DNA of 64,000 nt from Candidatus Zhuqueibacterota bacterium (GTDB lineage: Bacteria > Zhuqueibacterota > Zhuqueibacteria > Thermofontimicrobiales > Thermofontimicrobiaceae). Of the stretch, positions 1 through 64,000 are shown in pieces. The stretch is from positions 127,850 through 191,849 of the forward strand of contig JBMOPW010000044.1 of NCBI GenBank assembly GCA_049322915.1. Direction: 5' to 3'. A program made the position numbers and the translations under genes. Positions within the stretch are counted from its first letter, which is position 1. Each line of letters starts with the position of its first letter. Below the pieces are notes generated by a model. That model was not told the DNA's origin. It searched no databases and saw only the letters and a list, made by a program, of their open reading frames with translations.

Positions 1-322
1 AGCCTTCGATGTTCTGTTCGGCAAACAGAGGACTCCCGGCTGCGACGGTCCCCAGAATTGGGATTATTTTTTCTTCGCCATCGTGCAGAGAACGCTTCTG
101 AACGACTTCGATGCAACGGGCGCCACCGCGCAGATTTCGTTTTATGTAACCTTTATTTTCAAGAACATTCAAAATTCGCTGGACATTATTCACAGACGCA
201 TATCCCATTATCGCCATGATCTCCCGAATCGACGGCGGAAAACCATGCTCATCCATAAATTGGATGATGGAATTTAAAACACTGTTTTGTGTTTCAGTGA
301 TCGGTTGAGTCATAGTTTCCAT
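1..322 (-). CDS. lexA: LexA repressor, N-terminal part (runs off the window edge)
   Basis: My translation from ATG at 322: METMTQPITETQNSVLNSIIQFMDEHGFPPSIREIMAIMGYASVNNVQRILNVLENKGYIKR...IPILGTVAAGSPLFAEQNIEG. It has the LexA winged-HTH (GFPPSIREI) and the G-x-VAAG cleavage site. Not in the ORF track. Confidence 0.92.
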   Translation of the reverse strand, partial: METMTQPITETQNSVLNSIIQFMDEHGFPPSIREIMAIMGYASVNNVQRILNVLENKGYIKRNLRGGARCIEVVQKRSLHDGEEKIIPILGTVAAGSPLFAEQNIEG

Positions 323-329
323 GGGATAA

Positions 330-347
330 AGGGTAAAAATGTACCCT
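330..347. promoter_or_regulatory. Palindrome AGGGTA-N6-TACCCT, candidate LexA operator
   Basis: Perfect 6-bp inverted repeat between the lexA -10 box and the start codon. Confidence 0.55.
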
Positions 348-348
348 G

Positions 349-377
349 AATATACAAAAAAAAATTTTGCTTGTCAA
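349..377 (-). promoter_or_regulatory. sigma70-type promoter of lexA
   Basis: TTGACA-17 bp-TATATT on the minus strand. Confidence 0.75.
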
Positions 378-430
378 GCTTTTTAAACGAAAATTAAAAA
401 ATGCCGGAAAAAAATAATAAATTAACTGGC

Positions 431-949
431 TTAAAATTGTCCCTGGAGTTGATTCCTGAATCGTCCTTCATAGGTCGCTTCGCCGATGGTTTTCTGAAAA
501 ATGAACTGGCAAATGGCCGTACCCGGATGGATGCGCAGCGGCATGGGACTGAAATTGGTCATTTCCAGAACCTGCTGGTTGTGAATACCCGGGTGCATGA
601 AGCTTGCGGAGATGTGAACCAGCAGTCCCAATCGCGCAAAACGACTGCGACCTTCCAGCCATCCGCAGATATTGGGCGCCAGACGAATTGTCTCCAGGGT
701 GATCCCCAAAATTGTCTCGCCCGGCATCAGCACCATGCCCTCTGGCGCTCGCCGCAACTCAGTCATTTCTTCGTAATTGATGGTGTCATTGACATCGATG
801 ATGTCATGGACTTTTTTGAAAATTCGAAATGTATCGCCCAGATGCAGATCAATCGAGCCCGGTCCGATCATTGAAATGTCGAGCGGTGTAACGGAGATAT
901 TGCCAGCGTTTATTTCTTTGAGAATTTCGGAACGCGTTAAAATACTCAT
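431..949 (-). CDS. dcd: dCTP deaminase
   Basis: SIDLHLG, GRSRFARLGL and ICQFIF motifs of the trimeric dUTPase/dCTP deaminase family. Confidence 0.9.
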   Translation of the reverse strand: MSILTRSEILKEINAGNISVTPLDISMIGPGSIDLHLGDTFRIFKKVHDIIDVNDTINYEEMTELRRAPEGMVLMPGETILGITLETIRLAPNICGWLEGRSRFARLGLLVHISASFMHPGIHNQQVLEMTNFSPMPLRIHPGTAICQFIFQKTIGEATYEGRFRNQLQGQF

Positions 950-1101
950 GGTTTGCCTGCCAGGTTAATTTTGGAATGAGGGTTAATTTGAAAATGGCTC
1001 AAAAGTAGTGAAAATAATTTTAATGTCCAAGAAAAAAATGAGGCAGCAGGACGACATCGCGGATGAGTCGTCGCGGAGTGGCGCCGATTCGCCATCGCCG
1101 A

Positions 1102-2100
1102 TCAGATGAGAACGTCACTCTCCACTTTTTCAAGACCGGCGTCCAGCATGGCCATGACTTCCAGCGCATTGCTGCCGTCCTGAGGGTAACTGGCGAGGCG
1201 AATTTGGAACGGTGAAAGGGAGATGTGCCGCTCGATTTTATGCTGTATTTTCGAGCCGATGATCTTTGCCATTTTCAAATGCGTATGAGGCAGCAGGATG
1301 CAAACAGCGTGGTGCTGCAAATCGACGCTCACGATGTCTGCGGTTCGCAGGCAATGTTCCAGGCTGGAGAAAAGTATGGAATAAATTGAATCGAATCCCA
1401 GCGATGCCGTGAGCGAACCCATGCGCTGCGCATCGTCGATATGGAAGCGCATCAGGGTCATCTGGGTTGATTTGGCTACTGTCTGCTGAATGGATGTTGT
1501 CACAATTTCAGAGAATTCATTCCACGCGCAGTGCGGGAGATTGCTCTCCAACAGCGCTGTGGTGAGGCTCTGTTCGCTGTAGCTGATTAAAAAATCGGAC
1601 ATGGACGCCATCAGGCTGTCCGAGGAAATATATCGGTCGGATACCTGTTCATCGAGGTTGAAGGGAATTATATCGTCGATGGAAAACTGCGCGGGCGGCT
1701 GCAATGATGGAGCCTGGCCGTAGGATGATTTCGCGGGCTGAATCAGACATCGTATTCGTTCTGTCAACTCATTCCGATGAAATGGCTTTTTCAGAAAATC
1801 AAGACAAGGATATTCTCTCGGGTCGATAGTCGTCGGGATGTGGAACGCGAGCACGATGATCGGCACAGCGCCAAACATGGGAATGCTGCACATCAGGTGT
1901 AGCGCTGACAGTCGCTCATTGGCCAGCTCTGTCAGGTCAATTAAAGCAAGCCGGGAATGGCGCTGCTGAATTTTCAGCCGAAGCGCATCGAGGGAGGAGC
2001 AGGTCTCGACGGTTAATTTTTCATCTTCGCAAATCGATTTTAAAATCGGGGCGCCGGCAGTTTCGGAAAAAATCAGAATGGTGGAGTCGGTATTGTTCAT
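1102..2100 (-). CDS. Receiver-like domain plus degenerate GGDEF-like domain protein
   Basis: N-terminal REC fold (LALID, FLKKPF). C-terminal LRTADIV...ILLPHT...ASYPQDG, but no GGDEF motif. Confidence 0.65.
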   Translation of the reverse strand: MNNTDSTILIFSETAGAPILKSICEDEKLTVETCSSLDALRLKIQQRHSRLALIDLTELANERLSALHLMCSIPMFGAVPIIVLAFHIPTTIDPREYPCLDFLKKPFHRNELTERIRCLIQPAKSSYGQAPSLQPPAQFSIDDIIPFNLDEQVSDRYISSDSLMASMSDFLISYSEQSLTTALLESNLPHCAWNEFSEIVTTSIQQTVAKSTQMTLMRFHIDDAQRMGSLTASLGFDSIYSILFSSLEHCLRTADIVSVDLQHHAVCILLPHTHLKMAKIIGSKIQHKIERHISLSPFQIRLASYPQDGSNALEVMAMLDAGLEKVESDVLI

Positions 2101-2163
2101 GGTCTTTCGTTCGGGAATTGGGTGAGTTACGGATGCCCAAAGACTTGCTCATCGTAAGCATCC

Positions 2164-2178
2164 GCAATTCTTGTACCA
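2164..2178 (-). promoter_or_regulatory. Candidate sigma54 promoter
   Basis: TGGTAC-AAGAA-TTGC (GG-N10-GC) about 65 bp upstream of the REC-GGDEF gene. Confidence 0.55.
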
Positions 2179-2485
2179 GTAGTAATGAGCTGCATTACCA
2201 CTTAAAAAGCAAGGAATTAAAAGAATGCGATGGAGCTTTTCAATTAAAAGTTAATGAGTTATAAGAATAATCAAATTGAGAATTGAAATATTTGTTACAT
2301 TTTAAAACAAGCGTTCATTGCCATGGAACAGCGTGGTTCAATCGGTCGCATGAAAATTAAGAAAGGCGGTACTCGCTCTCGTTGAATTGCCAGGGGGCAT
2401 GGAATCGATCACGGAGCGAATTGCTGGCCGTGGCAGCGGACAGGGATTTTTTAGATTGAATTTATTTGAAGTTGCATCGTATGAA

Positions 2486-2801
2486 ATAGAACGCGGATAA
2501 CACAGATGACACGGATTTTCGCTGATTTTTTGCCTTGATCTGTAATGGAAATTCAAATAAATTTTGGCGGTTAAAAATGGATAAGCTATTGTAATGAGAT
2601 TGAAAACCGAGTAATTCACATCTCATATAGCAACCGATTTTTAAATCATTTAAAATTGAAAGCTTAAAAACCGGGTTTAAAACTAAACTGCCAAATCTTC
2701 TTTTACCTTTTGGGGTTAGCTTATATTAAATAAGTTTGTTCATAACTTAACTCATTGTTAATCAGCGTTATCCCCGCTTAGCGGGATCGTCCGCGTTCTA
2801 T
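2486..2801. repeat. Inverted-repeat-bounded non-coding element (MITE/REP-like)
   Basis: ATAGAACGCGGA (2486-2497) pairs with TCCGCGTTCTAT (2790-2801); inner pair CGCTGATT / AATCAGCG; AT-rich interior. Confidence 0.5.
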
Positions 2802-2882
2802 GAAATGGTCAAATAAACAACGCTTGAAAAATCCCTGTCCAATAAGGGGCGGAAGCCCAACAATCAAAGGTGAATTTCTGTT

Positions 2883-2902
2883 CCCCGACTTAAAAGTCGG
2901 GG
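2883..2902. repeat. REP-like hairpin
   Basis: CCCCGACT-TAAA-AGTCGGGG perfect stem. Confidence 0.45.
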
Positions 2903-3085
2903 CTATTCAAGATGTCTAACTTTTAACTTTTTCAAGGAATTGCCACGTTATTTATGATGTGGATCAAAGTCGTTTAAGGCTTTTTAGAGTCGACCCGGGA
3001 ATGAAAATGAAATTGACATCTTCTTGTAACTTCGTGGCTTGGTGACCTTGAGGCAAGAATACACGCCTGAATAGTGACAAAATAC

Positions 3086-3114
3086 TTGATTTATTTTTTT
3101 GTTTTAACTATATT
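3086..3114 (+). promoter_or_regulatory. sigma70-type promoter
   Basis: TTGATT-17 bp-TATATT. Confidence 0.5.
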
Positions 3115-3200
3115 AAAAAGCCTGATAGCAACAACAGGTTTCTTGCCCGGTGCACAACGCAAAAGATGCACGATCCGGCGTAACCCTGAAGGAGCAGCCG

Positions 3201-3566
3201 ATGTTGAACCCCCAAATTTTCTGGAATATTGTCGCTCTCTTTTTCGCACTACATGCCATGCCACTCGCCGCATCTCCAACCTTGATGTTTCCCGAAAGCG
3301 CTGATATAAATACTGTTTTTAAACAGGAATCGTCTCATGAGTCTGCCATAAATCCCTGTGGAAGCCGGGTCGTCCCGGCGATTTACCGACTGGACTTTGG
3401 GCGCGAAAGGGAGCGTTCGCGCCGGGGCCGGACTGCTCCATTCGCGTCATTCAGGGTGAATGAGATGCGCGGTGAAATTGTTTCGTCGCTTCCTCAATGG
3501 GTCTCTGGCCGAAGCGCTATCGCATTGTTTTCAGACAGCGGCACGGAAAAAGGCGCGTGCAAATGA
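3201..3566 (+). CDS. Hypothetical small protein, possibly exported
   Basis: GAAGGAG RBS before the ATG; hydrophobic N-terminus (IFWNIVALFFALHAMPLAA); no recognisable domain. Confidence 0.3.
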   Translation: MLNPQIFWNIVALFFALHAMPLAASPTLMFPESADINTVFKQESSHESAINPCGSRVVPAIYRLDFGRERERSRRGRTAPFASFRVNEMRGEIVSSLPQWVSGRSAIALFSDSGTEKGACK

Positions 3567-3628
3567 CCGCTCGAAAATCCGGGGATGAGCGACATTGTCG
3601 CATTCAGTTCGAAGATAGCTAATGAACA

Positions 3629-3714
3629 TAGCCTGCATTGTTCATAGTATTTTTAAAGGAGGCTGGCTAACCTGAATGGTGCTCTTTTTAGAATAAACGT
3701 ATAAAAACTGAGTT
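3629..3714 (+). repeat. Non-coding motif, copy 1 (copy 2 at 63862)
   Basis: 47/54 nt identical to 63862-63915, plus a shared downstream TATAAAA(A)CTGAGTT. Confidence 0.75.
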
Positions 3715-3842
3715 ACAAAATAGCTTAGTTTTTAGCTAATTGAAAATCTGAATGTTGACTCAAATTCTGAGCAAGTTCATGAATAATTCAGGATAGATGA
3801 ATAAATTCACTCAATTTACTCGTGCAAAATGGAGGATAGAGC

Positions 3843-4928
3843 ATGGCCGGTTTCGAAGGAATCAAGTGGGCATCTTCTCAAATGCGTTATGTGCTGAAGG
3901 ATAAGTCTTTTACATTGATGGGTTCGAATGGTAAAGTGTTTGCAGTGTCTCGATCCATTCATTACGGTTTATTTCTGGCATTCGAAGGGATTCGCTTTTT
4001 CTGCAAGAGAACGAATAACGGCTCGTTGGTGGTGAATTTTTTAAATCTGGAGCAAAACCTGGATCGGTTCCAACGGGGAATTGCATTTAACCTGAGTACA
4101 GCCCAGCAGCCCATGGTGCCGACTGTGGAAGAAATGTTGACTATCTTTTTGAAATTCTTTCGGGACCCCGGCATGAGGAGCTTTTTCCAGGAGATGGCCG
4201 ATCTGGGCGCCCAGGGCTACCTGCGTCCATTCACCATCGATGAAGAACAATCCATTGGCGTCACTTTCCCCGGTAATCCGGCGATCCGCGCTGTCGTGTG
4301 TCGCTACGACCGCTATCTGGGCGAGCCATTTTCCGGCGTGGTGATTCCCAATATGGTCAGGGCGGTGGATATCAACGGGACTGGCTGTCTGAAGCTGGGC
4401 ATCAATTATTTAATGAGCGTGCGCGCTGTCGACGCCGCGAAAAAAATCCTTCCCGGCGCTGGCTCGGCTCTGTTCCTGGACGACCAGCCCCATGCGCCGC
4501 TGGAATCCCGGAAGGTGACCGAATGGGATTCCTCCTGTTGCCTCTTCGCCCTCAGCGATGGCACGGTGGTGAAGATTCCTGAAAGCAATCTCATCCTGCC
4601 ATCGGTGACGATTCAGGGCATTTGCACGATTCTTACACAAATGGGAGTGACCGTTGTTGAGCGCGACATGACCTATGGCGAATTGATCGAACGTTCGAAG
4701 CGAAAGGAGGTCGTCGCCAGTTGCAGTGTTGGCACAGCGGGGATTCTCAATCGCGCCAACAAAGTCCTGCTCATCGATGGCGCTGGAAACACGCTGGCCA
4801 TTCAGGAAGCGAATCCTTCGCACGAATTGTACGAAAAATTGGGGGAAGCGAGGACCTACTACTGGCACATTTATCAGGAAAAAGTGCCGGCGCCGAAAGG
4901 CTTGAAATTTGATAAATATGAAATTTGA
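3843..4928 (+). CDS. Class IV PLP-dependent aminotransferase (divergent branched-chain aminotransferase-like)
   Basis: IHYG...FEGIR, YLRP, K in GCLKLGINY, ILPSVT, VGTAG; GGAGG RBS. Confidence 0.8.
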   Translation: MAGFEGIKWASSQMRYVLKDKSFTLMGSNGKVFAVSRSIHYGLFLAFEGIRFFCKRTNNGSLVVNFLNLEQNLDRFQRGIAFNLSTAQQPMVPTVEEMLTIFLKFFRDPGMRSFFQEMADLGAQGYLRPFTIDEEQSIGVTFPGNPAIRAVVCRYDRYLGEPFSGVVIPNMVRAVDINGTGCLKLGINYLMSVRAVDAAKKILPGAGSALFLDDQPHAPLESRKVTEWDSSCCLFALSDGTVVKIPESNLILPSVTIQGICTILTQMGVTVVERDMTYGELIERSKRKEVVASCSVGTAGILNRANKVLLIDGAGNTLAIQEANPSHELYEKLGEARTYYWHIYQEKVPAPKGLKFDKYEI

Positions 4929-5179
4929 AGCGACAGCTATTTTGAACGTGCGATATTGGGTGCATAAAATTTCATGGCGCAGCCCGGGATGAGCATGACT
5001 GACCTGGTTTCATTGAATTGAATATCACTGAACCGAAGGTCGGAGTGCTGCGACCGGGTACCGACTGTTCCCCTGTTTGGCTGATTAATTTTTGTCAAAA
5101 CAAGGGCGCTGTTGGTATAGATATTCTTCATTAAAGGTTAAAAATTGGTCTTGCATGAAACAAATTCAGGAGGAGTTGC

Positions 5180-5518
5180 ATGAACAAACGCGCTGCCATT
5201 TTGACGCTGTTGAATATCACAGCGATGGCCGACGGTCAGATTACTGAGGATGAAACAAAAATGATCACTGAAGTGCTGCAAAAGGAACTGGACTGTTCCG
5301 AGGATGAAATCGCGCGGGGACTGGAGGAGAATACCCAGATGCTGAAGAAGAATTCAGCCCAGATGATCAAAGAAGCTGTGCTGATTTTACGGAATGAATG
5401 TAGCGTCAACGAAATGAAGGAGTTGATCAAATTGATCAAAAGGCTGACCACTGTGGATAAAGACCTGGATCGTCGAGAAATTTTAATGGTGGAATTATTG
5501 ACCCAATTGACAACATAA
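5180..5518 (+). CDS. TerB-family (tellurite-resistance-like) protein
   Basis: AMADGQITEDE and VDKDLDRRE motifs; AGGAG RBS. Confidence 0.7.
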   Translation: MNKRAAILTLLNITAMADGQITEDETKMITEVLQKELDCSEDEIARGLEENTQMLKKNSAQMIKEAVLILRNECSVNEMKELIKLIKRLTTVDKDLDRREILMVELLTQLTT

Positions 5519-5533
5519 GGATCGAGCGCATCG

Positions 5534-6619
5534 ATGAGCAACAGTTTTGGCCATATTTTTCGAATTACAACATGGGGAGAATCCCATGGGAACAGCATCG
5601 GCGTTGTAATTGATGGATGTCCCCCCGGCATTGAGATTTCACTGGATTTCATCCAGCAAGAGCTGAACCGGCGCCGACCCGGCCAGAGCGACATTGCGAC
5701 GCCCCGGAAAGAGAGCGATACAGTGTATCTGCGTTCCGGCGTTGTCGGCAATATCTCGACCGGCATGCCCATCACCCTGGAGATTTTCAACGAAGATGCG
5801 GACAGCTCTCAGTATGAGTCGTTTCGGCATACGTTCCGACCCGGTCACGCAGATTTCACATTCGAACAGAAATACGGCATTCGGGACTACCGCGGTTCAG
5901 GGCGGTCTTCCGGCAGGGAAACAGCGGCTCGCGTCGCGGCCGGCGCAGTGGCCAAAATGGTATTGCACCGATTGAATGTGGATATTTACGCATTCACCAG
6001 GGCGATTGGCGCCATTGAGGCTGAGGCGGTGGATCGGGATGAAATTGAGCGGAATATTGTGCGTTCGCCGGATAAAGCAGCCGCGGTGCGCATGATCGAG
6101 TTCATCAAAAAAATGAAAGATCAGAAGGATTCCATCGGTGGGATTGTGGAATTGCGCGTCAACGGGCTGCCGGCCGGATTGGGTGACCCGGTGTTTAACA
6201 AATTCGATGCCGCCATGGCCTCGGCCATTTTCGGTCTTGGCGCTGTGAAAGGCGTGGAGATAGGCGATGGGTTTGCCGTTGCCCGCGCCACCGGTTCTGA
6301 GAACAATGACATTTTCGTCAACAAGGGCGAGCGGATCGGGACAGTGACCAACCATTGCGGCGGAGTGCTGGGAGGCATTACCACCGGTGAGGAGTTCGTG
6401 CTGCGCGCTGCCGTGAAACCGCCCGCATCGATTGGCAAAAAGCAGAATTCTGTGGATAAACAGGGCGTGGCCACCACCATCGAAATCAATGGCCGGCATG
6501 ACCCAACCATTATCCCGCGCATCGTCCCGGTGGTGGAGAGCATGGCGGCGATTGTGTGTCTCGATTTCATTCTGCGGCAGGAATCCATTCGCGCGTTCAT
6601 TCCTGATGCGCCTAAATAA
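5534..6619 (+). CDS. aroC: Chorismate synthase
   Basis: GESHG, RPGHAD, GRSSGRETAARV and GRHDP motifs. Confidence 0.97.
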   Translation: MSNSFGHIFRITTWGESHGNSIGVVIDGCPPGIEISLDFIQQELNRRRPGQSDIATPRKESDTVYLRSGVVGNISTGMPITLEIFNEDADSSQYESFRHTFRPGHADFTFEQKYGIRDYRGSGRSSGRETAARVAAGAVAKMVLHRLNVDIYAFTRAIGAIEAEAVDRDEIERNIVRSPDKAAAVRMIEFIKKMKDQKDSIGGIVELRVNGLPAGLGDPVFNKFDAAMASAIFGLGAVKGVEIGDGFAVARATGSENNDIFVNKGERIGTVTNHCGGVLGGITTGEEFVLRAAVKPPASIGKKQNSVDKQGVATTIEINGRHDPTIIPRIVPVVESMAAIVCLDFILRQESIRAFIPDAPK

Positions 6620-6699
6620 TCGCTGCGGCGCTGAATTTTTATTCAGCCGTCTGCGCCCTCAGCCTCACCCGGCTCTTTGATCCTGAAAAAACATACAAT

Positions 6700-6738
6700 A
6701 GCCCTGATTGATTTCAACTCTGTCAGGGCTTTTTTTTT
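6700..6738 (+). terminator. Intrinsic terminator after aroC
   Basis: AGCCCTGA...TCAGGGCT followed by a T run. Confidence 0.7.
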
Positions 6739-6809
6739 ACCTGCACATATTCATCCGGCAGTGAATGACAATTCCCATTGCGCCACTTCAAATTTATCCT
6801 TCAAGCCAT

Positions 6810-6836
6810 TAATTTTTTAATGTTTCCTTCCGATGA
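6810..6836 (+). promoter_or_regulatory. Possible sigma28-type promoter of the chemosensory operon
   Basis: TAAT-N15-TCCGATGA versus consensus TAAA-N15-GCCGATAA. Confidence 0.35.
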
Positions 6837-6923
6837 AATAGATGGGTAAAATAGCCCCGGATTTTGAACGGTGTAAAAAGCTATCAACTTATTGGTGAGC
6901 AGAGTTTCTGCCAGGTCATTTTT

Positions 6924-7388
6924 ATGCATGCGAATGAAGTTGACAAAACAGTGGAACTGACGATAATAATATTTAAAGTGGGCGAAAAGTTGTTCGGACT
7001 GAGCAGCACCGATGTGGTCGAAGTGCTGCCCATCCTCGAATTATTCGATGCCGGTGAACCTACCGAGGCCTATGACGCGGTGTTCAATCTGCGCGGAGAG
7101 ATCATTCCTGCGCTGAACCTGAAGCGGCGATTCGGCGCGGACGACGGTCATTTCGAAATCTGGAATAACATTCTGGTGGTCGAAAATGCCGGCGTGAAAT
7201 ACGGGCTGATCGTTGAGAAAGTGCTGGATGTGGTTACCTTCGATCCGGCAATCAAACGAGCAGAACTGCACTGGACTCGGCTGAACAGAAATGAGGTGTT
7301 CAATTGGGGGCATTCGGTCGTTGCCATGCTCAACCTGAAAGACGTTTTGAAAAAGGCGAAACTCGCGCAATCTACGGAGGCAGTGTGA
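6924..7388 (+). CDS. cheW: CheW adaptor
   Basis: NLRGEIIP and GLIVEKV motifs; start codon uncertain. Confidence 0.85.
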   Translation: MHANEVDKTVELTIIIFKVGEKLFGLSSTDVVEVLPILELFDAGEPTEAYDAVFNLRGEIIPALNLKRRFGADDGHFEIWNNILVVENAGVKYGLIVEKVLDVVTFDPAIKRAELHWTRLNRNEVFNWGHSVVAMLNLKDVLKKAKLAQSTEAV

Positions 7389-8905
7389 TTCGAACTTCAG
7401 AGTCATTGTTTTTTCGTTTGAAAGAATTAATCGCCGGTAAAATAGGTTTGAATATCAACGAGCGCAAACTGGACGAACTGGAAAAGGCGTTGCTCAAAGG
7501 ATTCTCGAACTCTCAGTATTCCAGTTTGCAGGAATACATGTCCTGGCTGACGCGGATCCCGATTTCGAGCCCGGATTGGCGCAGCCTGATAGAAATTCTG
7601 ACGGTGAACGAAACCTATTTTTTTCGAAATGCACCCCAGCTTGAGTCGCTGCGGTCGGTGATTTTCCCGGCGATCATTGATGCGAAGCGCCAACGAAACC
7701 GGCGGGAGCTTCGTGTCTGGAGCGCTGGTTGCGCTACCGGTGAAGAGCCCTACTCCATCGCTATAATGCTGAGCGAGATTCTGCCTGATTTTAGAAAATG
7801 GAACATCTTCATCCTGGGGACTGACATCAATCATTCATCCCTGGAAAAGGCAAAGGCCGGATTCTATCGCGAGTGGTCTTTCAGGGACGTGCCGCAACGG
7901 ATTAAGAGCGAATATTTCACGCCGCAGGATGGGGGATTGGTCATTCGGCCGGATATTCAGCAGATGGTGACTTACAATTATCTGAATCTGGTCGAGAATT
8001 GTTACCCTTCATTCTACAATCAAACGACAGATATGGACATCATCATCTGTCGCAATGTGATGATCTATTTTTCGAATCCTACCTCCGAGCGGGTGATCGA
8101 GCGGTTTTACCAGACGCTGGATACGAACGGCTGGCTGCTGGTGGGCCATTCTGAACCCATGACCATGCTTCCCCATAATTTCGCCACCGTCAATATTCAG
8201 GACGCCCTGTTTTATCGCAAACCTGATCCCCTATCCGCGAAAGAGAAATCAGCCCATTCCGTGGTTGCGCCCTGGAAAAGCGGTGAGTCAGCGATGCGCT
8301 CTCCGAAATCACGACAAGGGAATTCCCACGCGGAAAAGAAAATCCGAACGGTAGGGAGATTGAATGCATCCCCATCGAATCCATCGCGCCAGCAACAGCA
8401 CGCCGAGGACGTGTCCGAAGTGAACAAGCTGGTGGCTGCCGGAAAGTGGCAGGAGGCGATACAGACATTGACGCTCAAAATTCAGGCGCGCCCGGAAAAG
8501 GTGGACTATTACCTGGACATTGCCAAAATTTATGCGAATCAGAAAATGCCGGACCAGGCGCTGCGTTGGTGCGAGAATGCGCTGGAAAAGGACAGGAGTT
8601 ATCTTCCTACCTATTTCATCACCTCGCTCGTGTACCAGGAACTCAATCGGTTCGCCGATGCAGAGCGGTTGCTGAAACAGGCGCTGTACGTGAACCAGGA
8701 TTTCCTGTTCGGCCATTTTCATCTGGCCATGTTGTATCAAAAGACCGGCGATTTGAATAAAGCAAAAAAAATATTTTCGACTATCCAGCGCCAGCTTGCA
8801 GAATTGTCCGGGACGGATAAATTGATTTGCAGCGATGGATTGACAGTCGAACAAATGTCGAAGCTTGTTTCGACCTATACTGGAAAATTGGATCAATCGG
8901 GATAG
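7385..8905 (+). CDS. cheR: CheR methyltransferase with C-terminal TPRs (WspC-like)
   Basis: ETYFFR, WSAGCATGEEPYS, CRNVMIYF; TPR tail; GTGA overlap with the cheW stop. Confidence 0.92.
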   Translation: MIRTSESLFFRLKELIAGKIGLNINERKLDELEKALLKGFSNSQYSSLQEYMSWLTRIPISSPDWRSLIEILTVNETYFFRNAPQLESLRSVIFPAIIDAKRQRNRRELRVWSAGCATGEEPYSIAIMLSEILPDFRKWNIFILGTDINHSSLEKAKAGFYREWSFRDVPQRIKSEYFTPQDGGLVIRPDIQQMVTYNYLNLVENCYPSFYNQTTDMDIIICRNVMIYFSNPTSERVIERFYQTLDTNGWLLVGHSEPMTMLPHNFATVNIQDALFYRKPDPLSAKEKSAHSVVAPWKSGESAMRSPKSRQGNSHAEKKIRTVGRLNASPSNPSRQQQHAEDVSEVNKLVAAGKWQEAIQTLTLKIQARPEKVDYYLDIAKIYANQKMPDQALRWCENALEKDRSYLPTYFITSLVYQELNRFADAERLLKQALYVNQDFLFGHFHLAMLYQKTGDLNKAKKIFSTIQRQLAELSGTDKLICSDGLTVEQMSKLVSTYTGKLDQSG

Positions 8906-8917
8906 TTGTGAACGGTC

Positions 8918-9487
8918 ATGAATGTGAATAAAACCAAACCGGCAGCGATTGCCAGGCCTGATGACGATCAAATGCTGCTTGAGACAATTCTGCGACAGCG
9001 GGCCTGGAATTACTCTCAAATCAAGACTATCGGCAAGCCTTCGCCGGGGACAATCCGGGTGGTGCTGTTGTTATTTGGGGATGAAAAATATGGCCTTGAA
9101 GTTCGCTACGTCAAAGAGGTGGTGCCTCTGCGCCAGTTGACGCCGGTGCCATGCACGCCGGATTTCGTCACCGGAATTATCAATGTCCGCGGAACCATTA
9201 TTTCCACGATTGATATGCGCCGGTTTTTCAATTTAAAGACGACCGGCCTCACCGACTTGAACAAAGTCGTGGTGATTAAATTCGGCGATTTCGAAATGGG
9301 GATTTTGGCCATGGATGTCTCCGAAGTGAAAAACATTCAGCTCGAAGATTTGCACCCGGCGGCCGGTTGCCTGACTGAGATTGATCCGGAATATATCAAA
9401 GGCGTTTCGAATAAAATGGAAGTGATTCTCGATCTGAAAAAGCTGATCGAAGAACAGCGATTTGTCATCAGCGAAGAAGTTGAATGA
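8918..9487 (+). CDS. cheW: CheW adaptor (second copy)
   Basis: LTPVPCTPDFVTGIINVRG. Confidence 0.92.
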   Translation: MNVNKTKPAAIARPDDDQMLLETILRQRAWNYSQIKTIGKPSPGTIRVVLLLFGDEKYGLEVRYVKEVVPLRQLTPVPCTPDFVTGIINVRGTIISTIDMRRFFNLKTTGLTDLNKVVVIKFGDFEMGILAMDVSEVKNIQLEDLHPAAGCLTEIDPEYIKGVSNKMEVILDLKKLIEEQRFVISEEVE

Positions 9488-9541
9488 AACGCGGACACAG
9501 CGGGGGAGAGATGATTGCACGCTTGAAAATTGAGACAGCGC

Positions 9542-11200
9542 ATGAGCGAAATTGAGCAAAAAAAAATTCTTGTAGTGGACGACAGCCCCACGCAGACAAT
9601 GGTGTTGAAGATTGGACTGGAGCAGGCCGGCTTCTGCGTCGTGACGGCTGGCGACGGCATGGATGGCGTCAGTCGCGTGTACGAGGAAAGCCCGGACATC
9701 GTTGTGTCGGACATTGTGATGCCGGAATTGAATGGCTATCAACTGTGCCGGCTGATCAAAAACGATCCGCAGCTCCACAATATTCCCGTCATTCTGCTCA
9801 CCAATCTGGGTCAGCAGCAGGACCGTTTCTGGGGCAGGGAGGCCGGCGCCGATTTTTACGTGGTCAAGGATCGGGATTTGTCCCCATTGCTGGAGACTAT
9901 TCAGAAATCGGTGGCATTGACGCGGGAAAAATCCGTCGACGAGATGAGCCGGGGCAGTCACCATGCAGTCACCAGTGAGGGAGTAAAAAATAAACTAAAC
10001 CTGCTGCTGGATGATCTGCTTTTCGAATCCACCATTGCCAGCCGAATCCGCGAAATCGCGCGTTTCGCCTATGACACCGAAGCGCTGATGGAAAACCTGT
10101 TCTCGCTGCTTTCGGATCTTCTGGACGCTTCGATTTCCTGTCTGGCGGTTGAAGAGGGCGACTTCATTGCCGTGCATATCAACCTCACGAAGCACTATGA
10201 CGACCGAATCATCGACCAGGTGAAACGCGACGTGGTGGGGGCTTTCCGCAATGCCGATCGGAAATTGAAGGTGAAAATTTATGGCGACAGCGAGCCTTGC
10301 TCCCGGAGCCAGATGCCTGTCTTGCAGTCGAAACTGGTCTTTCCATTTCCGGTGAATGAAGACATCCATGCGGCAATGGCGCTTTTCGACGAGAGAGATG
10401 GGCTGTACAAAGGCAAAACGCTGGGACTGGTGAAGAAAATTTGCACGGAACTGCACATGCTGATTTCATACGTGGCCAAGCTGAACGAGATCGAAAAGAT
10501 CAAAGCGGACTTCACCTCGATGATTGTGCACGATCTGCGTTCGCCAATGGCCGGCGTGTTTGGATTGCTGCAGCTCATGCGCCAGGATCGGATTGGGCCG
10601 GTCAATGAAAAACAGCGTCAGACCCTCTCTCAGATTCTCGGGACCATCAATAAATTGCTGAACCTTGTCAACGATATGCTCGATGTATCCAAGCTGGAAT
10701 CGGGTCGGCTGGATGTTGTCCCTAAAAAAATCGATTTCAATGAAGTGATCGCCGAAGCGCTGGGCAACGTTGAAATTTTGGCCGAAGAAAAGCAGATCGA
10801 AATCCGGCTGGAAAATTTTTCACATCCTATGTTTGTTCTGGGCGATGCGCTGCGGTTGGAGCAGGTGATGATTAATCTTCTCTCCAATGCCATCAAGTTT
10901 TCGCCGGAGAACAGCCAGATTGTCATTCAAGGCCAGGCGCTTGAAGATCCGGATCAAGCGAATGGCTGGCTGAAGGTGAGCGTTCAGGATTCTGGCATCG
11001 GGATCGAGGAGGGGAGCCGCGAGATAATATTTGAAAAATACCGCCAGACCATGAAAGGCAACTCGAAGGCGGCCAAAGGCACCGGGCTGGGGTTGGCTAT
11101 TTGCCGGATGATTGTTCAGGCGCATGATGGTAAAATTTGGGTGACCAGTCAGGAAGGACAGGGCAGTACATTTTCGTTTACTGTGCCCCTCATTCAATGA
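9542..11200 (+). CDS. Hybrid histidine kinase (REC, GAF-like, HisKA, HATPase)
   Basis: VVDDS/SDIVMP receiver; [26 protein letters not shown]. Confidence 0.92.
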
Positions 11201-11219
11201 GCAACTGTTCGAGGTAAAA

Positions 11220-12833
11220 ATGAACGAGTATTTGATGCTTTTCTTTGTATTACTAATCAGCTACGGTCTTTTGACTGTTGCGGTCAATCGAATTTACAAA
11301 TGGCGATTGATTACCAAATTCACGGTGGCGACCCTGCCGGCGGTTGGCATCACCGTGATGCTGTCCTATATGTTCGGCAGAAGCCAGCTCAACTGGTGGA
11401 ACGGCCCGACCCTGCCGCTGCTGGGCGTATCGTGCTGGATGCTGGCCATCTGGATCATGGTGCGGAATATTTCTATCCCGCTTCAAAAGATCAAAGATGC
11501 TGCGCAGCGGGCGGCCGATGGCGATTTGAATGTGCAACTTCACATTCAGGGCAATGATGAAAGCAGCGAACTGGCCGATGCGTTCAATCGCATGGCAGAA
11601 AATATTCGCGGCATGATGGAAGTTGAACGCCGCATGCGGAACGAATTGGAAGAGACGGTCAAGCGCTACGTCGATTTTGTCGCTGAAGTCGGGAAAGGAA
11701 AACTCGACATCAAGCTGGATGTTACGGCGAGCAATAATATGGGCATTCTGGGCGAACACCTCAATCAGATGGTGCTGAAACTTCGCGACTATACCGCGGA
11801 GATCGAGCAGAGCGGAAGCGTGGAGCGCAAGAACAAAGAAAAGCTGCAATTTACGATTGAGGAGTATCTGAGATTTATTGAACGAGTTTCCAAAGGCGAT
11901 CTGCGCGGGCGCATTGAACTGACCGGCATCAATGGTCTGTCGGAAATGGGAAGTTATTTGAACAATATGGTCTCCAATCTGAAAGAATTGGCCCTGCAAA
12001 ATCAACTGGCAGCGGATGAATTGGCCAGAGCGACGAGCGAGATTACCTCGGCGGCGTCGGAGCAGGTGAGCAGCGCCAACGAACAGATGGCGTCGGTGAA
12101 CGAGACGTCCACCTCGGTGGATCAATTGAAGCAATCGGTGCAGCAGTCGGCTGACCGCGCCATGATGGTTTCGGATCTGGCGAAGAAATCGACCGAGATT
12201 TCTGAAAATGGCCGATCAGCCGTGGAAAAGACCGTCGACAGCATGGAGAAAATTAAGGAGCAGATGGAGATCATCAATGAAACCATTCTGAATTTGAGTG
12301 AGCAGAGCCAGCAGATTGGCGACATCATCACTTCGGTCAACGAGATTGCTGAGCAATCCAATCTATTGGCGCTGAATGCCGCCATTGAAGCAGCGCGCGC
12401 CGGGGAGCATGGCAAGGGATTTTCTGTGGTTGCCGCGGAAGTGAAAAATCTCGCTGACCAATCCAAAGAAGCCACCATTCAGATCCGCTCGATTTTGAGT
12501 GATATTCAGAAGAACAGCGAACGGGCGGTTTTGGTCACGGACAAAGGCAGCCATCTTGCGCAGGAAGGGGTGGAAATGGTGCATCAGGCTGGCGCAACGA
12601 TTCAACATCTGGCAGAGACCATTTCGCAATCGGCGCAGGTGACGTTGCAGATCGTCTCTTCCTCCGGCCAGCAAGCCCGCGGCATCGACCAGATTTCCAT
12701 CGCCATGGAACAGATCAATCAGGCGACCAATCAAAACGTGGTCAGCGTCAGCCAGATGGAAAAAGCAGCGGAAAACCTGAATCAGTTGGGGATGCGATTG
12801 CACGATCTGGTGAAAATGTATCAGATCGGGTAG
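11220..12833 (+). CDS. Methyl-accepting chemotaxis protein with several HAMP domains
   Basis: [25 protein letters not shown] hairpin; N-terminal hydrophobic helices. Confidence 0.95.
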
Positions 12834-12946
12834 CCCGTGGGGAAGCGCCGCAGGAGGCGATTGTTGCCGCAGACCATTCAGACGGAGGCTTCATTTCATT
12901 CGATATTCTTGCAACGCACACACAACATTTTCAAAATTGACAGCGT

Positions 12947-15283
12947 ATGGATCCGATTCAATTACAACAGGTATTGACCATTTTCAAAGCCGAAGCGGAC
13001 GAGCATCTTCAGAAATTGAATGAAGGATTGCTCCTGTTAGAGCGTGAATCCGATGAGAGCCAACGTCAGGCATTGTTTCAGGAACTCTTCCGCGAAGCCC
13101 ACAATTTGAAGGGCGCAGCGCGGGCGGTCGATTTCAGGCAGGTCGAAGAAATCGCTCATAAAGTGGAATCACTCCTCTCGGCGCTGAAGCAAAAACAGGT
13201 GGCCATTACCAGACCGCTCATCGAGCTTATGTACAGTTCGCTGGATGTCATCGGAAAACTGGTGGAATTGAACTTCAAGGAAAATTCCACGCACAGGGAA
13301 ATATTCGGAGTCAATCAACTGCTGCAAGCCCTGGAAAACGGCGCATTGGGTCGTGCCTTTGAACTGGATCCGGATAAAATGGAAGTGGCGGCGAAGCCAA
13401 CTCCCAAAGAGAATCAGGAAGCAGCGCCGCGAAAAAAGAGCACAGCGAATGGGACCAAAGGACCCCGAAAGCAAAATTCCGATTCGGCTGCCGGCAGCAC
13501 GAAGAGTAATCCTGAAGGGCAATTGCTGGCCGGGCAGGAGATCGAAGAGACGATTCGGGTGAGCACCCCGAAGCTGAATAAATTGATGGCGCGGGCCAAC
13601 GAATTGATGGAGAAGAAAATCGAAGCTGAGCAGCGCGTCATTGAACTGAAGCAGATTCGGGATGAGATCAGGCGATTGTACCGGGACGGCGCCAAATCAA
13701 AATCAGCCAGATACGATGACGGTGCCACTTTGGATAGCTATTATTTCCCGGCGACTGGCGGCGATTCGTGGCTCAAGGGGCGGTTGCAGATAATTGCCAG
13801 CCAAATGGATGATTACTACAGAAAGCTGTCCAAAGATATCAAAGAGCTTTCGGCGTCCACGCGCAATTTGCAGGAAGAGATAAAACAGGTTCGCATGCTG
13901 CCCATGGCCACGATCCTCTCTCCGTTCAAGCGTATGATCCGCGACATGGCTGCGGAGACAAACAAGCTGGTGAATGTCACTTTTACCGGCGCCGAGACTG
14001 AGGTTGACAAAAAAATTCTGGAAGACCTGAAAGATCCATTGACCCACCTGTTTCGCAATGCGCTGGCCCACGGCATCGAAACGCCGGAACAGCGGAGACA
14101 ATTGAACAAGTCGGAATCCGGCGTCATCTCGTTTCATGTGCATCAAAAGGGGAATCAACTTGTCCTGGAGTTATCGGATGATGGCGCAGGGATTGATCTG
14201 GAAAAAATCAGGACAGAGGCAGTCAGTCGCAAGGTGGTGTCCCCGGATGAATTGCAGGAAATGAAAAACCATGAGCTGATTGACCTCATCTTCCGGCCGG
14301 GATTTTCGACGAATTCGATTATCACTGATTTATCCGGCCGCGGTGTGGGGCTCGATGTTGTGCGACAAACCGCTGAAAAACTTCATGGCGTGGTGCATGT
14401 AAAATCCGAAAAAAACAAGGGCACATCGTTCATCTTAAAGCTGCCCATTTCGCTGGTGACGCTGCAATGCATCCTTCTGGTCGTTGCAGGGAGGATGTTT
14501 GCTATCCCAACGCTGGCAGTGGATCGAATCATCCGGGTGAGTTACGAGGAAATCAAGTTTGCGTCGGGCCGGGAGATGATCGAATTGGAAGGTCGACCTG
14601 TCGCCGTTGTCTCGCTGGCCAAAATTTTGGAATTGCCGGAAATGCACCCCGGTCGATTCGATGATAATAAAATTTCGCTGATTGTCGTTTCAGTCAATGA
14701 AACGCTCATCGCGTTCATTGTGGACCGATTCATTGGCAATCAGGAAATTGTCATTAAACCGCTCGGCAAGCAGCTCGTGCGGGTTCGCAATATTGCCGGA
14801 GCGACAATTCTGGGCGATGGCCAGGTGGTGCTGATGCTCAATGTGTCGGATTTGTCCCGTTCAGCGACAAAGATGCGCCTGACGAGCGGTCGGCCCAAAC
14901 ATGAAATTGAGACAGCGCAAAAAAAGCACGTCTTGGTGATCGATGATTCCATCACCACGCGCACCCTGGAGAAAAATATACTCGAGGTCGCCGGGTACGA
15001 TGTGACAACAGCCGTCGATGGGGAGGATGGGCTGCGGATGGTCAATGCCATGGATTTTGATGCGATCGTCACAGACATACAGATGCCCAATATGGATGGA
15101 TTTGAATTCACTCGTCAGATAAAAGATAACGTCCGATTCAAGCAAATCCCTGTCATTCTGGTGACATCGTTGGATTCAAAACAGGATAAAGAACGCGGCA
15201 TCGAAGTCGGAGCGGATGCGTACATTGTGAAGAAGAGTTTCGATCAACGAAGCCTGCTGGAGACCCTGGAACAATTAGCATGA
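12947..15283 (+). CDS. cheA: CheA with fused C-terminal receiver (WspE-like)
   Basis: Hpt REAHNLKG; RNALAHGIE; SGRGVGLDVV; CheW domain; REC. Confidence 0.95.
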   Translation: MDPIQLQQVLTIFKAEADEHLQKLNEGLLLLERESDESQRQALFQELFREAHNLKGAARAVDFRQVEEIAHKVESLLSALKQKQVAITRPLIELMYSSLDVIGKLVELNFKENSTHREIFGVNQLLQALENGALGRAFELDPDKMEVAAKPTPKENQEAAPRKKSTANGTKGPRKQNSDSAAGSTKSNPEGQLLAGQEIEETIRVSTPKLNKLMARANELMEKKIEAEQRVIELKQIRDEIRRLYRDGAKSKSARYDDGATLDSYYFPATGGDSWLKGRLQIIASQMDDYYRKLSKDIKELSASTRNLQEEIKQVRMLPMATILSPFKRMIRDMAAETNKLVNVTFTGAETEVDKKILEDLKDPLTHLFRNALAHGIETPEQRRQLNKSESGVISFHVHQKGNQLVLELSDDGAGIDLEKIRTEAVSRKVVSPDELQEMKNHELIDLIFRPGFSTNSIITDLSGRGVGLDVVRQTAEKLHGVVHVKSEKNKGTSFILKLPISLVTLQCILLVVAGRMFAIPTLAVDRIIRVSYEEIKFASGREMIELEGRPVAVVSLAKILELPEMHPGRFDDNKISLIVVSVNETLIAFIVDRFIGNQEIVIKPLGKQLVRVRNIAGATILGDGQVVLMLNVSDLSRSATKMRLTSGRPKHEIETAQKKHVLVIDDSITTRTLEKNILEVAGYDVTTAVDGEDGLRMVNAMDFDAIVTDIQMPNMDGFEFTRQIKDNVRFKQIPVILVTSLDSKQDKERGIEVGADAYIVKKSFDQRSLLETLEQLA

Positions 15284-15300
15284 GGTAGCGTAACAAGACA

Positions 15301-16329
15301 ATGATTAAAGTGCTTATCGTGGATACCTCACCTGTTTCGAGATTTGTCGTTCGAAAAGTTTTGGAACGGGATGAGAATCTGAAAATCGTCGGGGAGGCTC
15401 GAAATGGCAAGGAAGCGTTAGAATTGATTTCTCATTTCAAACCTGATATTGTGACGATGGATATTAGCAACCCGGACACGGAAGGTCTGGAGACGACGAA
15501 GCGAATTATGCAGGATGCTCCAATTCCTATCATTGCTGTAACCGAGCCGCACGATACAAGTGTGAAGCATGCCATTCAAGTGATCCAGGCCGGCGCACTC
15601 ACTGTGGTTGAAAAGCCGGATCAATTTTTGTTGAATGATGCGAACGCGGCTGGCAAAAATCTGATCAATTCCATTAAAACGCTATCCGAAGTAAAAGTCG
15701 TACGCCGCTGGAATGATACTCGATTGCACCCGAATGGCAAACCGATACGGCATGGCGCTTTAAAATCCTCCATCGAAATAATTGGCATTGCTACTTCGAC
15801 CGGCGGTCCCAATGCTCTTGCCAAGCTCCTCAATCAACTTCCAGACGATTTTCAAATACCCATTGTCATTGTTCAGCATATCATGAAAGGCTTTGCTGCA
15901 AATTTTGTCACCTGGCTGGCAAGTGTCACCGGGCATCATGCGAAGCTGGCTGCGCAGCACGAACTCATTCAGAAAAACCATGTCTACATTGCGCCGGATG
16001 ATTACCATTTAACGGTGAATCGGTTCAATCGGCTGGTGTTGAGCAGCGATGGGCCGGTGAAAGGGCACCGTCCATCGGCCGATTATTTGCTGTTTTCCAT
16101 TGCCAAAAATTATGGCGAACGCGGAATGGGTATCATTTTAACCGGCATGGGAGACGATGGGGCCGAAGGTATGAAGGCCATCAAAGATGCGGGAGGATTG
16201 ACCATCGCTCAGAACAAGGACAGTTCTGTCATTTTTGGCATGCCCAGCGAAGCGATCAATCTGAACGCTGTCGATAAAGTTGTGTCCATCGATAAGATCG
16301 GCGAAACTATTTTCAATCTCACCAAATAG
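15301..16329 (+). CDS. cheB: CheB methylesterase
   Basis: REC domain plus STGGP, QHI and TGMGDDGAEG. Confidence 0.95.
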   Translation: MIKVLIVDTSPVSRFVVRKVLERDENLKIVGEARNGKEALELISHFKPDIVTMDISNPDTEGLETTKRIMQDAPIPIIAVTEPHDTSVKHAIQVIQAGALTVVEKPDQFLLNDANAAGKNLINSIKTLSEVKVVRRWNDTRLHPNGKPIRHGALKSSIEIIGIATSTGGPNALAKLLNQLPDDFQIPIVIVQHIMKGFAANFVTWLASVTGHHAKLAAQHELIQKNHVYIAPDDYHLTVNRFNRLVLSSDGPVKGHRPSADYLLFSIAKNYGERGMGIILTGMGDDGAEGMKAIKDAGGLTIAQNKDSSVIFGMPSEAINLNAVDKVVSIDKIGETIFNLTK

Positions 16330-16338
16330 GAGTCTGCG

Positions 16339-16803
16339 ATGAAGAATGTTCTTGTCGTTGAAGATGAAGAAGATGTGTTGAATATATTTTCAGAGCAGTT
16401 GAAACTGTGGGGATATAATCCGGTCATTGCCAGCAGCGGCGCCGAAGGGCTGAAAAAATTCAATGAAATGCCTATCGATTTAGTCATTTCCGATATAAAA
16501 ATGCCGGGCATGGATGGCATTACCCTGCTCCAGAAAATCCTCAAAAAAGATAAAGATGCAATTATCATTTTGGTCACCGGTTACCCTTCAATCGATACGG
16601 CAGTGCAGTCCATGAAGGACGGCGCATTCGATTACCTGACCAAACCGCTTCATATTGGCGAATTGAAAATCAGGATCGAGCGCGCTCTGGAAAAGAAGCG
16701 GCTGCAAAAATCGCTGGCGCTGTGGAAGGGAGTCAATTGGTCGCTGATCATTTCAGTCCCTCTCTGGCTGATTCTGGGCATCATTTTAGCTCGATTGCTG
16801 TAG
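16339..16803 (+). CDS. Receiver-domain protein with a C-terminal membrane anchor
   Basis: NtrC-type REC (ISDIKMP, YLTKP), then the hydrophobic tail WSLIISVPLWLILGIILARLL. Confidence 0.85.
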   Translation: MKNVLVVEDEEDVLNIFSEQLKLWGYNPVIASSGAEGLKKFNEMPIDLVISDIKMPGMDGITLLQKILKKDKDAIIILVTGYPSIDTAVQSMKDGAFDYLTKPLHIGELKIRIERALEKKRLQKSLALWKGVNWSLIISVPLWLILGIILARLL

Positions 16804-17260
16804 CCGTGCGTACGCCGCAATCCGCTCGATCTGAGTGAGTACTGATGATCGTTTTTCAGGCTGAGATTAGCTCTTCCTTTTCAATGAGCCGTCGGGTGGC
16901 TGTGGAGTGTGACTTTCCACTCACTTCACACAATTCAGCAGACGCCTTATTTTCACCCGGCAATTCTGACCTGCTCACCGAATATCCCGCTCGTTCAAGC
17001 ATCAATCCAGACCGTTTTCGACCGGGCTCCGACGTTTCAGACCAGATAAAGCGCCCGGGAAATAGAACCTTCCCCACATCAAAATGAATGTTACTATCCC
17101 CAACCCCATGCGAAAAAATTGCCTATCATTGGGATGTTTTTTCCGCTTATCAAATTGAAAAATTCGTATCCCGATCATTGCTTCAAATATCCATAGTTCT
17201 AATATGATGATTACTTGCATCTAACGGTGTTACGGAAACTTCATCATTCGATGGGTTGGA

Positions 17261-17275
17261 TGGTATATCGTTTGC
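17261..17275 (+). promoter_or_regulatory. Candidate sigma54 promoter
   Basis: TGGTAT-ATCGT-TTGC about 100 bp upstream of the GAF gene. Confidence 0.5.
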
Positions 17276-17378
17276 CAGTTATTCATGTGCATGGTGTGTG
17301 GTCCGTAATGGATTCTGGAGGAATGCCATTTGCGGGGACGATTTGATTTTTGGGCAACTCATAAATGGAGGATGGCGC

Positions 17379-17909
17379 GTGTTTGGAATACGATCGGAAC
17401 AAGCAAAATTGGCGGGGGATGTGCTCAACAAAATGAATCAGGGCAATTACTATGATGTCTGTCATCAGGCCAATGATTCCATGTTTCAATCCATACTGGC
17501 CCGGTTGAAAGGCACAGTCGATTATCAATCGGCAAGTTTGTATTTGATGAACCGGGAGAAACAGCAAATGATCTCCGTCGCGGAACAGGGCGATGGCATT
17601 AACCTGATCAATGCCATCAATTTTCCCATGGGATTTGGTTTGTCCGCCTGGATCGCCGAGAAGAAGCGAGTGATTCATCTGCCGGATATTCACAAGGGAA
17701 CGCGGCACGGACACAATCCGATCCGCTCCTTTGTCGCGGTGCCAATTATTTACAATGATGAGGTCATTGGTGTGCTGAATCTGGCGCATATAAAACCCAA
17801 TGCTTTCGGCCCGGCTGAGGTGAAAAAATTACAATATCTGGCCCAGGCAATTGCCATGCGGATGAATGATTTTACAATAGCCTTTTACACGAGGGAAGAA
17901 AAAGCATGA
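17379..17909 (+). CDS. Stand-alone GAF domain protein
   Basis: GLSAWIA...SFVAVPI...VIGVLNL; GGAGG RBS before the GTG at 17379. Confidence 0.8.
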   Translation: MFGIRSEQAKLAGDVLNKMNQGNYYDVCHQANDSMFQSILARLKGTVDYQSASLYLMNREKQQMISVAEQGDGINLINAINFPMGFGLSAWIAEKKRVIHLPDIHKGTRHGHNPIRSFVAVPIIYNDEVIGVLNLAHIKPNAFGPAEVKKLQYLAQAIAMRMNDFTIAFYTREEKA

Positions 17910-18967
17910 TTACTGTATTGCTCATTGACGATGACCGATACATGCATCAATATACGCGGACGGTTTTGGAGTCTTACCAGCATCAACTCATCTCGGCCTA
18001 CAATGGCCAGCAGGGTCTGGAAATGCTGGCATCATTCCGCCCTGATGTGGTCCTGCTGGATTATATGATGCCGGAGCTCGATGGCTACAAGGTATTCGAA
18101 ATCATTTTGAAGGATGAAACATATAAGCAATACCAGGATATTCCCATCATTATGCTGACGGCGGTGGACGAGCGCGCAGAAGTGAAAGACCAATTGCTGC
18201 AAATGGGGCTGGCCGCTTACCTGAACAAACCCTTCGGACACAAGGAATTATTCAATGTCATTGAAAATATTTTGTCCACCAATAAAAAATATTTGCAAAG
18301 TAAAAAGCTGCATCAGGCCATCAAGGATGCGAAGGATTTTTTGGAAAACATGATAGAAAGCTCACCGGATGCTTTCATCACCACGGACATGGAAGGCTAT
18401 ATCACTTCATTCAGTCGAAGCGCTGAGCTATTGTTTGGTTATTCGGCCGGGCATATCACCGGCGAAAAGCTGAGCGACTACTTCATTGAATCGAGTGAGT
18501 TAGCCCATATCATCAAAAATTTGAAATCCAGACAAATAATGAGAGACTATGAGACACAACTGCTGACAGTTCATAACCGATTCCGGCCAGTCAGCTTTTC
18601 ATTTTCTCTCATTAAAAATAAAGAGAATCAGCATATCGGAATATTAGGAATTGCCAAGGACCTCACGCATTTGAAAGAGCTGGAAAACAAATTGATCGAA
18701 AAGGAGCGTCTGGCCGCACTGACGGAAACAGCCGTGGCCATCAATCATGAAATCAATAATCCATTGACGCCCATTCTTGGAAATATTCAGTTGCTTCTCT
18801 TTCGCAGAAATGAAATTGATAACTGGATTGTTGAGAAGTTGGAAGTGATTGAAAAAAACGCCTGGCGCATTCACAGCACAATTCAGAAGCTGAACAACAT
18901 CACCAGGCCAGTCAAAAAGCAATATTGTGGGGAAACCCAGATGCTGGATATTGAACAGTCAAAGTAA
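17906..18967 (+). CDS. REC-PAS-HisKA protein with no ATPase domain
   Basis: LLDYMMP receiver, PAS (SSPDAFITTD), HEINNPL; ends about 70 aa after the H-box. Confidence 0.85.
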   Translation: MITVLLIDDDRYMHQYTRTVLESYQHQLISAYNGQQGLEMLASFRPDVVLLDYMMPELDGYKVFEIILKDETYKQYQDIPIIMLTAVDERAEVKDQLLQMGLAAYLNKPFGHKELFNVIENILSTNKKYLQSKKLHQAIKDAKDFLENMIESSPDAFITTDMEGYITSFSRSAELLFGYSAGHITGEKLSDYFIESSELAHIIKNLKSRQIMRDYETQLLTVHNRFRPVSFSFSLIKNKENQHIGILGIAKDLTHLKELENKLIEKERLAALTETAVAINHEINNPLTPILGNIQLLLFRRNEIDNWIVEKLEVIEKNAWRIHSTIQKLNNITRPVKKQYCGETQMLDIEQSK

Positions 18968-18975
18968 CGGGCGCC

Positions 18976-19401
18976 ATGTCGAACATCAACACAGATAAAA
19001 TACGATTGCTGCTCATGGCGGCAATATTTTCCGGTCTCTCACTTTTCGCGGCGAACAGTCCGGACCAGGAAAATCGTATTGAAATTAAAACGCACATTTA
19101 TATTCTGGGCCCAACCATCACATTGGGAGAGGTTGCATTTATCAATCTGAAAGATGCCTATAGTGTCAGTCAACTGAAGCAGCTCAATCTGGGTCAGGCA
19201 GCGCCGCCAGGCGAGGCTAAGGAACTCATGCGTTCATTCATTCGCGCTAAGATTCGGGAGACGAAATTCTTCGAATATGCCAGATATGTGAGCGGCCCAC
19301 GCCTTGTCGCTGTGACTACCATCCCTGATAAAATGAGAAACATGTTCATGTTTGAAGGTATGGCGTGCATACACCAGGCGGCTTTGCGTGAGACAGAGTA
19401 A
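18976..19401 (+). CDS. Exported protein resembling the FlgA N-terminal domain
   Basis: Signal peptide; ITLGEVA...LGQAAPPG pattern; too short to include the SAF domain. Confidence 0.45.
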   Translation: MSNINTDKIRLLLMAAIFSGLSLFAANSPDQENRIEIKTHIYILGPTITLGEVAFINLKDAYSVSQLKQLNLGQAAPPGEAKELMRSFIRAKIRETKFFEYARYVSGPRLVAVTTIPDKMRNMFMFEGMACIHQAALRETE

Positions 19402-19419
19402 ACTGTGAGGAGACGAGAG

Positions 19420-19974
19420 ATGGAATACATTGTGTTTAGAACCATGAGAATGATTGAACGGGAAATTTCACTCTACAGAGATCTATACGCGTGCCTGTGT
19501 AACCAGCAGCAATTGATCATTCGCAGGGATATACTGGATTTGCTCATGGTGATGGTCGAACAGAAAGAGCTGACGAGTGAAATCAGGCTCGTCGAGAATG
19601 ATATCATGGAGGAATTGAAAGAAATGGCCATTTTCCTGGCTATTGACTTACCGGCGAATAAGGAATTATCAATCAATGAAGTGGTTACTTCATTGCAGGA
19701 AAATTATAAAGAATTGGCGGAGATGATTAAAACGCGCTGCTGGGTTTTGACGATACTGGTGAAAAAAGCCAATGCGCAAAATGAACAAAACATGGATGCC
19801 TTGCGCGACTGCCTTGCACTGTGGAAAAATGATCCGTCCATCCTGGATTTCTGGCAGGAGATTGGCGATGCGAATGCTTACGAACGCGTTGATGAATTGC
19901 TTGCATTCCATTCCAGCTCGCTGAAAAATGAATTGATTAAAGAGAATGAATGTCCTTTTTATACCACCGCCTAA
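19420..19974 (+). CDS. FlgN-like helical chaperone
   Basis: Helical pattern (LY..L...L..QQQLI...N.QN); GAGGAG RBS. Confidence 0.45.
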   Translation: MEYIVFRTMRMIEREISLYRDLYACLCNQQQLIIRRDILDLLMVMVEQKELTSEIRLVENDIMEELKEMAIFLAIDLPANKELSINEVVTSLQENYKELAEMIKTRCWVLTILVKKANAQNEQNMDALRDCLALWKNDPSILDFWQEIGDANAYERVDELLAFHSSSLKNELIKENECPFYTTA

Positions 19975-20012
19975 GCGAGTGGTCCTGAAAATTATGTGAT
20001 TATCCTTTGGCG

Positions 20013-20043
20013 ACAGCCTCAAGAAATTTGAGGCTGTTGTTTT
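20013..20043 (+). terminator. Intrinsic terminator
   Basis: ACAGCCTCAA-GAAAT-TTGAGGCTGT plus a T-rich tail. Confidence 0.65.
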
Positions 20044-20193
20044 ATACATTCATTCGCCGGGAGTTTAGTCACGGGTAGATACCCGAGTGGGTGGACATCG
20101 CAAGGTGAATGCAGCACCCTGAAGATTGCGGAAGACTGCTGCATTGTCCACTGAGTCGCTGCAAGCGTCTGCCGGTTCTTTGGATATTCCGGT

Positions 20194-20220
20194 TAAAGTT
20201 CCGGACAAGAGTGACGATAT
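20194..20220 (+). promoter_or_regulatory. sigma28 (FliA)-type promoter
   Basis: TAAA-N15-GACGATAT upstream of the flgN-like and flgM-like genes. Confidence 0.6.
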
Positions 20221-20359
20221 AATAATAGTAAGGTTGAATGCTGTATAAGATAAGTTAAATGCCGCGTGGATTCAGGTGCGTGGTCAGAATCCCTTGCGTT
20301 TTAGTTTCTCGAACTGAACCGGACTTTTCATACAGGGAATGACAACTCAGGCAGAATAA

Positions 20360-20743
20360 ATGATGGAAAATCAATCCAATATTCGAGAGATAGAAGTAAA
20401 ATTTCCAAATGCTCTACGCAAGCAAATCAAGATGCTGGACAGATTGGGCTCTATGCTGCACAAGCAGAAAGAGATGATCGAAAAAGGTGAATACGAGGAA
20501 TTGTTTGCAACGAGATGTGAGAAAGACCAGATCGTTAGAGAAATTAGAATTCAGGGAGAAGGTATTTTCCAATTGCAGCAGGAATGGCGCGTTCAGAAAA
20601 ATGAAATTCCAAAACACGTTCATGAAAATTTGAATTCTCTGGTGACAGAACTGAGTCAGATGATTCAAACCATTTTGACACGTGAGAATCAAAATTACTC
20701 ACTGCTTGAACGTACGAATAACTATCTGGAATTCATGGAATAG
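20360..20743 (+). CDS. FlgN/FliT-like helical protein
   Basis: Coiled-coil pattern, ...E.QN..LL near the C-terminus; next to the flgM-like gene. Confidence 0.45.
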   Translation: MMENQSNIREIEVKFPNALRKQIKMLDRLGSMLHKQKEMIEKGEYEELFATRCEKDQIVREIRIQGEGIFQLQQEWRVQKNEIPKHVHENLNSLVTELSQMIQTILTRENQNYSLLERTNNYLEFME

Positions 20744-20841
20744 TATGGACGAAGAGTTGAAGATGCTGCCAATTTTGTGGGAAGAGTTGAATTTCTCAAG
20801 CGCTCACTGTCACTATCAACGGACCACCCTTTCAACCATGA

Positions 20842-21225
20842 TTGGAGAATACCCCATTGGATAAAGATGGAAAATATTCCGATATTTACCTGGTGAAGCC
20901 CGACAAAAATATCGGAAATGATCCACTCAAGAAAGTTAATACAATTTCTGATATTAAGAATCAGTCGAAAAAACACGTGGCCACAATGTTATATAATGAA
21001 GCGGTCAGAAAAATCGCTCTCGGGCTTTACGACATCAGGAAATATGGCGATTTCGAAGACGCATGTGAGACGGCTCAAAAAATGCTGAGTTCAATTGAAC
21101 AGGATCCGCCCATCCGCGAGGATAAGGTGGCGTTAGCCAAACAACGAGTGAGATCTGGTTATTACAATCAGCGACATGTCATAGAACAGACTGTTGAGAA
21201 TTTATTGAAATACATGGGAATGTAA
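20842..21225 (+). CDS. flgM: FlgM-like anti-sigma28 factor
   Basis: C-terminal IREDKVALAKQRVRSGYY...VENLL matches the FlgM motif. Confidence 0.65.
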   Translation: MENTPLDKDGKYSDIYLVKPDKNIGNDPLKKVNTISDIKNQSKKHVATMLYNEAVRKIALGLYDIRKYGDFEDACETAQKMLSSIEQDPPIREDKVALAKQRVRSGYYNQRHVIEQTVENLLKYMGM

Positions 21226-21357
21226 CGAGAGGAGTTTCCCTGCTTTCTGGATACGCAGATGATGATGAGATGAATGCGAAATGTCATAGGGTAGTGATTT
21301 TTGATGATGATGAAGTGGAATATGACAGATGAATAGGGTTCCAGGACGTAGGTGAAT

Positions 21358-21392
21358 AAAACGCCGCTTGAAAAAGCGGCGTTTTTTTTTTA
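21358..21392. terminator. Terminator between convergent genes
   Basis: AAAACGCCGCT-TGAAAA-AGCGGCGTTTTTTTTT. Confidence 0.75.
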
Positions 21393-21412
21393 GTATTTTA
21401 GATACTTGGAAG

Positions 21413-23674
21413 CTACAGCGCAAATCCCAATAACTTGAGTGCGCTGTTTTTCCCTGTCTCACCTATTTCAAGTACAGGGCCCACGCACGAAGGACAGCCG
21501 GATTTGCATTTGCAATCAAGTATATGTTGTCGCGCTGCCAGCAACACATCATTGTGCGCATAGAATAATTTTCGGCTATAGCCAACGCCGCCGGGATACA
21601 CATCGTAAATATAAATAGTCGCCCGTTTGGAAAAGGTCGCTTTCACCATGGGGATAGCCCGAAGGTCGCTGGGATCGCCCATGACGTAGAACGGCGCGAC
21701 GTTGGACAGCACATTGGCCACAGCTTTCAACGCTTCCCCCAATGCTGCTTCGGACAATCCCAGCATGGCAGCAGTATTCTCTTCAAACTCTAACCAGTAT
21801 GATGTGGTGTGCATCTCCAGTTCCGGCAGATGGATTTGGCCCATGCCGATATTTTCATGGGTGTGAAATTTGATTTTTTTGTAGGCCACGGCCAGGGTTC
21901 GAACGCTCACTTCGCCGTAGGCTTTGCTTCCACCTTTTGCCGGCTCATTTTCAAAAACATCCAGCACCTGCAATTCAGTTTTCGTCTGAGCGTCGGTATA
22001 ATGGTCGACATCGACTTCGTGAACATAGGCCTTGCGTCGCTCCCAGTCCAGCTTGTCCACATGAAATTGCCGGCTTTCGTGCATGTAAATTGAATCTTCG
22101 AAAATGAGCATGGGCGCGCTGAAATAATCGACTTCACCAATGACACGGTCGTCATAGGTCGTGTCGATGATGACGAAATTCTCCGGTGATGCGCTGCGCA
22201 GGCTGATTTCCTGAGCCGGGTAGATGTCGCTGGTCCAGTGCCAGCGGTTGTCCACGTGATGCAGCACGCCGTTTTCCTCGAGATAGGCGAGCATTTCGTG
22301 CGTGGCGTCGGTGCCGAATTGCTCCCCGTCTTCAAATGGCAACTCGAACGCGGCGCATTTCAGATGGCTCATGAGAATGACCAGATTATTGGGATCGACG
22401 ATGCCTGTCTCCGGCGATTTGCCGAAAAAGTATTCCGGGTGATTGATGATGAACTGGTCGATGGGCGCGCTGGAAGAAATGAGAATTGCCACCGATGTCT
22501 CTGACCTTCGGCCGGCGCGACCAGCCTGTTGCCAACTGCTGGTGATGGTGCCAGGGTAGCCAGCCATGAGGCACACCGATAGCTGCCCGATGTCAATGCC
22601 AAGCTCCAGCGCGTTGGTGCTGACCACCCCCAGAATCTCGCCATTGCGCAGCCCTTTTTCGATGGCCCGGCGCTCTAATGGCAAATACCCGCCCCGATAG
22701 CCGCGAATCAGGTTGGGCGATTTGTTCAAATGCTGCATGATTTCTTTGAGATAGGTGACCAGAATTTCCACGCGCAGCCGGCTTCGGGCGAAGACAATCG
22801 TCTGGATGGCCGAGCCCAGAAATTTCTGCGCCAGCTTCTGGGTTTCGTTCACAACGGAGCGGCGAATGCCAAGCTCAAAATTCACCACCGGCGGATTGTA
22901 CAGAATGAAATGCTTTTCACCGCGCGGCGCGCCGTTATTATCGACGAGCTCGCACTCATCCTCGATAATTTTTTCTGTCAATTCTTTGGGATTGCCGATG
23001 GTGGCGGAGCAGCAAATAAACAGGGGATCGCTGTTGTAAAATTTGCAGATGCGTTTCAGCCGGCGAATGATATTGGCGAGATGACTACCGAAAACGCCGC
23101 GGTAATGGTGAATTTCATCGATCACAACATAGTTGAGATTTTCGAAAAGCTTGATCCATTTTGTGTGATGCGGCAAAATGCCCTGGTGCAGCATGTCCGG
23201 ATTGGTGACGACAATGTGACCGGCCGTGCGAATGGCCTTGCGCGCCGAAACCGGGGTATCGCCATCGAATGTGTAGGTTTTTATATTGCGATTCAACGCC
23301 GATGAGATGGAGTAAAGCTCATTCAATTGATCCTGGGACAGGGCTTTGGTTGGAAAAAGAAAAAGCGCCCGCGATTCAGGGTCTTCGATGAGCTTGTTAA
23401 GCACCGGCACATTGTAGCACAGCGTTTTCCCTGAGGCAGTCGGCGTGACCACCACAATGTTTTTCTCACTAAGAATAGCTTCGATAGAGGATGCCTGGTG
23501 ACTGTACAGTTTCTTAATGCCGCGTTCCTGCAAAATTTTCACCAGGTCTGGATGGATGGAATCCGGGAACTCGCTGTAGATGGCATCTTTCTCAGGTATC
23601 TTCTGCCAATGGGTGATATTGGCGATCATGTCCGGGTCGTTTCGGATCAAATCCAAAATTTGTTCTAATGTCAT
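21413..23674 (-). CDS. DEAH-box helicase with DUF1998 zinc domain (MrfA/YprA/Hrq1 family)
   Basis: TASGKT, DEIH, SAT, ELGIDIG, QQAGRAGRR, YD..PGGVG, CKCKSGCPSC. Confidence 0.93.
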   Translation of the reverse strand: MTLEQILDLIRNDPDMIANITHWQKIPEKDAIYSEFPDSIHPDLVKILQERGIKKLYSHQASSIEAILSEKNIVVVTPTASGKTLCYNVPVLNKLIEDPESRALFLFPTKALSQDQLNELYSISSALNRNIKTYTFDGDTPVSARKAIRTAGHIVVTNPDMLHQGILPHHTKWIKLFENLNYVVIDEIHHYRGVFGSHLANIIRRLKRICKFYNSDPLFICCSATIGNPKELTEKIIEDECELVDNNGAPRGEKHFILYNPPVVNFELGIRRSVVNETQKLAQKFLGSAIQTIVFARSRLRVEILVTYLKEIMQHLNKSPNLIRGYRGGYLPLERRAIEKGLRNGEILGVVSTNALELGIDIGQLSVCLMAGYPGTITSSWQQAGRAGRRSETSVAILISSSAPIDQFIINHPEYFFGKSPETGIVDPNNLVILMSHLKCAAFELPFEDGEQFGTDATHEMLAYLEENGVLHHVDNRWHWTSDIYPAQEISLRSASPENFVIIDTTYDDRVIGEVDYFSAPMLIFEDSIYMHESRQFHVDKLDWERRKAYVHEVDVDHYTDAQTKTELQVLDVFENEPAKGGSKAYGEVSVRTLAVAYKKIKFHTHENIGMGQIHLPELEMHTTSYWLEFEENTAAMLGLSEAALGEALKAVANVLSNVAPFYVMGDPSDLRAIPMVKATFSKRATIYIYDVYPGGVGYSRKLFYAHNDVLLAARQHILDCKCKSGCPSCVGPVLEIGETGKNSALKLLGFAL

Positions 23675-23857
23675 GATTGAACGCCCTTTATGTGTAGTCA
23701 GTGATCCGCAATTATTACGTTTTGTGTCGGCGCGATATATATTTTGGTTGGAAGAAAATGGTCTGGAAGTGCGGGCAATTTAACAAATAATTTTTAGAAA
23801 TGCAAAGCTATTTTGGTGAGAGGCAATTTGGAACGGAAGCGAAATCCATTCAAATTC

Positions 23858-23905
23858 ATTATGTTTTTCTAAGGACTTGAACACGTCCTGCAACTGATTC
23901 AACAT
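23858..23905 (-). pseudogene. Possible 5' remnant of a nucleotidyltransferase gene
   Basis: MLNQLQDVFKSLEKHN, then no GG-x-A/DxD motif and an early stop; family recalled from memory. Confidence 0.4.
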
Positions 23906-24059
23906 TCTTCGATTTCACTATGTTTGGATTAATTTCTAAAATTAAATCTGTATAATAGCAGAGTAAATCCATTCGGTCTGTAAGTGCTAACGACTGAAAC
24001 CAGCGAGCTTTTGATTCTATTGACTCTTTTTCGAAGCTATGAGAAATATTTTTTTTCAT
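23859..24059 (-). CDS. Small hypothetical protein of the type usually paired with a nucleotidyltransferase
   Basis: ESKARWFQSL..TDRMDLLC; overlaps a truncated downstream frame. Confidence 0.55.
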   Translation of the reverse strand: MKKNISHSFEKESIESKARWFQSLALTDRMDLLCYYTDLILEINPNIVKSKNVESVAGRVQVLRKT

Positions 24060-24135
24060 AAATAAACCATTAATTTCATACACAATAAAAGACGAATTAA
24101 TTTAACAAATAATAAAGAAATTATCAAGAAAAATA

Positions 24136-25302
24136 TTACTCAGTTATCTCTACCAAACTGAATCGCCTGACAACCCGAAATTCATCCTCGGTTGTAGTGA
24201 TGCTGTATGCCTTCCCGCCTTTGAATTCGTAAATGGGATAATCCACGGACACCTGTTTCAGGTAAATCCCATCAGGCGAAAACACATCATAAATCGTTCC
24301 TTTGAAATCCGAGTCGTGATAAATATTGACCCACACATTTCCCTCTTCATCGAACACCAGTTTTCTTTTGAAGGCCGGCTTGAATTTCGGCAGATTGGCT
24401 AAGTATTTTTCAAACAGCCGTTTCTGCTCTGCTGTCCAGTTTGGATTGTCCTTTCTTTCGAAAGTATTTGGAACCGGCGTGAATTCCCGCCCAAAACGGA
24501 AAGCCAATTTGCCATTGGGATCGTGCACATTGATTTGGTAATTTTCATTATAGCCCTCGTACAGCCTGCCTGAAAAATCGATGCCCCACACTGTCGTGGG
24601 CATGTCGCGGGAACCGATGGACATGCTGGATTCTTTCCCGGTGCGAACCGTGAACTGCTTCTCGTTGATGAACTCGCCGAAATTCAGAAGCTCTTTGCCA
24701 TCCGAACCAAAACGGTGAATGCTGATTTTGCTGTTTATATCTTCCACGTCCAGCGTGACGTTTCTCTGAAAATAGAGATGGTTGTTCCTGTCTGTTTCCA
24801 TTTCAGAGTGATACCCATTCTCCAATCTGAAGCCGGAAATGAATTTACCCAGCGTATCCAGAATAGCCACACGCCGCAGCCGGCTATCCATGATGTATAT
24901 TTTGCCATCGGATGGAAGATCGAAATACACAGGCACATCGAATTCGCCAGGGCCTTCGCCCTTTCGGCCCACAGTTCTCAGGAATTTACCACATGTATCG
25001 TAAACTTTGATAGTAACGTCTCCCCAGTCCAGAATGTAAATCGTTCCGTTTTCAGCGACTTTCACATCAAACGGGCGATTGAGAATGTAGCTTTCATCGC
25101 CTTCTTCCAGCCCAATGGTAACTTCCTCTTTCATCTCATAGGTGATTTTTCCATCCCTGGGAAAATCTGGGTTGCTGACGACTTTCACGCTGTCGATGGT
25201 TTCGATTTTTACAGGGTAATTTGCATTCAGATTCTCGTTGTCACGCGAAGAGCAAGAGAAGAGTAAAAACGGTAGCCATAGATAGATTAATATGTTATAC
25301 AT
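24136..25302 (-). CDS. 6-bladed beta-propeller (NHL) lipoprotein
   Basis: Lipobox LFSC; GRKGEGPGEF; YDVFSPDGIYL. Confidence 0.85.
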   Translation of the reverse strand: MYNILIYLWLPFLLFSCSSRDNENLNANYPVKIETIDSVKVVSNPDFPRDGKITYEMKEEVTIGLEEGDESYILNRPFDVKVAENGTIYILDWGDVTIKVYDTCGKFLRTVGRKGEGPGEFDVPVYFDLPSDGKIYIMDSRLRRVAILDTLGKFISGFRLENGYHSEMETDRNNHLYFQRNVTLDVEDINSKISIHRFGSDGKELLNFGEFINEKQFTVRTGKESSMSIGSRDMPTTVWGIDFSGRLYEGYNENYQINVHDPNGKLAFRFGREFTPVPNTFERKDNPNWTAEQKRLFEKYLANLPKFKPAFKRKLVFDEEGNVWVNIYHDSDFKGTIYDVFSPDGIYLKQVSVDYPIYEFKGGKAYSITTTEDEFRVVRRFSLVEITE

Positions 25303-25331
25303 TTTCAAAATCTTAGCTCCAGCAAAATGAG

Positions 25332-26345
25332 TCAAAATAATTTCAACAGATACTGAATTATTTTTGGATTGAATTGTTCTTCTGTGCCTTCATCCCACTG
25401 TTCCACATAAAAACTGTTCCCGCGAGTGTACGCAATCTCTTTGTCGAATGGCAAGTCACCTGCCAAAAAGTTGCCTGCTATATCATAAATTTCCAGATGC
25501 TTGTTTACCTTTGCCATAATCAGCCCTTTCTCCAAATAGTAGGGACCGTAAACAATGATCGGTGACTCATTTTCATCGGTTACAATTTTGAACAGACTGG
25601 TTTCTCTTGTAAATGAATTTATCAATTTCCCATCCGACGAATACTTGCGAATTTTATAGAGCAACGGGTTCATTTCATAGATATAATTATTATCGTCTAT
25701 GGCCACTCCATTTTGACTTGCCATCATTTTCACCTCAAGAACTTCTTCGGGAAACGGAGCAAACGAAATAAGAGTCTTCCCGTCGCCATCGTATTTGTGA
25801 ATCGTATCGTAAATATCTTTTTTGAAGGGATGTAATTCACCGGAATACATAAATAATTCATCAAGATGATTTATATGGATGAAATGTTTAATTCGGGATT
25901 TTGGAATTATAGATCGCTTAAAAGCATAATCCTTTCCATAAATATTAATTCGATTGTTCAGATAATCTACTACAAAAATATCACCGGCGCTGTTGAGAGC
26001 AAGACTCACAGGCGTGCTGTATTCACCAGGACCCTGGCCCTGTCTTCCCAATTCTTTTACGAATCGGCCGTCAGGCCCAAAGATAAAAACTGCTTTGGAC
26101 TGCCATCCATCGGCGATAATGAAGTTGCCGCTACTATCAATTTTCATGTCCGTTACCAGGGAAATGGCATGATCCGCACCTGTTGAGAGCTGCACTTCAC
26201 TGGTTTTTTCAAAAATATCATCGATACATTTTGCAGCAGATATTTTCTTCCTTTCTGCCGCGGATAAAGGGGATTCAGTAGTTGGTTTTTCTGTTGAACA
26301 ACGGAGGATGATAAAGAGGCTAAGAAGCAGGATGACTATGCGCAC
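25332..26345 (-). CDS. 6-bladed beta-propeller (NHL) protein, probably a lipoprotein
   Basis: Hydrophobic leader ending in Cys; GRQGQGPGEY. Confidence 0.85.
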   Translation of the reverse strand: MRIVILLLSLFIILRCSTEKPTTESPLSAAERKKISAAKCIDDIFEKTSEVQLSTGADHAISLVTDMKIDSSGNFIIADGWQSKAVFIFGPDGRFVKELGRQGQGPGEYSTPVSLALNSAGDIFVVDYLNNRINIYGKDYAFKRSIIPKSRIKHFIHINHLDELFMYSGELHPFKKDIYDTIHKYDGDGKTLISFAPFPEEVLEVKMMASQNGVAIDDNNYIYEMNPLLYKIRKYSSDGKLINSFTRETSLFKIVTDENESPIIVYGPYYLEKGLIMAKVNKHLEIYDIAGNFLAGDLPFDKEIAYTRGNSFYVEQWDEGTEEQFNPKIIQYLLKLF

Positions 26346-26418
26346 GATAGCTCCTTTCAGGCTAATGTCTCTTTCAGGTGATTAATTGTAATTTACACCT
26401 GCTGGAGTTTTTTCAACA

Positions 26419-27795
26419 TCAATGCTTCACTTTTTCAAGGGCATTTTTAAAATCAAAATCAGGGTCGCGTTCGGTGGTGTGGCAATTGGTACATGTGTGC
26501 TGGACAATGGGAGCCAGCATGCCTCTGGAATGTTTTTTATTGTCCATTTTTTCTGCGGTGGCCACGTGCGTTTTGCCGGTTCCGTGGCAGGCTTCGCACT
26601 GAATATTGACCATTTCCGGCGTGTCCTTGTAGGTATAAAATCCATTGAAACGGGCAAATCCGGTGGTATGGCATGGCAGACAATTATAGTTTTGCTGCTG
26701 TTTCTCTTTTAAGAGTCGCTGGAATGCCCGCGCATGGCCGGTCTTTTGCCATTGGTTGTACTGGGATTCGTGGCATTTTTTGCACGTCTCCGTCCCGGAG
26801 TACATGTCCATTCGCTGGTTTTGCTGGTGATTCATGTGATAGGTGAGCGTCAGTTCTTTGTCTTTGAACTCACTGATCAACGTCAGCATGTCCGGATCGT
26901 CGCTGAACTTTTCATCCAGCGCTGTCAACTTCCCCTCGTAGTCGAGTATATTTTTATCTTTGATTATCAGACGCAGATCGCCAATGTACTGTCCCTTGTT
27001 TCCCCCGACGACAGAGATGGCGCGATTGAGATTTTCCGGCTGCATCCGCATCACCGGGTCATGGCCGGAAAAGAACACGTCCACTTCCGGGACAGCATCA
27101 GCGAAAAGCTTCAATTCAGTGTAGCGCAAATGCGCCAGGCAAATGAGGATATCGCATTTGTCTTTAATCCGGGCCACCACCTGCTGCGCCGCTTCAATGG
27201 GATCTCCGACGACCAGATTCGGCTCGCCGTCTCCCAGGAAAAGCTGATCGCGGTACAACATCACCCCGAAAATTCCAACGGTCAATTTGGGGATGGTCGT
27301 GTCGCCATGTTTGATTTTCTTCAATTCCTTGATGAGATAGGGGGCAAATACCGGTTTGTTATTTTCCGCATAGAAAATATTGGCAGAGACAAACGGGAGC
27401 TTGTATTGTTTTTGCATTTCCAATAAAAAATTAACACCGTGCAGAAAATCCCGTTCGCCCGGAGTAATGGCATCGTAATTCAGGAGAGCGAATGAACGGA
27501 GGATGAATTCGGACTTGAGCTTCTCACGGCTGCCCCGTCCTCCATTGAAATCTCCTGTTTCGAGAATGAGAACATGTTCTCCGGAGTGTGAATGCGATTT
27601 AATGTAAGTGGCTCGCCGAGCCATTCCGCCACTGCGCTGAGAGCCTCACCCGCACGGATCCAGATAGCCCACTAAATTGCCGGAGGAAAAAATATGCAGT
27701 GGATATGTCTCTGCATCGTCCATGGGATGCGCCGATGAGAAAGAAAGGGATAGCGCGATGAGCACCAAAACGAAGGCGGCTACTTTTTCGAGCAT
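26419..27795 (-). CDS. UshA/5'-nucleotidase-like domain fused to a tetraheme cytochrome c, with in-frame UGA (probable selenocysteine, CGU motif)
   Basis: Signal peptide...GYLDPCG-TGA(27646-27648)-GSQRSGGMARRAT reads through in one frame; CKKCH, CLPCH, CEACH, CTNCH. Confidence 0.85.
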
Positions 27796-28094
27796 GGCAT
27801 TCTCTCCATTGTCCTGATTCGTGCAGTGGTTTATGCTACGTTCTATGCACGTTGCCCTGTTTTGTTCCAACAAGCTTTTGTCAATTTTCCCGGCCATTGA
27901 TTTGAAATGAATGGCGAATTGGAAATGGCTCGTGCAAAAATGCCGGTCCGGCCGGGAAATGGGGACCAGTTCAAAATTGTAACTGTGCTGAAACTTTTTT
28001 CCCGGGGGCATTATTTGTATTGACTTTCTGAACGAAAAAAGTTAGATTGGTCATCAGCAAATCCAAAGAACGACCATTTTGAGGAGTATTTGAC

Positions 28095-30686
28095 ATGAAG
28101 AAAATTCTCTCAGTCAGCTTTTTCTTCTCGCTTTTAATAAATTCTCTCCACGGCCAGATCGATGCCAGTCTGAAATTCCCATCCAATCTGTCGGTCTCGC
28201 CCGGCGTTGTCATTGAAATCCCGCTTCTCGTAACCACGGATTCGTTGATATCCAGCGTGCTGATAACGCTGGATTATGATTCGACAAAAGTGATCTTTCT
28301 TGGGGCCTCGGCCGGCGCTTCATTTCCGGGAGCGACTGTGACCGGCAATGGCAGTCCGGCATTCCCGCCAACGACAACCGGGACTAATAAAAACGCACAG
28401 GCCGAAATATTCGCAGAACCATCGAATCCCGTGACCGGCGCAGAGGTTGAAATGATCACCCTTCGCTGGCAGGTCAGCGGCTACAACGGAAATGCGCTCA
28501 TTCAATTCGAGCCGGCTGAGGCGCGGACCTTCCTTGCAACGGTTCATGGGAAAATAATCAGTCAGGAAAAATTGGACGCGGGCGACGGCGTGATCACGAT
28601 TGTCCCGGATACGACAGCCATTCTCAGCCTGGTCACCGATACCACGGATGTGCTGGAAAATACGCCGTTTGCAGTGACGCTCGCCGTGAGCCAGGTGGCT
28701 GACCTGCACCAATTCATCAGTACGATTTCATTTGATCCGACCATCATCCGCGTGGACTCTGTGCGGCCGGGAGATTTTCTGACCAATTCCGGCCTTAGCG
28801 CCATCACGTGGACGCCGCCTGTTCTGGATAATACCAGTGGACTGATTTCCGGAATTCAGGCGACGCGCGCCGATACTTTTGGGGTGCACGGAAGCGGCAG
28901 TCTGGCGCGGTTGTATTTCCGTTCCCTGATGCCCGGCGTATCTTCGCTGCAGTTCGTCACCACCGAATCTGCGCTACGTGACCCGGAAGCGAACGCCATT
29001 CCTGTGGCTTCATTCGCCGGCACTGACATGAATATTTACCGTGAACCGGTCGCCGAATTAGCGCTGCCGGACACATTCGCCGCGCAAAATCGGTATATCG
29101 ATCTTCCGATCACAATCACCGGAGTCGGCGATGTGGACATTATCTCCGCGCTCATCGAAGTCGGGTTTGACACTGCCTGCATGAAAGGCGTCAGTGTGGT
29201 CAGCCAGAACACGCTCACTGAAGGCTGGCAGACGCCTGTCGTCAATCTGCGGAGTGAGAGCATGTATTTTGCCCTGGCCGGGGCGTCGCCGCTGGCCGGG
29301 GACGGGATTCTCGTCTACTTGCGATTTTACACGAATCCCGGGGCCGAGGAGAATGACCAATGCGAACTGCGGTTCATCGATGTTTTGCTCAATGAGGGCG
29401 ACCCGACAACCATCATCCATGCCGGCAGTTTTCGGGTGAGAGGATTGCAAATCGCCGGCAGTATTGACTACGAAGGGACCGGCCTGCCGGTGCCGTTTGT
29501 GGGATTCTCGCTGACCGGCCATCAATTATTGACCCATCAGACGGATGAAAATGGCAATTTCAATTTTACGCGTTTGCATTACGGGAATTACGTGCTGACG
29601 CCGGAAAAGATAGGCGATCAGGGTCGCGCCATCTCTCCGTTCGATGCTGCGCTCGTTCTGCAACACGTTGTCGGTAGCAGTCAGTTGAGCCCGTACCAGA
29701 AAATTGCCGCGGACGTCACCGGGGATAGCACCGTGAGTTCGTTCGACGCGTCGTATATCATGCGGCTATCCGTGGATCTTGAAGAAAAATTTCCGGTCAT
29801 GGACACCGCGGATGCATTCTGGGAGTTTGTGCCGGCCGCATTTGCCATTGATGAAACGAACTGGTTCGCTCATCCGGATACCATTGTCTACAATCCGCTG
29901 GAGAAGGATGAATTCAATCAGAATTTTATCGGCATTATCTACGGGGATGTTTCCCAAAATTGGACAAGCCCCAGCCTGCAATCGGTTCGGGCGCAATTGC
30001 CCCCAATGCTCGCGGGCATGTCTGCCGGAGCGATTCGCCCGACCGGAATGAACTCGTTCGCCATGCCAATTATTCTTGAATCCAGCCAGGCCATTCACTC
30101 CATTGAACTGGAAATTAGTTATCCAGCAGAACTGATGGTTGTCTCGCGGGTGTCGCAGACGGACGGTTCCGGGCCGAGCCTGATTTCGTACAGCGTCGGG
30201 AATGCGCTGTTGAAAATCGCACTGGCTTCGGCAGAGCCAATGACGCAGCAGGGTGAGGTTATCGCTGTCCATTTTCAGATGAAAGCCGGGCAGACCGAAG
30301 GGTGGGATGGAGCCATCCGCATTGAGTCGGCGAAATTGAACGACGTGCCGGTACCGCTGGTGACAGGCGCTACTGATACGCGCGAAGCCATGATTCCGAC
30401 GCGACTATCGCTGGAGCAGAATTACCCCAATCCTTTCAATCAGGAGACGGTTTTCAAAGTGGATGTTCCGCTTTTGAGCTCAGGAGAAGAAGTGGCGTTG
30501 AAAATATATAATCTCACAGGCCAACTGGTGCGGACTTTGTTGAGCGGAGAAAGCCAGCCCGGAACGCGGCTCGTTCATTGGAGCGGCAACGATGAGGGGC
30601 AGCGACCAGTTTCGTCCGGAGAATATCTTGCCGTGCTGACCGCCGGCCGGCAGCGAATCGTTCAAAAATTCATCCTGCTGCGCTGA
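28095..30686 (+). CDS. Secreted cohesin-repeat plus dockerin-like protein with FlgD-Ig/Por-type tail
   Basis: Cohesin-like repeats (L.YDST, I.FDPT, V.FDTA); dockerin-like ISPFDAALVLQ...ADVTGDSTVSSFDAS; QNYPNPFN tail. Confidence 0.8.
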   Translation: MKKILSVSFFFSLLINSLHGQIDASLKFPSNLSVSPGVVIEIPLLVTTDSLISSVLITLDYDSTKVIFLGASAGASFPGATVTGNGSPAFPPTTTGTNKNAQAEIFAEPSNPVTGAEVEMITLRWQVSGYNGNALIQFEPAEARTFLATVHGKIISQEKLDAGDGVITIVPDTTAILSLVTDTTDVLENTPFAVTLAVSQVADLHQFISTISFDPTIIRVDSVRPGDFLTNSGLSAITWTPPVLDNTSGLISGIQATRADTFGVHGSGSLARLYFRSLMPGVSSLQFVTTESALRDPEANAIPVASFAGTDMNIYREPVAELALPDTFAAQNRYIDLPITITGVGDVDIISALIEVGFDTACMKGVSVVSQNTLTEGWQTPVVNLRSESMYFALAGASPLAGDGILVYLRFYTNPGAEENDQCELRFIDVLLNEGDPTTIIHAGSFRVRGLQIAGSIDYEGTGLPVPFVGFSLTGHQLLTHQTDENGNFNFTRLHYGNYVLTPEKIGDQGRAISPFDAALVLQHVVGSSQLSPYQKIAADVTGDSTVSSFDASYIMRLSVDLEEKFPVMDTADAFWEFVPAAFAIDETNWFAHPDTIVYNPLEKDEFNQNFIGIIYGDVSQNWTSPSLQSVRAQLPPMLAGMSAGAIRPTGMNSFAMPIILESSQAIHSIELEISYPAELMVVSRVSQTDGSGPSLISYSVGNALLKIALASAEPMTQQGEVIAVHFQMKAGQTEGWDGAIRIESAKLNDVPVPLVTGATDTREAMIPTRLSLEQNYPNPFNQETVFKVDVPLLSSGEEVALKIYNLTGQLVRTLLSGESQPGTRLVHWSGNDEGQRPVSSGEYLAVLTAGRQRIVQKFILLR

Positions 30687-30790
30687 TGGTTTCCGCGCTG
30701 GCCAATCGATGAATTCGCCGGCGCGTCTCTTCCAGCCAACGTCTCCACATCACCGGGCGCGATGCAGCAGCCGGGGAAGGCCTGAAAACT

Positions 30791-30822
30791 GCATGGGAGC
30801 GAATGCGAAATTGCTCCCATGC
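30791..30822. terminator. Hairpin between convergent genes
   Basis: GCATGGGAGC...GCTCCCATGC 10-bp stem. Confidence 0.5.
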
Positions 30823-30939
30823 GTTCCACACGCTTCATGACAGTCTCACCAATTCATTCCATTGTCGCAGTCAGATGCACCTGCGGACCAATAGCCATGC
30901 GCGGCGACTCCGCCGCAATTCGATGAATTTGACCCGCTT

Positions 30940-32400
30940 CTATCCGGCTGGATTTTCCGGTAAATTTGGCGGCAGTGTGAATGGCACCTCTTCGATGACC
31001 CGCATGGACTCCCACTTTCCCTGGAGAAATCTCAAGTAAAACACTATCCCTAACAGCGTAATGTACAGGGTGACGAAGCACCAGGTCACGTACACTCCCC
31101 AATTGTAAACCACGCTGGAAAAGTAGGATGGAATGATCATCGTCACCCAGGATAACACCACGCAGATTTTCATCACCTGGCGCGTGTCGCCGGCGCCTTT
31201 GAGCGCGTTGGCAAAAATGATATTCATCGTGTCGAACAGGGAGTACAGCGCGACAAATCGCAGCAGCACAATCGCCATCTCCCGCACCTCGCCAAATTGC
31301 TGCGGGTCGGAGTGCATCGAAAACGGATAAATGAACAGTGATGGAATCAGAACGTAGGCGAGCGCCATGAGTCCCATGTACATACAGGTGAGATGAAACG
31401 CTGAATAGGTGCTGTACCGGGCCATTTTAGGATTATTGTCGCCCAGATACTGTCCCACTATAATTTCAACGGCTATGCCCACGCCGATCATCGGCATGAA
31501 AGCGATGGAATTGATATTGAAGGCAATGTTGGTTGCTGCCAATGCGGATGTTCCGAATCGCCCCACGAACAAAATGAACAGGGTGAATCCCAATAAATCC
31601 AGCAGAATTTGACCGCCATTGGGAAGTCCGAACCGCATGAGCCGTTTGAACAGCGCCGGCCGAAACTGGCGATTCTGATGCGTCCCGTAGGCCAGCCGGA
31701 ATTTGGGTCTGAGCATCCAGTAAAAAAGGATAATGGCGCCCGCCCAGTTGGCAATGACTGTCGCGATGGCGGCGCCCTGCATCCCCAATTCAGGCATGCC
31801 GGCGTATCCGAAAATGAGCAGATAATCGAGAACCATATTGACGCCGGTGGCGATGATATTGACCCACATGAGAATCATTGTCTCGCCGCGCCCGCCGAAG
31901 AAGCCGGAAATGGCTGCCATCAAAAAAACCGGCACGGCGCCGAAGCATAGAATTTCGAAATATTGGATCTCCAGGCGTTTCACGCCCGGCACATGGCCGG
32001 CCAGATTGAAAATTGGCTCAGCCAGAGGGATGAACGCCAGAAACAGAATGCCGGAACCGATTGAAAAATAAATACCCTGCCACACGGCCGGGGCGATGTT
32101 CTGGCTTTTCTTTGCCCCGTGATATTGGGCCACGAACGTGTTGACATAGGCTGCCGTCCCAATGAAAAGGCTCATCAGCGTGAAATTGACAATGCCGCCG
32201 GGCACAGTCGCCGCGATGGCTTCCGGGGAATACCACGTGAGGAACATCCGATCGACAAAATGCTGGATGCTGGTGGAGCCGGTGCTGAGGACCAGCGGGA
32301 ATGCCAGGTGCAGCAGTTCACGATACCCACCGGGAGCGCGCCAGCGGATATGTATGTTTTTTAATGAAAACATTTTTGATAACAAAACCAATAAATGCAT
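30940..32400 (-). CDS. MATE-family efflux transporter
   Basis: About 12 TM helices; LAFP..., GMQGAAIAT, LKGAGDT. Confidence 0.92.
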   Translation of the reverse strand: MHLLVLLSKMFSLKNIHIRWRAPGGYRELLHLAFPLVLSTGSTSIQHFVDRMFLTWYSPEAIAATVPGGIVNFTLMSLFIGTAAYVNTFVAQYHGAKKSQNIAPAVWQGIYFSIGSGILFLAFIPLAEPIFNLAGHVPGVKRLEIQYFEILCFGAVPVFLMAAISGFFGGRGETMILMWVNIIATGVNMVLDYLLIFGYAGMPELGMQGAAIATVIANWAGAIILFYWMLRPKFRLAYGTHQNRQFRPALFKRLMRFGLPNGGQILLDLLGFTLFILFVGRFGTSALAATNIAFNINSIAFMPMIGVGIAVEIIVGQYLGDNNPKMARYSTYSAFHLTCMYMGLMALAYVLIPSLFIYPFSMHSDPQQFGEVREMAIVLLRFVALYSLFDTMNIIFANALKGAGDTRQVMKICVVLSWVTMIIPSYFSSVVYNWGVYVTWCFVTLYITLLGIVFYLRFLQGKWESMRVIEEVPFTLPPNLPENPAG

Positions 32401-32524
32401 GATTCGAGTAGTTTAGATTAACCGTGTTAATATCCTGATTGTAAAATAAAAATCGCTTTGTAGGCAAGCTAAAGAGTTCAATGAAGTTGAGTGGCTTTGC
32501 TCAATAAGTTATGGTAAGATAACG

Positions 32525-32611
32525 TGTCATTGCGAGGCGTTATTTGCCGAAGCAATCTCTGGGGTAAACCACGGGATTGCTTCGTCACAAAAAACGTTCC
32601 TCGCAATGACA
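32525..32611. repeat. Palindromic REP/RPE-type element
   Basis: TGTCATTGCGAGG...CGAAGCAATC...GATTGCTTCG...CCTCGCAATGACA nested inverted repeats. Confidence 0.8.
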
Positions 32612-32638
32612 TTTCCATCTTTTATTGAACTGATACCT

Positions 32639-34996
32639 TTATTTGGTAATTTCAAATTCTATTTCGTTCATAATTTCTGTATTTGAGACCTTGTCGTTAA
32701 TTCGGATTGCTAGCTTATACTGTCCTGGTGGATAATCAGATAACAAAATTGTTCTGTTTATAAACTCATCACTTCTGTTTCCAGAGTGGTCATTTTGAAT
32801 CGACATTTTATATTCAGATTCAGAATCCAAATTCACTATCTCTTTAAAGCTATTGAAAATATGAGAAATGGAGGAACGTTGTCTTTCCAATTGTGTAATA
32901 TCTATAATAATTGAAAATCTCGTTGCATTGTCTTCATCGAATTCCAGATTGTATATTTCGAAATAAACAACGATTGGTTCATTTACCTTGAAAATCCTGT
33001 TTATGTTAGGTACGAGATTCTGCGAAATCGAATTTGTTAATATTCGATTCATTAAGTCAGGATAGTTCGTGGTAAAATTTCCTAACATAATCGAAGTCAA
33101 TTTTAATCCAGGCTTATAGCTTGATGGAATGGAAAGTCCGAACCGAAGATGGCCTTCCTTTGCATTTTGTGTATTTTTTAACTTTATGCCCACATAATAC
33201 GGTCCTGGTTCGAGTATGGAGCAATATTTTTTTTGATCATATTCAAATTCATCAGTTGAAATATTAGGCGTCGAATCGATTGTTGTAAAACGTCGAACTT
33301 CTTGCCATAAAGAATTGAAGATCACAATTTCATGATGTAATAAATACGATTGTTTGATATTTTGGTCAGGAAAAGCTTCATCGGGGAGTTTGTAATAAAT
33401 GTAAAATTTTTCTTTTTCCTCTTCACCCTTATAACTATAATAGCAAAAAGGAATTTCGAATAACTGAGCCTCGGGCTCGAATTTGCTTGTCTCTGTAGAT
33501 GTGGCCAGTGAAATGTTATTGATTGTTTCGTTAATTAACTGGCCCGATTTATGTGATGAAAAATATCGTGCATCTAAAGAAGCGGCCTCTTTGGGATATA
33601 CAGGAGTCAGTCTCAGGCGCCAGCCATCTCCTCTCGATCCTCCTCTGCTATCCCTAGCACCCGGTATATAAAAATTGAAAATCATTTTTGGACGATTGAA
33701 TTTTTCAAAATAACAAACTGATAAGTTACTTTGAGCTGCTTGATCAATTAGAATCGCAAAAGCATCGGGTTTCCCGTGTCTTATATAAATAATTCCCATA
33801 TCATCAATTTCTTGTTGTACCTTAATTCCTTTTGTAGCGCCATATTGTGATATTATCGGAGGCAACAAACTGTTTCTTTCCTGTGGTTCTAAAAAATCGT
33901 TTAGAAAAAAATCAAGCGATTCGATTTCCGGATAAATCCGATTATGTTTCCTTGCATAACGAAGACGATGAAAGTGCTCTGGAATTCTTTCATTGAATAG
34001 CGTCGTTAGGGTTAAGTCGCGACTCTTCCAAAAACGGTGAAAAAAATCTTTTTTCTCGGATAATTTTCCATAAATAAATTCATCGTACTCATCATTAGAT
34101 ACGAGAAAAATCAGGTCAGAAAATATGTCATTCGCTTCTTCCTCGGTTGCGACAAGGTCAATTCCATTAAAATACAAGTTCGTAGCTAATGTATCCTGAC
34201 CCAAGCCGAATCGAATTCTCGCTTCGTAAATTTTTTGAAGTGAAGTACAATATGCGGGATTAGACGCATTGAGTTGAGCAAGCAGTTCAATTGCATCATC
34301 AAATTTATTCCACCGATAAAGGATATTCACTAAATCCAGTTGAAATTGAGGTATAGTATTGTCGTGCTTTAGCAGTTTGGAATAAAAGTCATTCATCCTT
34401 TTAAATTGATGAAATGCGATGCCAACCCTCTTGTAAATCTTATAGCTGTCTTTATGGAAGGGATCTATTAAGAGCAGTTCTTCCAAATTTTTAAGGCCGG
34501 CAAGATAGCCCTTGTATTGCATAATTAATAACGCACGGTGGTAATAGGCATCTTTACAATGTTTATTATATTTAACAGCCTTATCAAGCATAAGTATGGC
34601 GTCATTTTTCAGGGAAGGGCATTTCTTGTACAACATTCCCAATTCAAAATAGGCATCGGCAAATTTTTTATTTAATTCTATGGATTTAAGAAAATAATTT
34701 TCAGCCAATTTGTGATAATTCTCTTTTTGAGAGTAAATAACGCCTAATTGGTAATAAGCTAAATAAGATTTTGGATTTAAATTTAGGAGGGAATCTAATT
34801 TAGATTCTGCTTCGTCAAATTGTAAATCGGCTATTAATTTCTTTGCTTCAACATAAAGGCGATGGTTATGAGATTGGTAAAAGATGGCATCTTGATTTTG
34901 TGTATTTGATGTACTGTTTTCGATTGATATACAAAAGAAAACGAGCAAGACTAAAGAAGTACATCTGCCAGGAAATGATAATTTTACTAATTTCAT
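32639..34996 (-). CDS. TPR plus GWxTD-domain protein
   Basis: N-terminal TPRs; FWKSRD...NE...EHFHRL.YA and DDMGIIYIRHGKPD; markedly AT-rich. Confidence 0.75.
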   Translation of the reverse strand: MKLVKLSFPGRCTSLVLLVFFCISIENSTSNTQNQDAIFYQSHNHRLYVEAKKLIADLQFDEAESKLDSLLNLNPKSYLAYYQLGVIYSQKENYHKLAENYFLKSIELNKKFADAYFELGMLYKKCPSLKNDAILMLDKAVKYNKHCKDAYYHRALLIMQYKGYLAGLKNLEELLLIDPFHKDSYKIYKRVGIAFHQFKRMNDFYSKLLKHDNTIPQFQLDLVNILYRWNKFDDAIELLAQLNASNPAYCTSLQKIYEARIRFGLGQDTLATNLYFNGIDLVATEEEANDIFSDLIFLVSNDEYDEFIYGKLSEKKDFFHRFWKSRDLTLTTLFNERIPEHFHRLRYARKHNRIYPEIESLDFFLNDFLEPQERNSLLPPIISQYGATKGIKVQQEIDDMGIIYIRHGKPDAFAILIDQAAQSNLSVCYFEKFNRPKMIFNFYIPGARDSRGGSRGDGWRLRLTPVYPKEAASLDARYFSSHKSGQLINETINNISLATSTETSKFEPEAQLFEIPFCYYSYKGEEEKEKFYIYYKLPDEAFPDQNIKQSYLLHHEIVIFNSLWQEVRRFTTIDSTPNISTDEFEYDQKKYCSILEPGPYYVGIKLKNTQNAKEGHLRFGLSIPSSYKPGLKLTSIMLGNFTTNYPDLMNRILTNSISQNLVPNINRIFKVNEPIVVYFEIYNLEFDEDNATRFSIIIDITQLERQRSSISHIFNSFKEIVNLDSESEYKMSIQNDHSGNRSDEFINRTILLSDYPPGQYKLAIRINDKVSNTEIMNEIEFEITK

Positions 34997-35032
34997 CGAT
35001 TCAATTAAGTTATGAATTTCCGCTCTAAAATT

Positions 35033-35239
35033 TCATCTGATCACCCGCACATGAATCGCTTTTTCACCCTTGATATCCGAGCGAACGTCGAATGATACCT
35101 TCTGGTCCACGCGCAGCCGTTTGTCCTTGATGGTCACGTCCAGATCATTGGCGTGAACGAACAGTTCTTCATCATCGTCTGTCAGAATGAAGCCAAATCC
35201 TTTGGACGCATCCCATTTTTTTACAGTCCCATATTTCAC
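35033..35239 (-). CDS. Cold-shock domain protein
   Basis: GTVKKWDASKGFGFI...LFVH; GGAGG RBS before the GTG. Confidence 0.92.
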   Translation of the reverse strand: MKYGTVKKWDASKGFGFILTDDDEELFVHANDLDVTIKDKRLRVDQKVSFDVRSDIKGEKAIHVRVIR

Positions 35240-35441
35240 TGTATTCCTCCTGAATTGATTGAATTCCCTGCCGGTGAGTGTAAAAAAAATAGCCAAAAAA
35301 CATTACAAAATCAAGGAAAAATTTCGGTCGATCTCCTGTCCGAGGAGTGATTTTATTCATCGTTGCCGGTCGTGCAAAAACACCGCGTCCTGAAGTCGCC
35401 CCGGTCAGTCGGCTGGTGATTCGCGGCGTAACTCAGGCGAA

Positions 35442-36227
35442 TTAAAAGAAGGTCGCCTGAATGTATTCCACGGCGTTTCGGAAAATGGGCAATCCATCTC
35501 CCTCGGCTTTCAGGCCTTCGCGGGTCCAGCGGGGATGATGCGTCGGATGGAAGTGCCGCTCCGGATGGGGCATCAGCCCGAAAATGCGTCCGGTCGTGTC
35601 GCAGAGCCCGGCAATATTTTCTGCCGAACCGTTGGGATTCCAGGGATACCCATCGGGTTCGCCGTCCGGGTTGACGTATTGAAAAACGATCTGATCATTC
35701 TCCCGCAGTTTGTCCAGCAATTCCTGATTCTGAAGGATGAATTTCCCTTCTGCATGGGCGATGGGAAAATAGACGACCTGCTCCATTCCGCGGGTGAAAA
35801 TGCATTTGTGACTCGCTGGCTTCAGATACACCCAGCGGTCTTCGAATTTGCCGGAGTCGTTATTGCTCAATGTCACAGCCGGCGCGTCGTGGTTCATGGT
35901 TATGTCCGGCAGCAATCCGGCTTTGACGAGCACCTGAAATCCGTTGCAGATGCCAATGATCAATTTCCCTGCCTGGATGAATTGTTCAATCTGATGCCGC
36001 AATTTATATTTTAACTCATTGGCTAAAATTCTGCCAGCGGAAATATCATCGCCATAGGTGAATCCCCCGGGAATGGCCAATATGTGAAAATCCGTGAGTG
36101 ATGCGTTTCCTGAGTCGGTTTGATTGATGTGAATCAGGCTCACATCGCTTCCGACGCTGCGGAAGGCATGCACTGTTTCATAGTCGCAGTTCGAACCGGC
36201 CGTCCGAATGACAATTGTCTTAACCAT
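35442..36227 (-). CDS. purQ: FGAM synthase glutaminase subunit
   Basis: GGFTYGD, GICNGFQ, AHAEG, MPHPER. Confidence 0.95.
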   Translation of the reverse strand: MVKTIVIRTAGSNCDYETVHAFRSVGSDVSLIHINQTDSGNASLTDFHILAIPGGFTYGDDISAGRILANELKYKLRHQIEQFIQAGKLIIGICNGFQVLVKAGLLPDITMNHDAPAVTLSNNDSGKFEDRWVYLKPASHKCIFTRGMEQVVYFPIAHAEGKFILQNQELLDKLRENDQIVFQYVNPDGEPDGYPWNPNGSAENIAGLCDTTGRIFGLMPHPERHFHPTHHPRWTREGLKAEGDGLPIFRNAVEYIQATFF

Positions 36228-36454
36228 GGTTTCATTTCTTTCAATATGGATTTTATCTGACATCAATTCTGCTTGTTTACCCTACTACGTCACATAGATT
36301 TAGTATCGTTATATACTGTATTTTGGATAGATGAAAAATTCAACCTATTGTGAAAAATTTGTTAAATGACGTTGTAGGGTTTATATCCCTCGTGATGCGA
36401 CAGACGCGTTGATTCTTTCGGCGCATGCAAGAAGCCTGAACCGGACGGGCGCGG

Positions 36455-39313
36455 CTACCATTGCAGCGTCTGCTGCCAGGCTGTTTTCAGATCATCGATA
36501 TTCGCCCGCACAACGACGCGGCCATCCAATCCGACGACTTCGAAGAATTTCTCAGCGAGGACTTCGCCGATGCGCCCGAACGGAGTATCCTTCAGCATCG
36601 CTTCAAATGCCTGCTGATGGGCCGGCGCGACTTCGACAATGAAGCGGCTGTTGGATTCGGAGAACAGCAGCGTATCGTTCCGGCGAACGGATTCGGATGA
36701 CGGGACGTTTTTCAGATGCAGCTTCATCCCCAGTCCGCCGGCAAAGGCCATTTCCGCAGCCGCCACGCCGATGCCGCCTTCGGAGCAGTCATGGCACGAT
36801 GCAACCAGCCCGGCCGAGGTCGCCTTGCTGAGCGCCGTCATCCATTGTTTGCCGCGCACGGCATCCACTTTCGGCGCATTGGTGCTGTTGACGCCGTGGA
36901 TGTCGAAATAATGAGAACCGCCCATTTCATCTTTGGTGTCCCCCACGACATAAATCATATTCCCGGCCTGCTTCGCATCCATGGAAATCGCTCGGGTCAC
37001 ATCGTCCATAACGGCAATGGCCGAAATGAGCAGGGTGGGAGGAATGGCGATGGATTCTCCGCCAACCTGATACTCATTATTCAGGCTATCTTTCCCGGAG
37101 ATGAACGGCGTTTCATAAATCCTGGCGATATCGTAACAGGCCTGAGCCGCGCGCACCAATCCGCCCAATCGATCGGGTTTATCCGTATTACCCCAGCAGA
37201 AATTATCCAGCAGAGCGACCTGTTGCAGACTGCCGCCCACGGCGATGATCTGCCGGATCGCTTCGTCGATGGCGGAAGCAGCCATGTGGTACGGATCAAT
37301 GAGCCCATATTTGGGATTGCAGCCATTGGAAATGATGATCCCTTTGAGCGAGTCCAGCACCGGCCGAACAATGGAAGCGTCGCCGGGCCCGTCGTTGGTC
37401 ACGCCGACAAAGGGCTTGAGGACGCTGCCGCCCTGGACTTCGTGATCGTACTGGCGAACCACCCATTCCTTGCTGCACACGTTCCATGAACCGAGTATTC
37501 TTTTGAGCGAATCGGTCAAATCGGCCGGTTCGGCAAAATCGACAATGGTTGGCGCCGGAACTGTCCAGATGGCTTTACGCGTGAGCCGGGGATTGCCTTC
37601 GTGAAGGAATTCCATGTCCAGATTCGCTACCGGATGACCGGCGTAACGCAAAATAAGATGGTGGGAGTCCGTGACCGTTCCGATAATTGTCGCTTCCACA
37701 TTTTCGCTGGCAAAAATGGTGAGAATCTCATCCCTGTTCTGAGGCGGGACAATGATCACCATGCGTTCCTGGGCCTCGGAAATCCAGATTTCGGTGTAGC
37801 TCAGTCCCTGATATTTCAGCAATACTTTTTCCAGATCAACGACAACTCCGAAATCGGCGCACAGTTCGCCAACCGCCGACGATAATCCGCCGGCGCCGCA
37901 GTCGGTGATTGCGGTGTACAGTTTCCGGTCGCGAGCGTGGAGCAATGTATCCACCATTTTCTTCTCGGTAATGGGATTGCCAATTTGAACAGCGCCGCTG
38001 GAAACCACTTCGGATTCTGTTGTCAATTCTCCGGAGGAAAATGTCGCGCCATGAATCCCGTCCCGGCCGGTTCTGCCGCCAACGACGACCACCAGATCGC
38101 CGACATGGACTTCCTTGTGCGTGGAATTTTTGGGCATCAATCCGACATTCCCGCAAAAGACCAGGGGATTGCCCACGTAGCGCTCGTCAAAAAAGATCGC
38201 GCCATTGATGGTGGGAATGCCCATGCGGTTGCCGTAATCTCGGACGCCGGCATGGACTCCCAAAAAGACTCGCTTTGGGTGCAGCGTCCCGGGGGGCAAT
38301 TTCTCACGGGCAAAGTCCGGCGGAGCAAAACAGAAAACATCGGTATTCACAATGGGCTTTGCGCCCAGTCCGGTGCCCAGCGGATCGCGGATCACCCCGC
38401 CGATGCCGGTATTGGCGCCGCCGTAAGGCTCCAGCGCTGAGGGGTGATTGTGCGTTTCGACTTTGAAACACACGTCATTGCTTTCGTCAAAGGAAATGAC
38501 GCCGGAGTTATCTTTGAAAACGGAGAGGCACCAGGGACGATTCAATTCATGGGTCACGCGCATAATTGTGCTTTTCAGGAGATTGTCAATCACCACCCCG
38601 TTGAAATCGATGCGCCCGCGGAACGTCTTGTGTACGCAATGCTCCGACCATGTCTGGGCCAGCGACTCCAACTCGATGTCAGTGGGTTTGCGCCCTGATC
38701 GCCTGAAGTACTGCTGAATGGTTTTCATCTCCTCGAGATTCAAAAATAACTGGCCCTCGCGACTGATTCGCAGCAATGCCTCGTCGCTGGCGTCAAGCAA
38801 ATCGACTTCGACCCGCTTGAACGAATAACCCGAGGAGTGGGCAAAAATTTCTTCGGTCGGACCGATCACGTGTTGAATGACCTTGTTGGCTAATATTTTT
38901 TCGACAATCGTCCGTTTCTCCTCTTCCGAAGGAGAGCCGAACAGATGGTACTTGCTGGCAGTTTTCACGCGGGTGACAGTGGTAATCCCCATATCCCGGA
39001 TGCCTTTGAGCGTGCTCTCTTCAACCGGATCCATCACCCCGGGATTGTAGGTGATTTCAACATTCCAGAGATGTTTTGCTTCGTTTTCGGGAGGCGTATC
39101 GATGGCGAAAGACTGCGTGATCTGATCGACCAACAGATCCGTGCAAATTTTCTGCTTTTCGATTTCTGATAGCTGTCCCTGCAGATAAAATATATCAAAT
39201 TTTTTGACCTGCGATATGGCAGTGATCCCAAGGTCGCGGATGGCTTTTTCAATGCCCTGGCTGAAAGGATTGCTGAACTGTGGCTGATGCCCGATCTCAA
39301 TTTTGGTGACCAA
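36455..39313 (-). CDS. purL: FGAM synthase PurL with N-terminal PurS-like extension
   Basis: WSEHC.HK, ETHNHPS, DCGAGG, ISGKDS. Confidence 0.95.
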   Translation of the reverse strand: MVTKIEIGHQPQFSNPFSQGIEKAIRDLGITAISQVKKFDIFYLQGQLSEIEKQKICTDLLVDQITQSFAIDTPPENEAKHLWNVEITYNPGVMDPVEESTLKGIRDMGITTVTRVKTASKYHLFGSPSEEEKRTIVEKILANKVIQHVIGPTEEIFAHSSGYSFKRVEVDLLDASDEALLRISREGQLFLNLEEMKTIQQYFRRSGRKPTDIELESLAQTWSEHCVHKTFRGRIDFNGVVIDNLLKSTIMRVTHELNRPWCLSVFKDNSGVISFDESNDVCFKVETHNHPSALEPYGGANTGIGGVIRDPLGTGLGAKPIVNTDVFCFAPPDFAREKLPPGTLHPKRVFLGVHAGVRDYGNRMGIPTINGAIFFDERYVGNPLVFCGNVGLMPKNSTHKEVHVGDLVVVVGGRTGRDGIHGATFSSGELTTESEVVSSGAVQIGNPITEKKMVDTLLHARDRKLYTAITDCGAGGLSSAVGELCADFGVVVDLEKVLLKYQGLSYTEIWISEAQERMVIIVPPQNRDEILTIFASENVEATIIGTVTDSHHLILRYAGHPVANLDMEFLHEGNPRLTRKAIWTVPAPTIVDFAEPADLTDSLKRILGSWNVCSKEWVVRQYDHEVQGGSVLKPFVGVTNDGPGDASIVRPVLDSLKGIIISNGCNPKYGLIDPYHMAASAIDEAIRQIIAVGGSLQQVALLDNFCWGNTDKPDRLGGLVRAAQACYDIARIYETPFISGKDSLNNEYQVGGESIAIPPTLLISAIAVMDDVTRAISMDAKQAGNMIYVVGDTKDEMGGSHYFDIHGVNSTNAPKVDAVRGKQWMTALSKATSAGLVASCHDCSEGGIGVAAAEMAFAGGLGMKLHLKNVPSSESVRRNDTLLFSESNSRFIVEVAPAHQQAFEAMLKDTPFGRIGEVLAEKFFEVVGLDGRVVVRANIDDLKTAWQQTLQW

Positions 39314-39363
39314 TATGCTCTCCTCATCAATCGTTCGTTTTACAGGCGAAAAAAATCAGTCCC

Positions 39364-39392
39364 ATTATACTGAATTCTAAATCAAAATGCAA
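39364..39392 (-). promoter_or_regulatory. sigma70-type promoter of purL
   Basis: TTGCAT-17 bp-TATAAT. Confidence 0.6.
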
Positions 39393-39394
39393 AT

Positions 39395-39437
39395 AAAAAA
39401 ACCTGAACACAATGGCGCTGTTCAGGCTTTTCTTTTG
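39395..39437. terminator. Intrinsic terminator
   Basis: CCTGAACA...TGTTCAGG flanked by A and T runs. Confidence 0.6.
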
Positions 39438-39650
39438 ATGTATTCGAGATGTTTGAAACTTTGTTTGTCAGGCAGGTGATGGCGTTATTGAAAACAAGTC
39501 CCTTGCGACATTTCTGCCGTCCTGTCGCATGCTGAAAATTCACCGGAATTCTCAGGAAAAATTACCAGCGCTGGCGCATCTCTCCAACTCAGGTCAGCGC
39601 GTCGACGTCTCGATGAGCCGACTGTTGGATTGAAATCCGGCGCACGGGCA

Positions 39651-41306
39651 TCAGTTGGGTGTTGCATTCAGGCTGAATCGTTTCCTGAAGTATTCGTCCG
39701 GGAAAAACGGCAGTGAATCTTCGAAAGGAATGAATCGGGGATGAGCTGTCAATTGCTCGCCGACCCCGCCCTCGAATGCCTGGTATAGAATATTGCCATC
39801 CAGATTTTCGTGATGAGAAATGCCCAGTGAATAAAGGATGGTTGGCAGCATATCGTAAATGCTGACATTGCCCAGATTTTCACTCTGCCGGATACGAGGT
39901 CCTTTCAGAAAGAAGACGCCGTTGGGATCGGTATGGGCATGGATGGGATAATCGTCATTGGCCGAACCGATGAACAGCCGGGAGGTTCGCTTTTCAGGCG
40001 ACAAATAATAGTCGAAATTATGCGGCTTGAAAATGATATCCGGGGCTGACGCCGTGAATTCACCGTGGAACAGGTCTTCTTTGCGATAGACTTCATCGAT
40101 GACATTTTCCAGGGTGTAGGGATCCCGCAACCGATATAATTCAGCGATAATCTGGTCGCGCAGTTGTTCGTATTCATAACCGGGATTGACAATGCCGAAT
40201 GGCTCCCGCCCTCTGACATTGAGATTGATCCCCTGCGTATTGGTCGATACGAGATAGGCGCGCGTCTTGTCCCAGACGATATCCAGATATTCGTACGGGA
40301 ATAATGTTCGCAGGCTCCATGACGTTGCTTTTTTCAATAGCTCGCTGACGGCATCGGGAAGTATTCGGCGGATGTTGCCTTTGGTAATTTTCGTCGCAGC
40401 CAGGACTTTGGTGATTGGATTCATTTTTTGTTGTGTAGCGCCGTAAAGAAAATCATCCAGATGGGTGATGCGCGTCCGGTTGGTTGTGATTCTTTTCTGA
40501 AGCAGTTTCAATTCCCACAGCCATTCATTGACGAAAAATTTCTTGGTGATGGATTTGTACCCGTAATTGGAGACCACCAGAAAGTAGGTCTCGTCGCCGA
40601 CGAGCCGATGAATGTTCTCCAGAAATGAATCGATGTGAATGTACAAAGAATTCACTTTTTCCGAATCATTCCAGAAACGCGATTGAGCGCGGTCGACGCC
40701 GTTGAACGTGATGGCAGCCAGCGTCCAGGGATTGTTGAGAATGAGCTTGCGAAACGAATTCTCCTGGCTCGTTTGAGTTTTCAATATTTGATTGAAATAA
40801 GCATCCGCATCCAGGGTACGGGCAAATCCGCTGTCCGTGCTATAGTCCTGATATTGGATATCGCGCATGACATGATCCGGATAAAAACAGGGCGTCTTCG
40901 CGCTGGTCAATATTCCACTGGACATGATGCCATGAATCGGTTCCGGCGCTGAATGGGTTGGAATGTTGACAAGGATCGATTGTTTATTGGCGTCGCCCAC
41001 AAAGTGCCAGAGCAAGCGGGACTGAATGGAGCGGTTGGAAATCAACTCCGGCTGCATGGTTGCGCCGGGGTTGGTGAAATAGTCGAAAATATTATGGCTC
41101 CCCGGGTTTTTGCCGGAGAAATAAGATGTCCAGGCGGCGGCAGCATTCAATGGACTGATTGAATCCAAATTTCCGTAGCAGCCTCGGTGCATCAGTTTTT
41201 TGAAAAAAGGCAGGGCATTATTAGCGAGCAGCGGTTTGATGATATTGAAGGTCGCGCCATCAATTCCAATGATGACGAGTCGTGGACCTGCTTGATCAGT
41301 ATTCAT
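39651..41306 (-). CDS. Type I phosphodiesterase/nucleotide pyrophosphatase-family protein with degenerate active site
   Basis: IGIDGA, GKNPG.H, INLN..GREP.G; DRAQS and SNYG replace DRxxH and SDHG. Confidence 0.8.
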   Translation of the reverse strand: MNTDQAGPRLVIIGIDGATFNIIKPLLANNALPFFKKLMHRGCYGNLDSISPLNAAAAWTSYFSGKNPGSHNIFDYFTNPGATMQPELISNRSIQSRLLWHFVGDANKQSILVNIPTHSAPEPIHGIMSSGILTSAKTPCFYPDHVMRDIQYQDYSTDSGFARTLDADAYFNQILKTQTSQENSFRKLILNNPWTLAAITFNGVDRAQSRFWNDSEKVNSLYIHIDSFLENIHRLVGDETYFLVVSNYGYKSITKKFFVNEWLWELKLLQKRITTNRTRITHLDDFLYGATQQKMNPITKVLAATKITKGNIRRILPDAVSELLKKATSWSLRTLFPYEYLDIVWDKTRAYLVSTNTQGINLNVRGREPFGIVNPGYEYEQLRDQIIAELYRLRDPYTLENVIDEVYRKEDLFHGEFTASAPDIIFKPHNFDYYLSPEKRTSRLFIGSANDDYPIHAHTDPNGVFFLKGPRIRQSENLGNVSIYDMLPTILYSLGISHHENLDGNILYQAFEGGVGEQLTAHPRFIPFEDSLPFFPDEYFRKRFSLNATPN

Positions 41307-41483
41307 TCATTATCCCCCAGTCGATCAATAAGTGTATCATCGTAAACGCAATTCCATCGAGTACTTGTGGTTCCGAACCAGTTATCGGTAGGCAGTCTTT
41401 TACTCAATTCATAAATAATTACAGGCAGATTTTTTCGTTTGCGTAATTCATTTCAGAACATATCAGCGTTCCCCCAAAAAGGA

Positions 41484-42503
41484 TCATGGGACAATCAAAT
41501 TCAGCTTGCTTTCGACAGCGATTTTTTCGTAGCTCATGAAACGATCGCCCGTTTTCAGCGTGAACAATTTCCCCAATTTGTAGGCGTCGATAGGCATGGA
41601 CTGGTTAATCTGAATTTTATTGATACGCAGGCCGCCGCGGCCGGTTTGAATGACCAGACCCTCGGGGCTGATTTCCAGGATTGTCCCGGGAGCGCGGCGC
41701 GCGTCATTGGCTCTGGATTGGAGAATGTCCACTGGATGCAGCACGCTGATTTCCATCTCATTGATGAAGGTTCTGGCCGGTTCAAAACCCGGAAACGTCA
41801 TAGCGCGGATGAACCGATCGATGGCGAATCCCGATTTTGTCCAGTCGATGATGCGCTGCTCCGGATAGCCGTCCGGATGATAGGTTGCCAGGGCTTCTTC
41901 CTGTGGAATGCGCGGGGCAGAGCCTTTTAGAATTTTAGGAAAAGTTGATTTGAATAAATCCATACCGAATTTTGTCAGCTTGGAATAGATGGAAAATGAG
42001 GTGTCGTCATCCAGAATTGGAATGGATTTTTCCGCGATAATGTCGCCGCCGTTGATCTCGTGGTTCAACCAGTGCAGGGTGACGCCGGCTTTGTCCCCTT
42101 CGAGAATGGACCAGACGACCGGCAGGGAACCGCGGTTTTTGGGCAGCGACGAAAAGTGAATATTGATTGCGCCCAATTTGGGAATGGCCAGTATTTGCGG
42201 ATCAAGGATCTTGTCGTATTCCACTGTGATGATTAAATCCGGCTGCTCGAGTCGTTGCAGATCATTGATGAATTGCAGGTTCCGGGTGGATTTGGGTTGA
42301 ATGAACGGCAGCATTTTGTTGATGCTCAAACGCGCGATCGATGCGTTCCAGACGCGCGGTTCGACCACGGAGCCATTGTCGTGATAGCTGCCAACAACCA
42401 AAACAATTTTAATATTCTTCGATCTGAGCAGATTGCGAAGGACCGTGCAACCTAACAGGTTGCTGCCAAAAAATAGGATCTTGAATTTTGAGTCGCGTTT
42501 CAT
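41484..42503 (-). CDS. Fmt/ArnA-like formyltransferase-family protein
   Basis: NIHFSSLPKNRG, IDW...IRA, PGTI; C-terminal formyltransferase domain. Confidence 0.85.
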   Translation of the reverse strand: MKRDSKFKILFFGSNLLGCTVLRNLLRSKNIKIVLVVGSYHDNGSVVEPRVWNASIARLSINKMLPFIQPKSTRNLQFINDLQRLEQPDLIITVEYDKILDPQILAIPKLGAINIHFSSLPKNRGSLPVVWSILEGDKAGVTLHWLNHEINGGDIIAEKSIPILDDDTSFSIYSKLTKFGMDLFKSTFPKILKGSAPRIPQEEALATYHPDGYPEQRIIDWTKSGFAIDRFIRAMTFPGFEPARTFINEMEISVLHPVDILQSRANDARRAPGTILEISPEGLVIQTGRGGLRINKIQINQSMPIDAYKLGKLFTLKTGDRFMSYEKIAVESKLNLIVP

Positions 42504-42954
42504 CTTCGTGAGTTCTCCGTTCCCGTGCGGGCATGTACCTGCACATTCTCTTTCTCTCTGCGTGCAAAAATAAGACAGGCGCCAGCGTGTCACCTTTGTG
42601 GAAATGAGACGACATCCTGTTCAGCGCCGGCATTCCCGGGCAACGACAAAGGTATCTGATCCTGCAAAATTCATTGGCAGAAACAGTGTTCTTTGAAAGA
42701 AGATAAACAATGTTTGTTTTGCAATGAATTTCCTGAACATACGGGCAAAATAGTTGGTTTGCGTAAACGAGACACTATATATTGTGTGAAACATTAATTG
42801 AAAGTGGAGAGGATTTGCAGGGACAAAAATGTCGTCACTCACCTTTGGAAAAATAGCGCCGCCTGGCTGTTGGGTTGTTCCGAATTACCAACGGAGGTAG
42901 CGCCTTGCGGTTGCAATTGAGGCGGTTGAGGAAAGCGATGCAACTGAAGCAATG

Positions 42955-43653
42955 CTAAATCGTCTTTTTATTTCGAATGATCTCTTCGTTGATTTGAGTC
43001 AACAACGATGTAATTTCATTCCTGAACAGGGTCAATGTCGTGTGAGTGAAAATTCTCAGGGCCTGCAATTTGGGAATAGTCAGCAACGAAAGAAACAGGG
43101 AGCGTCGCGCGCGTTTCAATGCCGCCAGAATCAGGCCTGGCTCTGATTCAAGTTTCAGGTCCATGTCATCGTACCCGGCGCGGATGAGTTTGCTCATGGC
43201 CTCAAAAAGCCCGGTCTGGAAAATGATGAGCGGATGATCGCGATGGTTGATTTTGACATGGCGCAGAATTTTCATGATTTTTAAAATGAGCGAATAGCAC
43301 GATTGAAACAAAGGATGGGCATTCTGCAGATGATCCAGACGGGAGCGATCACTGGACCAATCATCAAAGCTATCGTCCCGGGTCTCGTCTGCGATGTCAT
43401 CGTGTTTGTCAATGAAATCGTCCAGAGGGTCAATGCTTTCGGGATTATGTTCATCATCCGAGAGGTGATAACCTAACTCCTCAAAGGCCCGTTGAAGTCC
43501 TTCCTCGGTGAATCCGTATTTATCCAGCAATTCCTGGAGGCGCCGTTTTTGTTCGTCCTCCTGCTGAAAATATTTTTCCCATTTCTGCTCATCCCATTCG
43601 TCATCCGGAATGTACCCATCGTCGAAGTTATCGTTATCAGAGTGGTCTGGCAT
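42955..43653 (-). CDS. Hypothetical protein with acidic N-terminus
   Basis: 232-aa ORF with GGAGG RBS; no recognised domain. Confidence 0.7.
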   Translation of the reverse strand: MPDHSDNDNFDDGYIPDDEWDEQKWEKYFQQEDEQKRRLQELLDKYGFTEEGLQRAFEELGYHLSDDEHNPESIDPLDDFIDKHDDIADETRDDSFDDWSSDRSRLDHLQNAHPLFQSCYSLILKIMKILRHVKINHRDHPLIIFQTGLFEAMSKLIRAGYDDMDLKLESEPGLILAALKRARRSLFLSLLTIPKLQALRIFTHTTLTLFRNEITSLLTQINEEIIRNKKTI

Positions 43654-44115
43654 AGCAATTCCTCCATGTCATTTTTGCTACGTAAGAATATACACTTTAA
43701 TCGATTGGAAGGCAAGGAAAATATTGTATTTTTAAAATTACGCTCACACATGAGGTCTCAATAACACGTGGAGAATTAGAATCGATCTTTTCACATTTCA
43801 TAAGTGATGTCGCCTATCATTCCTCTACGGCGGATGGTGGTACAGCATTGAAATAAACAACACGTAAACATACTTATTCTATTACAAGTAAGTCTTAGAT
43901 AAGTCTCATACAAAGTCCCCATGCTCGCAAGGAAAAGAAGAATCAGACTCATCACAATTTTCCTTCGCATCCTCGGTTGTTGAAAAAATATGTGTGCAGC
44001 GTTTTCCTTGGAAATAATTCAGAGAGTGATTGAATTCGTAGATCATTTCAATTATCAAAACCATCTGCCGAATGATTAACAAACGCTCGGCTTTTCAAAA
44101 ATCTTCCAATACAGC

Positions 44116-44144
44116 TTGATTTCTACATTTTTTCGTGCTATAAT
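44116..44144 (+). promoter_or_regulatory. sigma70-type promoter
   Basis: TTGATT-17 bp-TATAAT with extended TG. Confidence 0.7.
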
Positions 44145-44190
44145 ATCCGTAAGAAAAAGTCAAAGCGCTAAAATCTGCAGCCGAAAAAAA

Positions 44191-44260
44191 TAAGCCAGAG
44201 ACAGAACCCGAATCGGACTCGTTACATAACTTTTTATGGGGGAGGGGATTTGGGTTTTTT
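44191..44260 (+). promoter_or_regulatory. Conserved leader with terminator-like hairpin, copy 1
   Basis: TAAGCCAGAGACAGAACCCGAATCGGACT; AACCCGAATC pairs with GATTTGGGTT, then a T run. Confidence 0.7.
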
Positions 44261-44322
44261 ATTTCTGTCGGTTGTTAACAGGCAGTACGCAGCAGGTTAA
44301 AAAACTGATCCTGCAGCGGTAA
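44236..44322 (+). pseudogene. Orphan C-terminal tail remnant (mini-ORF ending YFCRLLTGSTQQVKKLILQR*)
   Basis: Matches the last 20 codons of the gene ending at 53896. Confidence 0.65.
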
Positions 44323-44351
44323 TAAGAAATGATTCGTATAGGAGGATTTTT

Positions 44352-46031
44352 ATGTCCCGAGAGATAAACAAACCATTGACACTTTTTATTGTTATGATTT
44401 TTCTTTTAATTTCAGACCGACCCCAATCTTTGAGTCAATCGGCTCAAAGTGATAGAGAAAAGCAGCAACTAAACAGATTGACTCAATTGCAGGCCAACCA
44501 TCTTGACATCATTACTTCTATCGAGCGACATGGCGAGCCCTACAGCCTCTTTGCATTATCGGTGGCAGGCATTGGAGATATTAATCTGGATGGCTACGAT
44601 GATATCATTGTCGGAAATCCCTACAAGGGCGCCGGAGAAGCCCTGATTCTTTTGGGTGGCGCCGAGATGGATTCTATCCCCGATATTATTTTAAGAGGCG
44701 AAAATGATGGCGATGGATTTGGAGAAAAGGTCGCTTCGGGTGGTGATATCAATGGGGACGGTGGCCCGGATTTTATCGTGTCGGCGCCTGATTTTCCAAA
44801 TAGAAAAGGAAAAGGGAGAGCATATATTTATTTTGGCGGAGCAATTCTGGATAGTATTCCTGACGCCATTTTCACAGGCGAATTGAATTACAGCAACTTA
44901 GGAAGAGCCTCAATTGCCGTTGGGGATGTGAATGGAGATCAGTCCGATGACATGCTGGTTGGTGCCCCAAATTATTTGACAATCACAAGTCGAGGTAAGG
45001 CCTATCTTTATTTTGGCGGAGCTTTATTGGATAGCATTCCCGATTGGATGAATCAGGGAGACTCGAGCCGGGCATTGTTCGCATTTACACAATTGGCCAT
45101 AGGAGATGTCAACGGCGATGGATTAGCCGATCTTTTGATCAATAGCTCTCCTGACATTGGTGAATTGGGAAAAGATCATCTTGTAGTCACAGAAATATTC
45201 TTCAGCGGCGTAGAAATGGATACCCTCAGCGATTTATCCCTCACTGATAGTAGCTCGGGAAATTATCAGAATCAAATCCTGTTGTGTGATGACTTAAACC
45301 TAGATGGCGCAGATGATTTTGTTATTTATATGATTGATCGAGTAAGAGTCTATTTTGGCGGAGCGGATATAGACACGACAGCAGACTCTTATTTGTTGCC
45401 ATGGTATGGGGCGTCCATTAATCGCATCGCTTCAGCGGGTGACGTTAATGGCGATGGCTGGCTGGATATTCTGGCTGGATTTTATCACTTGTACTTTAAA
45501 ACGGCTTCCTGTGGACTTTACCTGGGGAGCCAAAAAATTGATCCAACAGTCGATTGGACTGCCGGAGGAGCTGGTGTTTCATTAGACGGCGCAGGGGATG
45601 TAAACGGCGATGGGTATGATGACATTATTGTAGGAATGTACAGTTCTCCTTATACATCGGTTGCCTGGGGCGCCGCCTGGATTCTGGCGGGTAAAGCCGA
45701 TTTGCAGGATATTCGCTCCAACGTGCGGCAGATAGAGCCGTCCGCGCCGCCGGACAAGCACATACTATTTCAGAATTACCCCAATCCGTTTAATGCCGAG
45801 ACTACAATTCGCTACCAGTTACCCCAGGCGTCAGCGGTAACCCTGACCATTTATAATCTCCTCGGTCAACAAATCCGGCGATTAGTAAATGAAAGACAAC
45901 TTGCCGGCAATTATTCAATTATTTGGGATGGCCGAGATGAGCAAGGGACAATTTTAGCCAGCGGGATTTATATCTACCGCCTCGAAGCCGGCTCGTTTGT
46001 CTCCAGCAAAAAGCTGGCGCTGGTGCGGTAG
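44352..46031 (+). CDS. Secreted FG-GAP (integrin-alpha-like) repeat protein with FlgD-Ig/Por-type tail
   Basis: Repeated GD(I/V)NGDG..D.IVGAP units; QNYPNPFN tail; AGGAGG RBS. Confidence 0.92.
   Translation: MSREINKPLTLFIVMIFLLISDRPQSLSQSAQSDREKQQLNRLTQLQANHLDIITSIERHGEPYSLFALSVAGIGDINLDGYDDIIVGNPYKGAGEALILLGGAEMDSIPDIILRGENDGDGFGEKVASGGDINGDGGPDFIVSAPDFPNRKGKGRAYIYFGGAILDSIPDAIFTGELNYSNLGRASIAVGDVNGDQSDDMLVGAPNYLTITSRGKAYLYFGGALLDSIPDWMNQGDSSRALFAFTQLAIGDVNGDGLADLLINSSPDIGELGKDHLVVTEIFFSGVEMDTLSDLSLTDSSSGNYQNQILLCDDLNLDGADDFVIYMIDRVRVYFGGADIDTTADSYLLPWYGASINRIASAGDVNGDGWLDILAGFYHLYFKTASCGLYLGSQKIDPTVDWTAGGAGVSLDGAGDVNGDGYDDIIVGMYSSPYTSVAWGAAWILAGKADLQDIRSNVRQIEPSAPPDKHILFQNYPNPFNAETTIRYQLPQASAVTLTIYNLLGQQIRRLVNERQLAGNYSIIWDGRDEQGTILASGIYIYRLEAGSFVSSKKLALVR
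45771..46031 (+). repeat. 261-bp C-terminal module, copy 1
   Basis: About 15 differences from 51439-51699 by manual alignment. Confidence 0.92.
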
Positions 46032-46146
46032 GCTCCAGAATCTTCTTCAGCAAAAGATTATCACAATGCTTGAAAAAGCCAATGGCTAAAAGCTATCCGC
46101 CTGAGGCGTTTAAAATTCTGGATCGTGAAAATTTTTAAAATAACAT

Positions 46147-46176
46147 TTGACTTTTATTTTTTTTTTTTATTATAAT
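46147..46176 (+). promoter_or_regulatory. sigma70-type promoter with a T12 tract in the spacer
   Basis: TTGACT-18 bp-TATAAT. Confidence 0.65.
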
Positions 46177-46223
46177 GATGTGACGATAAGCGACGATTGT
46201 AAAAGCTGAATCAGAAACAGCAT

Positions 46224-46295
46224 TAAGCCAGAGACAGAACCCGAATCGGACTTGCCATAATTTACATAAGGGGGAGGATTCGGGTTTTTATTTTT
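46224..46295 (+). promoter_or_regulatory. Conserved leader with terminator-like hairpin, copy 2
   Basis: Same 29-nt core; AACCCGAATC/GATTCGGGTT perfect stem, then a T-rich tail. Confidence 0.7.
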
Positions 46296-46362
46296 AATCA
46301 TACTAATTTATAGATTAAACACAAAAGTAATTTTTTATCCATATCAAAATAAGGAGATTGAA

Positions 46363-47070
46363 ATGGTTACTATGCGACATAAAAAAATTGTTGCCCTTGT
46401 TACCCTAATTATCATAAGTTGTTTTTTGAATTATACAAGCCATGGACAAGAGCAATGGATTCCTTTCACCAGTTATACCCAATCGAGACCGATTTTCAGC
46501 TTACATTATTCTAATAATGAAAACGTCTCGTTTTCTGTAGAAACTACCGGAATGGTCGTACTTGACGTTCTGGCGCAAGAGAAAACTTATCAAAGGTTGG
46601 CCATACCAGACCAGAATAAGTCCACAGGCGTCGGATTTCCTGAAATACCGGTGATCAGCCAATTAATTGCTATACCTGAGTGCGAGCAGGTCTTATTAAA
46701 AATAATTCCTATCGATTCAGTTTACATGGAAGATTATAATGTCTACCCTGTTCCGCAGATCGTCGAAAAGTATTATCCTGATGGTTACTCATATCCTGCC
46801 GAAGAATTTGCCATTAATGACAGCGTCTATTCGGTGGACCACTACTATCCAAATTCATTTGGTAAAATCGCTGAGTTGGCAAGTATAAGAGAGCAACAAG
46901 TTGCCAGAGTAGAAATTTATCCCATTCAGTTTAACCCTGTAGCAAATAATTTAAAGGTTTATACACATATTAAAGTTGGACTCAATTTTGTATCCCCGAA
47001 AAGTGCAGTGGTTAAAGACGTGGGACCGTTCTACAAAGCCTGCAGAGCAACTATTTTGAATTACAGATAA
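46363..47070 (+). CDS. Stand-alone C25 (gingipain) propeptide-domain protein
   Basis: Signal peptide; YQRLAIP, GFPEIPVISQLIAIP, IREQQVARVEIYPIQFNP...LKVY; AAGGAG RBS. Confidence 0.8.
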   Translation: MVTMRHKKIVALVTLIIISCFLNYTSHGQEQWIPFTSYTQSRPIFSLHYSNNENVSFSVETTGMVVLDVLAQEKTYQRLAIPDQNKSTGVGFPEIPVISQLIAIPECEQVLLKIIPIDSVYMEDYNVYPVPQIVEKYYPDGYSYPAEEFAINDSVYSVDHYYPNSFGKIAELASIREQQVARVEIYPIQFNPVANNLKVYTHIKVGLNFVSPKSAVVKDVGPFYKACRATILNYR

Positions 47071-47087
47071 CTTTAGGAGGTTTGAAA

Positions 47088-48440
47088 ATGTGGCGCACTA
47101 AGTTTTTAATACCATCAGTCATTTTTGCTTTATTCAATTTTTTTCAAGCCATCAATTTATATGCCCAGGGGTCATGGAAAATCATCCGACAAGATACACT
47201 AACTATATATACTGACATGGATTTTGTTGATAAGAATAATGGCTGGGTCATTGGATATAGTTTAGCTACCGTAGGAGTGGAAGCGGCCGATGTCATTATT
47301 CATACCAGTGATGGTGGCGAAACCTGGGAATATCAAAAATTCAGAACCGGAGGGCGTCTTTTTGCCTTGAATTTTATGGATTCGCTACATGGGTGGGCAC
47401 TGGCATACAATGGAGTGATACTACATACTAAAGACGGTGGTAAGAAATGGGACCCAGATTCGAGCCTTTACCAGCAGTGGTGGAAGCCGTGGTGGAGAGC
47501 TACCGACATATACTTTGTTGACACGTTGAAAGGATGGGTGATAGGCAATAATCCACAAGAAATATATCACACACAAAACGGTGGTAAAACATGGATCCAT
47601 CAGTATACCGGTGGAAGCGAGGACGGTTTCTCCACAGTTTTTTTCTTAGATTCTTTAGTAGGCTGGGTCAGTGATCGAGGTAAGATTCTACATACTGAAG
47701 ATAGTGGTAGGAATTGGATAAAGCAATATGTAGCGACAGATTCATTGTACTTCGGAAGTATCTATTTTATCAATTCACAATTAGGATGGATCGTTGGTGT
47801 GGGCCTTCCTCGCAATATAATTTTAAAGACCTCTGACGGCGGTCAATCATGGGAGGTTACGCCTATTGGATGGGGCTTTGAATTAGGGGGAATTTGTTTT
47901 GTAGATAGTCTTCATGGCTGGATTGCTGGCGGTCCCGTTGGAGGTTGTGTTTTGTATACCAATGACGGTGGAAAAACTTGGACTTCACAGGACACGGGGA
48001 TGGGCGAAGGTTTACTTCTTCGTTCGGTATGTTTCATCGATTCTTGTACTGGATGGGCAATGGGACCTGTAATATGCTCCGACATTACTAAGGTGCTAAA
48101 GTATACTTGTAGTTCCAGTAGCATAGACAACAATACACTGAATAACCCTATTTGTCCGGGTACTTTCAAGTTGCTTCAGAGTTATCCTAACCCCTTTAAT
48201 TTGGAAACAACAATTCGGTTCTACAATCCTCAGGCTGCTCGCATTAGTGTTGCCATTTATGATATTGGCGGACGATTGGTAAAAAGTTTGATTAGTAACG
48301 AAATGCTCTCTATAGGTTATCATGAGGTCCGCTGGAGCGGTAGAGACCAACAAGGAAATGTAGTTCCTAGTGGCGTTTATTTGTGCACGCTTAAGTCAAA
48401 AGAAAATGTTAAAGCAATAAAGTTAGTAGCCATCAAGTAA
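47088..48440 (+). CDS. YCF48/BNR-repeat beta-propeller protein with FlgD-Ig/Por-type tail
   Basis: Repeated F.D...GW..G...I.HT.DGG.TW; QSYPNPFN tail; AGGAGG RBS. Confidence 0.9.
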   Translation: MWRTKFLIPSVIFALFNFFQAINLYAQGSWKIIRQDTLTIYTDMDFVDKNNGWVIGYSLATVGVEAADVIIHTSDGGETWEYQKFRTGGRLFALNFMDSLHGWALAYNGVILHTKDGGKKWDPDSSLYQQWWKPWWRATDIYFVDTLKGWVIGNNPQEIYHTQNGGKTWIHQYTGGSEDGFSTVFFLDSLVGWVSDRGKILHTEDSGRNWIKQYVATDSLYFGSIYFINSQLGWIVGVGLPRNIILKTSDGGQSWEVTPIGWGFELGGICFVDSLHGWIAGGPVGGCVLYTNDGGKTWTSQDTGMGEGLLLRSVCFIDSCTGWAMGPVICSDITKVLKYTCSSSSIDNNTLNNPICPGTFKLLQSYPNPFNLETTIRFYNPQAARISVAIYDIGGRLVKSLISNEMLSIGYHEVRWSGRDQQGNVVPSGVYLCTLKSKENVKAIKLVAIK

Positions 48441-48469
48441 ATTTTAAAGAGTAAAGAGAGGGTCGAAAA

Positions 48470-51400
48470 ATGATAGCCAACACTCTAACAATAGGTATTG
48501 TCAAACGTATTCAGCTTTATATCATACTAATAGCTGTTTTGAGTTTTACACGTGGAATCATAATCATGAACCCCGAAGCCCAGGCGGGTGTTATTCGTTG
48601 TTCTACAGTCACGGCTTGCGCGACTAACAAGACCGACTATCTGATGATGGTCGCCAATGATCTCTATAACAATTCCTACATCGATAACCTTGCTAACCAT
48701 AGGGCAAGTTACAACGGATATAACATCGCCATCGTGAATGTTGAAAACATGACAGGATTTCCTTTCGACACTTTGGGAATTCGTGATTTTATCAAAGGTG
48801 TATATGAAACGCAAAGTGCACAACACATGAGTGATGGCGTTTAGGATTCGTTCTTCTTATAGGCGATGCATATAAAGACGACAATGCAACCAGAATGCTC
48901 TGGGATTATGATGCGTATAACTATTTGAACCGTCGTCCGCAAGAAGAGTGTGCCGATCATTTTTATGCCTGTCTAACATTCAGCGGATCACGACCTGATG
49001 ATTTACCAGATGTCATGATCGGGCGTTTATCTGCAGGGAATGCGACTGAACTCGCTAATGTTGTTAATAAGATCATCAATTATGAAACCGCTTATGCAGG
49101 CGGGGATTGGCGGGATGATATTTTGCTTTTTGAAGGTCAGGGTCTTGCTGGTTATAGTCAATTTAACAGCATTGACGATTACCTCCAAGCAGAATCCCAA
49201 ATTACCCACTTTTTATACCGATATGAGCCTGCTCACGCCGACGCAGATTTTATGATTCGTTATAACGATGTTTATCCTCCACCAACTACCAATATAGATG
49301 ATGCCACACAGAAGCTTATTGCCGAATTCAATGCAGGTAGATTCATTTTTAATTACGAGTGTGATCATGGCTCTAAGTTTGGATTTCATCCGGATGGAGA
49401 AGGCCATTGTTACACCTATTTCGACGTTAATGATATTCCAAGCCTTGCCAATGGTGCAAAACTCGCCTTTTGGCTGAACGTTTGTTGTAAAACGGGTTGG
49501 TTTGATAATCTCGATGTAGATCCTTGTTTTGGTAGTAATGTAGATTGCTTAGCTGAGCAATTACAATATGCCAATAATAGAGGCGGCATTGCTGTTTTAG
49601 CTTCATCAAGAGATGATGCTACTGGCTCCTATGGTGTCGTTGACAAATATGTCTATGAAGCGATATTTGATAAGGATGGTTATAATTATAATTATAATGT
49701 TGATCTGATTGGCGAAGCAATTTTGCAGGCAAAATTTAGATGGGAATCCTGGCTAAGGCATAAATATAATTTATTTGGTGATCCATCCCAAAATCTTTTT
49801 CCCCAAGGGCTCCGCAGCACAATTTCCGAAGCTACAGCATATAATAATAGTCGGAAGCTTCTTCGTGATGCAAATGGAAGATATCATTTAGTGTATGAAT
49901 CTAACGGTGAAATATTTTACCAATACTCTGTGAATGGGAACGGATGGATAGGTGGATTTAGGCTTAGCACTGGCAATGGAAACAACAAATATGCCTCCGT
50001 CACCGGTACCAGCAGCAAGCAGTTTGTGGTCTGGCAACGGTATACAGGCTATAGCGGCGGTCTGCATAGATACGATACCTACTTTGCTAAAAACACGGGC
50101 ACGGGCTGGTACACCAGCACCATTGCCAATCTCTCTAACCTCGGTTTTTCTACGCCAACCAATTCTTTGCCAGTAATAACTTACAAGAACGTGAGCGGTG
50201 TTAATCGTCTTATTGTCTGCGCTAAGACAAGCTCTGCCATTAAGTACGTCACTTCTGATAATGACGGCAGCACCTGGAGTTCGGCTGCCAATGTACCTTC
50301 CACCTCATCCAGCCATGCCAATCCCAGTTTATCCATGGGACCAACCACACCTGCCAGTACTATTTATGTCAGCTATGATAACGGCAGTAATGTTTACTAC
50401 AATAACTACACCACGGCCTGGGGCAGCGCTGTCAATGTCTCCAACGGCTGTGGCACCTCCACGAATCGTTATTCCTCGGTAGAGGTCGATGGTAGTTCGG
50501 GCAAAAATTTTGTCTGGCAGGGGTATTCCAATCCTGTGGAGCTATGGGTGATTATGCACCGCCGCAATAGTGAAGCTTTTCAGATGTTTTATCCCTACGG
50601 TGGCGAGGGTAGCTATCGTCCTTCGATTACTGGACATGCCAGTAATAAGCGCTCGATCGTCTGTTATGATGATCTGAATCAAATCCGCCGCGCTTATTTT
50701 AATGGCAGTAGTTGGTCGGAAACAGTAGCTGCGACCAATGGGGTCCATCCTGGATTATCTGCGGGCACGACTGCCGCCAAATATGTTTGGACCAGCGGCA
50801 CGGTTTCACCCTATGAAATCAAAATCAGCACTGAACAATTGTCTAAAAGTAACTTTGAGAACATCGTCTATCATCGTGCGAGCGTGCTGCAGGATACCGC
50901 CAACAGTTCATTGTTGTGGGTCGAATTGGGCGAGATCAAGCTGGTAACAGGAACGATCGAATTGGAGCTTCCACAACTATCAATCCAGAACCAAAACCTA
51001 TCACTGACACCAGCGACAGCCTTTCAGTATCTTGATAGTGAGCTATTTGTTATCCCTGACGAATCGACAAATTTAGCCTGGTATCAAAATATCTATGGCG
51101 CTGGTTTACAACGACTGACAGCGGCGGATTCACAGAATTTAGTTATCAAAGTTCAACTCCTCGAAGTCGGAAGCAGTAACACAATAACGACATTGCAAGA
51201 AGAGTCGCTTGCTGCAACAACTGAGGAAAGCAGGAATAAAGGATATATGACCCAGGATATTTCTGATCATCGAGGCAAGCATGTAAAACTGACGGTAACA
51301 GTAGAAGGGTTAGCGTCCAAATTAGCAGGGATTGTCCCTGGCGTGACTGAAATATATCTTATTAAAAAAGAAGGTGTTGGTAAAGAACGACCAGAGTTAT

Positions 51401-51699
51401 TAACCAATGAGCAACAGCCTGCAGATTTTGTATTATGGCAGAATTACCCCAATCCGTTCAATGCCGAGACTACAATTCGCTACCAGTTACCCCAGGCGTC
51501 AGCGGTAACCCTGACCATTTATAACCTCCTCGGTCAACAAATCCGGCGATTAGTAAATGAAAGACAACTTGCCGGCAATTATTCAATTATTTGGGATAGC
51601 CGGGATGGACAAGGGACAGTTTTAACCAGCGGCATTTATGTCTATCGCCTCGAAGCCGGTTCGTTTGTCTCCAGCAAAAAGCTGGCGCTGATTCGATAG
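48470..51699 (+). pseudogene. C25 (gingipain-like) cysteine peptidase with BNR-like region and tail, interrupted by a 1-nt frameshift near 48838
   Basis: DYLMMV...LANHR...IRDFI in the first frame; LGFVLLIGDA, PDVMIGRL, DHG, CCKTGWFD and YNLFGDP in the second. Confidence 0.8.
51439..51699 (+). repeat. 261-bp C-terminal module, copy 2
   Basis: About 11 differences from 57362-57622 by manual alignment. Confidence 0.92.
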
Positions 51700-52040
51700 G
51701 TGTATGACAGCCTGCCCAAAAAATCCTGACCAGCGTGATGAGTCTGCATCCCTATTGTGAACGGCTGGCGCAGGGACGGTGGATATTAAAGTAGCAGCCA
51801 ACTTCAGCGGCGCGAGCCGCATCACCGATGTCGATAATGACGAAGTTGATAAAATTTTGGAGAGTTGATTTTTGGTCGGAAAATAGTGCTGACAAATTGA
51901 AGCCCCATTGATTCGTTGGGACTTTTTTTTGAAAGGCTGGCTAGTAAAAAAAATCTTCAAATACAGCTTGATTTCTATATTTTTTTGTGCTATGATATCC
52001 GTGAGAAAAAGAGAAAGCGCGAAAAGCCGAAGCAGAAAAA

Positions 52041-52110
52041 TAAGCCAGAGACAGAACCCGAATCGGACTCGTTACAGAATTTTTTATGGGGGAGGGGATT
52101 TGGGTTTTTT
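52041..52110 (+). promoter_or_regulatory. Conserved leader with terminator-like hairpin, copy 3
   Basis: Same 29-nt core and stem as copy 1. Confidence 0.7.
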
Positions 52111-52172
52111 ATTTCTGTCGGTTGTCTACAGGAAGCACGCAGCAGGCAAAAAAACTGATCCTGCTGCGGTAA
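52086..52172 (+). pseudogene. Orphan C-terminal tail remnant (mini-ORF ending YFCRLSTGSTQQAKKLILLR*)
   Basis: CGCAGCAGGCAAAAAAACTGATCCTGCTGCGGT is identical to the end of the gene at 53896. Confidence 0.7.
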
Positions 52173-52201
52173 TAAGAAATGATTCGTATAGGAGGATTTA
52201 T

Positions 52202-53896
52202 ATGTCCCGAGAAATAAACAAATCATTGGTCATTTTTATCATTTTGATTCTTCCTGCAATTTCAGGCCGAGCCCAATCTTTGAATCAATCGGTTCAACGT
52301 GATAGAGAACAGCAGCAGTTTAGCAGGCTGACTCAATCGCAAGCCAATCAGCTTGACATCATTACTTCTATCGAGAGACACGGAGAGCCTTATAGCCTAT
52401 TTGCATTATCAGTGGCTGGGATTGGCGATATTAATCTGGATGGCTTTGATGATGTGATCATAGGAAATTATTACAAGGGAGCAGGAGAAGCTTTGATTTT
52501 ATTTGGAGGAGTAGATATGGATTCTATCCCCGATATTATTTTGCACGGTGAAAATGAGGGAGATGGATTTGGTGAAAAGGTCGCCTTCGGCGGTGATATC
52601 AACGGTGATGGTGATCCGGATTTTATCGTGTCGGCACCTGACTACCCAAATGGAAAAGGAAAAGGGAAAGTATATATTTATTTTGGCGGGTCAATTCTGG
52701 ATAGTATTCCTGACGCCATTTTCACAGGTGAATTGGATCACGGCAACTTAGGAAGAGCCTCCATTGCCGTTGGAGACATGAACAATGACAGTTGTGATGA
52801 TATATTAGTGTCCGCGCCCAATTATTGGCCAGTCTTCAGACTTGGCAAGGTATATCTCTACTATGGGGGGGCTTTGTTGGATAGCATCCCCGATTGGAGC
52901 AATCAAAGCGATACTCTAAGATATTACTTTGGTGAGCGTCTGGCTACAGGTGATGTCAATGGTGATGGTTTGAAGGACTTGTTGATAAATAGTACTCAAG
53001 ATATTAATGAACCTGGTCACGATTATCTAGTCCACACTGAAATATTCTTTAATGCATCCAAAGTGGATACCTTGAGTGATCTTATCCTTACTGACAGCAG
53101 CCCCGGGAATATGCAAAATCAGATCCTGTTGTGTGATGACTTAAACCTGGATGGCGCTGATGATTTTGTTATCAGAATAGATAATAACACAGGTATTTAT
53201 TCGAACATTTTTTTTGGCGGTGCAGATTTGGACACAATTGCTGATGCTTATTTAATCCCATGGCCTGGAGTGGGCATTAATCGCATCGCCACTGCTGGTG
53301 ACGTTAATGGCGATGGCTGGCCGGATATTCTGGCTGGGTTTTATCATTCCTTCTTTCAAACGGCTTCCTGCGGTCTTTATCTGGGAAGTCAAAAAATTGA
53401 TCCAACCGTGGATTGGACTGCCGGAGGCGCTGGTGTTTCAGTGGACGGCGCCGGGGATGTAAACGGTGACGGCTATGATGACATTATTGTGGGAATGTAC
53501 AGTTCTCCTTATACATCGGTTGCCTGGGGCGCTGCCTGGATTCTGGCGGGAAAAGCCGATTTGCAGGATATTCGCACCAACGTACGGCAGTTAGAGCCGT
53601 CCGCGCCGCCGGACAAGTATACGCTATTTCAGAATTACCCCAACCCTTTTAACCAACAAACGCGAATTCGCTACCGTCTCAGTTCTAAATTTGAAAAACA
53701 GGTAGCGATAACTATTTACGACATCAACGGAAAGGAGGTGAGCAAGTTAACTGATGAGCAGCAGACACCCGGCGAGCATGAAGTCGTCTGGGATGGCAGA
53801 GATCAACAAGGAAAGGAGGTGAACAGCGGAATGTATCTATGTCGGTTGTCAATCGGCAGTGCGCAGCAGGCAAAAAAACTGATCCTGCTGCGGTGA
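52202..53896 (+). CDS. Secreted FG-GAP repeat protein, paralog of 44352-46031 with a different tail
   Basis: MSREINK start with AGGAGG RBS; FG-GAP repeats; QNYPNPFNQQTRIRY...KKLILLR. Confidence 0.92.
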   Translation: MSREINKSLVIFIILILPAISGRAQSLNQSVQRDREQQQFSRLTQSQANQLDIITSIERHGEPYSLFALSVAGIGDINLDGFDDVIIGNYYKGAGEALILFGGVDMDSIPDIILHGENEGDGFGEKVAFGGDINGDGDPDFIVSAPDYPNGKGKGKVYIYFGGSILDSIPDAIFTGELDHGNLGRASIAVGDMNNDSCDDILVSAPNYWPVFRLGKVYLYYGGALLDSIPDWSNQSDTLRYYFGERLATGDVNGDGLKDLLINSTQDINEPGHDYLVHTEIFFNASKVDTLSDLILTDSSPGNMQNQILLCDDLNLDGADDFVIRIDNNTGIYSNIFFGGADLDTIADAYLIPWPGVGINRIATAGDVNGDGWPDILAGFYHSFFQTASCGLYLGSQKIDPTVDWTAGGAGVSVDGAGDVNGDGYDDIIVGMYSSPYTSVAWGAAWILAGKADLQDIRTNVRQLEPSAPPDKYTLFQNYPNPFNQQTRIRYRLSSKFEKQVAITIYDINGKEVSKLTDEQQTPGEHEVVWDGRDQQGKEVNSGMYLCRLSIGSAQQAKKLILLR

Positions 53897-53929
53897 ATAA
53901 TAATTGAATTTTAACAGGAGGTTTTGGCT

Positions 53930-56900
53930 ATGAGAACAAAACAGTTGCTTTCAGCAAAGCAGTGGCTGTCGAGCTTATTCTTTGTGTTACTTCCCTTAGT
54001 GGAAGTAATAGCCCAGCAATTCCCTATTGGCACTTATTGGGTGGCAACAGATCGCGAACGATATGATCAATATCCCCAGGTCGCTGATTGTGGTATCAAT
54101 ATTATTTCCGGAGGTAATTATAATGGCGTATCGCCCCTGCCTAACATTTTAGCGGCAGCCGAGGCATCAAACATCACTATGTTGATTAGCGGTATTAATG
54201 GAACGGATTCTCTTCAGTGGTATGGAGGAAGTCAGAGTGGTTACGATTCTTACCGCGCATATCGTTTGCCCTATGAATCCGATGGTTATCAACCAATACC
54301 TGAATTACAGACCATAGAACATACACTCATTTATGATTTTTCTCATGCAGTGGGTGAGCCATTGCAAGAGGGTGGAAAAACGGTATGGCGAGCTACGCCA
54401 TCTCAAGGCCCGGGGCTTTTGCTGCATGCCTACGACGACAGCGAATGGCAGCATCTGGGCTACACTTACCTTGCGACCTTCGTTTTAAAGGTCGATAACA
54501 ACAGCGGTCATGTTCTGGTTGCTACAGTGCGGATTGTTGAGGGAACAACCAATTTGGTTGATGAGCAAATTTTTTCCGATAATTTTACCGCCAATGGCAC
54601 TTACCAGGAATTTGAGTACGAATTCACCACCAGCGGCAGCTCTCTTTCAGGTGGCGGAGAAAGTGAAGACGATATTACCAGCATGCTTCCAGAAGGTAGC
54701 ACCGAATCCACGATGCAAGTGGCTCTGGATTCTCTGGATTATCAGGTGGAATACCATGGCAATCGAACGCTGACAGTTGATCGCGCAATCATTGAAAACC
54801 GCTGGGGAGATCGACTGTACGACGGGCACAAAGATTCCGACCTGTTAGCTGATGTACAATGGGCGTTCAACCAGGATGGCGGGGATCCGACGATTAGAGG
54901 ATTCTACACGGATGAGCCACAAATAACCCGTATTGATCCAATGCGGTATGTCAATAATTTGATAGGGCCAATAACACCCTCAAGGTTCGGCTTTCGTGAA
55001 ACAGTTCAGTCGACAGTTTGTATAGATTATGTTTTTAATCAATATTTAAATGCTGGTCTTCCTGTTAATCAGGATCATAAGCTTTTAGTGGATCGTTATC
55101 CTATAGAATATGGAGCCCCGGAACCTGGTGATCCGAATTATAATAATTATATTCAGGGTAGATGGGATGGCTATTTGATCCCGTTTCTATCGGACGCAAA
55201 TTTTGTATCATCGCTCAATGGAAAGCCATTTTGGTACGCGGTACAAGCCCATAGTTGGGATCTCCCTAGCCAACAGTGGCATCGAGATCCTGCTCCGATT
55301 GAGATTCGCTGCATGGCTAATTTAGGCGTTGTGTACGGAGCAAAGGGAATATTCTACTTTCTCTACACTTCAATCCGATCAACTTATCCTGCATATGAAG
55401 GAGCAATTGGTCTGGTAGATATTAATTTTAATCACAACTACGAACCTTATCTATCCAAGTGGAATGAAGTGCAGCAGATAAATGCCAACCTTCAATATAT
55501 GGCTTCTGACTTACTGTCATTGAATTGGCAAAGTGCCTTCACTTCCGGCGATGCGGTTCCTGATGGCAGTGTCGTGCAAAGCATCACCGGAGGTGATTAC
55601 ATTGAAATAGGCAATTTTACACACCAAACTTCAGGACATCCTTACATTATGCTTGTCAATCGTCGTTGTGAAGCAACAGACACACAGACCATATCTGTCA
55701 CCACAAATAAAACAGATCAGCCTTACCAAATTGAAGACAAATTAACCGGGGAGTGTTATGTAACAAGTGACGGCATCTTTCGAAATATTTCATTAGAAGC
55801 GGGCGCCGGCAGGCTCTTTGAAATGACACCAGTATTTGATACGAATGAAACGTGGGACTATCTGATAAATATTTCCAGTGATGTTACGATACCAACATCA
55901 AAGGTTTTGACAATTACATCAGGTACGACTATCAAATTCGCTTCAGCCACCGAACTAAAAATCAACGGCACACTCAACGCCTATGGCACTTCTGCCAATC
56001 CCATTACATTCACCAGCGCCAGTGCTTCGCCTGCTTCCGGTGACTGGGACTGGATCAAATTCGATGGCGGTACAGGAACTGTTCAATATTGCGATATCGA
56101 ATACGCCAAATTCGGTTTGTGGTTTTATGGTTCGTCAACCAATCCGACCGTAACCAATTGTTCAGTTAGGAACTGTTCTTACTACGGCGCCTATTTTCTC
56201 AATAACAGCGCTACCACGTTTCAGTATAATGATTTGAGTGATAATTCACTGCATGGGTTGCTGTTGATTACTTCCAGTCCGACTCTGCTAAATGTAACTT
56301 CAACCAATAATAGCAGCAACGGACTTTTTTTGAGCAACTCCTCCCCCAAAATCGGTTCCATCGATACGACCTTTAGTCAGCAGAGTCAATTTGCTGATAA
56401 TACATCAGACGGAATTTATTGTTCAGGTTCCTCGGGCAGCCATCCCTGGATTTACCGCAACAGTGTTTCAAATCCTTATGGTGGTTACACGCAAATTATC
56501 GACAATGGCAGCGACGGTTTGACAGCGATACAAAAGTCTCATCCCATTTTAGGTTCTTCTGCTTCTTCGCAGGGGAATAACAGCATTTATGGTAATTCTG
56601 CTTATCAAATCTGCAACAATAACAGCGATTATTCCATCTATGCTCGTCATAACTGGTGGGGATCAGCCAATGGATATCCTGCTGGTTCGTTTTACGGTAC
56701 CGTAGTGGCGGTGCCATATTTGACATATCAGCCTGGTGTTGGGGTTTCCAGCAGCCCTAATTTTGTACCCGCGATGGCGTCGAATGAGACCAGCAGAGCA
56801 GCAGACAGCCTTATTGAAAACGGAGAAGAGCTGATGATTCAGGGAAAATATGAACAAGCGGTGCCACTGTTTATTCAGACGACTCATGAGTTTCCGGAAT

Positions 56901-57622
56901 CAGCCGAAGCTCGGCAAGCGCTGAGCAGCCTCGTGCTTTGCTACCGTGAGATGGGACAGGCGAATGAAACACTAATGATGCTCGACCAATATGCTGAAGC
57001 TTACGCGCAGCAGCAAATCGGTTCCTGGGCATTGAACCTTTCGTTGCCGATTTTGGAATTGCAGGGAAAATATCACAGCTTTATCGAACGATGTAACCTG
57101 TTGCTTACGGAGTTTTCCGAACATGAGAGCGTCTCCGATTATCTGCTTTTTGATTTGGGTATGGTTTATAAATATGGCGTAAGCGACATGGAATCGGCAA
57201 AACGGTATTTTGAGGAATTTATCACTGCCCAGCCGCACGATCCTTTGACAGAAATCGCATTGGTTGAAATGAATACCATCGGTTCTCCCCAGCTATTCAA
57301 AGGAAAACCAGCAGAACAAAAAACTGCAAGCGATCATACTCTCTTTGACTTTGAGTTCTTTCAGAATTATCCCAATCCGTTCAATGCCGAGACTACAATT
57401 CGCTACCAGTTACCCCAGGCGTCGGCGGTAACCCTGACCATTTATAACCTCCTCGGTCAACAAATCCGGCGATTAGTAAATGAAAGACAACTTGCCGGCA
57501 ATTATTCAATTATTTGGGATAGCCGGGATGAACAGGGGACAGTTTTATCCAGCGGCATTTATATCTATCGCCTCGAAGCCGGCTTCTTCGTCGCCAGCAA
57601 AAAGCTGGCGCTGATTCGATAG
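53930..57622 (+). CDS. Large secreted multidomain protein (possible glycosidase-like barrel, right-handed beta-helix, TPR, tail)
   Basis: Signal peptide, FPIG, GFYTDEP, YGAKGIFYF; GTSANPITFTS...GDW and beta-helix repeats; A..NWWG; TPR; QNYPNPFN. Confidence 0.85.
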   Translation: MRTKQLLSAKQWLSSLFFVLLPLVEVIAQQFPIGTYWVATDRERYDQYPQVADCGINIISGGNYNGVSPLPNILAAAEASNITMLISGINGTDSLQWYGGSQSGYDSYRAYRLPYESDGYQPIPELQTIEHTLIYDFSHAVGEPLQEGGKTVWRATPSQGPGLLLHAYDDSEWQHLGYTYLATFVLKVDNNSGHVLVATVRIVEGTTNLVDEQIFSDNFTANGTYQEFEYEFTTSGSSLSGGGESEDDITSMLPEGSTESTMQVALDSLDYQVEYHGNRTLTVDRAIIENRWGDRLYDGHKDSDLLADVQWAFNQDGGDPTIRGFYTDEPQITRIDPMRYVNNLIGPITPSRFGFRETVQSTVCIDYVFNQYLNAGLPVNQDHKLLVDRYPIEYGAPEPGDPNYNNYIQGRWDGYLIPFLSDANFVSSLNGKPFWYAVQAHSWDLPSQQWHRDPAPIEIRCMANLGVVYGAKGIFYFLYTSIRSTYPAYEGAIGLVDINFNHNYEPYLSKWNEVQQINANLQYMASDLLSLNWQSAFTSGDAVPDGSVVQSITGGDYIEIGNFTHQTSGHPYIMLVNRRCEATDTQTISVTTNKTDQPYQIEDKLTGECYVTSDGIFRNISLEAGAGRLFEMTPVFDTNETWDYLINISSDVTIPTSKVLTITSGTTIKFASATELKINGTLNAYGTSANPITFTSASASPASGDWDWIKFDGGTGTVQYCDIEYAKFGLWFYGSSTNPTVTNCSVRNCSYYGAYFLNNSATTFQYNDLSDNSLHGLLLITSSPTLLNVTSTNNSSNGLFLSNSSPKIGSIDTTFSQQSQFADNTSDGIYCSGSSGSHPWIYRNSVSNPYGGYTQIIDNGSDGLTAIQKSHPILGSSASSQGNNSIYGNSAYQICNNNSDYSIYARHNWWGSANGYPAGSFYGTVVAVPYLTYQPGVGVSSSPNFVPAMASNETSRAADSLIENGEELMIQGKYEQAVPLFIQTTHEFPESAEARQALSSLVLCYREMGQANETLMMLDQYAEAYAQQQIGSWALNLSLPILELQGKYHSFIERCNLLLTEFSEHESVSDYLLFDLGMVYKYGVSDMESAKRYFEEFITAQPHDPLTEIALVEMNTIGSPQLFKGKPAEQKTASDHTLFDFEFFQNYPNPFNAETTIRYQLPQASAVTLTIYNLLGQQIRRLVNERQLAGNYSIIWDSRDEQGTVLSSGIYIYRLEAGFFVASKKLALIR
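57362..57622 (+). repeat. 261-bp C-terminal module, copy 3
   Basis: Near-identical to copies 1 and 2. Confidence 0.92.
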
Positions 57623-57863
57623 AAATTCAGCCGCGGCTAAAAAAATTCGACCGGCTCACCGGGTTGTTACAGTCATTTCGGGCGTATTGCCCAGGCACAC
57701 TGTTTGACAGATGGTGCTGGCAGAGGGTGCAATTGCAATACCAACGGTCGCCAAATGCAAATAGAGAGGCTTCCTAAAGCAGCGTAGAGGTGATTGATAG
57801 TTTTTTCGGGTGAGTTCACCAAAAGAAAATAAGACTGATTTTGATTTACTTCATTTAGAAATT

Positions 57864-57948
57864 TGGTGCCGAAGGCGGGATTCGAACCCGCACACCGCTA
57901 GGCACTACCCCCTCAAGATAGCGTGTCTGCCAATTCCACCACTTCGGC
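57864..57948 (-). tRNA. tRNA-Leu (GAG)
   Basis: GCCGAAG/CTTCGGC acceptor stem, CTATC-TTGAGGG-GGTAG anticodon arm, long variable arm, GGTTCGAATCC, encoded CCA; follows secG. Confidence 0.97.
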
Positions 57949-57957
57949 AACAGAAAA

Positions 57958-58338
57958 TTACTTGCTGGTATCGGCCTGAGTCGGAGCTCCCGCTGGTGCA
58001 GTTTCTCCTGTAACGGATCCTGCATCCTGTACTGTTGGCAACACCGACGCCGGTGAAGAAAGCCGCCTTTGTTCCAATTCTTCGGCAACGACATTCTGGT
58101 CAACCCGCTGGCCTTTATCCACGTAACTGATGAGCAAAGCAAATCCTAAAAAGATGATTGCTAAAACTGTGGTCAGTTTGCTCAGGAATGGCGCTGCGCC
58201 TCGTCCCCCGAACACAGCGCCCATACCGCCGCCACCGCCAAAAACACCGGCCATACCGCCGCCTTTACTCGATTGCAGCAGGATTACAATCATAAGAACG
58301 ATGGAAACAATCACGTGTAAAATAATCAAAAAGGTCAT
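57958..58338 (-). CDS. secG: Preprotein translocase subunit SecG
   Basis: ILLQSSKGGG...FGG...LSKLT; two TM helices. Confidence 0.95.
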   Translation of the reverse strand: MTFLIILHVIVSIVLMIVILLQSSKGGGMAGVFGGGGGMGAVFGGRGAAPFLSKLTTVLAIIFLGFALLISYVDKGQRVDQNVVAEELEQRRLSSPASVLPTVQDAGSVTGETAPAGAPTQADTSK

Positions 58339-58365
58339 AACTCCCTCGAATAATAAAGTCAATTG

Positions 58366-59130
58366 TTAAGCTAATTTTTCGGCAATCCTGATCATCTCGG
58401 CAAACGAATCGACTTCGAGGCTGGCGCCGCCAATCAATCCACCGTCGATATTTTTCTGAGAAAGCAATTCGTGAATATTGGATGGTTTCGCGCTGCCGCC
58501 GTACAGGATATGGATGTCATCAGCGATTTTCGCTGTGAACATGTCTTTGATCAAATTTCGAATGAACGAATGCACTTCTTCCGCCTGCTCCTGTGTGGCG
58601 GTCACACCTGTGCCAATCGCCCAGACCGGCTCATAGGCCAGAATGATTTTTTGAATTTGCTCAGGAGTTAAATCCGCCAACCCTTCACGAATCTGCGTTC
58701 CCACCACCTCATTGGTACGTCCCTGTTTGCGTTGATCCAGCGTTTCACCAATGCAGACAATGGGAGTGAGCGGTGTTGTCAATGTTCGTTTAAGGCGCGC
58801 ATTGACGGATTGATTGGTCTCCCCAAAATACTGTCGACGTTCGGAGTGCCCGATGATGACTGAGGAACAACCGGCAGCGACCAGCATTTCCACAGAGACT
58901 TCACCGGTATAAGCGCCCGACGCTTCCCAGAAGACATTTTGTGCGCCAACGCCGACGCGGGTTCCTTTGAATATTTCGACCAGTGAACCCAACGCCGTAT
59001 AGGGCGGACAAATGATGATTTCGGTTTTGGAAATCGAGTCGATCCGGGATTTCAGAGCCCGGGCAAATTCAGCAGCCTGGGCTCCGGTTTTATTCATTTT
59101 CCAATTACCAGCTATTATCTTTTTTCGCAT
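58366..59130 (-). CDS. tpiA: Triosephosphate isomerase
   Basis: AGNWKMN, GHSERR, AYEPVWAIGTG. Confidence 0.98.
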   Translation of the reverse strand: MRKKIIAGNWKMNKTGAQAAEFARALKSRIDSISKTEIIICPPYTALGSLVEIFKGTRVGVGAQNVFWEASGAYTGEVSVEMLVAAGCSSVIIGHSERRQYFGETNQSVNARLKRTLTTPLTPIVCIGETLDQRKQGRTNEVVGTQIREGLADLTPEQIQKIILAYEPVWAIGTGVTATQEQAEEVHSFIRNLIKDMFTAKIADDIHILYGGSAKPSNIHELLSQKNIDGGLIGGASLEVDSFAEMIRIAEKLA

Positions 59131-59180
59131 TGCGTTTGTTATACCAACGTAGATGAATGAAAAGTTCCATCGTAACTGAA

Positions 59181-60221
<1,041 letters not shown>

Positions 60222-60228
60222 TTAACTG

Positions 60229-61149
60229 TTACGCTTTATTTGCACAACCTAAAATTTCGATTTTATTCCTCACAACTTCTTTGATCGCGGCTCTTCCGGC
60301 CCCGATGATTTTTCTGGGATCAAACTGGTCTGGCTTGTTGATCAAAATTTCTCTGACGCCGGCAGTGAATGCCAGTCGCAAATCGGTATCGATATTGACT
60401 TTTGTAATGCCCAGCGAAATGGCATGTTGAATATCTTCGACCGGCACCCCTTTCGCAGCGCCCAATTTTGCGCCATATTTATTCGCTTTTTCGATGATGT
60501 CCGGAATGACGCTGGAAGCGCCGTGCAAGACCAGCGGGACTTCGACCCGATGCGCAATGACATCCAGTCGATCGAACGCCAATCTGGCGTCTCCTTTAAA
60601 TTTGTACGCGCCGTGGGATGTGCCAATGGCGATTGCCAGCGTGTCGCAGCCAGTTTCCTGCACGAATTTCACTGCTTCGTCCGGGTCGGTCAATCGCGCT
60701 TCTTTTTCACTCACAGAAATATTATCCTCAATGCCGCCGAGTCGGCCTAATTCTGCTTCCACGGAAATGCCCACCGCATGACACATGTCAACCACTCTCT
60801 TTGTCGCTGCGATATTTCCTCCGAGCGGTTCGTGGGAGCCATCGATCATGATGGAAGTCCAGCCGTTCCGAACGCAGTTGACGATCAAGTCAAATTCAGT
60901 GCCATGATCCAGATGCAGGCTGACCGGGATTTTGGCGTTCATGGCCATCTGGCGCACCATGCCTGATAGCACTTCAATCCCACAATATTCAATTGCGCTG
61001 GTGGAAGTGGCAATGATCACCGGGGCATTCATTTCTTCGTGCGCTTCAATGATGGCCTGAGTGATTTCGATATTGCTGGTGTTGAACGCGCCAACAGCGT
61101 ACTTTCCCTTTTTCGCGGCAAGCTGTAGCTCTTTGTTGGTTGCTAACAT
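60229..61149 (-). CDS. fba: Fructose-1,6-bisphosphate aldolase, class II
   Basis: HLDHG, VEAELG, GTSHG, VLHGAS, KVNIDTD. Confidence 0.96.
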   Translation of the reverse strand: MLATNKELQLAAKKGKYAVGAFNTSNIEITQAIIEAHEEMNAPVIIATSTSAIEYCGIEVLSGMVRQMAMNAKIPVSLHLDHGTEFDLIVNCVRNGWTSIMIDGSHEPLGGNIAATKRVVDMCHAVGISVEAELGRLGGIEDNISVSEKEARLTDPDEAVKFVQETGCDTLAIAIGTSHGAYKFKGDARLAFDRLDVIAHRVEVPLVLHGASSVIPDIIEKANKYGAKLGAAKGVPVEDIQHAISLGITKVNIDTDLRLAFTAGVREILINKPDQFDPRKIIGAGRAAIKEVVRNKIEILGCANKA

Positions 61150-61293
61150 GATTGGATCCCGTCTCAAGAGTGTGGTGCATGTATAAGGTTCTTCGCGTGG
61201 TTATAAAAAAAGTCAACCTTCAAACCGGTTGGCTATTTAATGAGAAATAAATAGATAGATCGACGCGAATACTGGTGTTTTAAAATTGCGTAT

Positions 61294-61322
61294 ATTATAA
61301 GAAAAAATTTGTTAAATGTCAA
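61294..61322 (-). promoter_or_regulatory. Consensus sigma70 promoter of the fba-gap-tpiA-secG operon
   Basis: TTGACA-17 bp-TATAAT. Confidence 0.75.
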
Positions 61323-61342
61323 GGTTTTTTCTGAAGGTTTTA

Positions 61343-62050
61343 TCAGGCTTTTGCCGCTGAAACCAGACAAATTTCAGAAACGCCGCTCTTTGCAAGTGTG
61401 CTGGCGCAGGCATTCATCGTGGCGCCGGTGGTGATGACATCGTCCACGAGAATTACAGTTTTACCATTGATGAGTTCCGGTGCGACCACCTGAAATGCGT
61501 CCCGGACGTTTTTTTGACGATTGGTCGCGTTGAGTCTGGTTTGAGACTGAGTATATCGGCGTCGGACGAGAATTTTATCGGAGAATGGAATGGTGAGTCT
61601 GGAGGCAATGGATTCGCAGAGGAGAAAGCTCTGGTTGTACCCACGCTCCCTGACGCGGGTTTTATGAAGCGGCACAGGGATGAGCACGATATCCTGATCT
61701 GGAATGGACAGCGTGCGAATTTTATCGGCCATAAATTCACCCATTTTTCGGGCGAGAATTCGGTAGTTTTGATATTTCAACAGATGGATGATCTGTTGAA
61801 TTGGGCCGTCGAATTGCCAGATCGAGTAAGCCTGAGTAAAGAAGACCGGGCTACTCAGGCCGGCACTGATCTCGGCAACGATGTCCGCATGTTCGTCCAC
61901 ACGAGGAATTTCAGACCAGCATTGTTCACACACAACAATTTCGTCCCGTTGCAATGCCGACTGGCAGATGGTGCAAAATGGCGGATAGAAAAAATCGACC
62001 AACGGGCGAAACAGATTCATAATCTTCAAAAATTTCGAAGGCACGGCCAC
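61343..62050 (-). CDS. comF: ComF-family protein (zinc ribbon plus phosphoribosyltransferase)
   Basis: CxxC...CxxC, PVPLH..R..ERGYNQ, VDDVITTGAT; start uncertain. Confidence 0.92.
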   Translation of the reverse strand: MAVPSKFLKIMNLFRPLVDFFYPPFCTICQSALQRDEIVVCEQCWSEIPRVDEHADIVAEISAGLSSPVFFTQAYSIWQFDGPIQQIIHLLKYQNYRILARKMGEFMADKIRTLSIPDQDIVLIPVPLHKTRVRERGYNQSFLLCESIASRLTIPFSDKILVRRRYTQSQTRLNATNRQKNVRDAFQVVAPELINGKTVILVDDVITTGATMNACASTLAKSGVSEICLVSAAKA

Positions 62051-62066
62051 GGTTCACCTGAAAATA

Positions 62067-62099
62067 ATACACCCTGACAGGGAGTCGGTCAGGGTGTAT
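62067..62099 (-). terminator. Hairpin, probable terminator
   Basis: ATACACCCTGAC/GTCAGGGTGTAT 12-bp stem, T-rich on the minus strand. Confidence 0.55.
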
Positions 62100-62192
62100 G
62101 TCCAATGGTATTTCATTCGATTCTATCGAGACTCAAGGGAAAGTGAGTCCCTGTTTCACGCTATTTTCTGAGATGAAAAATGCGCGCGATGG

Positions 62193-63476
62193 TTACAGTC
62201 CGAAATTATAAACAAAAGCGACGCGGGGAGAAAATCGCTTTTGAGCTTCGTAGGCATTTTTCTCTTCGTTGAACTGGAAGCTGTAAATATAATCCATAAA
62301 GAACATGAGGTAGGGATTAATTTTATACCCCACACCGATCCGGGCGATGGAACGATCGTCGAGCGTGAACGCTTCGTTCAGGGTTTCAATGCCGAACTTA
62401 TCGTATGTTGCCTGTGCAGCTATTTTTGGTATTGCGTCCGGAATGTCCGCTGCGAGATGGAGGATTCCGCTCTGATCCGTATCATCCAGGCGTTGGAAAT
62501 TACCCACGATGTGAAGCGTGTTCAAAACATGCCCGCCTAACTCTCCGAATATGCCTTTCGTGTCCGTCTGAATCATGGCCAGGTTTTCGTCTTTACGATA
62601 GAGCATCCCGTTTTCCATGGGCTGGTAGCGTTGAATTTCATAGAATGCGTCAAAATAAGAGGGCAAAAATTCTTCACCCAATAGTCGACGTTCCAGTTTG
62701 GCCGAGATTTCAGCCACGTTTGCGATGACACTGAGATTCGCTGCAATGCCAAAGGCGGTGCCTGACCCATAGTCTTTAATTTGCGCCACATCGAAGTAGA
62801 CCAGTGTGTTGAACATGGGAACATTGACCAGCGGCAGTTCAATGTCGAGACCGAATTCAGTGATGCCGTCATCCGTGGCGCGCAATCCATCCGGGTCGAC
62901 ATCGGTGACGAAGGTCGCCCCAAACGTCAGGTTTTTGATGATGGGAATATCGATGTAGGGACGCAGGGGTCGGGCAAACCCACGGCCGCCGATGATTTCC
63001 AGCCGCCCCATGTTATTGGTGACAGATTCAAAACCGAACGTCCCGAAATCGATGTCCAGCGCTAAACCGATTTTGCGCTTGTCATAGCTGGCTTCGTTGG
63101 TGTAGTAATTCATGATGAAACCGTGTCCCAACCGATGCGCATCGAGCGCCCCCACGCGGGTGTAGAAATTATCGCCTTTGCGCCCGTAGCGGACGTAACG
63201 AATGAGCCGGGCCCAGTCGTAGCTTTCGTTCCAGTCTTCGCTTCGAATCGCACCATTTTTTGTGTTATACAACAAATTTACATTTAACCCTACGCCGAAC
63301 TTGCCGATAGATATATCTGGACGTAGGTTTATGGTGAAGAATGTCTGATCATCAATGACAGTCATACCCATTGCGCCGGTGAACATTCCGCTGTTTTCAG
63401 CGGGCTGCATGGTTTGTGCAAAAGAAACCGTGGCAAGACCCATAATCAAAATAATGCATTTTATTAATCTGCTCAT
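62193..63476 (-). CDS. Hypothetical exported protein, probable outer-membrane beta-barrel
   Basis: Signal peptide, amphipathic beta strands, LGHGFIMNYY, aromatic C-terminus. Confidence 0.7.
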   Translation of the reverse strand: MSRLIKCIILIMGLATVSFAQTMQPAENSGMFTGAMGMTVIDDQTFFTINLRPDISIGKFGVGLNVNLLYNTKNGAIRSEDWNESYDWARLIRYVRYGRKGDNFYTRVGALDAHRLGHGFIMNYYTNEASYDKRKIGLALDIDFGTFGFESVTNNMGRLEIIGGRGFARPLRPYIDIPIIKNLTFGATFVTDVDPDGLRATDDGITEFGLDIELPLVNVPMFNTLVYFDVAQIKDYGSGTAFGIAANLSVIANVAEISAKLERRLLGEEFLPSYFDAFYEIQRYQPMENGMLYRKDENLAMIQTDTKGIFGELGGHVLNTLHIVGNFQRLDDTDQSGILHLAADIPDAIPKIAAQATYDKFGIETLNEAFTLDDRSIARIGVGYKINPYLMFFMDYIYSFQFNEEKNAYEAQKRFSPRVAFVYNFGL

Positions 63477-63861
63477 TTTTTGCACCCTTTCTGGCTTAGT
63501 AATTAAAACTAATTAGTGAGAGTGCCAGAAATATAGAAATAACATAGAAAAAAGTCAAGTAGTATTTACGGGGGAAATAATTATTCTTGCATGTGCCAAT
63601 TTGCAGTGATAAAGTATTTTACCATAAAATAACAATAACTCAATTGTCTATCAGTAATTTGAGGTTTAAATTATGCATTTTTCCAATTCAAACAGGCTGT
63701 TATTTCTCGGCCCGGGATAACGAGGCGACTTATCGGAGGCGGCCTCGTCGTGAGTTCCAGGGGCGATGCTGCTATTGATTTATCAAACGGGGAAAATTCA
63801 CTGGACTGCGGATGATCGTGCCTTTTGCCTGCCATGGGCAAAAGCGGGAAACGCACCTTGC

Positions 63862-63946
63862 TAACCCGCATTCTTCATTGTATTTTTAAAGGAAGCGGGA
63901 TAACCTGAATGGTGCATAAATTTAAAATTCGAATATAAAACTGAGT
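63862..63946 (+). repeat. Non-coding motif, copy 2 (copy 1 at 3629)
   Basis: 47/54 nt identical to 3629-3682, plus TATAAAACTGAGTT. Confidence 0.75.
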
Positions 63947-64000
63947 TTGATTTTGCATATACATTCACACATTATGAAAACATAATGTTAAGTTGGGCTA

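Follow-up and report, generated by a model that had tools for sequence, protein, structure and literature searches.

Our analysis of the 64-kb window, meaning the whole 64,000-nt stretch of DNA examined here, reveals an array of T9SS cargo genes that very probably arose, and continues to change, through ordinary homologous recombination among the stretches of DNA encoding their sorting tails. Three genes with unrelated bodies close with one near-identical module (tail A), and this tail is a substrate for recombination. The tail sharing is real and belongs to a known kind of ordinary recombination, involving no new mechanism. The first-pass annotation had proposed the tail as a recombination or gene-conversion site giving an integron-like array; the recombination part is upheld by the first FG-GAP gene, by near tail pairs across the genome and by gene cluster C14, while the integron-like part is not. 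The features referred to below are the following:

43735..57863, plus strand: lineage-specific T9SS cargo-gene island, ~14 kb, absent from the same-genus genome G001
44116..44262, plus strand: promoter-like TTGATT-17-TATAAT with TG, and conserved leader hairpin with U-run (promoter-leader copy 1)
44264..44351, plus strand: non-coding relic 1, the 3' end of a B-type tail, then spacer and RBS, upstream of FG1
44352..45770, plus strand: body of FG-GAP-1 (FG1; Pfam FG-GAP, 6e-36)
45771..46031, plus strand: tail A copy 1 (A1), in place of the family's ancestral B-type tail
46147..46296, plus strand: promoter-like TTGACT-18-TATAAT (11/12) and leader hairpin (copy 2), preceding the C25 unit
46363..47070, plus strand: C25 propeptide ORF, initial part of the split gene for a C25 peptidase (Propeptide_C25, 6.9e-24)
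47082..48440, plus strand: BNR/Ycf48-like propeller gene (Pfam), with a separate, different sorting tail at 48177-48440
48470..48844, plus strand: N-terminal fragment of the C25 catalytic domain (Peptidase_C25 profile positions 5-63)
48895..51438, plus strand: remaining C25 catalytic domain and ~540-aa stalk (Pfam, homologue comparison)
51439..51699, plus strand: tail A copy 2 (A2)
51968..52112, plus strand: promoter-like site and leader hairpin (copy 3)
52114..52201, plus strand: non-coding relic 2, B-type tail end, spacer and RBS, upstream of FG2
52202..53896, plus strand: FG-GAP-2 (FG2; Pfam), with the ancestral B-type tail at 53630-53896
53924..57361, plus strand: body of a beta-helix/TPR protein (Pfam Beta_helix+TPR)
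57362..57622, plus strand: tail A copy 3 (A3)
57864..57948, minus strand: tRNA-Leu(GAG), 3' end toward the island

A shared sorting tail on unrelated bodies

The copies of tail A were located by a repeat finder at 45756-46031, 51424-51699 and 57347-57622, and alignment delimits the module as 258 nt plus the stop codon. Over the 258 coding nucleotides, A1 and A2 differ at 15 positions (94.2% identity), A1 and A3 at 19 (92.6%), and A2 and A3 at 11 (95.7%), such that an earlier hand count of 94-96% applies to the two pairs involving A2 and lies slightly above the value for A1 and A3. The shared tract opens at the QNYPNPFN codons and closes with the stop, the same limits that had been read from the letters: in 30-nt bins, identity at the CAGAATTAY codons reaches 98-100%, up from a background of 18-58%, and it drops to ~40% directly past the stop codon. 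The bodies carry the Pfam names FG-GAP, Peptidase_C25 and Beta_helix+TPR, and comparing them with each other yielded no blastp HSP at E<=1e-3, in agreement with the initial description of three unrelated genes ending in one 261-bp module.

The assignment of this module to the FlgD_ig/Por_Secre_tail domains was further strengthened by profile matches above cut-off (27 bits for each profile), with PF13860 (FlgD_ig) scoring 36.5-40.6 bits over the last ~80 residues of all three proteins and PF18962 (Por_Secre_tail) scoring 27.0-29.6 bits at their C-termini. Judged by these profiles, tail A is a T9SS type-A C-terminal sorting domain, and the proteins bearing it end in KKLAL[IV]R. On inspection of the sequence, the N-termini of FG1, FG2, the BNR protein, the C25 propeptide ORF and the beta-helix protein are visibly hydrophobic. 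The genome also contains SprA/Sov (a 2048-aa frame, 893.6 bits with neighbouring matches in frame, above cut-off) and PorV (133 bits, with 15 more matches above cut-off); the GldM profile TIGR03517 found no match in the genome and was likewise silent in the control.

Full copies of tail A in the 6.25-Mb genome are limited to these three, and a comparison with 5.8 billion proteins returned the three window proteins at 93-100% and the next best match at 67%. Synonymous divergence between the copies is low (dS 0.09-0.22, against 0.74 for the FG1 and FG2 bodies), which, together with the gap to the next best match, points to recent common DNA rather than convergence. The similarity is far beyond chance, the median nucleotide identity over the 24,531 tail pairs of the genome being 54-56%. 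Between copies, 5-6 of the 10-17 changed codons (about half) are non-synonymous, and thus the tail A protein is under no unusually strict constraint.

Tail replacement in the FG-GAP family and near-identical neighbouring tails across the genome

The FG-GAP genes provide the direction of the exchange. The FG1 body is 84% identical to an external homologue (P0121) and 78% identical to FG2, and the two island genes are duplicates that include the 255 nt upstream of each. Their homology spans 44097/51949 to ~45785/53644 and then splits into tails A and B, as the first-pass annotation had described for two colinear paralogues with different tails; the start it gave for the second ORF, 51908, was over-extended, since alignment to FG1 places the true start at 52202. 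Tail B is found in all six external orthologues and in FG2, whereas tail A occurs in FG1 alone among the eight aligned members, and we therefore conclude that FG1 exchanged its tail, with the QNYPNPFN codons as the junction. The B-type tails of the external orthologues (identities of 82, 60, 60, 60, 50 and 53%) track body identity. Homologues of the C25 stalk in other organisms bear Peptidase_S8 heads, and their tails are 43-62% identical to tail A, again tracking body identity, a weak indication that the C25/stalk gene is possibly the native host of tail A; this gene is probably the donor. The close relative used for comparison is a single genome, G001, which does not carry the island, and the history of tail A is thus read without an outgroup.

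This observation extends well beyond the island. Our survey covered 222 ORFs with a sorting tail, giving 24,531 pairs, in which near pairs were defined as lying on the same contig within 10 kb. Tails at least 85% identical make up 16 of these pairs: 15 of the 185 near pairs, all on the same strand, versus one of the 24,346 far pairs. Two of the 16 (contigs C20 and C45) simply reflect duplication of part of a gene. The rest form five groups in which high identity does not extend beyond the module, except that in one of them it begins ~66 nt upstream; their bodies are either unrelated or have 33-64% amino-acid identity. Near-identical tails are a local habit, present genome-wide. An orthologue control comes from cluster C14 (385800-392444), where the tail of gene gC is 94.2% and 91.8% identical to the tails of its neighbours but 56.6% identical to that of the orthologue in the corresponding position of G001. 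Gene order is the same in both genomes, and the orthologue pair of gene gB in this cluster stands at 81.1%, so that the overwriting of the gC tail post-dates the species split. In cluster C26, tail identity is ~88-95% whether the tails compared come from one genome or from both, and this cluster by itself is therefore no proof of conversion.

An alternative holds that a segment containing a tail was copied and that unrelated bodies were then newly fused to it. In its favour, the island clearly grew by segmental duplication, as evidenced by three promoter-leader modules found only there in the genome and by the duplication of FG1 and FG2 with their upstream sequence, and the S8 heads on external relatives of the C25 stalk indicate that fusion at domain borders occurs. 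As an explanation of the shared tails, we nevertheless consider it improbable: in all pairs similarity is confined to the module, from its first codon to its stop, with no common flank, as expected of exchange between pre-existing modules and not of copied segments. Moreover, the FG-GAP family already possessed tail B, such that FG1 required replacement rather than acquisition, and C14 likewise represents the replacement of an existing tail.

Every cargo gene closes with a sorting module of ~86 residues whose first (QNYPNPFN) and last (KKLxLxR-stop) codons are conserved, so that neighbouring tails in the same orientation offer short homology arms. Gene conversion, or unequal crossover or deletion between two tails, could then move one tail onto another body, presumably through a RecA-type pathway and with no dedicated recombinase taking part, and selection would retain only those products in which body and tail are both intact, which would explain the match between the limits of the shared tract and those of the module. 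The A1 tail of FG1 could have arisen from a conversion patch or from loss of the DNA between the motifs of two tails lying side by side. The simplest deletion model, starting from a unit of FG-GAP body, tail B, beta-helix body and tail A, fits poorly, as A1 is nearer to A2 than to A3. It should be noted that A-type and B-type tails share only ~24-26 nt of homology at the motif and ~15/27 nt at the 3' end (read off alignments by eye), and a first exchange between such diverged tails would therefore be no textbook RecA event; the sharp limits of the shared tract may reflect selection rather than mechanism.

Island architecture and competing explanations

The island is bordered on the left by an acidic-protein gene (42955-43653, minus strand) and on the right by the tRNA-Leu gene, and its GC content is 43.4% compared with 48.8% for the genome. 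Contig C19 of G001 is syntenic to the window up to 43734 and again from 57864; in place of the island it has only ~1.1 kb, including a TPR gene without an orthologue in the studied genome.

Within the island, the C25 gene is split. The propeptide ORF is collinear with residues 4-229 of an intact 1260-aa homologue (P0078), the BNR gene and its tail are located between the pieces, and the following catalytic fragment, which matches residues 277-353 of the same homologue, terminates in a frameshift near 48835; an independently built contig shows 0 differences over this fragment. The beta-helix/TPR gene starts 27 nt past tail B and is therefore probably co-transcribed with FG2. The promoter-leader module exists in three copies in the genome, all within the island, and a covariance model (R1) scores copy 1 at 145 bits. 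The first non-coding relic, a member of repeat family D4, aligns with a genuine tail-B end plus spacer, and the sorting-tail HMM matches it through positions 66-84 at 44257-44313. The two B-tail relics mark past rearrangement through tails within the island. Flanking sequence is alike for FG1 and the beta-helix gene, with a tail-B end, spacer and RBS on the left and tail A on the right. Several breakpoints fall outside the tails, namely at the leader/relic junction, at start codons and where the BNR gene interrupts the C25 gene, and tails are thus not the sole recombination sites.

These conserved flanks, the absence of the array from a same-genus genome, its position beside a tRNA gene and the presence of a complete BNR gene with tail inside the C25 gene could also suggest an integron-like or other site-specific cassette system, acting on the tail, or on its QNYPNPFN-coding start, and moving the bodies as cassettes. 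We regard this as very unlikely. A Pfam scan of the 46 ORFs in the window detected no integrase (intI), transposase or other recombinase, confirming the initial remark that the window lacks a recombinase gene, and an inverted-repeat scan of tail A and its flanks found only a weak 70% palindrome and no hairpin-forming attC-like repeat in or after the tail. A direct repeat of the tRNA end was sought at the left edge of the island and is absent there; the promoter-leader modules number three (44116, 46147 and 51968) instead of the single Pc promoter of an integron. The strong preference for CCC as the codon of the motif's first proline (79-88%, versus 65% in Y-P-N elsewhere in the genome) is largely a general context effect. 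Finally, alternative joints and circles were sought in the contigs of sequencing run X1 and none was seen, a result that concerns contigs, in which rare junctions are invisible.

The possibility that the three tails are an artefact, with similar tails collapsed or mis-joined during assembly or polishing, was raised by the first-pass annotation itself and merits consideration for a metagenome-assembled genome of 45 contigs in which copies of tail A have exact runs in common of up to ~72 nt. The soundness of the assembly was examined using contigs built independently at k=31 from run X1, the sole run with the sequence and probably the source sample itself. These contigs bridge 45900-51477, 53865-57400 and 57501 onward; where tail meets downstream DNA and where body meets tail, they show 0 differences, at an even depth of 53-74. 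Each tail A copy has private differences in both of its halves, the longest exact run common to FG1 and FG2 is 45 nt, and the independently assembled G001 displays the same tail pattern in cluster C26, all of which makes an artefact highly improbable. Least credible is selection alone, that is, convergence or extreme purifying selection for this exact tail without DNA exchange: a common tail could suit one shuttle protein, and all three tail-A genes are last in their putative transcription units (one of 10 arrangements, not significant), but the near-identity at synonymous sites, where other tails of the genome share ~54% of nucleotides, rules it out as the sole cause, and the non-synonymous changes between copies also speak against it.

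Meaning and comparison with known systems

Taken together, these results show modular evolution of the T9SS export tag, which can pass between unrelated neighbours and for which both a clear direction and an orthologue control are given here. Such transfer implies that tails are functionally interchangeable among cargos. Tail similarity is an unsafe guide to cargo relatedness, and 260-nt tail repeats are a hazard in metagenome assembly. The five independent tail groups in this genome could be used to measure conversion tracts of T9SS cargos. A broader reading, which we consider rather unlikely, is that in T9SS-rich bacteria sorting tails serve as genome-wide portable homology arms, each body being placed between the tail of the preceding gene and its own tail, and that general recombination thereby swaps bodies and tails as recombinase-free cassettes. 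If true, such exchange would build strain-specific surface-protein islands with tail relics as footprints, and would be the mirror image of junction-motif swapping in polymorphic toxin loci.

Integrons resemble the island in holding diverse genes of the same orientation in a variable spot; they differ in possessing intI and attI/attC, none of which was found in the window, where several promoters are present instead. In polymorphic toxin loci (CdiA-CT, Rhs), swapping occurs at a conserved junction motif and leaves orphan modules. The likeness lies in the short motif between constant and variable parts and in relic or orphan fragments nearby, but the polarity is opposite, with the constant part C-terminal and the cargo N-terminal here, and without toxin/immunity pairs, so that the island is not a member of this class. 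Interlocus gene conversion, or concerted evolution, renders paralogous segments more alike within a genome than orthologues between species, and this is what cluster C14 displays (gC at 94.2% to a neighbour and 56.6% to its orthologue). Sharp tract edges and the dependence on proximity and the same orientation are further points of likeness, while the tract here is bounded by a domain on non-homologous genes and not by homology decay.

Among T9SS cargos, the available part of the report by Dashper et al. (2017, PMC5266723) on RgpA, Kgp and HagA of Porphyromonas gingivalis describes domain rearrangement and invokes homologous recombination or gene conversion. These gingipains and adhesins share with our array a conserved CTD and combinatorial modularity of the adjacent domains; as described there, adhesin domains and alleles are exchanged between strains, whereas here the sorting tail is exchanged between unrelated neighbours of one genome.

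The closest precedent is the KLIKK array of Tannerella forsythia, in which, according to the available part of the report by Ksiazek et al. (2015, PMC4404884), secreted proteases of unrelated catalytic classes bear a near-identical T9SS C-terminal domain, the genes are clustered, the entire array is absent from the closest relative, and protease genes that existed beforehand are proposed to have been fused to terminal sequences held in common. The pattern reported here has thus already been described for KLIKK proteases, the likeness comprising unrelated secreted proteins, a near-identical CTD, clustering and absence from the sister taxon. Differences are also evident: Tannerella belongs to another phylum than the present genome, for which the names borne by relatives indicate KSB1/Calditrichota, its array comprises six proteases rather than FG-GAP, C25 and beta-helix proteins, and the KLIKK ending is absent from our tails. 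Potempin inhibitor genes are described in the available part of PMC9890683, and the ORF list shows no small lipoprotein ORF before the island's genes that could represent a potempin-like inhibitor. Relative to the KLIKK array, the direction of tail replacement and its genome-wide local pattern are documented here.

A sorting tail shared by three unrelated genes

The alignment of tail A, the T9SS sorting module that ends three genes of the island (window 43735..57863), reveals a likeness that opens at CAGAATTA(C/T)CCCAA (QNYPN) and closes at the stop codon, with no similarity in the flanks. The repeat finder recovered a 276-nt block in three copies (45756-46031, 51424-51699 and 57347-57622), carried by the following genes.

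Genes ending in tail A
44352-46031, FG-GAP protein (FG1), copy A1
48895-51699, Peptidase_C25 protein, copy A2
53924-57622, Beta_helix/TPR protein, copy A3

Pairwise comparison of the 258 coding bases gave 15 (A1-A2), 19 (A1-A3) and 11 (A2-A3) differences (94.2, 92.6 and 95.7% identity), with the majority in the last third and A1 nearer to A2 than to A3. A FlgD_ig/Por_Secre_tail domain closes all three proteins above Pfam cut-offs, while blastp found no match between their bodies. The observation made in the first-pass annotation, that three genes share one tail with these limits, is thus confirmed by repeat finder, alignment, Pfam and blastp, and its account of two FG-GAP paralogues (FG1 and FG2) that are colinear and then differ in their tails is borne out by alignment; we consider the observation real and well supported. 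These three are the only full copies in the genome, and against 5.8 billion proteins tail A retrieved the window's own three at 93-100% and a next best match at 67%, making it unique.

Tail A is a type-A T9SS sorting domain. SprA and PorV are encoded in the genome; a TIGR03517 search of the genome for GldM gave no match, with the control equally silent. An HMM iterated from six window tails identified 222 ORFs with such a C-terminus, this model being home-built rather than curated and some of its members (e.g., on contig C11) being invisible to Pfam at E<=0.001. Of the 19 PorV-family (PF19572) matches in the genome, 17 follow an ORF fitting this HMM on the same strand, at a distance of 88-414 nt. 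Contig C11 (e.g., locus L128, C11:3800-23700) carries repeated triplets of a TonB-dependent receptor, a large protein and a PorV-like barrel, the large protein having no Pfam family at E<=0.001 in two of the three triplets examined. This arrangement suggests that some cargos may have dedicated PorV-like partners.

Tail replacement and local tail sharing

FG2 (true start 52202, end 53896) is homologous to FG1 from 44097/51949 to ~45785/53644 with a mosaic identity of 52-97%, and past that stretch it carries a different tail, B. The nearest relatives of the FG1 body are the external protein P0121 (84%), FG2 (78%) and five more proteins (56-64%). All seven bear B-type tails, which are two residues longer, and the identity of the relatives' tails to that of FG2 (82, 60, 60, 60, 50 and 53%) declines alongside body identity. 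Since tail A occurs in the FG-GAP family on FG1 only, the FG1 tail was replaced, with the junction in QNYPNPFN. Synonymous divergence is 0.09-0.22 among the three A tails versus 0.74 between the FG1 and FG2 bodies. A search for a related island by scanning genome contigs with the FG-GAP alignment returned 74 loci, all of them generic FG-GAP proteins at most 45% identical, and no related island among them.

The donor is less clear. The stalk of the C25 protein (residues ~307-845; window 48895-51438, ~540 aa) shares 32-62% identity with its counterpart in external proteins. Five of these (P0241, P0242 and P0245-P0247) have Peptidase_S8 heads and another (P0251) is named an M6-like metalloprotease, indicating that one stalk bears different protease heads. 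In the six stalk homologues that were examined, the tails share 43-62% identity with A, about matching their body likeness. These values fit a tail A that may be native to the C25/stalk gene, although identities as high as 67% are seen for generic tails too. Among 30 relatives the beta-helix gene had no close orthologue, the nearest being a partial match at 42%.

Tail sharing was further investigated across all 24,531 pairs of the 222 tails, of which 16 reach at least 85% identity. Fifteen of these fall among the 185 same-contig pairs within 10 kb, every one on the same strand, and one among the remaining 24,346; near pairs are bimodal, at >=86% or <=73%. Two of the 16 (on contigs C20 and C45) simply reflect partial gene duplication, with 94-95% identity across the last 419-489 body residues. 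The bodies in the remaining five groups are unrelated or share 33-64% identity, and the high-identity tract runs from the module start (~66 nt earlier in one group) to the stop.

High-identity tail groups
Window: three genes
C14:385800-392444: three genes
C26:170109-184244: four genes
C14:802736-816716: two genes
C14/C3: one inter-contig pair

The C14/C3 pair (C14:360548-364396, plus strand; C3:128747-130402, minus strand) is the only near-identical tail pair on different contigs. Its tails are 92% identical (100% over the first ~140 nt) and its bodies are unrelated, one being a distant paralogue of the beta-helix protein.

The C14:385800-392444 cluster, whose gene order is the same in the same-genus genome G001, provided an orthologue control.

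Tail nucleotide identity in the C14 cluster (genome under study, G000, and G001)
G000 gene gC, G000 neighbour gB: 94.2%
G000 gC, G000 neighbour gA: 91.8%
G000 gC, positional orthologue in G001: 56.6%
gB orthologue pair, G000 and G001: 81.1%
gD orthologue pair, G000 and G001: 87.2%

The gC tail is nearer to its neighbours than the gB orthologues are to each other, so a gB-type tail overwrote that of gC in the lineage of G000 once the two genomes had diverged. Gene order did not change, and the case is one of concerted evolution through gene conversion. Tails of the C26 cluster are as similar between genomes as within them (88-95% in both cases), a likeness that fits conversion and slow divergence alike.

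Anatomy and setting of the island

The array appears to consist of three transcription units. All three open with one module, in which a strong promoter-like site (44116, 46147 and 51968) precedes a conserved hairpin bearing a U-run.

Promoter-leader modules
Window 44116-44262, 46147-46296 and 51968-52112: module with hairpin of ~70 nt
L121:904-1026, L123:1501-1623, L124:1501-1620 and L125:475-589 (minus strand): module at loci elsewhere

Within this genome the module occurs only in these three places. A single copy turned up in one metagenome contig and in each of three further genomes of the family (83.6, 47.5 and 37 bits), and none in G001 or 36 other relatives searched. The metagenome scan with the leader motif yielded the single contig L121 (1170 nt), in which the module is present and a tail is not. 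The module usually lies directly upstream of a secreted-protein gene. In the leader hairpin, 93% of cells pair compared with at most 67.5% when partners are slid, and three pairs show compensatory changes; with no Rfam match, the hairpin may be an attenuator or a small RNA. In a genome from a different genus of the family (G013:C78), a gene with an A-like tail (L124:2-808) lies ~700 nt upstream of that genome's single module copy, past which stands another tail-bearing gene. This arrangement suggests that the adjacency of tail A and leader, seen twice in the island, may be old.

Between the hairpin and the start of FG1, and likewise of FG2, lies a non-coding relic in which the final ~55 nt of a tail of B type are joined to a spacer and an RBS. 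The relic is homologous to the real end of the FG2 tail B plus the 27-nt spacer preceding the beta-helix gene, so that FG1 and the beta-helix gene occupy equivalent slots, each preceded by a B-tail end plus spacer and closed by tail A. The C25 gene, for its part, is broken up: its pieces are collinear with the intact 1260-aa homologue P0078, and a BNR/Ycf48-like gene stands between propeptide and catalytic domain.

Parts of the C25 gene
46363-47070, propeptide ORF
47082-48440, complete BNR/Ycf48-like gene with a separate RBS and a different tail of its own
48470-48844, short catalytic fragment
near 48835, frameshift
48895-51699, remainder

The C25 fragment downstream of the insertion has a hydrophobic, signal-peptide-like start.

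On G001 contig C19, synteny with the window runs to 43734 and resumes at 57864; the ~1.1 kb between those points holds a TPR gene without an orthologue in G000. The 14.1-kb array, absent from G001, is thus lineage-specific. It adjoins the 3' end of tRNA-Leu(GAG) and lies between housekeeping neighbours (purL/purQ-like and formyltransferase genes on one side; secG, tpiA, gap and fba on the other), with a GC content of 43.4% (genome, 48.8%; tail-bearing genes, median 51.2%). Island ends of the tRNA type were considered and rejected, the tRNA-Leu end not being repeated at the left edge. Rfam over 43600-58000 returned the tRNA only. Elsewhere in the window, 63862-63954 (~93 nt) matches at least 35 places on many G001 contigs at 75-85% identity and is a dispersed short repeat not called as tRNA, and 32526-32612, in the gap between two minus-strand genes, has 37-87 nt matches (78-97%) on three other G001 contigs.

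The window is the final 64 kb of a 192-kb contig in a genome of 45 contigs. The public run X1, probably its source, contains 98% of sampled words, and its k=31 contigs cover 45900-51477, 53865-57400 and 57501 onward with 0 differences and even depth (53-74). The tail-to-downstream and body-to-tail junctions, the nested gene and the frameshift are therefore present in the data. Alternative joints were absent from these contigs, which, unlike reads, do not reach rare junctions or circles. In some small X1 contigs the sequence joins or departs from a tail within its first ~33 nt, which is what other genes sharing the motif would produce. Runs X2 and X3 contain almost nothing of the region. Every tail A copy has private differences in both of its halves, and the longest exact run common to FG1 and FG2 is at most 45 nt.

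Mechanism and known parallels

Homologous recombination between same-orientation tails is the simplest account of these patterns. It could proceed through a conversion patch or through unequal crossover/deletion between the motifs of two tails, such that, for example, an FG-B-spacer-body-A unit losing its middle would become FG-A, with selection then retaining intact modules only. At either end, A and B tails share only a short stretch of homology, and several island breakpoints lie outside the tails. Tail A has no palindrome of note; a perfect 9-bp hairpin lies near the end of tail B.

A codon-level recombination anchor in YPNPF was considered and rejected. The first proline is CCC in 79-88% of tails versus 24% in bodies (by hand count among the tails listed, 78/100 in G001 and 27/50 in genome G009). 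Proline codon choice in G000 depends strongly on the next residue: across 3,065 long ORFs, CCC accounts for 25% of prolines overall and 53% before Asn, where CCT falls to 4%, and it reaches 65% in Y-P-N contexts (n=106). With CCC already favored there, most of the motif bias is ordinary codon context, and a modest excess is left.

The first-pass annotation had proposed the tail as a recombination or gene-conversion site producing an integron-like cassette array. The tail as a recombination substrate, with bodies and tails exchanged, stands; the proposed machinery does not, as the array shows none of the defining features of an integron that were tested. Its remark that the window lacks a recombinase holds for the 46 ORFs examined, none of which encodes one.

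Similar arrangements have been described in other T9SS bacteria. The KLIKK proteases of Tannerella forsythia form an array of unrelated protease classes with a nearly identical T9SS CTD; the array is missing from the sister taxon, and an origin by fusion to shared terminal sequences was proposed (PMC4404884). For the gingipains and adhesins of P. gingivalis, domain rearrangement and gene conversion are described (PMC5266723). Our full-text literature search returned no paper on T9SS tail conversion as such. The tail sharing reported here adds a new and clear-cut case to a process already known.

Follow-up and report, generated by a model that had tools for sequence, protein, structure and literature searches.

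A conserved leader element with a terminator-like hairpin, possibly an attenuator, precedes secreted-protein genes in one family of Zhuqueibacterota

Introduction

What keeps 29 nucleotides invariant ahead of three transcription units in an array of secreted-protein genes? The question is raised by the window analysed here, a 64,000-nt stretch of DNA from a Candidatus Zhuqueibacterota genome (all coordinates are those of the window). An earlier note on this DNA had tentatively interpreted the repeated sequence as part of an attenuator, a riboswitch or an antiterminator-loading site belonging to no family that it recognised. What is known about the control of type IX secretion cargo concerns mostly the initiation of transcription. 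We know of no cultured representatives of the host phylum and of no regulatory RNAs of its own. Our literature search found nothing joining KSB1 and type IX secretion, and no RNA leader for type IX secretion cargo in the titles and opening lines of abstracts of which the material mostly consisted.

Results

Anatomy of the three leader units

The 29-mer TAAGCCAGAGACAGAACCCGAATCGGACT occurs exactly at 44191-44219, 46224-46252 and 52041-52069 of the + strand, and there are no further matches in the window at up to three mismatches. No match is expected by chance, and none of 100 shuffles contained one. A search of the whole genome with the 17-mer core (at most two mismatches) returned only the three window copies; one additional divergent copy is present in the genome besides the three window units. 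The DNA contigs agree with the assembly, and unitig breaks fall inside the repeated 29-mer.

Each copy is preceded by a sigma-70 promoter close to consensus, which ends 46, 47 and 44 nt 5' of the 29-mer in copies 1, 2 and 3, respectively. The box includes the 5' arm of a 12-bp stem, in which AGAACCCGAAUC pairs with GAUUYGGGUUUU ahead of a U tract (TTTTTTATTT or TTTTTATTTTT). The 3' arm reads GAUUUGGGUUUU in copies 1 and 3 and GAUUCGGGUUUU in copy 2, with 29-32 nt between the arms. Thus, the identity of the three copies, their distance of about 45 nt from a -10 box and the G-C versus G-U pairing across a loop of some 30 nt, all described in the earlier note, were confirmed. The features are as follows.

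44116..44144, + strand: promoter of unit 1, TTGATT-17-TATAAT with TG (extended -10), 10/12 hexamer matches, aligning with the promoter of copy 3
44191..44219, + strand: 29-nt box, copy 1, consisting of a single-stranded RGAGA box, the 5' arm of the stem and GGACU
44203..44264, + strand: terminator-like hairpin 1, arms 44203-44214 and 44247-44258, U tract 44255-44264, -21.7 kcal/mol, inner CUC/GAG pairs in the loop
46147..46176, + strand: promoter of unit 2, TTGACT-18-TATAAT, 11/12 matches
46224..46252, + strand: 29-nt box, copy 2, exact match
46236..46296, + strand: terminator-like hairpin 2, arms 46236-46247 and 46277-46288, then a U tract, -19.8 kcal/mol, G-C at the stem position where copies 1 and 3 have G-U
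51968..51996, + strand: promoter of unit 3, TTGATT-17-TATGAT with TG
52041..52069, + strand: 29-nt box, copy 3, exact match
52053..52114, + strand: terminator-like hairpin 3, arms 52053-52064 and 52097-52108, U tract to 52114, -18.5 kcal/mol

From promoter to U tract a unit spans about 112 nt in the window, and an AT-rich spacer of 63-90 nt separates it from the start codon. The sequence features of an intrinsic terminator (a CCCG/YGGG stem with a U tract directly 3') lie on the transcribed strand. The predicted energy of the + strand hairpins ranges from -18.5 to -21.7 kcal/mol, while the complementary strand folds 5-9 kcal/mol worse (-12.4 kcal/mol in copy 1 and -14.8 kcal/mol in copy 2). 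Hairpins followed by a U tract serve as terminators in the source genome: three tRNA genes behind the same type of promoter end in them. The promoter itself is not specific to the element, since CTTGACTTTT is a generic strong -35 sequence of this genome (45 sites, three of them ahead of tRNA genes).

Genes of the three units

44352..46031, + strand: gene of unit 1, FG-GAP repeat protein (6e-36) with a type IX secretion C-terminal domain (Por_Secre_tail, 8.7e-07)
46363..51699, + strand: genes of unit 2, with a C25 (gingipain-family) peptidase in pieces
46363-47070, + strand: C25 propeptide ORF of unit 2
47082-48440, + strand: BNR/Ycf48-like gene of unit 2 with a secretion tail
48470-48844 and 48895-51699, + strand: C25 catalytic pieces of unit 2, with a frame change near 48840
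52202..57622, + strand: genes of unit 3, an FG-GAP paralog (52202-53896) and a beta-helix protein (53924-57622), each with a secretion tail

The neighbour upstream of copy 1 is divergent, so that no co-directional gene lies ahead of it, and no candidate regulator was found adjoining any copy. The end of a mobile element, which the earlier note had named as an outcome against its own reading, does not fit the data, and neither does a MITE: the genome holds only three copies and the divergent one, and these are surrounded by genes for housekeeping functions, chemotaxis and secreted proteins. Truncated coding fragments do, however, lie directly behind the U tract of some copies (see below).

Approximately 207 of the 4296 ORFs of the genome (4.8%) encode a type IX secretion tail. 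The link to secreted-protein operons holds for the units described here and for those of relatives (see below), but the element is not a general signal for such operons: it precedes just three units, plus the divergent copy, against about 207 tail-bearing genes. Terminator-like hairpins in leaders were not enriched before tail genes (41/159 versus 616/2743), nor when only genes with a divergent neighbour were compared (8/30 versus 143/685), as judged with a crude detector that left copies 2 and 3 unscored owing to ORF calling.

Sequence conservation and recombination within the array

Copies 1 and 3 lie inside a duplication of 81% identity, and their remaining leader sequences are 85-100% identical by segment. 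Copy 2 has different flanks, as previously observed, but a relationship is still visible, with about 95 nt surrounding it aligning with copies 1 and 3 at 79%. Compared with copy 1, copy 2 is 100% identical in the 29-mer and 47-74% identical by segment outside it, and its identity is concentrated in two blocks (the two arms together with the 5' box) separated by a loop of 65% identity. By comparison, the duplicated genes agree at 67% of their third codon positions, and a metagenome copy ahead of a different gene retains 28 of the 29 positions. These comparisons support the earlier suggestion of selection on the core and speak against a chance repeat.

Behind the U tracts of copies 1 and 3 we identified remnants of a secretion tail:

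44260..44349, + strand: secretion-tail relic 1, the 3' end of a type IX tail coding sequence and an intergenic spacer, directly behind the U tract; ORF remnant at 44236-44322
52110..52199, + strand: secretion-tail relic 2, behind the U tract of copy 3, 90% identical to relic 1

Relic 1 is 80% identical to 53834-53925, which comprises the tail end of the gene 52202-53896 and the spacer before the gene starting at 53924. At the locus L012, too, a truncated coding fragment (of rdgB) follows directly behind the U tract, and on the contig of a relative an intact tail end is joined straight to the relic stretch. A deletion joined the leader to a neighbouring gene's tail, and the fusion was subsequently duplicated together with the gene. 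Secretion-tail DNA is 93% identical among three unrelated genes of the array, which reflects active gene conversion; part of the perfect identity of the 29-mer may therefore be due to concerted evolution.

Distribution of the element in relatives

Searches with a covariance model (R1/R2) detected the element in 7 of the 21 genomes of the order (E at most 0.01) and gave 8 sense-strand matches in 7 of 73 metagenome loci, the loci having been fetched by motif pattern. Among 151 genomes of the phylum six were matched, all of one family. Plain sequence searches were less useful: a 26-mer (at most three mismatches) was found in 1 of 41 genomes, the source genome only, and a 17-base degenerate pattern was too unspecific on contigs (120 stretches), with none of the 80 loci searched passing the model.

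In the 16 family members, 18-29 of the 29 positions are conserved (18-24 in other genera). The core GAACCnGAAUC is nearly invariant: of its ten fixed positions, nine show no variation among the 16 sequences and one differs in a single sequence. At greater distance, strong conservation is seen only in the stem core. The product of the gene 3' of the leader has a signal peptide in almost every case and is mostly type IX secretion cargo (Por_Secre_tail was detected behind the three window units and at loci L178, L163a, L013 and L021), and the element is always co-oriented with a closely following gene of this kind. In loci of the G013 type the U tract ends about 26 nt ahead of the ATG, which leaves no room for a promoter, so that the gene must be transcribed through the hairpin. 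The leaders vary in length between about 110 and about 290 nt and contain repeats instead of a fixed architecture, and no consistent fold was found for the long ones.

The element matched no Rfam family, in line with the earlier failure to recognise one. With Rfam 15 at gathering score, a tRNA (57867-57948) was the only match in the entire window. At E up to 10, the region 43900-52500 gave three chance matches to eukaryotic families, all of them off the element, and 12 homolog loci gave nothing on the element at E up to 1.

Pairing and covariation

Standard pairs account for 94.8% of the 191 cells that the 12 positions of the stem contribute across the 16 sequences. The changes observed (C-G to U.G, A-U to G.U and G.U to G-C) mostly keep the pairing from one side; a two-sided compensatory change is found at one stem pair only, which appears as C-G, U.G and U-A. 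The covariation score was equalled in 15 of 500 shuffles, and related sequences can reach such a score without structure. The 9-bp DNA palindrome CCGAATCGG is lost in relatives that retain the RNA stem, and a DNA operator was rejected for this reason. An alternative hairpin (GAG/CUC with an inner stem, -3 to -10 kcal/mol) is paired in 83% of 77 cells and displays no covariation.

Several other candidates were examined and rejected. AUG-started mini-ORFs in the loop, which might encode a leader peptide, are absent or differ between the copies. A promoter in the loop of the G013-type leaders does not fit by eye, the TTGACA being 31 nt from the nearest TATCTT. CCAGAGA resembles the PyrR motif, but Rfam gave no PyrR match and no pyrimidine genes lie downstream. 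Neither a T-box nor an RfaH ops site was seen in the leaders, and ANTAR dual hairpins were not seen by eye; the ANTAR domain (PF03861) had no match in the source genome (G000) and, equally, in none of 14 control genomes.

Discussion

A putative attenuator

The promoter, box, 12-bp stem and U tract, present three times in the window, identify a 5' leader element with a terminator-like hairpin, as had been proposed. We tentatively favour its interpretation as a lineage-specific, cis-acting leader terminator (attenuator) before secreted-protein genes, putatively opened by a trans-acting factor. Transcription would start at a strong housekeeping-type promoter, and the RNA would extend for about 50 nt, or as much as about 270 nt in one subtype, before the conserved box, the long hairpin and the U tract follow. 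The element is thus a predicted intrinsic terminator that lies behind the promoter but ahead of the ribosome-binding site of the secreted-protein gene. By default many transcripts would stop at the hairpin, and the gene would be expressed only from those that read through. We infer that this read-through is controlled by a factor, most likely a protein, which would recognise the 5' arm and adjoining bases (RGAGA ... GAACCYGAAUC GGAnUC) and, once bound, hinder closure of the stem. One possible route is the weak alternative hairpin, in which the GAG box would pair with the CUC box and hold the 5' arm. It is possible, but rather doubtful, that the element is a switch dedicated to type IX cargo arrays at the RNA level, with an RNA-binding factor or a UpxY-like NusG paralog reading the box.

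Alternative explanations

Each unit could instead be a gene for a trans-acting small RNA with the 29 nt as its seed; leaky read-through, or a separate weak promoter, would then account for expression of the gene behind it. An invariant segment of about 30 nt is common to multi-copy small RNAs such as Qrr, and the units resemble such siblings in their number, in having one perfectly conserved stretch and a variable remainder, and in possessing a strong promoter and a terminator each; in the window, the AT-rich spacer of 63-90 nt could conceal a weak promoter. Unlike Qrr-type RNAs, however, each copy lies directly ahead of a gene on the same strand, and the short distance between U tract and ATG in the G013-type loci makes the RNA a leader there. 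Complementary sites in the genome are not in excess (13 of 12 nt versus about 13 expected, and none of at least 14 nt), a result that also led us to reject an antisense partner, and no Hfq gene was found in the genome by a search that was positive in 5 of 14 control genomes. We consider a small RNA unlikely. The same holds for an explanation without any regulation, namely a promoter-leader cassette spread by tandem duplication and homogenised by gene conversion, whose hairpin is a constitutively leaky terminator, an insulator against read-in from the preceding unit or a 5' stabiliser. The duplication containing copies 1 and 3, the near-identical tail DNA of unrelated genes and the narrow distribution in one family agree with it. 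Moreover, no terminator-like site was found behind the stops at 46031 and 51699 until the following leader hairpin is reached, and these hairpins may thus double as terminators of the preceding units. On the other hand, copy 1 has no co-directional gene upstream to be ended, a single conversion tract would not leave two blocks of identity around a 65% identical loop in copy 2, and the element is retained across genera before different genes.

The checks for NusG paralogs proposed earlier had a mixed outcome. The box could be a loading site for a specialised paralog acting by processive antitermination in the UpxY/opsX or LoaP style, recruited while the polymerase pauses at the hairpin and U tract. 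Besides the copy in secE-nusG-rplK, the genome does carry a second, UpxY-like gene (G000:C14:704486), and the paralog is present in 6 of the 7 element-bearing genomes of the order; known leaders of such systems hold a recruiting element and a hairpin or terminator (PMC12691694, PMC11685472). Yet the distribution of the paralog does not track the element: it is also found in 7 of 14 genomes without the element, and one genome with it (82% complete) shows none. In addition, the paralog gene lies on a different contig far from all copies, the units are short (1-4 genes) in comparison with the long operons usual for such factors, and the three leaders contain neither an ops-like GGCGGTAG nor a UNCG-tetraloop hairpin. 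No UNCG site between promoter and U tract is closed by more than one flanking pair, and the only one with three flanking pairs, in copy 3, is located past the U tract, within the tail relic. Loading of a NusG paralog appears improbable. Of the functions originally suggested, a small-molecule riboswitch, in which the hairpin would serve as expression platform, is the least credible, and the attenuator is the best reading. A terminator-type platform in a 5' leader with conserved sequence upstream would suit a riboswitch, but it is very unlikely here because the 45 nt from the transcription start to the box are rich in A and show no more than 61% identity when copies 1 and 2 are compared, and no consensus fold exists upstream of the stem (-1 kcal/mol 5' of the 3' arm, with no conserved multi-helix domain). 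The variable leader architecture, the lack of an Rfam match and the absence of a common metabolic theme among the downstream genes also speak against it.

Relation to known systems

RAT/terminator leaders are read by antiterminator proteins of the BglG/LicT/SacY type. The element resembles them in that about 29 conserved nt lie in the leader just upstream of the terminator and overlap its 5' arm, and any alternative hairpin that it could form by itself would be weak and would depend on a protein in order to compete with the terminator. In contrast to RAT, its alternative hairpin lacks covariation support, it precedes genes for secreted surface proteins rather than for sugar use, and the CAT_RBD domain (PF03123) had no match in the source genome (96% complete), whereas 4 of 14 control genomes were positive.

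The NusG paralog LoaP acts on the dfn and mln leaders of Bacillus velezensis. Shared with that system are a short conserved RNA element in the leader followed by an intrinsic terminator, more than one operon headed by near-identical elements, and a NusG paralog in the genome (PMC12691694). In the window, unlike in the LoaP system, the leaders are devoid of a UNCG-tetraloop hairpin, the conserved box extends into the terminator arm and does not stand apart from it, and the paralog does not follow the element in its distribution. In Bacteroides capsule operons, the opsX element is a pause site at which, as reported in PMC11685472, termination was not seen, and the Y gene of UpxY systems is the first gene of its own operon. 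Common to both cases are the neighbourhood at the superphylum level, a UpxY-like paralog and a leader element of about 30-40 nt beside an RNA hairpin where the polymerase would pause; unlike the UpxY/opsX case, our hairpin has a full U tract and the units contain no paralog.

A conserved terminator leader before type IX cargo would add a control point at the level of elongation. If the element is indeed a dedicated switch for type IX cargo arrays, no earlier case of transcription attenuation would have been described for substrates of this secretion system. Its reach is limited, as the element is confined to one family and to few genes per genome. It would provide a compact and testable RNA from an uncultured candidate phylum, and its history reveals how such leaders spread, by deletion-mediated fusion to a tail and subsequent copying with the gene.

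As a separate observation, the genome encodes CsrA (G000:C3:112008), and GGA motifs are present in the element, being lost in some of its members.

Structure of the leader element

The earlier note had described a 29-nt box that follows a promoter and leads into a hairpin with a U tract. This observation was correct: the 29-mer is exact at all three positions in the window, and the whole anatomy was found again.

44191, forward strand: box of copy 1, heading the first secreted-protein gene unit
46224, forward strand: box of copy 2, heading the second unit
52041, forward strand: box of copy 3, heading the third unit

Searching the window with up to 3 mismatches revealed no further match (chance expectation: none), and only three copies of the 17-base core exist across the 45 contigs (6.25 Mb) of the genome. 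Each copy is preceded by a near-consensus promoter, with 44–47 nt between the -10 box and the 29-mer, and the final 17 bases of the box form the start of the hairpin. The stem consists of AGAACCCGAAUC and, across 29–32 nt, its partner, which is GAUUUGGGUUUU in copies 1 and 3 and GAUUCGGGUUUU in copy 2; the loop holds inner CUC/GAG pairs, and the U tract lies behind the hairpin. The predicted folding energy of the + strand RNA is -18.5 to -21.7 kcal/mol, compared with only -12.4 and -14.8 kcal/mol for the opposite strand.

The -35 motif, CTTGACTTTT, occurs at 45 sites in the genome, including three tRNA genes, and is the general strong promoter motif of this organism; thus, the promoter is not special to the element. 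Each of these tRNA genes ends in an ordinary hairpin and U tract, which indicates that the organism uses intrinsic terminators. Strong promoters followed by a hairpin and U tract ~70–110 nt further on were also observed at G000:C34:132207 (+) and G000:C34:152421 (-) of the source genome; each of the two may be a small RNA or the leader of another family.

The promoter and leader of copy 3 are crossed by an open frame that starts at a TTG (51908) and continues into the FG-GAP gene (51908–52201), which can mislead gene callers. This extension is not coding, since the homologous stretch in copy 1 has stops.

Distribution and conservation of the element

Against Rfam 15 the element gave no match, neither in the window at a threshold as loose as E ≤ 10 nor at 12 homologous loci; it thus belongs to no known family. 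A covariance model built from the three window copies (R1) detected a fourth, divergent copy in the source genome (G000:C41:28711–28785, minus strand), as well as clear relatives within the same taxonomic family. Its refined version (R2) matched 7 of the 21 genomes of the order (E ≤ 0.01). Among 151 genomes sampled phylum-wide (E ≤ 0.001, 30 candidates scored per genome) it matched six, which belong to a single family; the 139 genomes beyond that family gave no match. Scanning metagenome contigs for a pattern returned 73 loci, with 8 sense-strand matches on seven of them, one keeping 28 of the 29 box positions; a scan of genome contigs with an overly loose pattern yielded chance matches only (0 of 80 loci passed the model). 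The family is real but narrow, a lineage-restricted newcomer to a well-known kind of element.

Across 16 non-redundant members (near-duplicates L182, L013/L219 and L191 omitted) the box is conserved at 18–29 of 29 positions, with a nearly invariant core, GAACCnGAAUC; as a rule RGAG(A) stands before this core and GGAnUC after it. The 12-bp stem comprises 191 cells in these sequences, of which 94.8% hold standard pairs. The changes keep RNA pairing (C-G to U.G, A-U to G.U, G.U to G-C), and one pair runs C-G, U.G, U-A. The covariation score was equalled or exceeded in 15 of 500 shuffles, and an 11-sequence alignment contained no two-sided change in the stem; covariation thus lends modest support to the predicted RNA stem.

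The divergent copy G000:C41:28711–28785 and the likewise divergent locus L015 (G001:C8) have the 5' arm duplicated in tandem (ACCUGAAUCAGAACCUGAAUC) and the compensatory U-A pair in the stem. The gene downstream of the former encodes a secreted redoxin/beta-helix protein.

Genes downstream of the element

In the loci where it is readable, the gene that follows the element encodes an N-terminal signal peptide. The type IX secretion tail is present in the downstream genes of the three window units and of loci L178, L163a, L013 and L021; that of L176 encodes a BNR protein without the tail, and those of L014, L015, L010, L197 and L193 were partial or unassigned in this count. Since only ~207 of 4296 ORFs (4.8%) in the source genome carry the tail, the association lies far above the background frequency, but very few of the tail-bearing genes have the element. 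Terminator-like hairpins, as scored by a crude detector, are not enriched upstream of such genes in general (41/159 versus 616/2743). The window is ordinary chromosome (purine, glycolysis, chemotaxis and fmt genes) and contains no mobile-element genes.

Possible mode of action

The broad earlier reading, a leader attenuator or antitermination site for secreted-protein genes that belongs to an unrecognised family, is partly borne out. In the G013-type loci, a subtype with a long leader, the promoter lies ~270–290 nt upstream, the leader carries several ACUGAC motifs as well as a second, nearly identical 5' arm, and only ~26 nt separate the end of the U tract from the ATG. As no separate promoter fits into this space, transcription of the gene has to pass the hairpin. 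On one metagenome contig, two units of this kind follow each other, each heading one of a set of paralogous genes, as in the window. The best-supported mechanism, which we favour tentatively, is a leader terminator predicted to act in cis before the secreted-protein gene, the closure of its stem being modulated by a putative trans factor. Sibling small RNAs, each with its own promoter, hairpin and U tract, seem unlikely beside the G013-type arrangement. An unregulated cassette homogenised by conversion is similarly doubtful. The final ~270 nt (tail coding DNA) of three otherwise unrelated genes (45763–46032, 51431–51700 and 57359–57622) are 93% identical, a sign that tails were recently swapped, or their DNA converted, inside the array. 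Selection, however, fits the conserved leader better than conversion, because the two conserved blocks coincide with the stem arms and the 5' box, and because conservation extends to other genomes.

Identity between copies of the element
Box: 100% for copies 1 and 3, 100% for copies 1 and 2
Remainder of the leader, copies 1 and 3: 85–100%, depending on the segment
Coding DNA, copies 1 and 3: 80%
Third codon positions, copies 1 and 3: 67%
Loop, copies 1 and 2: 65%
Other flanks, copies 1 and 2: 47–74%

A loading site for a NusG paralog, as envisaged earlier, is improbable. The genome encodes one UpxY-like paralog; across the order the presence of paralogs gives no signal with respect to the element. 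A riboswitch is the least probable reading. A weak alternative hairpin can be drawn, in which the GAG and CUC boxes pair and the 5' arm is held (-3 to -10 kcal/mol); it would account for conservation spanning the 5' box to GGACU, and has no covariation support.

Candidate factors and signals
NusG family: a housekeeping gene (secE-nusG-rplK cluster) and, on a different contig, a single UpxY-like paralog
NusG paralogs across the order: 6/7 genomes with the element, 7/14 without
CAT_RBD: no protein found in the genome
ANTAR (PF03861): 0 matches in the genome; uninformative, the same search being silent in all 14 control genomes
Hfq: not found in the genome
CsrA: present in the genome
UNCG hairpin and ops motif: absent from the three leaders
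Long antisense partner: none in the genome

The UpxY-like paralog (L218, G000:C14:702986–706261, at 1450–1986 of the locus) lies in ~3 kb with hardly any long ORFs, and is followed at ~1990–2140 by a run of CAGATAAC/CAGATACC-like 8-mers. In the G013-type loci L178, L163 and L193, the promoter is immediately preceded by long perfect palindromes, one or two per locus (ACTGACCGGTC ... GACCGGTCAGT), and the leader contains four to six occurrences of ACUGAC(N)CGG; these repeats may be bound by a protein.

Origin of the leader and rearrangements

In copies 1 and 3, the DNA that immediately follows the U tract shares 80% identity with the final ~70 nt of a secretion-tail coding sequence plus the spacer before gene 53924, and this remnant still reads ...YFCRLLTGSTQQVKKLILQR-stop. 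In a 284-nt contig of a related organism from another sample, the start region of the FG-GAP gene adjoins an intact tail end with nothing in between. Together, the remnant and this junction indicate that the FG-GAP gene formerly lay behind a gene with a tail. The leader was brought beside it by a deletion, or by some other rearrangement, that ended at the U tract, and duplication of the unit came later.

At L012 (G005:C452, 1501–1750) the 3' arm and U tract of the element translate in frame as the conserved DDSGFF...ALNGAPGIY segment of an rdgB/HAM1-like gene, the bases behind the stem corresponding to the middle of such a gene. Its first ~65 codons are missing, and it shares only 40% identity with the rdgB that this genome has of its own. 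The junction may reflect a second such fusion or a chimeric contig.

Within the window, a C25 (gingipain-family) peptidase lies in pieces (46363–51699). The propeptide ORF comes first, a complete BNR/Ycf48-like secretion-tail gene lies between it and the catalytic domain, and the latter is split by a frame change near 48840. The broken-up peptidase may be a pseudogene or reflect either an insertion or an error in the sequence.
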